From: Flavobacteriales bacterium
Lineage (GTDB): Bacteria > Bacteroidota > Bacteroidia > Flavobacteriales_F > PHOS-HE28
DNA length: 30,537 bases
NCBI GenBank assembly: GCA_040881405.1
Contig: JBBEDG010000167.1
Span: 1 to 30,537 of the forward strand
Direction of reading: 5' to 3'
Every line of letters begins with the position of its first letter. Positions within the stretch are counted from its first letter, which is position 1. The notes under the pieces are model-generated. The model ran no database searches, had not been told where the DNA came from, and was given only the letters and a program-made list of their open reading frames with translations. Positions 1 to 30,537 of this stretch are shown piece after piece. Both the position numbers and the translations under genes were made by a program.

Positions 1-2
1 CC

Positions 3-1616
3 AAGTACGACAGCAAGGCCTTCAAGAAGAGCGTGGGACTCAACGGCGTGGGTACCAAGGCGGTTAACGCTTTGAGCACCTACTTCAAGATCGAAAGCGT
101 TCGTGAAGGGCAGATGAAACGTGCCGAGTTCGATCGCGGCACCCTGCGCAAGGACGAGAAGTTGGTGTCTTCCGCGGAGCCCAACGGCACACGTGTGACC
201 TTCGAGCCCGATGAGCTCATGTTCAAGCAGTTCCAGTACCGTGACCAGCACATCGAGCGCTTGTTGTGGAACTATTGCTACCTGAACACCGGGCTCACCA
301 TCCATTACAACGGCCAGAAATTCCAGAGCAAGAATGGCCTGCTCGACCTATTGCAGGTGAAGATGGACGGTGAGCCGCTCTATCCCATCATTCATCTGAA
401 AGGCGACGACATCGAGGTGGCCATCACCCACGCCAACCACTACGGCGAGGAGTATTACAGCTTTGTGAACGGCCAGCACACCACACAGGGCGGCACGCAC
501 CAAGGCGCATTCCGCGAGGCGGTGGCCAAGACCATCAAGGACTTCTTCAAGAAGGATTGGGAGGCCGGCGATGTGCGCACCGGTATCGTGGCCGCAGTAA
601 GCGTGAAGGTGGTGGAACCCGTCTTCGAGAGCCAGACCAAGACCAAGCTGGGCAGCCAGGAGGTGGAGCCCGGTGGCCAGAGCATGCGCGGGTTCATCGG
701 CGATTTCATTGGTAGAGAGCTGGACAACTTCCTGCACAAGCACCCCGAGGTATCCGAAGTGCTGCAAGCACGCATCCTGCAGAACGAACGTGAACGCAAG
801 GAGCTGAGCGGCATCCGCAAACTGGCGCGTGAGCGTGCCAAGAAAGCCAGTCTGCACAACCGAAAACTGCGCGATTGCCGCGTACATCTCAGTGACACCA
901 AAGTGGATCCGCGCAAGCAGGAGACCACCCTGTTCATCACCGAGGGCGACAGTGCAAGCGGAAGCATCACCAAAAGCCGGGACGTCAACACCCAGGCTGT
1001 TTTCAGCTTGAAGGGGAAGCCGCTGAACTGCTACGGACTCACCAAAAAAGTGGTTTACGAGAACGAGGAGTTCAACCTGGTCCAGTCGGCCCTCAATATC
1101 GAGGATGGCATGGACGGTTTGCGCTACAACAAGATCGTGATAGCCACCGATGCCGATGTGGACGGCATGCACATCCGCCTGTTGCTGATGACCTTCTTCC
1201 TTCAGTTCTTCCCGGACCTGGTGAAGAACGACCACCTCTACATCCTGCAAACGCCGCTCTTTCGCGTGCGGAACAAGAAGGATACCCTGTACTGTTACAG
1301 CGACGAGGAGCGCCAGCGTGCCATGATGAAACTTGGCAAGAGCGCAGAGATCACGCGATTCAAAGGATTGGGTGAGATCAGTCCCGATGAGTTCAAGCAC
1401 TTCATCGGCGAGGACATCCGCCTTGAACCGGTCATGATCACCAAGGATGCCGTGGTACACCAGCTACTGGGTTTCTACATGGGTAAGAACACGCCCGAGC
1501 GTCAGGAATTCATCATCGGTAATCTGCGTGTTGAGAAGGACCTGCTGAACGAGGCGAAAGACGATCCAGTGAAGGCCATCGCCATGAAACTGGAGGAGAA
1601 CGAAGTGGAAGCATGA
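3..1616 (+). CDS. parE: DNA topoisomerase IV subunit B (Bacteroidota type IIA topoisomerase B subunit), 5'-truncated by the window edge
   Basis: Frame is open from position 3 ([29 protein letters not shown] ATPase motif). Also has [26 protein letters not shown] motifs [16 protein letters not shown] and [12 protein letters not shown], and RFKGLGEI. It is compact, with no large GyrB insert, and lies upstream of a ParC-type A subunit. Confidence 0.92.
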
Positions 1617-2344
1617 TGCGGTCCTGGGGCATTTTCGCAGTGTTGATGGTGGGCATCCAAGTGCTATGGAGCGGCTCGCTGCACGCGCAGTCCACCGGTC
1701 AGTTGCGATTCCGTTTCGAGCCGGACCGGAGCATGCAGTTCGTGCTCGATGGCAAATACAAGTTGACCGATCGGGAGATCACCTTGGGTGAGGGTGCTCA
1801 CCGGTTCACCTTCTGGGCGCCGGAACGACTGATGTTGGATACCACGCTCTTTGTCGAGGGCGATCGCACCCGCGAAGTCTTCATCCGCTTGCGCTATTCG
1901 CAGGACTATGTGGACCACCGCCGCGCCGAGGAGCGTTACGTGAAGGAGGGTCGTTGGGGGCGCTACCTGCCTCCCGTTGTTACCGGCGGCGCTGCGGCCT
2001 GGGCCACGGTCTCCTTCCTGAATTACGGCAAGGCCTCGCGCGCGCTTGACGATCTAGCCGATAGCTACCGTACTTCCGCTGACCCGGGAGGCATCCAGCG
2101 CTTGAAGGATGAGGAGATACCATCGGCCAAGTCCGATCTGAGGTCAGCGCGAACACAGGCCTTTGTGGCCACCGGTGTTTTCGCGGCCAGCGCTGCTGTC
2201 ACCCTCATTATCCGCAAACGTCTCGCCCAACGCACGGCCCCGGTATTCGACGACAAGGAGCGCATCCGTTTCGAAGGACTTGTCCACCAGAACACGGGTG
2301 TCGGAGGGATCTGGTCCGCTACCTTCAGCCTTCCATTGCTATGA
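1613..2344 (+). CDS. Hypothetical exported/membrane protein (signal peptide, PEGA-like beta domain, two hydrophobic helices)
   Basis: 243-aa ORF with ATGA overlaps at both ends (parE stop at 1613-1616, next gene at 2341-2344). Signal-peptide-like N-terminus ends in SLHA-Q. Beta-rich segment [25 protein letters not shown] resembles PEGA. Hydrophobic segments are [18 protein letters not shown] and [18 protein letters not shown]. Confidence 0.75.
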
Positions 2345-2760
2345 GGATCCTGCTTGCCTTTGCTATTCTGCTCACGCTGCTCAGCGGCTGCTACAAGGAC
2401 AATGTGGACGTGTCCGAGTTGAACACCAATCCCTTTGACCGCGACTATGCAGGACCTTCGGTGTTCGAGTTCGATGAGACCTTCCTTCAGACCGTTAACA
2501 TCGGTGGCACCAATGTGCTTTACCAAGTGATCGTTTTTCGTGTGAAGGAAGAACTCTTCCTGTCACCTTCCTCCTATTCGGTGCAGCTGCGGGACCTACA
2601 GAACGAGGACCCGAATGCCACGGCCACGCCGGTTTCGCCCGGTAGCAGCCTGTACCGTTACCAACGTGCCCCGGCGCCCGGGCAGCAGATATGCCTTGAA
2701 TTACAGCTGTTCAACAACCAGAGCGGCGCAAGGGCGGAGACCATTTGTGCGACATTGTAA
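2341..2760 (+). CDS. Hypothetical lipoprotein
   Basis: 139 aa. [17 protein letters not shown] is a classic lipobox, followed by YKDNVD and an NPFD motif. Its stop overlaps the parC start (TAATG at 2758-2762). Confidence 0.8.
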   Translation: MRILLAFAILLTLLSGCYKDNVDVSELNTNPFDRDYAGPSVFEFDETFLQTVNIGGTNVLYQVIVFRVKEELFLSPSSYSVQLRDLQNEDPNATATPVSPGSSLYRYQRAPAPGQQICLELQLFNNQSGARAETICATL

Positions 2761-5522
2761 TGAGCGACGAGAACGACGACATCCTCGACGGATCGAACGG
2801 GACCCCTGCGGAGTCCAATGCCAAGGGTATACCAGGTGCTGGCCAGGCCGGAGAATTCTCCGTAAGCGGAATGTACCGTAGTTGGTTCTTGGACTATGCC
2901 AGTTACGTGATCTTGGAGCGCGCGGTGCCCGCTTTGCAGGATGGCCTGAAGCCTGTGCAACGCAGGATCCTGCATAGCATGAAGGACCTGGATGATGGAC
3001 GCTACAACAAGGTGGCTAACATCATTGGTCACACAATGCAGTACCATCCGCACGGAGATGCCAGCATCGGCGATGCGTTGGTACAACTGGGGCAGAAGGA
3101 CCTGCTGATCGACTGCCAGGGAAACTGGGGCAACACCCTCACAGGCGACAGCGCGGCAGCACCGCGTTACATCGAAGCGCGCCTCAGCAAGTTCGCGCAC
3201 GATGTGGTCTTCAACCCCAAGACCACCGATTGGCAACTGAGCTATGATGGCCGCAACAAGGAACCGGTCTTCCTGCCCGTGAAATTCCCGCTGCTGCTGG
3301 CCCAAGGCGGAGAAGGCATCGCGGTGGGCTTGAGCTGCAAGGTTCTCCCGCACAACTTCAATGAGTTGATCGACGCCAGTATCGCGGTGCTGCGTAAGCG
3401 CTCCTTCGAACTGGTACCCGACTTCCCAACGGGCGGCCTTGCCGATGTGAGCAACTACAACGAAGGCGAACGCGGCGGGCGGATCCGCTGCAGGGCGCGC
3501 ATCCGCAAGGAGGACAACAAGACCCTCGTGATCCACGAGATCCCTTTCGGCACCACCACCACCAGCCTCATAGAGAGCATCATCAAGGCCAACGAGAAGG
3601 GCAAGATCAAGGTGCGGCACATCGAGGACAACACCGCCGAGAACGCCGAGATCCTGGTACACCTGGCCGCAGGTGTATCGCCGGACAACACCATTGATGC
3701 GCTTTACGCCTTCACGGATTGCGAACTGAGCATTGCTCCTAATGCCGTGGTCATCGAGGCAAGCTCCGAGGCCGGTATAAGCGACAAGCCACGCTTTGTC
3801 GGCGTGAACGATCTGCTGAAACGAAGCACCCAGAACACGCTGCGCCTGTTGGAGTTGGAACTCGTCATCAAGAAGGGCGAGTTGGAGGAGCAATGGCACT
3901 TCGCTTCGCTGGAGCGCATCTTCATCGAGAAGAAGGTGTATCGCAAGATCGAGGAGGCGGAGACCTGGGAGCAGGTGATCGAGTTCATCGACAAGGGTTT
4001 GAAGCCCCACACCAAGGAACTGAAGCGTCCGGTTACCCAGGATGACATCCTGCGTCTCACCGAGATCAAGATCAAGCGGATCTCCAAATTCGACAGCTTC
4101 AAGGCCGATGAGCACATCAAACAACTGGCCGAGAACATTAGCGAAGTGCAACACAAGCTGGACCACATCGTGGACCATGCGGTGGACTACTTCAAGGAAC
4201 TGAAGCGTAAGTACGGACCTGGTCGCGAGCGCAAGACCGAAGTGCGCGCCTTTGATACCATCGTTGCGACCAAGGTGGCCGTGGCCAATCGCAAGCTCTA
4301 CGTTGACCGTGCCGAGGGCTTTGCCGGATGGAGCCTGCGCAACTTCGAGTTCGTGGGCGAATGCTCGGACTTGGACGACATCATCGTCTTCCGCAGCGAT
4401 GGTTCCATGCTGGTGACCAAGGTGGCCGACAAGAAGTTCATCGGTAAGGACATCCTACATGTGAGCGTTTGGAAGAAGGGCGATGAACGCACCATCTACC
4501 ATCTTGTTTACCAGGACGGCTCCAAGGGCCCATACTACATGAAGCGTTTTGCGGTAACGGGCATTACGCGCGACAAAGAGTACGACCTTACCAACGGAGC
4601 CAAGGGCTCGCGGGTGGAATACTTCACGGCCAACCCCGATGGAGCTGCCGAGGTGATCCACGTGGTGTTACGCCCTAGGCCGAACCTGCGCAAGGCTAAG
4701 TTCGACATCGACTTCGCTACGCTGTCCGTGAAAGGCCGAAGCAGTAAGGGCAACCTGCTCACCCGCTACATGGTGAGCAAGATCACCCAGAAGGAGCGTG
4801 GCGCCAGCACGCTAGGTGCCATTCCGATCTGGTTCGATGAGACCGTTCGTCGCTTGAACGAATCGGGCCATGGACGTTACCTCGGGCGCTTCGGGGGCGA
4901 TGATCGCATCCTGGCCATCATGCGTAATGGCACTTATCAGCTCTTTCCCTATGTGCTCAGCACCCACTTCCCGGACGATGCCATCACCGTGGTGAAGTAC
5001 GACTCCAAGCAAGTGGTGAGCGCGGTTTACTGGGAAGGGGAGAAGCAGCAGTGCAACGTGAAACGCTTCACGCCGGAGCCTGCCAAGGATGCCGTGCCAT
5101 TCATTTCCGAGCATGCCGATAGCAAGCTTGTGGTGCATAGTCTGTTTTCAAAGCCACGGGTCAAGCTCAGCTTCGACAAGCGCAGCAATCCACGTGAGGA
5201 CGAGGAGTACGACCTGGAGTCCTTCATCGCGGTGAAAGGGGTGAAGGCCCTCGGCAACCGTCTCACGCCCTTCAAGGTGAAGGAAATGGAGTTGCTGGAT
5301 CCCGTCTTCGTACCTATGACGCCAGAGCTGGAAGAAACCCAGGCCATGCTGATCAGCGATGATGAGGTTGGCAATCTGGAGGCGCCCGAAGAGGAGGACC
5401 TGGAGGAAAGCCCCATGAAGCAGTTCCGCAAAGCGCAGGTGAAACAGGAAGTGGAGCGTTCGCCGGAAGATCCGCTGATCGGCTACGAGCCGGGCAAGCA
5501 GATAACCCTTGGGCTGGACTAG
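2760..5522 (+). CDS. parC: DNA topoisomerase IV subunit A (Bacteroidota gyrase/topo IV subunit A family)
   Basis: Motifs DYASYVILERAVPALQDGLKPVQRRIL, YHPHGDAS, catalytic AAAPRYIEARL and LVPDFPTGG, then a beta-pinwheel C-terminal region without a canonical QxRGGKG GyrA box. Start placed at ATG 2760 (TAATG coupling) rather than 2745. Confidence 0.92.
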   Translation: MSDENDDILDGSNGTPAESNAKGIPGAGQAGEFSVSGMYRSWFLDYASYVILERAVPALQDGLKPVQRRILHSMKDLDDGRYNKVANIIGHTMQYHPHGDASIGDALVQLGQKDLLIDCQGNWGNTLTGDSAAAPRYIEARLSKFAHDVVFNPKTTDWQLSYDGRNKEPVFLPVKFPLLLAQGGEGIAVGLSCKVLPHNFNELIDASIAVLRKRSFELVPDFPTGGLADVSNYNEGERGGRIRCRARIRKEDNKTLVIHEIPFGTTTTSLIESIIKANEKGKIKVRHIEDNTAENAEILVHLAAGVSPDNTIDALYAFTDCELSIAPNAVVIEASSEAGISDKPRFVGVNDLLKRSTQNTLRLLELELVIKKGELEEQWHFASLERIFIEKKVYRKIEEAETWEQVIEFIDKGLKPHTKELKRPVTQDDILRLTEIKIKRISKFDSFKADEHIKQLAENISEVQHKLDHIVDHAVDYFKELKRKYGPGRERKTEVRAFDTIVATKVAVANRKLYVDRAEGFAGWSLRNFEFVGECSDLDDIIVFRSDGSMLVTKVADKKFIGKDILHVSVWKKGDERTIYHLVYQDGSKGPYYMKRFAVTGITRDKEYDLTNGAKGSRVEYFTANPDGAAEVIHVVLRPRPNLRKAKFDIDFATLSVKGRSSKGNLLTRYMVSKITQKERGASTLGAIPIWFDETVRRLNESGHGRYLGRFGGDDRILAIMRNGTYQLFPYVLSTHFPDDAITVVKYDSKQVVSAVYWEGEKQQCNVKRFTPEPAKDAVPFISEHADSKLVVHSLFSKPRVKLSFDKRSNPREDEEYDLESFIAVKGVKALGNRLTPFKVKEMELLDPVFVPMTPELEETQAMLISDDEVGNLEAPEEEDLEESPMKQFRKAQVKQEVERSPEDPLIGYEPGKQITLGLD

Positions 5523-8266
5523 CTGCTCTTTACAATGCGATGGTACTGTGTTGCACCATTGCTTCGCACGCGTAGCACATAGGTGCCATCGGCCTGTCCG
5601 CCGAGGTCCAGAGTAAGTGCTGTAGGGCCTTGCCCGCTTAGCGTACGGCTCATGATCAAGCGACCCGTGGCATCCAGCACATCCACGATAAGGCCGCCCT
5701 GCAGTTCCATCAGCAGTACCGTGCTTTCCGCGAACGGATTGGGTGCTACACGTACTGTTCCGGCGGAAAGGTGCTCCGCGTAACCGACACAGGATTCCAC
5801 CGAGAATTGCACGCTGCTCTCTCCCAAGCAGCCGTCCGCAGGGTCCACGGTTAAGGTAACGGTCCAAATGCCTGACCCAAGATCCGATGGATCGAAGGAC
5901 ACGCTGCTGCCGCTGCCTGCAACAGCACCGCTCCATGTACCGGACGCTGAACCTTGCAGCACCACGGTTCCGCCATCCACACAGTAAATGGGCAGCGCAT
6001 TGATCTGCACCGCAGTGGCTTCCAGGACTTGCAAACTATCCCGTGGGTTGCTCAATACGCAGCCGTTGGGCGCTGTATAGGTATACATCAATTCATAGAT
6101 GCCGGGAGGTACTTCGGCAGGAGCGAACAGGCCGGATCCATCCAAGGGTGCTGTCCAAGTTCCGCCTTCAGGCCATGCCATGAACTGCACGGCATCATCC
6201 TCTTGGCAGAACGCGCGTTCACTGGTTTCCACCACGGCCTGCGCTGCGAGTTCCACAAAGAGCACCGCGCTGGCGGTGCAGCCGGCGGCATTGGTGTAGT
6301 TGTAGAATGTCGGGTGCGATCCTTCGCCGACCAATGCAGGATCCAACGCACCGTCGATCACCCCCGGTCCGCTCCACGTTCCACCCTCAGGCGATCCGCC
6401 TTCAAGCGTTACCAGTGGCCCTTCGGCACAGAATACGGGCAGTTGCGAAACGCTCACCTCCGGCAGGTCGTCCACCACGATGATCACGAGTGTATCGCTG
6501 TTGGCGCATTGTTGCGGGATCGTGGGCACGCGGTCCAGGACCACCCGGTATTCGCCTGCTCCTTGCGACGGATCGAAAAGCGCCGAACCGTTCGTGGAAG
6601 AAACGATATCGCCACTCCAGGTGGTGCCCGGAAGATCCACCACCGGAAGTATCGTCTGCACACCGGAAGTGATGCAGAACGGACCTGCCTCCTGGATCTC
6701 CGAAGAGACCGAGGGCCACAAGGAAATGGGGCCTACGAAGGTGATGCAGGATGTGCTGGTCGGGTCAGTGAAAGCGCACACGATGATGCTGCCATTGAAG
6801 GTGGCAGGGTCCAGAATGCCATCCGTGGTGAGGCCCACCCATTCCACAGTGGAAGGCCTTGCGGTAAGATGTATGGGGCGTTCGGCACTGCACAATATCG
6901 GCCCCACGGAAGGGCTTACCGTAGGCCCGGTCACCAAGTGGATGAAGGCACGGTCGCCCACCGGGCATCCGGCCTCTTCGTAAAAAGTATAGTCCAGAGG
7001 CTCGTCGCCAGTGACCGATGCGTTGGAACGGAACAGTTCGCCGTTCTGTATCCACCTGCCGGTCCATTCACCACCTTCGGGCAAGGCTTCGGGGAGCACT
7101 ATGGAAGGGCCCTGGATGCACAGCGAATCGAACAGAGGGACTTGGACTTCGGTCGTGGCAGGCGCCAATGCATTGGGGTGCCATTCCGCTCCACCAGCAC
7201 GCACAAGTATCATGTCCGGGCGTCCATCCCCATTCAGATCGGCAAGCCTGGGGTGCAGACCTCGCTGCACATCTTGTAGGGCCTTTCGCGGGGCAAAGCC
7301 TTCGATGGCAGCGATGTGGCTGGACCAACGCACAGGAAGTCCGGGGTTGGAAGGTACGAACACTACACCAGCGGAAGTGCTGCAACCCAGGTTGGCGAAC
7401 TGCCCGTTCCCTGCAGAGGTGAAGGGTGCAACCACGTTGATCCGAAAATTCCCATCGGACGTATCCAACCTGTTCTCCACCCACTGCACCGCCAGTCCAT
7501 TGGCCTCTGCGATATCCATGTCGCCATCGCCATCCACATCCATCAGTTGTGGACGCACCAATGGATAGTCGAAGTTGAAGAAGAGCGGAAGGATATCCCA
7601 GGCGCTTCCATTGGAAGCGCCGTTCATCAAGCCAACTGCGGCGAGGTCGGAGCCGATGACGAAGATGTCCTGTCCACCGGTTCCATCCAGGTCGCCAATG
7701 GCCATGACAGTTGGAGCTTCGCCCTGCAGGAGTGCAGGAACAAGCACCGCTTGGGAAAAAACGCCAGCGAGATTGGGCCAGAAAGCAATGCCCACGGCAT
7801 CATCCTCGGAGAAGGTGATCACAGCATCGGGCCATCCATTACCGCTCAGGTCCCCAACACGCAAGGCTCCCGGCGTATGATCCAAGGCCGAAATAGGAAC
7901 GGGTGGCAGCAGCAAGCCGGAACCGTTGTTCCAAGCCACCTCGAGCAACTCGCCTTCAGAAGCAATGAAGAGGAGGTCGGTCGCACCGTCCCCGTTCAGG
8001 TCCTCAAGAACAAAGTGCACGGCAGGGGATGGAAGCACCAGTACCGTGTCCACAGGGCTGAAGTTGCCTGCGCCGTCACTGTTCCTCCACGTCAGGATCA
8101 GGTTGCCATCCGACACCGATATAAGGTCCAGGTCACCATCGCCATCCATGTCGCGGGCTTCCAATGCGGGGCCGAAAGGGATCGCATGGATCGTTCTTCC
8201 CGCTTCGAATTGAGCTGAAAGGACGAAGTGCTGCAAAAGGGCGACGAGAACGACTAGAACACGCAT
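5519..8266 (-). CDS. T9SS-secreted surface protein: FG-GAP/VCBS repeat propeller, six Cys-paired beta-sandwich repeats, T9SS C-terminal sorting domain
   Basis: Signal peptide MRVLVVLVALLQHFVLSA-Q. Six DxxGxG-type Ca-binding repeats (DMDGDGDLD, DLNGDGATD, DLSGNGWPD, DLDGTGGQD, DVDGDGDMD, DLNGDGRPD). Six ~75-80 aa modules with GGTWSG/FDP motifs. CTD VAPNPF..DVLDATGR..GTYVLRV..RIVK. Start 8266 preferred over 8284. Confidence 0.85.
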   Translation of the reverse strand: MRVLVVLVALLQHFVLSAQFEAGRTIHAIPFGPALEARDMDGDGDLDLISVSDGNLILTWRNSDGAGNFSPVDTVLVLPSPAVHFVLEDLNGDGATDLLFIASEGELLEVAWNNGSGLLLPPVPISALDHTPGALRVGDLSGNGWPDAVITFSEDDAVGIAFWPNLAGVFSQAVLVPALLQGEAPTVMAIGDLDGTGGQDIFVIGSDLAAVGLMNGASNGSAWDILPLFFNFDYPLVRPQLMDVDGDGDMDIAEANGLAVQWVENRLDTSDGNFRINVVAPFTSAGNGQFANLGCSTSAGVVFVPSNPGLPVRWSSHIAAIEGFAPRKALQDVQRGLHPRLADLNGDGRPDMILVRAGGAEWHPNALAPATTEVQVPLFDSLCIQGPSIVLPEALPEGGEWTGRWIQNGELFRSNASVTGDEPLDYTFYEEAGCPVGDRAFIHLVTGPTVSPSVGPILCSAERPIHLTARPSTVEWVGLTTDGILDPATFNGSIIVCAFTDPTSTSCITFVGPISLWPSVSSEIQEAGPFCITSGVQTILPVVDLPGTTWSGDIVSSTNGSALFDPSQGAGEYRVVLDRVPTIPQQCANSDTLVIIVVDDLPEVSVSQLPVFCAEGPLVTLEGGSPEGGTWSGPGVIDGALDPALVGEGSHPTFYNYTNAAGCTASAVLFVELAAQAVVETSERAFCQEDDAVQFMAWPEGGTWTAPLDGSGLFAPAEVPPGIYELMYTYTAPNGCVLSNPRDSLQVLEATAVQINALPIYCVDGGTVVLQGSASGTWSGAVAGSGSSVSFDPSDLGSGIWTVTLTVDPADGCLGESSVQFSVESCVGYAEHLSAGTVRVAPNPFAESTVLLMELQGGLIVDVLDATGRLIMSRTLSGQGPTALTLDLGGQADGTYVLRVRSNGATQYHRIVKSS
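5790..7150 (-). repeat. Six tandem ~75-80 aa protein repeats (C..GGxWSG..FDP..GC); coordinates approximate
   Basis: Modules start at DSLC, PILC, GPFC, PVFC, RAFC and PIYC, and close at AGCP, TSCI, QQCA, AGCT, NGCV and DGCL. Confidence 0.75.
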
Positions 8267-8286
8267 TGATGTGCTGTATGGCACGA

Positions 8287-8294
8287 CAAAGGTA
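8287..8294 (-). promoter_or_regulatory. Bacteroidota sigma-ABfr -7 promoter element (TACCTTTG) for the T9SS FG-GAP gene
   Basis: Plus strand CAAAGGTA is an exact TAnnTTTG on the minus strand, 20 nt upstream of ATG 8266. No -33 element was confirmed. Confidence 0.7.
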
Positions 8295-8362
8295 CAGAGC
8301 TGAAGTGCCCTTGCCTAACGGGCTTGGAACGCTACTGGAAGCCCTGGAGACTTAACGTACTC

Positions 8363-9151
8363 TCAAATGCACAGCACCGGGATGCATGCTTCATTGGTAA
8401 GCATGCGCTCCTTCTCTGCATCCGCTATGTAGCGGTATTCATCCGAAGCATGGGCCATGATCGCAATGCATCCGGCGCCAATACGTTTAGCGTACTGTGC
8501 TGTTGGATGAGCGAAGCCAACACTGAAGGTGTTGCTGGGTTCGTTCGCCTGCACGCAAGGAATACCATCCTTTTCGAAACGTTCCAGCATGACAAGCTTG
8601 TTGTTCAGGAGCTCTGCCGATGGTTCTTCCTTGGGCCTCACGAGCTGATAAATGTGCACTTCGGAGCCGTGCAACTTGGCCAACAGGCAAACGGCATCAA
8701 GCAGTTTAGCGATATCCGCATGCGCGGCCACTGGCACCACGATGCGGTCCAACCGCTCATTCAGGTTGGTTCCTTCCTGTACCACCATGGTGGGTACGTG
8801 CATTGTTCGAACAAGCTTCAGGATATCGGCTCCGAACAGGTTCTGCCGAAGTCCTTTGGGTCCGTGTGTTCCCACCACGGCCATCCCGTACCCGTTACCG
8901 CTTTCATCGGGGATCACGTTCATGTAACGCCCTTCGATCACTTTGATCGAAACACTATCACTCCCTCCAGCCTTTTCCACCAAAGCAGCGAGTCGGCTCC
9001 GCAATGTCCCATGTTCCGTCTCTGGTGTACCCGGAGGCGCAACATGCAGTACCGTCACTTTTGCGCCGGTCCGGTCCGCCAACGGAAGTGCGAAGTTCAA
9101 TGCGGCGTTCGACACCTGGGTCAGGTCGTGTGTGCACAGCAAGTTGCTCAT
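8363..9151 (-). CDS. Universal stress protein (tandem Usp domains)
   Basis: N-terminal LLCTHDLTQVSNAALNFAL..AKVTVLHV, the motif AVVGTHGPKGLRQNLFGADILKLV..PTMVV, and a second Usp-like domain ending IPVLCI. Confidence 0.88.
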   Translation of the reverse strand: MSNLLCTHDLTQVSNAALNFALPLADRTGAKVTVLHVAPPGTPETEHGTLRSRLAALVEKAGGSDSVSIKVIEGRYMNVIPDESGNGYGMAVVGTHGPKGLRQNLFGADILKLVRTMHVPTMVVQEGTNLNERLDRIVVPVAAHADIAKLLDAVCLLAKLHGSEVHIYQLVRPKEEPSAELLNNKLVMLERFEKDGIPCVQANEPSNTFSVGFAHPTAQYAKRIGAGCIAIMAHASDEYRYIADAEKERMLTNEACIPVLCI

Positions 9152-9320
9152 GGTACTTCGTATCAGGCTGGAAAGATAGTTGCGCTTGCCTGCCGGGAGC
9201 GTTTCGCATCATTGCATTGTTTGGAAACAGTTCGACCCCTTGTTCCACCGTTCCTCGTTCGTGTTACTTCTTACTCTGCTGACATGAACTACCTTGGTAC
9301 CCTACTGCAAGATCATCTGA

Positions 9321-11675
9321 ATGAGAACTTTTCTGACCCTGGCCCTATGGGCTTTTCTGGTTTCGTCCCAAGCCCAGTTGAACATGGCCTTTGTGGGCCG
9401 CCTTGATTACCAACCAACACGTGGAAGCGACATCAGCGATGTTTGGGGGTACGTGGATGAAACAGGCATCGAATATGCGCTTGTGGGAGTGAATGGAGGA
9501 GGCGTTTCCATTGTTAGCCTCGCCGATCCGACCAATCCTGTGGAGGTGTTCTGGTTTCCTGGGGACAATACCATTTGGCGCGATCTGAAGGTTTGGAACG
9601 ACCACGTCTACGTGACCAACGAAGGGGGCAATGGCCTCGCGATCATTGATCTTGGACCACTACCCCAAAGTACTGCATTGACCGCCCAGAACTGGTCTTC
9701 GGGGGGATGGACTTCGGCCCACAACCTGTACATTGATGAAAATGGGATCGCCTACATCTCCGGGGCCAACCGCGGAAACGGCGGTATCATATTTCTTGAC
9801 CTGAACCAAGACCCTTTCCAGCCGGTAGAGGTGGGTGAGTTCGATCAATGGTATTCCCACGATTGTATGGTGCGTGGCGATACGATGTACTCCGCCCATA
9901 TCTCCGATGGTTTCTTCTCCATCGTGGACGTGAGCAACAAGCAGGCTCCGGTGATCCTGGGAACCCAGAACACCGGGAACAACTTCACCCATAACTGTTG
10001 GGTCTCCGATGATGGACGCTACCTGTATACCACCGATGAAGTGACCGGAGGTTGGTTGGGTAGTTATGATATCAGCGACCCCACGGACATCCAGGAACTA
10101 CAGCTTTTCCGAAGTGATCCAGGGTCCAACACGATTCCGCACAATACCCACTTCATCAACGAATTCGTTGTTACGAGCTACTACCGTTTAGGCACCACGG
10201 TCCATGATGTATCTCGACCGAACAACGTGGTGGAAGTTGCCAATTACGACCATAGTCCGTTCGAGGGCAACGGATTCAATGGTGCTTGGGGTACCTACCC
10301 ATGGCTCCCCAGTGGACGCATCATCAGCACTGACATCGAACGTGGCCTCTACGTCCTGGATGTGGAGTACGTGCGCGCATGTTGGTTGGAAGGAACTGTG
10401 CGGAATTCCGTCACGGCGGTTCCTGTGCCACAGGCCACCGTGGATATCGTGAGCGTAGTTACCGCCAATGCCACCGGCTTCGATGGACGTTACGCAACGG
10501 GGCACTCCACTGCGGGTACCTACACTGTGACCGTTTCCGCTCCAGGTTATGAGGACGCAACGATCACGGGCGTGGTCCTCCAGAACGGTGTGCTCACCGA
10601 ATTGGACATCGATCTGGTGCCCTTGGTCCCTTTCGATCTGATAGGGACGGTATTGGACGGCCTAACGGGGGCGCCTCTTCCTGGAGCGTCTGTGTTGGTA
10701 TCCAATTCGGACTTCACCCTTACAGCAGAGAGCGGTGCGGATGGCACCTTCATCTTCCCCGGTTTTTTTGCAGGAGATTACGACGTTCTCGTTGGTAAAT
10801 GGGGTTGGGTTACCAACTGTGAGGATGATCGCCCATTGAGCGCTTCCGGTCCTGAGCTCGTTGTCACTCTGCAGCGCGGATACTACGATGACTTCGAGTT
10901 CGACTTCGACTGGACCGTTGCCTCCACGGCCACACTGGGTGCCTGGGAGCGTGGAGTGCCAGTAGGCACCACGTTCGATGGCCAGCAAAGCAATCCAGGT
11001 GGTGATGCTGCCGGTGATTGTGGTGAACAGGCCTTCGTGACCGGTAACGGTGGCGGCGGTGCAGGCGCGGACGATGTGGACGACGGCAATACCATCCTCA
11101 CTTCGCCTGTGTTCGATCTTACTGACGTTTGGGCGCCGGAACTGCGCTACCACCGCTGGTTCTTCAATGAAGGCGGAGCGGGAAGCCCCAACGACCGTAT
11201 GCGCATTTCCTTGGATAATGGTACAACCAGCGTTGTGCTTGAGGAGATCACAGCTTCCGGGTCAGCTTCAGGCTGGATCGCAAGGGACTACCGCATCGAG
11301 GACTTCATCGAACCCAGTAGCACCATGCGCCTCATCGTATTCATCACGGACGATAACCCGGGCCACTTGGTGGAGGGTGGTTTCGACCGTTTCGAGGTGG
11401 TTTCCACTAGCAGCGTGGGTATCGACGAACCTTCCTCGACAACCTTTAGTTTGTGGCCGAACCCTTCCGAAGGACGCATGCGTGTGTCCTTGGGTGATGA
11501 TCAGGAAGGTTCCTTGGTGATCATGGATGCCACAGGTCGTATGGTACTTGGTCCTGTGCGTGTGCAAGGAGGCAGTTTGGAACTGGATCTTCGTGTTCCG
11601 GCGGGCACATATATGGCAGAATGTACCCTCGTGTCGGGTGAGCGGATAGTCCGAAGATTGGTCATTGCCCGCTAA
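9321..11675 (+). CDS. Choice-of-anchor B family T9SS-secreted protein (LVIVD-type propeller, carboxypeptidase-regulatory-like domains, jelly-roll domain, CTD)
   Basis: Signal peptide. Motifs SDVWGYVDETGIEYALVG, WRDLKVWNDHVYV, HNLYID, HDCMVRGD, HNCWVSDDG, HNTHF and GAWGTYPWLPSG. Two LxGTV..G.P.PGA.V..G.Y..V modules. CTD LWPNPSEG..MDATGR..PAGTY. Confidence 0.85.
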   Translation: MRTFLTLALWAFLVSSQAQLNMAFVGRLDYQPTRGSDISDVWGYVDETGIEYALVGVNGGGVSIVSLADPTNPVEVFWFPGDNTIWRDLKVWNDHVYVTNEGGNGLAIIDLGPLPQSTALTAQNWSSGGWTSAHNLYIDENGIAYISGANRGNGGIIFLDLNQDPFQPVEVGEFDQWYSHDCMVRGDTMYSAHISDGFFSIVDVSNKQAPVILGTQNTGNNFTHNCWVSDDGRYLYTTDEVTGGWLGSYDISDPTDIQELQLFRSDPGSNTIPHNTHFINEFVVTSYYRLGTTVHDVSRPNNVVEVANYDHSPFEGNGFNGAWGTYPWLPSGRIISTDIERGLYVLDVEYVRACWLEGTVRNSVTAVPVPQATVDIVSVVTANATGFDGRYATGHSTAGTYTVTVSAPGYEDATITGVVLQNGVLTELDIDLVPLVPFDLIGTVLDGLTGAPLPGASVLVSNSDFTLTAESGADGTFIFPGFFAGDYDVLVGKWGWVTNCEDDRPLSASGPELVVTLQRGYYDDFEFDFDWTVASTATLGAWERGVPVGTTFDGQQSNPGGDAAGDCGEQAFVTGNGGGGAGADDVDDGNTILTSPVFDLTDVWAPELRYHRWFFNEGGAGSPNDRMRISLDNGTTSVVLEEITASGSASGWIARDYRIEDFIEPSSTMRLIVFITDDNPGHLVEGGFDRFEVVSTSSVGIDEPSSTTFSLWPNPSEGRMRVSLGDDQEGSLVIMDATGRMVLGPVRVQGGSLELDLRVPAGTYMAECTLVSGERIVRRLVIAR

Positions 11676-11934
11676 GGCATGTCCTGTTCGGAAGAATACG
11701 CTCGCTAAGGACCTGTTCAGGCCCTAAGTTGGGTGTCGTGCTTCGTTCGTCTCCAGCCCTGGTTCATTCACAGATGCGTGGATACGGTCGATCGATAGTG
11801 AAGCATATCAAGCGTCCAACTCATGGTCCCACGGGTCCTCGATACGGGCACCCCTTGGCTGTGCTCTTGGAATGGCACCGGTATTGGAACTACCGATCGA
11901 TAGATCCAGTCAGTCAACCTCCTGAACCACGCGC

Positions 11935-12909
11935 CTATTTCTTATTCTTCTTCGGCGTGGAACTGTCCGCACAGTGTTCCTGCATCAGCTTGTCAACTTC
12001 AGGAAGGGACCCCAGCAGTTGAGCCAGACCAAGATCACTACAGGCCTTGTCGCGGTCTCCGCTTTTCAAGCGTAGCATGGCCCTGGTGCGCAGCGCGTAA
12101 GGATTGTCGGGGAAATTGCGCAAACTGCGCTCGATATCAGAGAGGGCCTCGGTATCGCGCCCCATCTTCATATTGATGTAGGCCCGGTTGCTCAATGCTA
12201 CGGGTTCATCCTTGTCCATGAGCAAGGAGCGCTGCACCATGATCATGGCATCTTCGTAACGCTCCAATTGGGCCAGTTCGAAGGCCCGGTTCGTCCAATG
12301 CCCCAGGTCGTCGGGCTCCAGTTCGCATAGGCGCTCGATCACCCGGAGCGCATCCTCGTATCGGCCTTCGGTATCATACAATTGTGCAAGGGTCTTCAGG
12401 CTCTCTATATCGTCCGTTATGGAGGCCATAGCGATTTCCAGGTCCTCGATGGCGGCTGCATTGTACTTCAATTCCGCCCTGGCCATTCCTCGTACCAAGT
12501 GCGCCTTGGCGCCCAGCCTGACGTCCTTGGTATGGGCTATGGCCCTGGTGCTGTAAGATTCGGCTCCTTCCCAATCCTTGCCCTGTTGGGCGTACAAAGC
12601 CCGTTGGTAATTGGCCACGGTGTGGGTGCTATCCAGCTTCAAGGCTTGTTCCACATCCAAGAGGAAGCGATCCATTTTTCCCAATGAGTACGCTGCGCGG
12701 GCCCGGGCCGCGTAGGTTCTGGCACTGTTCTCCAGCTGCACTGCCTTATCGAACTCCTCCATGGCCTTGCTCCCCTTCCCTGCATCCAGGAGCGCTTCAC
12801 CTTCGGCCATGTGGATGGCAGCGTTCTGCGCCATACCTGCATTGCAGGCAAGAAGCAGGCACACAATGGTTGCACAGCGTAGAAGAGGAGCAGGAAGTGC
12901 GTAGGCCAT
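11935..12909 (-). CDS. Exported tetratricopeptide repeat protein
   Basis: Repeated TPR-like helix pairs (AMEEFDKAVQLE, AHLVRGMARAELK..AAIEDLE, ALSNRAYINMKMG, ACSDLGLA). Signal-peptide-like N-terminus from ATG 12909, with a -7 element directly upstream. Confidence 0.85.
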   Translation of the reverse strand: MAYALPAPLLRCATIVCLLLACNAGMAQNAAIHMAEGEALLDAGKGSKAMEEFDKAVQLENSARTYAARARAAYSLGKMDRFLLDVEQALKLDSTHTVANYQRALYAQQGKDWEGAESYSTRAIAHTKDVRLGAKAHLVRGMARAELKYNAAAIEDLEIAMASITDDIESLKTLAQLYDTEGRYEDALRVIERLCELEPDDLGHWTNRAFELAQLERYEDAMIMVQRSLLMDKDEPVALSNRAYINMKMGRDTEALSDIERSLRNFPDNPYALRTRAMLRLKSGDRDKACSDLGLAQLLGSLPEVDKLMQEHCADSSTPKKNKK

Positions 12910-12914
12910 GGACA

Positions 12915-12922
12915 CAAAGGTA
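12915..12922 (-). promoter_or_regulatory. -7 promoter element (TACCTTTG) for the TPR gene
   Basis: Exact TAnnTTTG on the minus strand in the tsaD-TPR gap, 5 nt from ATG 12909. Confidence 0.65.
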
Positions 12923-12953
12923 GGAGCCTTGCCCAGAGCACATGCCGTGCCGA

Positions 12954-13979
12954 TCAATGGCGGGGCATCGGTACCGTATCCAAGCCGGCATGTATGCCTT
13001 TCGCGTGCAGGTAATGTCCGGCCATGGCGATCATGGCGGCATTGTCCGTGCAGTAGGCGAAGGGTGGAATGTGTGCTTGCCAGCCTTCGCGATCGGCCAG
13101 TGCTTGTACCTGAGTCCGCAGTGCACTGTTGGCGCTTACACCTCCAGAGATGCCGATGCGATCAATACCATGCGTACGTGCGGCCTTGGCCAACTTGCGC
13201 AGCAGGATGTCCACGATGCTTTGTTGGAGGGAGGCGCAAAGGTGCTGCAGCTCACGCTGCACAAAGCCCGGGGAATTACGCTCACCGTTCATGACGATCG
13301 TGCGGAAGGCTGTTTTGGTGCCGCTGAAGCTCATGTCCAGTCCTGCCACCTGGGGGACAGGTAGTTTGTAGCGGCTTGGATCCACTGTGGCTGCATGCTG
13401 GTCCACCAGTGGGCCACCAGGGTAGGGAAGGCCCAGCATCTTGGCGCCTTTATCGAAGGCTTCGCCAGCGGCATCATCCAATGTGCCACCAAGCACTTCC
13501 ATGTCCAAGGGGCTGCGCACCAGTATCAGCAAGGTATGGCCGCCGCTCACGGTAAGGTTTATGAATGGGAATGTTGGAACAGTTCTCTCCCCACTAACAT
13601 CATGTATGAAATGGGCCAGCACATGAGCCTTCAAATGGTCCACCGCTACCAAGGGGATCTCCAATGCTTGCGCGAACGAGCGCGCGAAGCATGTGCCTAC
13701 CAGCAGCGCGCCCACCAATCCGGGACCTTGCGTGAAGGCCACTGCGGAAAGGTCCTCTTTGCGCACACCGGCGGCAGTAAGCGCATCGTGTACCACCGGT
13801 ACGATGTGCTCCTGGTGAGCTCTGCTTGCAAGTTCAGGTACCACCCCGCCCCATAAGCGGTGTACATCCTGGCCAGCGATGCTGTTGGAGCGCACCACAC
13901 CATCCACGAGGACGGCCGCAGCGGTCTCGTCGCAACTGCTTTCAATGCCCAGTATCACACTGGACTTCCCGGTCGGCAT
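12954..13979 (-). CDS. tsaD: tRNA N6-threonylcarbamoyladenosine synthesis protein TsaD
   Basis: Motifs ILGIESSCDETAAAV, GGVVPELASRAH, FTQGPGLVGALLVG, metal-binding HLKAH, LTVSGGHT, DDAAGEAFDKGAK, SGGVSANSALR and CTDNAAMIA. The true start is MPTGKS at 13979, not the 14531 ORF start. Confidence 0.97.
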   Translation of the reverse strand: MPTGKSSVILGIESSCDETAAAVLVDGVVRSNSIAGQDVHRLWGGVVPELASRAHQEHIVPVVHDALTAAGVRKEDLSAVAFTQGPGLVGALLVGTCFARSFAQALEIPLVAVDHLKAHVLAHFIHDVSGERTVPTFPFINLTVSGGHTLLILVRSPLDMEVLGGTLDDAAGEAFDKGAKMLGLPYPGGPLVDQHAATVDPSRYKLPVPQVAGLDMSFSGTKTAFRTIVMNGERNSPGFVQRELQHLCASLQQSIVDILLRKLAKAARTHGIDRIGISGGVSANSALRTQVQALADREGWQAHIPPFAYCTDNAAMIAMAGHYLHAKGIHAGLDTVPMPRH

Positions 13980-13991
13980 GGAGCAGGGGGC

Positions 13992-13999
13992 TACTTTTG
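13992..13999 (+). promoter_or_regulatory. -7 promoter element (TACTTTTG) for tamB
   Basis: Exact TAnnTTTG on the plus strand in the tsaD/tamB intergenic region. Confidence 0.65.
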
Positions 14000-14033
14000 A
14001 TGGATCGGGCGCGATCCTTGCTTGACAAGGTGC

Positions 14034-14041
14034 CAAAACTA
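14034..14041 (-). promoter_or_regulatory. -7 promoter element (TAGTTTTG) for tsaD
   Basis: Plus strand CAAAACTA is an exact TAnnTTTG on the minus strand, 54 nt upstream of the tsaD ATG. Confidence 0.65.
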
Positions 14042-14094
14042 AGGTCCAGCTGAAAGCTACCACGTTATACAAGTGGGTACTGCGCGGGTTCCGC

Positions 14095-17000
14095 TTGCTG
14101 GGGCGCCTCGTTCTTGTATTTCTGTTCACGGTTGCTCTTGCCTTCCTGGTCATGTTGTTCCCATCCGTGCAGCGGGGTGTGGCAAAATACCTGGCCGCAG
14201 TGGCCACTGAGCGCCTCGGGGCCGAGGTGCGCATCGGCAATGTGGCCATCAGCCTCTTCGGAAAGGTGCTCTTGGAGGATGTGTTCGTGGGCGACCTGCG
14301 CGGTGACACCTTGTTCTCGGTCGGGCATCTGCGGGTCGAAGCCCTGCGGGTACACCCGCGTGCCCAGTTGATCCGTGTAGGGGCATTGGAACTGGATGGA
14401 GGGCGCTTCGCTTTGGCCAAGGCCAAGGGCGATGCGTATAGCAATTTGACCAACCTGCTGAACAAGCTGGCGAGCGAGGACAGTGCGGGCGGTGATGCGG
14501 AATGGCGCATCCAGGTGCAGGCATTCGCCATCCACGGACTCCATTTCTCCTTTCACAACGCAGAGCAGGAAACGCAGCCTTTCGGCATTGATTTCGACCA
14601 CGTGGATGTGCGTGATGTTCATCTTGTAGGGAACCGGTTCCATGTTGCTGGTGATTCCATAAGCGCGCACCTGGGTCAATTCTCGCTGCGCGAACGGAGC
14701 GGGTTCCACGTTCAACAGTTGGCCGGTACCACCGTTGTCAGTGGGCGGGGTATAACCATCGATGATATGGTTCTTCGCACACCGAATTCCGAAGTGCACG
14801 GTGCCCTTCGCTTGATCACTGGATCCTGGGCGGACTACAATGCTTTCAACGAGCAAGTGCAAATGCGGCTGGAACTCGATAGTTCTCGCCTGGACTTTGC
14901 CGACATCGCCTACTTCGCTCCTGAACTTGAGGGTATCCACTTGCCAATCGGGCTGGAAGGCCTCGTGCGGGGCACAGTAAGCGAGCTGAAGGGGCGAGGC
15001 ATGCAGGTCCACTTCGGAGAGAACTCCTACTTCAAGGGCAGCGCCGAACTCAATGGCCTGCCCGATCTGGCCAATACCTTCATCCTGCTCGACATCGATG
15101 AGCTGCGCACCGGACATCAGGATCTGGGACGGGTCCCCATACCTCCTTTCACCAGCGGCGAACGCCTTGTACTTCCTCCGGAATTAAGGGAGTTGGGCAA
15201 CCTTCGCTTTGCCGGCAATTTCACCGGATTCACCAGCTCCTTCACGGCCTATGGCCGCGCTCGCACGGACTTGGGTGATCTACGCACGGACCTTTCCTTC
15301 AAACGAGATATACAAAGTGGCATATTCACCATCGCGGGCCGCATCGCCACCGAGTCCTTAGTACTTGGTCCTCTTCTGAACTCGCCCAGCATAGGAGCGG
15401 TGGCAGCGAACATCAGGATAGAAGGTAGCGGCCGACGACTTGCCACCATGAAGGCCGATCTGGAGGGAAGCATCCCCTTGTTCACCTTGAACAACACCAG
15501 GCTGACCGGCATCACCGCCAACGGACGCGTGGAGCCCGATATCTTCAACGGAAGTCTGAGTGCCGACAACGAGTACCTGGTGATGGACTTCAGCGGACTT
15601 GCCGACTTGCGTGGTGACTGGCCCGTGGTGGACTTCACTGCGAATGTGCAGCACATGGATCTGGCCGCCTTTGGTCTTACCCCGGTGGCTGGCTACAACA
15701 CCTTGAGTGTACTGGTAAGTGCTGAGGGTAGGCTATCTCCGGACAGCCTGCAAGGACGTGTGGATGTACAGGGCATATCCTATTGCGACGAGCGTGGTGA
15801 TCATGAATTGGGCGACCTGTTGCTCACCAGTGGTCGATCGGCCGGCGAAAATGTACTTACGCTTACTTCAAGCTTCGCCGATGCTGAAGTGATCGGTAAC
15901 TTCCTTCCTACGAAGCTTCCAGGGGCCATCACCAGCATCGTGTACAGCGTCTTCCCTGCATTGAGCCAAGAGGTCATCTATGCACAGGCCGATCAGGATT
16001 TCCGATTCACCGTCACCACCAAGGAGACCGGCCCGGTGTTGGAACTCTTTGTACCCGGCTTGGAACTGGCTCCTGGTGGAGTTGTGAATGGTTCCTTGAA
16101 CAGCCGCAGGTTCAACATCGGACTGGGTGCGAAGCTGCCGAATGTCCGCTTTGGCAAGTTCGTCGCCAATGATGTGGAGATCGCCTTGGACAAGGCTTTG
16201 GACATTTTGGCCTTCAGTGTATCCAGCACGCGGCAGACCTGGGGCGACAGTGTTTGGTTCGACGGCGCCTCCCTTACGGGCAAGGCCTATCAGGACGACC
16301 TTGAATTCGCGCTGGGCTGGGACGCCAGCAGCGGGGGTACCAAAGGCGAACTCGATCTGCTCGGTGAAGTGCGTGGACTGGGCTCCTATACCTTCGATCT
16401 ATTGCCGTCCAACCTGTTCTTCGGCCGTGGCGACTGGAGCAATAAGCACACCGCCCGCTTTCTGGTCGACAGCAGTACTGTGCGGATCGATTCGTTGGTC
16501 CTGCTGAACGAAGGGCAGCGGATCGCGCTGGATGGAACCATCACCAAGGACGCTACTCGACCCTTATCCTTCCAGCTAGGTGGCGTAGACCTGGAGAATT
16601 TGACCCCTTTCTTGAACGGCCCGGTGGTGAAGGGTCGAGTGGATGCGACCGGTGACCTTTACGACCTCTACAACGCACCGTTCGTTCTTAGCGCTGTCCA
16701 GCTGGATAGTGTGATGGTACAGGACAAGCCGGTGGGCGATATCCGATTGAACGCCCAGTGGGCCGATGGCGAACGAGCCATCGCACTGGATGGCGACCTC
16801 ATGCGTGGTGCCATCAAGGCGCTCGATTTCCGCGGTGGGCTTTCATTGGAATCCGGCAATGCGTTGGACCTATCGCTGGTCATGGACCGCTTCGATCTGC
16901 GCTTCATAGACCCTTACCTCCCCGAAGGGATCAGTGAGATACAAGGTCAGGTTACGGGGGTATTGGACGTTACCGGCACCTTGCTGGAACCCCAAGTGAA

Positions 17001-18483
17001 TGGCGAGCTTGACATGGTGGACGCGGGCCTTCGCATCGACTACCTCAACACCCTCTATCGATTCAGTCATAAGGTCCAGGTTCGGCCGGACATGTTCGCG
17101 TTGGACCTTGTCACCATCCGCGATGAGGAAGGCAACACGGCCCGCCTCATCGGCACCATTCTGCACAAGGGCCTCAAGGATTGGAACTACAACGTGTCGG
17201 GCACCTTGGACCGTTTCATGGTAATGAACACCACGATCAAGGAGAACAGCCTTTACTACGGAAAGGCCTACGGAACCGGCGACGTGGAAGTGAGCGGCTA
17301 CGCCGGACGCATGGATGTTGTGGTGGATGCACGCACTGCCCCCGGCACCGACATCCACTTTCCAGTAGGAGGAAGCACGGAGGTGTCGCCCATCGGTTTC
17401 GTGCGCTTCACCGCAGGCGATACTGCCAACGGTGAGGGTGCGGTTGTGGACCTTTCGGGCATCACCCTGGACATGAAGGTCGAAGTGACCCCGGATGCAC
17501 TGTTCGAACTCATATTCGATCCCACAGTGGGCGACATCCTCAGCGGCCGTGGTCGTGGCAACATGGAGATGACCGTTGGCCAAAGTGGAGAATTCAGTAT
17601 GCGGGGCCAGGTGGAAGTAAGTGATGGGGAGTACCTCTTCACCTTGCGGAATGTGATCAATAAGCGATTCCAGATACAACCAGGGGGACGCATAGTATGG
17701 TTCGGCGATCCATTCGATGCCAATCTGGACCTGGCCGCCATTTACCGGGTTAGAGCGCCTCTATACGATATCATGTTCGAGAAGAACGATGCATACCGCC
17801 GCAGGGTGCCCGTGGATGTGGTGATGAATTTGCGCGACAAGCTGTTGAACCCCGAGATCCAGTTCAACGTGCGGCTTCCGAGCGTGGATGAAGGCATACG
17901 TATGCAGGTGAACAGCGTGTTGAGCACCGAACAAGAGATGAACCGTCAGGTGTTCGCGCTCATCGTGCTCAACCGCTTCGTGCAGCCACCTGCGTACAAC
18001 ACGGGGCAGGGTTCACCCGGCAGTGGCGGAGCCTTGGCCGGAACCACCACCAGCGAGTTGCTAAGCAACCAGGTAAGCAACTGGCTGTCGCGGCTGAGCA
18101 ATGAATTCGACCTGGGGGTCAACTACCGTCCCGGAGACAACATAACGCAGGACGAACTGGAGCTGGCAGTGAGCACCCAACTCTTCGATGAGCGATTGTT
18201 GGTGAGCACCAATTTGGGAGTGCAGTACGGTGCGCAAAGTGCCAGCACCAGCAATACCATCGTCGGCGACTTCCAGATCGAGTACCTCATCGGCAATGAT
18301 GGTAAGCTGCGGATGAAGGCCTTCAGCGTAAGTAACGACCGTAACCTGAACCGCGCTGACCAAGCCCTTACCACGCAAGGTGCGGGAGTCGCTTACCGCG
18401 AGGAATTCGATACCTCCGAGGAACTCTGGCAGAAAGTGCTCAACATATTCCGCGCCCCGGCCAAGGATAGAAAATTCGATTGA
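14095..18483 (+). CDS. tamB: Translocation/assembly module TamB-domain protein (AsmA-like); start uncertain
   Basis: 1462 aa. N-terminal TM anchor (LVLVFLFTVALAFLVMLFPSVQ), long beta-taco-like repeats, and a C-terminal DUF490-like region (IFDPTVGD..GRGRG, VFALIVLNRF, ELLSNQVSNWLS, GDFQIEY, QGAGVAYREEFD). The frame is open from 14026, so CTG 14050 is an alternative start. Confidence 0.88.
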   Translation: MLGRLVLVFLFTVALAFLVMLFPSVQRGVAKYLAAVATERLGAEVRIGNVAISLFGKVLLEDVFVGDLRGDTLFSVGHLRVEALRVHPRAQLIRVGALELDGGRFALAKAKGDAYSNLTNLLNKLASEDSAGGDAEWRIQVQAFAIHGLHFSFHNAEQETQPFGIDFDHVDVRDVHLVGNRFHVAGDSISAHLGQFSLRERSGFHVQQLAGTTVVSGRGITIDDMVLRTPNSEVHGALRLITGSWADYNAFNEQVQMRLELDSSRLDFADIAYFAPELEGIHLPIGLEGLVRGTVSELKGRGMQVHFGENSYFKGSAELNGLPDLANTFILLDIDELRTGHQDLGRVPIPPFTSGERLVLPPELRELGNLRFAGNFTGFTSSFTAYGRARTDLGDLRTDLSFKRDIQSGIFTIAGRIATESLVLGPLLNSPSIGAVAANIRIEGSGRRLATMKADLEGSIPLFTLNNTRLTGITANGRVEPDIFNGSLSADNEYLVMDFSGLADLRGDWPVVDFTANVQHMDLAAFGLTPVAGYNTLSVLVSAEGRLSPDSLQGRVDVQGISYCDERGDHELGDLLLTSGRSAGENVLTLTSSFADAEVIGNFLPTKLPGAITSIVYSVFPALSQEVIYAQADQDFRFTVTTKETGPVLELFVPGLELAPGGVVNGSLNSRRFNIGLGAKLPNVRFGKFVANDVEIALDKALDILAFSVSSTRQTWGDSVWFDGASLTGKAYQDDLEFALGWDASSGGTKGELDLLGEVRGLGSYTFDLLPSNLFFGRGDWSNKHTARFLVDSSTVRIDSLVLLNEGQRIALDGTITKDATRPLSFQLGGVDLENLTPFLNGPVVKGRVDATGDLYDLYNAPFVLSAVQLDSVMVQDKPVGDIRLNAQWADGERAIALDGDLMRGAIKALDFRGGLSLESGNALDLSLVMDRFDLRFIDPYLPEGISEIQGQVTGVLDVTGTLLEPQVNGELDMVDAGLRIDYLNTLYRFSHKVQVRPDMFALDLVTIRDEEGNTARLIGTILHKGLKDWNYNVSGTLDRFMVMNTTIKENSLYYGKAYGTGDVEVSGYAGRMDVVVDARTAPGTDIHFPVGGSTEVSPIGFVRFTAGDTANGEGAVVDLSGITLDMKVEVTPDALFELIFDPTVGDILSGRGRGNMEMTVGQSGEFSMRGQVEVSDGEYLFTLRNVINKRFQIQPGGRIVWFGDPFDANLDLAAIYRVRAPLYDIMFEKNDAYRRRVPVDVVMNLRDKLLNPEIQFNVRLPSVDEGIRMQVNSVLSTEQEMNRQVFALIVLNRFVQPPAYNTGQGSPGSGGALAGTTTSELLSNQVSNWLSRLSNEFDLGVNYRPGDNITQDELELAVSTQLFDERLLVSTNLGVQYGAQSASTSNTIVGDFQIEYLIGNDGKLRMKAFSVSNDRNLNRADQALTTQGAGVAYREEFDTSEELWQKVLNIFRAPAKDRKFD

Positions 18484-18487
18484 ACGC

Positions 18488-19705
18488 TCAGGCGTCCCCC
18501 AGCTTCAAGCTGTGGCCCATCTTCTCCTTCTTGGTGCTGAGGTACTTCGCGTTGTGCGGGTTCGAGGCGATCTCGATCGGGATGTTCTCCACGATCTCCA
18601 AACCATATCCGATCAGCCCTGTGCGCTTGCGTGGGTTGTTCGTCATGAGGCGCATTTTTCGCACGCCCAGGTCGTGCAGGATCTGAGCCCCGACTCCGTA
18701 GTCGCGGTTGTCCATTTCGAAACCCAGCATGAGGTTGGCCTCCACGGTATCGGCGCCCTGTTCTTGGAGCTTGTAAGCCTTCAGCTTATTGAGCAGGCCG
18801 ATGCCTCGTCCTTCCTGTTGCATGTATACGATCACGCCCCGACCTTCCTTCTCTATCATTTCCATGGAACGCTGCAACTGTGGTCCGCAATCACAGCGAC
18901 AGCTTCCGAAGATGTCGCCGGTCACACAGGACGAGTGCACGCGAACAAGCACCGGTTCCTTCGGGTCCCATGCGCCTTTCACCAAGGCCAGGTGCTCTTC
19001 GCCGGTGGTCGTCTGTCGGTAAGCATGAAGCTGGAAGTCGCCGTGAACCGTGGGTAACTGTACATCCACCTGAGGTTCAACAAGTCGCTCGGTGCGCATC
19101 CGGTAGGCCACAAGGTCCTCTATGCTGATGAGCTTCAGCCCGAAGCGCATGGCGATCTCGCGCAACTGGGGCAATCGCGCCATGGTGCCATCCTCGTTCA
19201 GGATCTCCACGATGCATCCCGCAGGCTCGAAACCGGCAAGGCGCGAGAGGTCCACGGCCGCTTCGGTGTGTCCGGTGCGCCGCAACACTCCACCCTGTTT
19301 GGCCTTCAATGGAAAAATATGTCCCGGACGTAGCAGATCGCTCGGCGTGCAGGCGGGGTCTATCAAAGCCAGCATGGTCTGGCTGCGGTCGCTTGCGCTG
19401 ATGCCCGTGGTGGTGCCACGGCCGCGCACATCCACACTCACCGTGAAGGGCGTTTCGTGCAGGGCGGTGTTGTCCCGCACCATCAGTTCCAAGCCCAGTT
19501 GCGCGCATCGCTCTTCGGTGATGGGAGCACAGATCAATCCGCGGCCATGGGTGGCCATGAAGTTGATGACCTCCGGCGTGGCATTGCGCGCAGCGGTCAC
19601 GAAGTCGCCTTCGTTCTCGCGGTCCTCATCGTCCACCACGATCACCACTTTACCGGCCTTGATGTCGGCAATGGCTTCCTCAATGGTGTTGAAACTGGTG
19701 TTCAT
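18488..19705 (-). CDS. ribBA: Bifunctional 3,4-dihydroxy-2-butanone-4-phosphate synthase / GTP cyclohydrolase II
   Basis: DHBP synthase motifs [36 protein letters not shown] and [14 protein letters not shown] cyclohydrolase II motifs [29 protein letters not shown] and LMTNNPRK. Start MNTSF at 19705. Confidence 0.97.
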
Positions 19706-19724
19706 TCGATCTGGAAATGGAGCG

Positions 19725-19732
19725 CAAAGGTA
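19725..19732 (-). promoter_or_regulatory. -7 promoter element (TACCTTTG) for ribBA
   Basis: Exact TAnnTTTG on the minus strand, 19 nt upstream of ATG 19705. Confidence 0.7.
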
Positions 19733-19793
19733 GGGGGAAGGGTAGGTCCGGAGCACCTCCCTGCCTCAGGGGCATTGCCTTGCCGTCAGCCTG

Positions 19794-20972
19794 CTATCCG
19801 CGTCCGTGTTGGATCATTCCCTCCAGCGCATCCGCCGCTCTATCCCAATCGAAGTGGGCTTGAACGAAACGCTGACCGTTCTCCGCCAAGCGTTCCCGTT
19901 CCTTGGGGTCGTCAAGCAGGCGGATGATGTGCGCGGCATAGTCCTCTGGCGTGTTGCCGATAAGTATGGCATTGCCCGGATCGGCACCCACTGCATTGTT
20001 GGCTAGAGTGGATGTGATGCATGGCATGCGCATGGCCATGGCCTCCAGTAACTTGTTCTGCAGGCCGGTGCCGATCTGCATCGGTGCCACGAATATCCGT
20101 GCTGCGGCATAGGATGAACGTATATCGCGCACCCAACCCGAGACTTCAATGAGTTGGTCCGTTCTTGCCAGATCGCGTACCGCCGGGCTGGGGTCCACAC
20201 CGCTGATGAGCAGGCTGGTCCCAGGCCGCAGTCGCCGGACGATGGGAAGCACCTTCTGGACCAGGTATAGCACACTATCGATGTTGGGCGGATAGTTCAT
20301 GTTGCCGGTGAACAGCAGGTCGTAGTGCGGTGCAATACGCTGCGGTGCGAAATGGGCGGTATCCACACCATTGGGCACCACGGCCATGCGGTCACGCTGG
20401 GGATGGTAGATGTAATCGCGGTCCTGGGCACTTATTATAACAGCATGGTCGAAGAGGTCGAACATGAGATTCTCATAACGGATCAATCGACGGGTTTCGG
20501 CCCTGAAGAGTGGACGCAGATAAAAGGGGGCGTTCTCCGTGCGGCGCTCCATGCCTTTGCTCAGAGTGTCCATGAAGTCCAGCGTTTTGGGCAGGTCGTA
20601 CCGCCGCCTTACATATTCTGTCGTACGTACAAGCTGACAGAACACGTGGTCCGGCTTGAAGAGTTCCACCGCAGCATCGATGCGCTTCTGCGCTTTGCGG
20701 TGATGGAAGTAGGCCACTTGGAATGGGAGGCGTGTGAAGATGGCCGTGAGCAATTTCAATACGATCCGCCACCGCTCTATGCGTACCACTTCGATGTGGG
20801 CACAAAACTGCCTCAGGTGCTCCAAATGCTGGGGGGGCGTGGTGGTATCGCTCAGGCAGAAGAGGTATATCTCGTGCTTCTTTGCCAGGCGGGAAATAAG
20901 GTGGTAGGCCCGCAGCTTATCCCCTTTTTCCAAGGGGTAGGGTACGCGCGAAAGCAGTACAAGCAACTTCAT
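19794..20972 (-). CDS. Glycosyltransferase family 4 (resembles TIGR03087-type sugar transferases)
   Basis: N-terminal SRVPYPLEKGDKLRAYHL, VVPNGVD, LLFTGNMNYPPNIDSV, and GT-B motif FVAPMQIGTGLQNKLLEAMAM. Confidence 0.9.
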   Translation of the reverse strand: MKLLVLLSRVPYPLEKGDKLRAYHLISRLAKKHEIYLFCLSDTTTPPQHLEHLRQFCAHIEVVRIERWRIVLKLLTAIFTRLPFQVAYFHHRKAQKRIDAAVELFKPDHVFCQLVRTTEYVRRRYDLPKTLDFMDTLSKGMERRTENAPFYLRPLFRAETRRLIRYENLMFDLFDHAVIISAQDRDYIYHPQRDRMAVVPNGVDTAHFAPQRIAPHYDLLFTGNMNYPPNIDSVLYLVQKVLPIVRRLRPGTSLLISGVDPSPAVRDLARTDQLIEVSGWVRDIRSSYAAARIFVAPMQIGTGLQNKLLEAMAMRMPCITSTLANNAVGADPGNAILIGNTPEDYAAHIIRLLDDPKERERLAENGQRFVQAHFDWDRAADALEGMIQHGRG

Positions 20973-22174
20973 CCTTTCATCAAGCGCTTGTAGAAGGCCG
21001 TCAGATCGCTAACGATGCGCTCATTGGCGTAGTGCGATAGTACCAGCTTGCGGGCCTCGAGCCCCAGGGCCAAGGAGCGCTCCGGTTCATCCACTAACGC
21101 AATGATAGCATCTGTGAATTCGGGGATGGTACGTGCAAGAATGATGTTCCTGCCATCGGTATGCGCTATGCCTTCGGCCCCGATGGGCGTGGCGATTATG
21201 GCCTTGCCCATGGCCATGCCCTCGATGATCTTCACCCGCATGCCACCTGCGGAAAAGAGGGGCACCACCATCACTTGGTTGGCCGCCATGTAGGTCATGG
21301 CGTTCTTCACCCGTCCTTTTATCTTGACCCCCTCGAAGTTGCCTTCAAGCAGGTCCTGTGGCATTTTGTTACCGGCCAGGTTCAGGCGAGCGTGCGGGCG
21401 TTTTTTCATCACTTTGGGCCACACACTGTTCAATATCCAGCGTACCCCCTCTTCATTGGGCAACCAATCCATGCTTCCCAAGTGGAAGAAGGAAGGGGGA
21501 ACTGCCCTGCGCTCCCCATCGAAAGGATACTGCTGTGGATCCACACCGAAGGGTATGGTCACCACGGGGGTGTTCGTGCAATGCTCCACGAAGTGCGCGG
21601 TATCGGTGGGGCTTATCGCGGCCACACCATCCACGCGGTTCAGTACCTCCATCTCATAGGTTTGCAGCTGCTTGGCGAGGAACCTTCGGTAGGGGCGCTT
21701 CAGGAAATTCCGTTCGCCCGTGGCGATGCGGTCCTGGATAACGTGCTCCAGGTTGTGCGAGCGCAACACAATGCGCGCCGTGCTATACCGACGGATGGTT
21801 GGTATGTACGGAGTCATGAACAGACTTTCCAGCTGGATGATGTCGAACTGTTCATCGCTCAGTAAACGGATGAGCCGGATGTCCATGTCCGGTGAAAAAA
21901 AACGACTGATGTTGTAGTTGTCCGCTGTGATAATGTCGGTGAAGGCATCTACAATGTTGACCGAAGTATCAACAAAAACGCCTTCCATGCGGGTCCGTTC
22001 CGCATGCTCTTCCGGCACCTGGCGTAGGTCCAGCGGCTGCTTGGGTGTGCTGATGCAAAGCACCTTCACCGAATGCCCTTGGTCCAATAGGCCGCAGGTA
22101 AGGTTGTGCATGGCCTTGCTCCCCCCATCGATGGGTGGACAAGGGGGTTTGTTACACAGCTGTAGGATGCGCAT
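20969..22174 (-). CDS. Glycosyltransferase family 4
   Basis: MRILQLCNKPPCPPIDGG, IPFGVD, FFHLGSMDWLPNEEGVRW, and VVPLFSAGGMRVKIIEGMAMGKAIIAT. Its stop overlaps the next GT start (ATGA at 20969-20972). Confidence 0.9.
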   Translation of the reverse strand: MRILQLCNKPPCPPIDGGSKAMHNLTCGLLDQGHSVKVLCISTPKQPLDLRQVPEEHAERTRMEGVFVDTSVNIVDAFTDIITADNYNISRFFSPDMDIRLIRLLSDEQFDIIQLESLFMTPYIPTIRRYSTARIVLRSHNLEHVIQDRIATGERNFLKRPYRRFLAKQLQTYEMEVLNRVDGVAAISPTDTAHFVEHCTNTPVVTIPFGVDPQQYPFDGERRAVPPSFFHLGSMDWLPNEEGVRWILNSVWPKVMKKRPHARLNLAGNKMPQDLLEGNFEGVKIKGRVKNAMTYMAANQVMVVPLFSAGGMRVKIIEGMAMGKAIIATPIGAEGIAHTDGRNIILARTIPEFTDAIIALVDEPERSLALGLEARKLVLSHYANERIVSDLTAFYKRLMKG

Positions 22175-23600
22175 CGGTACGCTTGAAAATGGAGCGGATC
22201 CGCTCCCAGCCGCGATAATACGCATCGGCGTCGAAGAGGGGGCTGTCGGAGGCCGCCTTCCAGGTCAGGAAAAGGCCTACGGGCAGCAATACAAGAGTGC
22301 TTATCCACATGCCGGGCCAAGCGGCCAGGCCACCTGCTATGACCAACTTTTCCATGCTGAAGGAAATGATGTGGAAGATGAGGAAGAAGACAATGGCGAA
22401 CACGGTCGGCAGTCCCATACCACCCTTTCGGATGATGGCTCCCAAAGGAGCTCCGATGGCGAAGAATACAAGGCAGGCGAAGGCCAGCATGGGCTTGCGG
22501 TGCATCTCCACTGCGAAGCGTGACAACTGCTCCAAGCGGCCTTTGCGCTCTTCCAAGGAACGATCGATGTAGTTGATGTGGTTGCGCGCCATGTTGATCG
22601 CCACATCGTGCAGGTTGTTGCGCTCCTCCCTGCGCAGGCCAGCGGTGAATTCCCCCATGGCGCGAACCGGATCCACAGTATGGGTCACCTCTTTGCTTTC
22701 GCGCATCAGGTAGAGGCTGTTGGTCAAATGTCGACGCTGGTCGGCCAAGCGTTCGTCCAGCTTCTGGTACAGGCTATCCTCGGCCGAACGGAGCTGGCCC
22801 AAGGTCATCATCTTGTAGTGGTCCTTGAAGAGGTCCTCATCCGTACGGTCCAGACCCAGTCCCGAAAGGTCCAGTCGTATCTCGTCCTGTAGGAAGGTTC
22901 CGCGCATCATTGGGAACTGGCCTTGCCCCCGGTTCCCGGGCGAATGTTCGTCGTAGAAATGCCCGTCCTGCAAGGTGAGCACGAGGTAGCGGCCATCCGT
23001 GCTCCGCTGCATGGTGCCCGTGCGGGCGCGCACCACCGTTCGGTTGCCTTGGAAGGGGTCGCGATGATCGTAGATCAATACATCGTGCAGGAGGCCAGTA
23101 TCCTCTTCCTTGTCCATTACGCGTATGCTGAAACCATCGATGCCGTTGTAGAAGATGCCGGGCCTTAGGTTCATCGCGGGTTTCTTGCGCGTAACATCCC
23201 ATAGGAGCGACTGGAACTTCAGGTTGGCCACAGGGAGCACATTGTTGCTGAAGTAGAAGGACCCCAAGCTGAGCAGCCCTGCGAATAGGAAGAGCGGGAA
23301 CATGATCCTGATGAGGCCGAGTCCGGCGGATCGCATGGGGACAAGTTCGCTGTTCTCGCCGAGGCCACCCATTACCATTATGCTGGACAGTAATATCGCC
23401 AACGGAAGGGCGAGGGGCACGAAGCTGGCGGTCGCGTAGGTGAGCAGCTCCACCAGAACATACCATTCAAGGCCTTTACCCATCAGGTCGTCCACATACT
23501 TCCAAAGGAATTGCATCACCAATATGAACAGCACGATCACGAAGGTGATCAGCAGCGGCCCCATGAAGGCCTTGATCATCATGCGGTGAAGGCGTTTCAT
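22152..23600 (-). CDS. lptF: LptF/LptG family LPS export ABC permease
   Basis: Motifs FLWKYVDDLMGKGL, ALPLAILLSSIMVMGGLGENSELVPMRSAG, a periplasmic beta-jellyroll segment, and FFAIGAPLGAIIRKGGMGLP. LptF versus LptG cannot be separated by eye. Confidence 0.88.
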   Translation of the reverse strand: MKRLHRMMIKAFMGPLLITFVIVLFILVMQFLWKYVDDLMGKGLEWYVLVELLTYATASFVPLALPLAILLSSIMVMGGLGENSELVPMRSAGLGLIRIMFPLFLFAGLLSLGSFYFSNNVLPVANLKFQSLLWDVTRKKPAMNLRPGIFYNGIDGFSIRVMDKEEDTGLLHDVLIYDHRDPFQGNRTVVRARTGTMQRSTDGRYLVLTLQDGHFYDEHSPGNRGQGQFPMMRGTFLQDEIRLDLSGLGLDRTDEDLFKDHYKMMTLGQLRSAEDSLYQKLDERLADQRRHLTNSLYLMRESKEVTHTVDPVRAMGEFTAGLRREERNNLHDVAINMARNHINYIDRSLEERKGRLEQLSRFAVEMHRKPMLAFACLVFFAIGAPLGAIIRKGGMGLPTVFAIVFFLIFHIISFSMEKLVIAGGLAAWPGMWISTLVLLPVGLFLTWKAASDSPLFDADAYYRGWERIRSIFKRTDAHPTAV

Positions 23601-23777
23601 CCTGTGGGGAACGTAGGGAAGGAGCGATCGGTATGGTTGGTACAGCGGTTCGCGGGACGGTCTATTCCACCGAACTTCCGCTCATGATCCGAACCGGGGT
23701 ATAAAGGTGCTTCAACCGGTCGTGACAGCAAGGCCCAGCGACCGGGTGCGGATAGCCTAGGCCATCGATACAGTTTC

Positions 23778-24824
23778 TCAGGCGCCCAACACACGCATCA
23801 AAGCACCGATCTGCGAGGTCCACAAATTGCGGGTCTCCTCCACTTCATCGGGCCAGGCATGGTCGGTCACGATCAGCGCCACCTCGTTGGTCATAGCGTC
23901 GATCTTCACCCTGAACTCGAAAAAGGCGTTCGGGTCATCATCGTCATTGCGCCGGAAGCGGATCACCTCGCCGGCCTTGCGCCCGATCATGGTAGCCTCT
24001 TCTTCCTCGCCGTCCCACATGAAGGTGTACTGGTCGTCGCGCACGTTCACATCATTGCAGTACCATTCGGCGAATCCGCTCGGGGTGCTAATAAGCTCGT
24101 ACAACATGGTTGGCGAGCTACGCACTTGGAACTCGATCAGCACACGCTCCTTCAGGGGCTTCTTGGCTGCCAACTCGGCTGCTTTCACCTTGGCCACTGC
24201 GGGCTTTGCTATGGGAGCCGATGGTGTTGGGGCTGGTGCTGTGGCGGCTTTAGGCGCCGCAGTCTTCGCAACGACCTTGGTGGGTGCTGCTTTCTTGGGT
24301 GGGACCACTACTTTCTTCTCGGCCGCCTTTGGCGCAGCAGGCTGCTTGACCGCCGCTTTCTTGGTCACCACGGCCTTCGTCGTCTTCTTGGCTTCAGGTT
24401 TCGTAGCTGCTACCTTCTTCACCACTGTCTTTTTCGCCGGAGCCTTCTTCACCTTGGCTACAACCGCTTTGGTAGACTTCGTCTTTGTGGGCGCCGTGGG
24501 TTTTGCTTTGTGCACAGCAGCTTTCGGTGCTGACTTCTTCGCTGCAGTACCCTTGCCCTTGCTAGCTGCGCTGGACTTTGTTGACAGAGCTTTAATTGCC
24601 GGCCGTGCAGGTTTTTTAACGGTCGGCTTCTGTTTGGCGAGGGTCTTGGCCACCACCTTTTTGGCAGAGGGCTTCACCTTGCTTTTAGCAGCAGCGGGCT
24701 TGCCTTTTCCAGTGTTCTTGGCGGCAGCGCCCTTTTTCGCGCCTTTGCCCGCAAGAGGTTTGGCGTTCTTGGTGTTTGCCGCTTTGGAGCCCTTGCCCGT
24801 TGCAGCGATCTTCTTCTTGGCCAT
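23778..24824 (-). CDS. Histone-H1-like Lys/Ala/Pro-rich N-terminus (223 aa) fused to a Bacteroidota START-like (START_2-type) domain (125 aa)
   Basis: Single uninterrupted 348-aa frame. C-terminal IEFQVRSSPTMLYELISTPSGFAEWYCNDVNVRDDQYTFMWDG..FFEFRVKIDAMTNEVALIVTD..LWTSQIGALMRVLG matches the START-like family. The N-terminus (24156-24824) is K/A/P/T/V-rich low-complexity sequence. Confidence 0.82.
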   Translation of the reverse strand: MAKKKIAATGKGSKAANTKNAKPLAGKGAKKGAAAKNTGKGKPAAAKSKVKPSAKKVVAKTLAKQKPTVKKPARPAIKALSTKSSAASKGKGTAAKKSAPKAAVHKAKPTAPTKTKSTKAVVAKVKKAPAKKTVVKKVAATKPEAKKTTKAVVTKKAAVKQPAAPKAAEKKVVVPPKKAAPTKVVAKTAAPKAATAPAPTPSAPIAKPAVAKVKAAELAAKKPLKERVLIEFQVRSSPTMLYELISTPSGFAEWYCNDVNVRDDQYTFMWDGEEEEATMIGRKAGEVIRFRRNDDDDPNAFFEFRVKIDAMTNEVALIVTDHAWPDEVEETRNLWTSQIGALMRVLGA

Positions 24825-24837
24825 GGTATCGAAACTC

Positions 24838-24866
24838 CGGCTAACGTACCGGGTGCGGCTAAGGTA
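24838..24866 (-). promoter_or_regulatory. Tandem near-consensus -7 elements upstream of the H1/START gene
   Basis: Direct repeat CGGCTAACGTA (24838-24848) and CGGCTAAGGTA (24856-24866), 10/11 identical. On the minus strand they read TACGTTAGCCG and TACCTTAGCCG. Confidence 0.4.
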
Positions 24867-24933
24867 AGCGGATCATCCACCCCTGCAAGTAGAACTTGAT
24901 CTTCTTGGGTATCCAACGAGCAAGGCCGTTTTC

Positions 24934-24941
24934 TATATTTG
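24934..24941 (+). promoter_or_regulatory. -7 promoter element (TATATTTG) for tRNA-Met
   Basis: Exact TAnnTTTG followed by CCG, 29 nt upstream of the tRNA 5' end. Confidence 0.7.
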
Positions 24942-24970
24942 CCGCCCCTTACACGAACATATGAGGCTAT

Positions 24971-25044
24971 GGCGCGGTAGCTCAGCTGGTTAGAGCGCAG
25001 GATTCATAATCCTGAGGTCGAGAGTTCAAGTCTCTCTCGCGCTA
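24971..25044 (+). tRNA. tRNA-Met (CAT), most likely elongator; CCA not encoded
   Basis: Cloverleaf: acceptor GGCGCGG/TCGCGCT, D arm GCTC-AGCTGGTTA-GAGC, anticodon arm CAGGA-TT CAT AA-TCCTG, T arm GAGAG-TTCAAGT-CTCTC, discriminator A, then CAA. It lacks the initiator features (C1xA72, three G:C pairs in the anticodon stem). Ile2 (lysidine) is less likely but not excluded. Confidence 0.95.
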
Positions 25045-25045
25045 C

Positions 25046-25086
25046 AAAAGGTCATCCTCTCTCAAGCGGATGGCCTTTTTTGTTTC
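25046..25086 (+). terminator. Rho-independent terminator after tRNA-Met
   Basis: AAAAGGTCATCC..GGATGGCCTTTT stem with one G.U pair, followed by a T-rich run. Confidence 0.75.
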
Positions 25087-25096
25087 TTCACCATCC

Positions 25097-25510
25097 ATGC
25101 GGCTCCCATTTCTCCCGCTCCTACTCACCGCCTGCAGCCCCGCATTCACGCCAAGCGACGATGCCGCGATCCGCACCGTGATGGAGGATCAAGAGGTGGC
25201 TTGGGACCGGGGGGATATACCGGGCTTCATGGAGGGCTACTCGGACACGGTGTGTTTCCTTAGCAGCCGGGGTAGCACCTGCGGCCTTGAGGCGGTAAAG
25301 GCGAACTACCTGCGCAACTATCCGGATGGGGCATCCATGGGCGATCTGTCCTTCGGCATACAGGAACTACTGCCCGCTGGTGGCGAGCATGCCTGGCTTA
25401 CCGGAAGCTGGCAAGTGGTGCGTATTTCGGACACTCTCGGCGGTGGCTTCTCCTTGCTTTGGGCCAGGGAGGGGAACGGCTGGCGCATTGTGCGCGACCA
25501 TACGTATTGA
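25097..25510 (+). CDS. NTF2-like (DUF4440/YybH-type) lipoprotein
   Basis: Lipobox LLLTA-C. Motifs QEVAWDRGDIPGFMEGY, MGDLSF, G.FSLLW, and terminal WRIVRDHT typical of NTF2/SnoaL folds. Confidence 0.82.
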   Translation: MRLPFLPLLLTACSPAFTPSDDAAIRTVMEDQEVAWDRGDIPGFMEGYSDTVCFLSSRGSTCGLEAVKANYLRNYPDGASMGDLSFGIQELLPAGGEHAWLTGSWQVVRISDTLGGGFSLLWAREGNGWRIVRDHTY

Positions 25511-25546
25511 ACCCCACCCGGTATCTTCGGCGCCAAGCAACGGCTC

Positions 25547-26173
25547 GTGTTCGACTCCATCACCCTGATCATCATCGCGGTCACCGCCTTGTTGTCCATC
25601 GCAGCGTTCAGCGATCAGCGGCTCTTCAGTGCCTTGCTCTTCGAACCCTTCGTCATCAAGTCGCGGGGCGAGTGGTACCGATTCATATCCCACGCCTTTA
25701 TCCACGCCAACTGGCCGCACTTGGCCGTTAACATGTTCGTGCTGTACATGTTCGGGCGCAACGTAGAGATGCTGCTTCCCCATGTTACCGGACAGGGAGC
25801 ATTGGTCCACTACCTCCTCCTCTATGGCGGAGGCATACTCTTCTCCACCCTGCCCTCTTACCAGCGTAACATCCACGATCCATCATACCGTGCGGTGGGG
25901 GCGAGCGGGGCGGTGTCCGCGGTGCTCTTTGCTCAGATTATCATGCTGCCCACCAGTCCTGTGCGCTTCCTCTTCATTCCATTCCCGATACCGGCCTATG
26001 TGTTCGGCCTTCTTTATCTGGCCTATTCCTATTACATGGACAAGCGTGGCAGCGATAACGTGGCGCACGATGCGCACTTTTTCGGTGCAGTATACGGCCT
26101 GCTTTTCATGGTATTGCAGGACCCCGGTCTTGTGCTGGACATCGGTAGCTTTCAGCGATCAATGGGTATGTGA
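25547..26173 (+). CDS. Rhomboid family intramembrane serine protease
   Basis: WYRFISHAFIHANWPHLAVNM, catalytic GASGAVS, catalytic His in AHFFGA, and multiple TM segments. GTG start, with a near-consensus -7 element TATCTTCG at 25522-25529. Confidence 0.92.
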   Translation: MFDSITLIIIAVTALLSIAAFSDQRLFSALLFEPFVIKSRGEWYRFISHAFIHANWPHLAVNMFVLYMFGRNVEMLLPHVTGQGALVHYLLLYGGGILFSTLPSYQRNIHDPSYRAVGASGAVSAVLFAQIIMLPTSPVRFLFIPFPIPAYVFGLLYLAYSYYMDKRGSDNVAHDAHFFGAVYGLLFMVLQDPGLVLDIGSFQRSMGM

Positions 26174-26177
26174 GGCC

Positions 26178-26669
26178 ATGCGAAAAGCCGTGTTCCTTGA
26201 TCGCGATGGAGTGCTGAACCGGGAGCGTGGCATGCATACCTGGACCCTTTCGGACTTCGACGTACTGCACGATGTACCCCAGGCCTTGAAGCTCCTGCAG
26301 GATGCCGGCTACGCCTTGGTTGTGATCACCAACCAGAGCGGTATCGGGCTCGGACTTTACGGACACGCTGAAGTGGCCACGTTGCATGGCTACCTTCACA
26401 CCATGCTCGCGGACCACGGAGTTCAGCTCACTGGCATACACTATTGTCCCCATCATCCTTCCCAAGGCCGTTGTTTGTGTCGCAAACCAGGGTCTTTGAT
26501 GTTGGAGAAGGCCATGGCGCGCCATGGCCTGGACCCTAATGGTTCGGTGATGATCGGTGACCGCGATCGCGATATGGAAGCGGCGGCATCGGCCGGTGTG
26601 CGCGGCATCCTGGTGGAGGCCAATATGCCTTTGCTGCCCGTGGTGATGAACCTAGTGTTGAACGCATGA
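26178..26669 (+). CDS. gmhB: HAD-IIIA phosphatase, D-glycero-D-manno-heptose 1,7-bisphosphate phosphatase-like
   Basis: Motifs AVFLDRDGVLN, VVITNQSGIG, Zn-binding YCPHHP..CLCRKPG, and MIGDRDRD. Start is ATG 26178. Substrate is not proven. Confidence 0.82.
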   Translation: MRKAVFLDRDGVLNRERGMHTWTLSDFDVLHDVPQALKLLQDAGYALVVITNQSGIGLGLYGHAEVATLHGYLHTMLADHGVQLTGIHYCPHHPSQGRCLCRKPGSLMLEKAMARHGLDPNGSVMIGDRDRDMEAAASAGVRGILVEANMPLLPVVMNLVLNA

Positions 26670-27520
26670 AGGAATTGGTGAACATCAATGGTGAGGTGAA
26701 ACCCGGCGACATGCCGGTGATCACCTTGGACAACCGTGCATTCCATTTTGGTGATGGGCTTTTCGAAAGCCTGCGCATCGTGGAGGGCAGACCCTGTTTC
26801 GTGGATGCGCATTGGTCGCGCATGGAAACCGGCGCCAAACTCCTGCGTATCGAATTGCCGGATGGCTTGGAACGTGCTTCATTCGAACGCTACATCACCG
26901 AGCTGGCCAAACGTTGCGGACTCAGCAGCGCGCGTTGCCGTTTCACCCTGTACAGAGGTGGCAACGGACAGTATCGACCCGAGATGAATACCGGTTCTTT
27001 CACCATCGAGGTGAAGGCCGTTGATCATGCCACCTATACCTTGAACGACCAAGGCCTGATGACCGACATCTGGCCCGAGATGCGCAAACCCATCAATGAA
27101 CTGGCGCGACACAAGACGATGAACTGCCAGTACTACATCATGGGTGCGCTTTGGGCGCAACAGCGTGGCCTGGACGATTGCCTCCTGCAGAACGAGCGCG
27201 GCAACATCATAGAGAGCAGCAGCGGCAACCTTTTCATTGTGAGCAATGGGGTGCTCTACACGCCATCACTTGCGGATGGTTGTGTGGGCGGTGTGATGCG
27301 CGCACAAGTGATCAATCTGGCCCTTGCCAACAACATCAAGGTGTACGAGTGTTCGCTGAATCCCCAGAACCTTCTTGCTGCGGACGAGCTCTTCTTCACC
27401 AATGCAATACGCGGCATACAGTGGGTGGGAGCCTACCGTACCAAGCGCTATACGCACCGCATGTCCGGCACATTGACGGATCTTTTGGCTGCACTTACAG
27501 GCGCTCAGGCCACGCCTTAG
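26666..27520 (+). CDS. Aminotransferase class IV (PabC/4-amino-4-deoxychorismate lyase-like, PLP-dependent)
   Basis: Motifs DNRAFHFGDGLFESLR, HKTMN (candidate PLP Lys), IIESSSGNLFIV, CVGGVMR and DELFFTNAIRGI. Confidence 0.88.
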   Translation: MKELVNINGEVKPGDMPVITLDNRAFHFGDGLFESLRIVEGRPCFVDAHWSRMETGAKLLRIELPDGLERASFERYITELAKRCGLSSARCRFTLYRGGNGQYRPEMNTGSFTIEVKAVDHATYTLNDQGLMTDIWPEMRKPINELARHKTMNCQYYIMGALWAQQRGLDDCLLQNERGNIIESSSGNLFIVSNGVLYTPSLADGCVGGVMRAQVINLALANNIKVYECSLNPQNLLAADELFFTNAIRGIQWVGAYRTKRYTHRMSGTLTDLLAALTGAQATP

Positions 27521-28104
27521 TTCTGCGAGGGGTCCTCAGGGAAGTTCGCCAGTGGTGCGAACTCGCGCCCCATGGCACGAAGGGTGTCCGCCCAAAGATC
27601 CCGTTTGCCCGTATGCATGATGCGTGCCTTGGCAGCGCGCGAAACCAACCATGATCGGTCTGCAAGCTCGCGGTCCAGTTGGTTCTCACCCCAACCAGTA
27701 TAGCCAACGAAGAAGCGTATGTGTTTGGCAAGCTTTGGGTCGGTGGTGAGGATGGAACAGAGCTGCTCGTAATCGCCACCCATGAAAATGCCGTCCACGA
27801 TCTCAACGCTACCGTGCAGGTGTGGCCCGAGGGTGTGCAGGTAATAGAGGTTGCCACTTTGTACCGGTCCGCCGATGTTGACCCGTGCGTTGATGGGTGG
27901 CATGTTCTCCATCAGCTCGTTAATACTCATTTCCATGGGGCGGTTCAATACGAACCCGAACGAGCCGTCCGCGTTGTGTTCGCAGAGCAGCACCACCGTC
28001 CTACGGAAGTAGGGATCCGGCAGGTAGGGTTCGCTCACGAGCAAGCGTCCACGTGCGGGCCGGAACTTGTTCGTGGGATTCAGATCGAGGATACCGTCGC
28101 TCAT
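27517..28104 (-). CDS. YqgE/AlgH family protein
   Basis: Motifs GRLLVSEPYLPDPYFRRTVVLLCEH..GSFGFVLNRP, GGPV and RFFVGYTGWGENQLDREL..SW. Start MSDG at 28104, with a near-consensus -7 element TACCTTCA at 28112-28119. Confidence 0.92.
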   Translation of the reverse strand: MSDGILDLNPTNKFRPARGRLLVSEPYLPDPYFRRTVVLLCEHNADGSFGFVLNRPMEMSINELMENMPPINARVNIGGPVQSGNLYYLHTLGPHLHGSVEIVDGIFMGGDYEQLCSILTTDPKLAKHIRFFVGYTGWGENQLDRELADRSWLVSRAAKARIMHTGKRDLWADTLRAMGREFAPLANFPEDPSQN

Positions 28105-28205
28105 GGCGTGCTGAAGGTAGAGTGTTGGGTGTGGAACGTGCAAGCGACGTTGGAGGAACGGAACAAGGAAGGCAGCCAATACCTTCGTGCTCCATACCAG
28201 GAAGC

Positions 28206-28850
28206 ATGAGCGACACGAAGCACGTCCACCACAGGATCGACTACAACAGGATGACGTTTACGGAGGATGAGGCAGGGGGGGACCCCATTGCACTTTTCGG
28301 TCGATGGATGCAGGCCGCCGAAGAGGATGGCCTACCCGAACCACATGCCATGACCTTGGCCACAGCGGGCAGTCTCACGATCAGTTGCCGCGTGGTGTTG
28401 TTGCGCTCCTTCGACGCGCGTGGCTTCGTCTTCTACACGAACCACAATAGCCGCAAGGCCTTGGATCTTGAGCGGGATCCACGCGCAGCGATCAACTTCT
28501 TCTGGCCGCAACAGGAACGACAGATCCGCATCGAAGGTCGCGCCGAGCTTGTTAGCGACGAAGAGTCCGATGCCTACTTCGCATCGCGTCCACGTGCGAG
28601 CCGCATAGGTGCGTGGAGCAGCGATCAAAGCCGCCCCGTGCAGGACCGTGAACAATTGGAACAGCGCTTCACACGTTGGACCGAACGCTTCCCTAACGAT
28701 GAAGTACCGCGCCCGTTGCACTGGGGAGGATACCGCATCCGTCCTGTGCGCATCGAGTTCTGGCAGGGCAGGCCGAGTCGCTTGCACGATCGTTTGGCAT
28801 TTGAGCAGATGTCCGACGGGCAGTGGTTGCGCACGCGCTTGCAACCGTGA
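28206..28850 (+). CDS. pdxH: Pyridoxamine 5'-phosphate oxidase
   Basis: Motifs EPHAMTLAT, RVVLLR, FVFYTNHNSRKA, RQIRIEG, YFASRPRASRIGAWSSDQS, WGGYRIRP and EFWQGRPSRLHDR. Start is ATG 28206, with a near-consensus -7 element TACCTTCG at 28180-28187. Confidence 0.96.
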   Translation: MSDTKHVHHRIDYNRMTFTEDEAGGDPIALFGRWMQAAEEDGLPEPHAMTLATAGSLTISCRVVLLRSFDARGFVFYTNHNSRKALDLERDPRAAINFFWPQQERQIRIEGRAELVSDEESDAYFASRPRASRIGAWSSDQSRPVQDREQLEQRFTRWTERFPNDEVPRPLHWGGYRIRPVRIEFWQGRPSRLHDRLAFEQMSDGQWLRTRLQP

Positions 28851-28871
28851 TAGCCTGATCTTACACCACGA

Positions 28872-28910
28872 GAAAGCCCCCTGTCCATCGGCAGGGGGCT
28901 TTCGATTTTT
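28872..28910 (+). terminator. Rho-independent terminator after pdxH
   Basis: Perfect 12-bp stem GAAAGCCCCCTG / CAGGGGGCTTTC with an 8-nt loop, followed by GATTTTT. Confidence 0.8.
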
Positions 28911-28981
28911 GCAGTGTTACGATACCGCTTGTGCTGGTGAACTCCAGCTGTGCGGTGCACAATGGAAGTGCCTGAACGCAG

Positions 28982-29008
28982 AAGACCCCCGGGTTCGCCG
29001 GGGGTCTT
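28982..29008 (-). terminator. Terminator-like hairpin after the THX-like gene
   Basis: Perfect 11-bp stem AAGACCCCCGG / CCGGGGGTCTT with a 5-nt loop, 21 nt past the stop at 29030. The U-tract on the minus strand is weak. Confidence 0.7.
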
Positions 29009-29029
29009 TGCTTCTGTGAACAGTTACGG

Positions 29030-29296
29030 TCACTTCTTGGCAGCGGCCTTCTTCGGAGCAGCCTTCTTTGCAGCGGCTTTCTTCGCAGGAGCAGCCTTCT
29101 TCGCAGCGGCCTTAGCAGGAGCAGCCTTCTTGGCAGCAGCCTTCTTAGGAGCAGCTTTCTTGGCAGCGGCCTTCTTAGGAGCAGCTTTCTTAGCGGTAGC
29201 CTTTTTTGCAGCGGCTACACGCTTGGCAGGACGACTCTTTCCGGTGCTACCGGCAGTACGCTTGCCTTTCTTCGTCTTCATGTCACCTTTTCCCAT
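29030..29296 (-). CDS. 30S ribosomal protein THX (bS31)-like core with a histone-H1-like (AAAKK/AAPKK)n C-terminal tail
   Basis: 88 aa from ATG 29296. The first 27 aa, MGKGDMKTKKGKRTAGSTGKSRPAKRV, follow the THX pattern GKGDxxTxxGKxxxG[ST]xGKxRP. The remaining 61 aa are 12 AAxKK-type units. It has its own exact -7 element and a downstream hairpin. Confidence 0.8.
   Translation of the reverse strand: MGKGDMKTKKGKRTAGSTGKSRPAKRVAAAKKATAKKAAPKKAAAKKAAPKKAAAKKAAPAKAAAKKAAPAKKAAAKKAAPKKAAAKK
29033..29215 (-). repeat. Coding tandem repeat with a 15-nt unit (AAAKK/AAPKK) and a 30-nt higher-order unit
   Basis: 12 units. 29132-29161 and 29162-29191 are 29/30 identical. Confidence 0.9.
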
Positions 29297-29320
29297 TGTC
29301 TGGAGTGTTAAGGGTTTGGT

Positions 29321-29328
29321 CAAAAGTA
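29321..29328 (-). promoter_or_regulatory. -7 promoter element (TACTTTTG) for the THX-like gene
   Basis: Plus strand CAAAAGTA is an exact TAnnTTTG on the minus strand, 24 nt upstream of ATG 29296. Confidence 0.7.
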
Positions 29329-29485
29329 TCTGCAAGCTGTAACGCGCACCTCATCGGCAAGGTTGCTTTTGTCAACCTCTTTGTGTTAAGAACGATGATG
29401 GTCATCGACAAGTGTAGGACATCGTTCGAACGTGTTCGTTTCGCATCATCAACACTGGTGCGGTGTTGAACGCAATTGCATGCTG

Positions 29486-30172
29486 TCACATCGCATCATC
29501 GGAACGATCCGCATTGCGCAAACGTGCCTCGATAAGTTCTGCACTTTGCAGCACCGTGCGAACCCATTGCAAGCGAAGTGCGAGTGACGCGGACTCATCC
29601 AAGCGCCAATCGATCGTGCTATTCCGCAAGCGTTCCATCACAGTGAACAGTGTGATGGCTGCGGACACGGAGATGTTATAGCTCTCGGTGAAACCGTACA
29701 TCGGTATGCGCAAATGTGCATCCGCTTCGTTGATCAAGGTGTCGCTGAGCCCGGTGAGTTCGGTTCCGAAACAGAAGGCCATGGGTTGCTGCAGGTCGAT
29801 GTCATGCGGTGTGTTCGCATCACCGCGCGGTGATGTTGCTATGATCCGGTAGCCCTTCGCACGCAGTGCATCCATGCACGCACGTGTGTTGTCCTCATGT
29901 GTGCGGTATGGAATGATATCCACCCATTGCGATGAGCCCAGAGCCACCTGCTGGTCGACCTTGTAACTGTTGCGGTTCTCGATCACGTGCACATCCTGCA
30001 CACCCACAAGATCACAAGTGCGCAAAACAGCACTGGCGTTCTGCGATTGATAGATGTCCTCCAATACCACCGTTACGTGACGCGTGCGCAAGGGTGCTAT
30101 TCGATCGAAGAGCGATCGCTTGTTCTCCGAGATGAATGCGGAGAGCTGTTCATAGAGTTCGATGTCGGTCAT
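29486..30172 (-). CDS. trmH: TrmH/SpoU family RNA methyltransferase (tRNA Gm18-like)
   Basis: Motifs VTVVLEDIYQSQNASAVLRTCDLVGVQDVHVIE, FCFGTELTGLS, and IPMYGFTESYNISVSAAI (SPOUT motifs 1-3). Confidence 0.88.
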   Translation of the reverse strand: MTDIELYEQLSAFISENKRSLFDRIAPLRTRHVTVVLEDIYQSQNASAVLRTCDLVGVQDVHVIENRNSYKVDQQVALGSSQWVDIIPYRTHEDNTRACMDALRAKGYRIIATSPRGDANTPHDIDLQQPMAFCFGTELTGLSDTLINEADAHLRIPMYGFTESYNISVSAAITLFTVMERLRNSTIDWRLDESASLALRLQWVRTVLQSAELIEARLRNADRSDDAM

Positions 30173-30254
30173 TGTAGTATGTGGATGGAATGCTGCTCAG
30201 GTGCTTCAAGATCGCATCCTTGGTGGTATGGTGCAGCACGGTTGGGTGTGAATG

Positions 30255-30284
30255 AAAAAGTCCCCCGCTTGGCGGAGGACTTTT
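30255..30284 (-). terminator. Rho-independent terminator after HU
   Basis: Minus strand reads AAAAGTCCTCCGC-CAA-GCGGGGGACTTTTT. The single imperfect pair is a U.G wobble only on the minus strand, which fits the HU transcript. Confidence 0.8.
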
Positions 30285-30304
30285 CCCATCGATCACAGCG
30301 GATC

Positions 30305-30537
30305 TTACTTCACCTTCGACTGCAGGTCTGCTCCAGCCTTGAACTTCACCACCTTCTTGGCAGCGATCTTGATCTCTTTGCCGGTCTGTGGGTTGCGGCC
30401 TTTGCGGGCAGCGCGCTTGGTGATGGAGAAGGTGCCGAAGCCAACAAGGGCTACGCGCTCACCTTTCTTCAGCGCCTTGGTGGTACTGGTCACGAAAGCA
30501 TCCAATGCACGCTTGGCATCGGCCTTCGAAATCTTTG
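30305..30537 (-). CDS. hup: HU family DNA-binding protein, 5' end beyond the window edge
   Basis: [63 protein letters not shown] is the HU/IHF signature. Confidence 0.96.

Follow-up and report, generated by a model that had tools for sequence, protein, structure and literature searches.

We identify the open reading frame 29030-29296 on the minus strand of the window, i.e. the whole analysed stretch of 30,537 nt, as a genuine and correctly recognisable gene for the ribosomal protein bTHX, its translation of 88 aa plus stop comprising a THX core and a polycationic low-complexity tail that is typical of its clade. We favour, as probable, a model according to which this bTHX is made from its own promoter, docks in the 30S head and carries a polycationic tail that is driven by slippage, serves as a non-specific charge-neutralising appendage and reflects a habit of the lineage. 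The source assembly is a MAG of 1.74 Mb with 58% G+C and 57% completeness, in which a genome search yields one THX match above cut-off, i.e. this gene (36 bits); relatives having THX also carry one THX gene per genome. The nearest named relatives of the gene are Flavobacteriales MAGs, the isolate names of which appear to belong to a Danish activated-sludge series. The features of the gene are compiled in Table 1.

Table 1. Features of the tailed bTHX gene and its flanks (positions in the window)
Feature	Position	Strand	Basis or remark
Tailed bTHX coding sequence, 88 aa	29033..29296	-	translation; stop codon 29030-29032
THX core, residues 1-27	29216..29296	-	TIGR04560 match
Polycationic low-complexity tail, residues 28-88	29033..29215	-	composition, tandem repeats
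Two adjacent 30-nt units (29162-29191 and 29132-29161)	29132..29191	-	29/30 identical by direct comparison
Putative Bacteroidota-type -7 promoter element TAnnTTTG (here TACTTTTG)	29321..29328	-	32 nt upstream of ATG
G+C-rich hairpin, likely terminator, weak U tract	28978..29011	-	19 nt past stop codon

Identity and divergence of the THX core

The assignment is carried by the NCBIfam equivalog model TIGR04560 (ribo_THX, 26 positions, curated cut-off 26 bits), which scores the 88-aa protein at 35 bits and the core alone at 38.4 bits, covering model positions 1-25 of 26. With the Pfam model Thx (PF17070), the gathering score of 29.7 is reached neither by the 88-aa protein (19.8 bits) nor by its core (23 bits). 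The preliminary description had proposed a THX core to be checked with a Thx HMM, and the two models answer differently, the NCBIfam model supporting the core and the Pfam model falling short. Many clear THX relatives are likewise without a precomputed Pfam Thx match, the Pfam model thus being narrower than TIGR04560, and since TIGR04560 is passed we consider the identity settled despite the sub-threshold Pfam score.

Residues 1-27, MGKGDMKTKKGKRTAGSTGKSRPAKRV, agree with the motif GKGDxxTxxGKxxxG[ST]xGKxRP, and the translation confirms the earlier account of a 27-aa motif-bearing N-terminus followed by 61 aa of Ala/Lys/Pro repeats. The motif runs from residue 1, the family-invariant residues G2, G4, D5, G11, K12, G19 and R22 are all present, and the ATG at 29296 yields the MGKGD N-terminus found family-wide. 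An alternative upstream start, TTG at 29335, was rejected as it would place the promoter motif within the gene, and an antisense, Ala/Phe-rich ORF of 130 aa (28950-29342, plus strand) was discarded as the mirror image of the repeat and no gene.

A search of PDB sequences aligns the core to residues 1-26 of Thermus THX (E = 0.001), the best matches being Thermus THX and the plant mitochondrial and chloroplast bTHX proteins; this search returned THX chains from Thermus and plant organelles only, none being from Bacteroidota. With Thermus thermophilus Thx (bTHX; PDB 1FJG chain V) the protein shares the MGKGD...GK...G..GK.RP core and the single copy per genome, whereas the Thermus protein has 26-27 aa and no tail, compared to 61 extra residues here. 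A single-sequence AlphaFold2 model of the 88-aa protein shows one long helix, residues 21-79 (mean pLDDT 67.8, pTM 0.28), as is typical of Ala/Lys-rich low complexity, and we did not use it as evidence for a fold.

We compared the core in an alignment of 14 THX cores and in a second alignment of 12 genus-level proteins. The hydrophobic or aromatic residues that are typical of the family at positions 13, 14 and 18, although non-defining, are missing here (R13, T14, T18): the genus core has R13, T14, T18 and S21 compared to I13, W14, Y18 and Y21 in Thermus, and most other relatives retain I13, a mostly hydrophobic residue 14 and Y/F18. Elsewhere in the family, R13 occurs together with Y14 and Y18 in Xanthomonas, and T18 is found in several MAGs. 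The genus THX cores score 28-38 bits versus 41-55 bits in other Bacteroidota and are the weakest in our survey, which, together with the Pfam score below the gathering score, we count against the favoured reading. As a side observation on the genus cores (29216-29296 and loci L013, L015-L025), position 18 is occupied by A, H, R or K in some relatives, and R13, A14 and T18 are shared by one other family bearing a (PAAKK)n tail (L011).

The tail, its transcription unit and its distribution

The tail (residues 28-88, 61 aa) is composed of A32, K23, P5 and T1, resulting in a net charge of +23, and divides into 12 pentapeptides of the AAAKK/AAPKK type; together with the TIGR04560 score, this count bears out the initial suggestion of a THX/bS31 core joined to a polycationic tail resembling that of histone H1. 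Tandem Repeats Finder reports for 29033-29212 a period of 15 with 11.8 copies and a period of 30 with 5.2 copies and 84% matches. The 30-nt duplication that had been taken as a sign of slippage expansion was recovered by direct comparison and agrees with the tandem repeats and the gap pattern within the genus; judged from the near-identity of its two units, this pair is apparently the most recent duplication. In an alignment of ten genus copies and four near relatives, the gaps are mostly blocks of approximately 5-10 residues, i.e. repeat units, which fits ongoing slippage with the reading frame retained. As far as sequence comparison can tell, this shows a tail in which replication slippage adds or removes units of 15 and 30 nt, its frame and composition being kept genus-wide.

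The gene is flanked on one side by a SpoU methylase gene and on the other by the end of a PNP oxidase gene that converges on it, with a HU gene approximately 1 kb off, and its neighbours (AlgH-like, PNP oxidase, SpoU methylase, HU) are unrelated to THX. Of 11 relatives, 7 also have the -7 motif, located at -31 to -34; TAnnTTTG is the consensus of the -7 element in Bacteroidota promoters. A weak sigma-70 site (TTGACC/GACAAT) ending one base from the ATG was dropped in favour of this conserved motif. The 71-nt stretch containing the hairpin folds with -30.9 kcal/mol (z = -3.4), none of 200 shuffled sequences folding as well, and relatives have a G+C-rich hairpin at the same place with varied stem sequence, whereas a simple terminator scan did not call the hairpin on the minus strand. 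It is reasonable to regard THX as made from its own putative promoter as a single-gene unit with its own hairpin, in agreement with what had been noticed initially. Two separate strong hairpins, 28872-28903 and 28978-29011, are located between the convergent PNP oxidase gene (plus strand, ending at 28850) and THX (minus strand, ending at 29030), one per gene.

Among 24 sampled genomes of the same genus, 23 have THX, and the ten genus copies that were read out comprise 70-97 aa in total, all with the same repeat tail; the public genome collection adds four further close relatives with 61-80 aa. In other families of the class THX proteins range from 37 to 167 aa, including one of 125 aa with approximately 19 PAAKK units, and in 80 named genomes of Bacteroidota, Acidobacteriota, Gammaproteobacteria and other phyla the totals range from 28 to 207 aa, the tails in class relatives and other phyla comprising 1 to ~180 aa. 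A profile search against 1.84 billion cluster representatives resulted in 2336 matches; the best 149 of these, a sample biased toward relatives of the query profile, show a median tail of 37 aa, with at least 61 aa in 41 of them and 133 aa in the longest. Of 401 genomes drawn evenly from the phylum only 78 contain THX, the open frame being at most 60 aa in 51 of these and at least 88 aa in seven including this one. THX is thus a dispensable protein which could have changed its role, and we count this, too, against the favoured reading.

Across these samples, long THX tails appear as a common minority form overall and as the rule in this clade. The novelty that had been considered for the long tail is thereby lost: tails of at least 61 aa in 41 of the best 149 of 2336 matches, tails on all ten genus copies and the THX forms aligned in File S2 of Yutin et al. 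2012 (PMC3353972) show equally long tails to be routine as far as sequence data go. In the tailed THX proteins from the databases and from PMC3353972, the core likewise continues into a C-terminal extension that is basic, of low complexity and rich in Ala/Lys/Pro/Val; in comparison, the (AAPKK-AAAKK)n tail described here is purer and more regular with no acidic residues, whereas many lineages mix in Glu, Thr or Val.

We also observed THX genes in MAGs labelled as Acidobacteriota (Pyrinomonadaceae, Chloracidobacterium), Gemmatimonadota, Steroidobacteraceae, Phycisphaerae, Brocadiia and Desulfobacteraceae (loci including L035, L039, L040, L046, L048, L050, L054, L062 and L099), the spread over phyla being wider than 'Thermales and Bacteroidetes'. 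In L099, from a Gammaproteobacteria MAG, the THX frame extends to 193 aa and its tail lacks low complexity; a fusion or an artefact of read-through may account for this.

File S2 of PMC3353972 aligns THX proteins of 59-61 aa from Xanthomonas and Stenotrophomonas with A/K/V/P tails and one of ~97 aa from Flavobacteriaceae bacterium 3519-10; where the main text of that paper treats THX, the tails are undiscussed. Among cultured species, Chryseobacterium defluvii also has a tailed THX, of 53 aa. Our literature search on bacterial THX tails, covering few subscription journals, returned this supplementary alignment and no main-text discussion, and other papers present THX as a short (26-residue) peptide of thermophiles. 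THX is nowhere mentioned in the papers on the ribosome structures of F. johnsoniae and P. gingivalis, and both organisms are absent from the 2012 list of THX genomes (PMC3353972). Metagenomic relatives of 63-134 aa are annotated by NCBI and JGI as '30S ribosomal protein THX' or 'bTHX'; with TIGR04560 being passed, the expectation that annotation pipelines would call the gene histone H1-like fails for those relying on NCBIfam. The gene is thus an ordinary family member, tails being common in THX and its relatives being annotated as THX already.

Ala/Lys/Pro arms on other proteins of the lineage

A six-frame scan of the assembly for strict Ala/Lys/Pro segments revealed three ORFs, i.e. THX, bL21 and a DksA/TraR-type protein. 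The bL21 (G000:C3:3535-4053; locus L102:169-687, plus strand) has 173 aa, with Ribosomal_L21p matching residues 1-101 at 127 bits, and carries a 72-aa C-terminal extension with terminal AAPKKAAAKK repeats as in THX. The third ORF (G000:C177:13672-14775; locus L103:1-1104, minus strand) encodes 367 aa with an N-terminal Ala/Lys/Pro/Val arm of ~200 aa and a DksA/TraR-type zinc finger in its C-terminal region (PF01258, 29.8 bits). Within the window, a START_2 protein (23781-24824, minus strand; PF19569, 115.8 bits, residues 225-348) has a basic low-complexity N-terminal arm of 223 aa rich in K/A/P/T/V.

The bL21 open frames comprise 166-314 aa in 20 of 20 genus genomes with a match versus 104-187 aa in other sampled families, a comparison of stop-to-stop frames that is made without phylogenetic correction and is only suggestive; the longer frames outside the genus include lineages with a PAAKK-tailed THX. 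The tails of THX and bL21 share 88% DNA identity over 68 nt, no higher than among the internal repeats (83-90%) and approximately as expected from the same peptide and codon bias, so that there is no case for exchange and we rejected gene conversion between them. A metagenomic protein of 143 aa (P0118) combines a Pfam Ribosomal_L30 match with an HC2-type match and adds a further ribosomal protein to those bearing a lysine/alanine tail.

That bL21 and non-ribosomal proteins of this genome bear the same tail argues for AAPKK/AAAKK arms being a lineage-wide habit on ribosomal and other, mostly nucleic-acid-binding, proteins and not a THX-specific invention. Ntountoumi et al. 2019 (PMC6821194) describe low-complexity regions rich in lysine for bacterial ribosomal proteins and for bL21 in particular; like the THX tail, such regions are terminal, Lys/Ala-rich and borne by a small ribosomal protein. 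The passages considered do not name THX.

Models for the role of the tail

The structures of Thermus and plant organelle ribosomes suggest that the THX core would dock in a cavity of the 16S rRNA at the top of the 30S head, the tail exiting this pocket as a flexible polycation with a charge of approximately +23. Plant plastid bTHXc (PSRP4) and mitochondrial bTHXm likewise combine the THX core with terminal extensions, but these differ from Lys/Ala repeats and contain targeting peptides, the bacterial tails apparently being a different, independent addition. The C-terminal extension of chloroplast bTHXc contacts uS7c on the head (bioRxiv 10.64898/2026.07.03.736309), suggesting that a THX C-terminus is able to reach the subunit surface; that report states the extension to be absent from bacteria. 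By analogy, the C-terminus of the bacterial protein may reach the head surface as well, and the tail would rest on neighbouring rRNA or on another nucleic acid, or move across it, binding it as an appendage that neutralises charge without specificity, comparable to the lysine-rich bL21 tails. We infer both the ribosome binding and the tail function of this THX.

The alternative that survives best, though we consider it rather improbable, is that the tail is an essentially neutral by-product, GC-rich Ala/Lys/Pro repeats slipping on any terminus that tolerates them with no specific ribosomal function. Such a process would account for a tail length that varies freely (34-70 residues in the genus, 1 to ~180 in the family) with no conserved motif, for the same repeat on unrelated proteins of the genome and for the many THX proteins that are short or missing altogether. 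However, the lysine-rich frame is retained in every genus copy read out and the tail is never wholly lost, an overwhelmingly basic character is shared by the tails of independent lineages, suggesting that charge is selected for, and the repeat is found mainly on nucleic-acid-binding proteins (bTHX, bL21, DksA-like).

In its composition and its pentapeptide periodicity, the tail resembles the C-terminal domain of histone H1, chlamydial Hc2 (PF07382) and the Burkholderia H1-like protein (NF038053). The protein could act mainly, or as a second task, as a nucleoid protein of the histone-H1-like type, the diverged core binding the 30S head weakly or not at all and the tail condensing DNA like Hc2 or AlgP. 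The loss of the hydrophobic and aromatic positions in the lowest-scoring core of the family would fit such a role, as would a gene standing apart from ribosomal operons and ~1 kb from a HU gene. We nevertheless consider this unlikely. The sub-threshold matches, i.e. HC2 (PF07382) with 23 bits against a cut-off of 40, NF038053 with 26.3 against 80 and NF038052 with 13.8 against 135, are low-complexity matches to the tail only; we rejected the HC2, H1-like and Rpf matches as family membership, all being compositional and far under the cut-offs, and the resemblance to H1 and Hc2 is, judged from these profiles, compositional and establishes neither homology nor a role in DNA binding. The core keeps the invariant THX residues, and a location away from ribosomal genes is general for THX genes, according to the text on THX in PMC3353972. 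As the core still passes the curated equivalog model and as bL21, an undoubted ribosomal protein, has the same tail, we treat the nucleoid role as a minority view. A broader version, according to which the THX tail of tail-bearing Bacteroidia is a functional histone-H1-like arm projecting from the 30S head and contacting in trans either mRNA, on these SD-blind ribosomes, or DNA and other ribosomes, the weakened, aromatic-free core of the genus allowing the protein to partition between ribosome and nucleoid, appears to us similarly doubtful.

Least plausible, and in our view very improbable, is a tail acting in trans in translation, either as a cationic arm of the 30S head that captures mRNA in the SD-blind Bacteroidia or as a bridge between hibernating or polysome ribosomes: the chloroplast bTHXc extension reaches uS7c, uS7 sits close to the E site and to where the mRNA exits, an extended 61-residue chain could by calculation span up to ~20 nm, and the Bacteroidia ribosomes sequester their anti-SD sequence (PMC7797042) and so rely on other mRNA contacts, yet tail length is not conserved, and tailed THX occurs also in Xanthomonadaceae and Acidobacteriota while most sampled Bacteroidota are without THX, so that the tail does not track SD-blindness.

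The reading of a bTHX with a charge-neutralising tail of a kind common in its lineage therefore is the one we prefer. On its own this gene matters little, being a recognisable bTHX whose tail is one of thousands alike. A sizeable share of bacterial THX proteins, though, bears long basic tails, while the papers searched treat THX as a 26-residue thermophile peptide or skip the tails. Ribosomes with a tailed THX bear on whether lysine-rich tails, as found on bTHX and bL21, do more than charge neutralisation.
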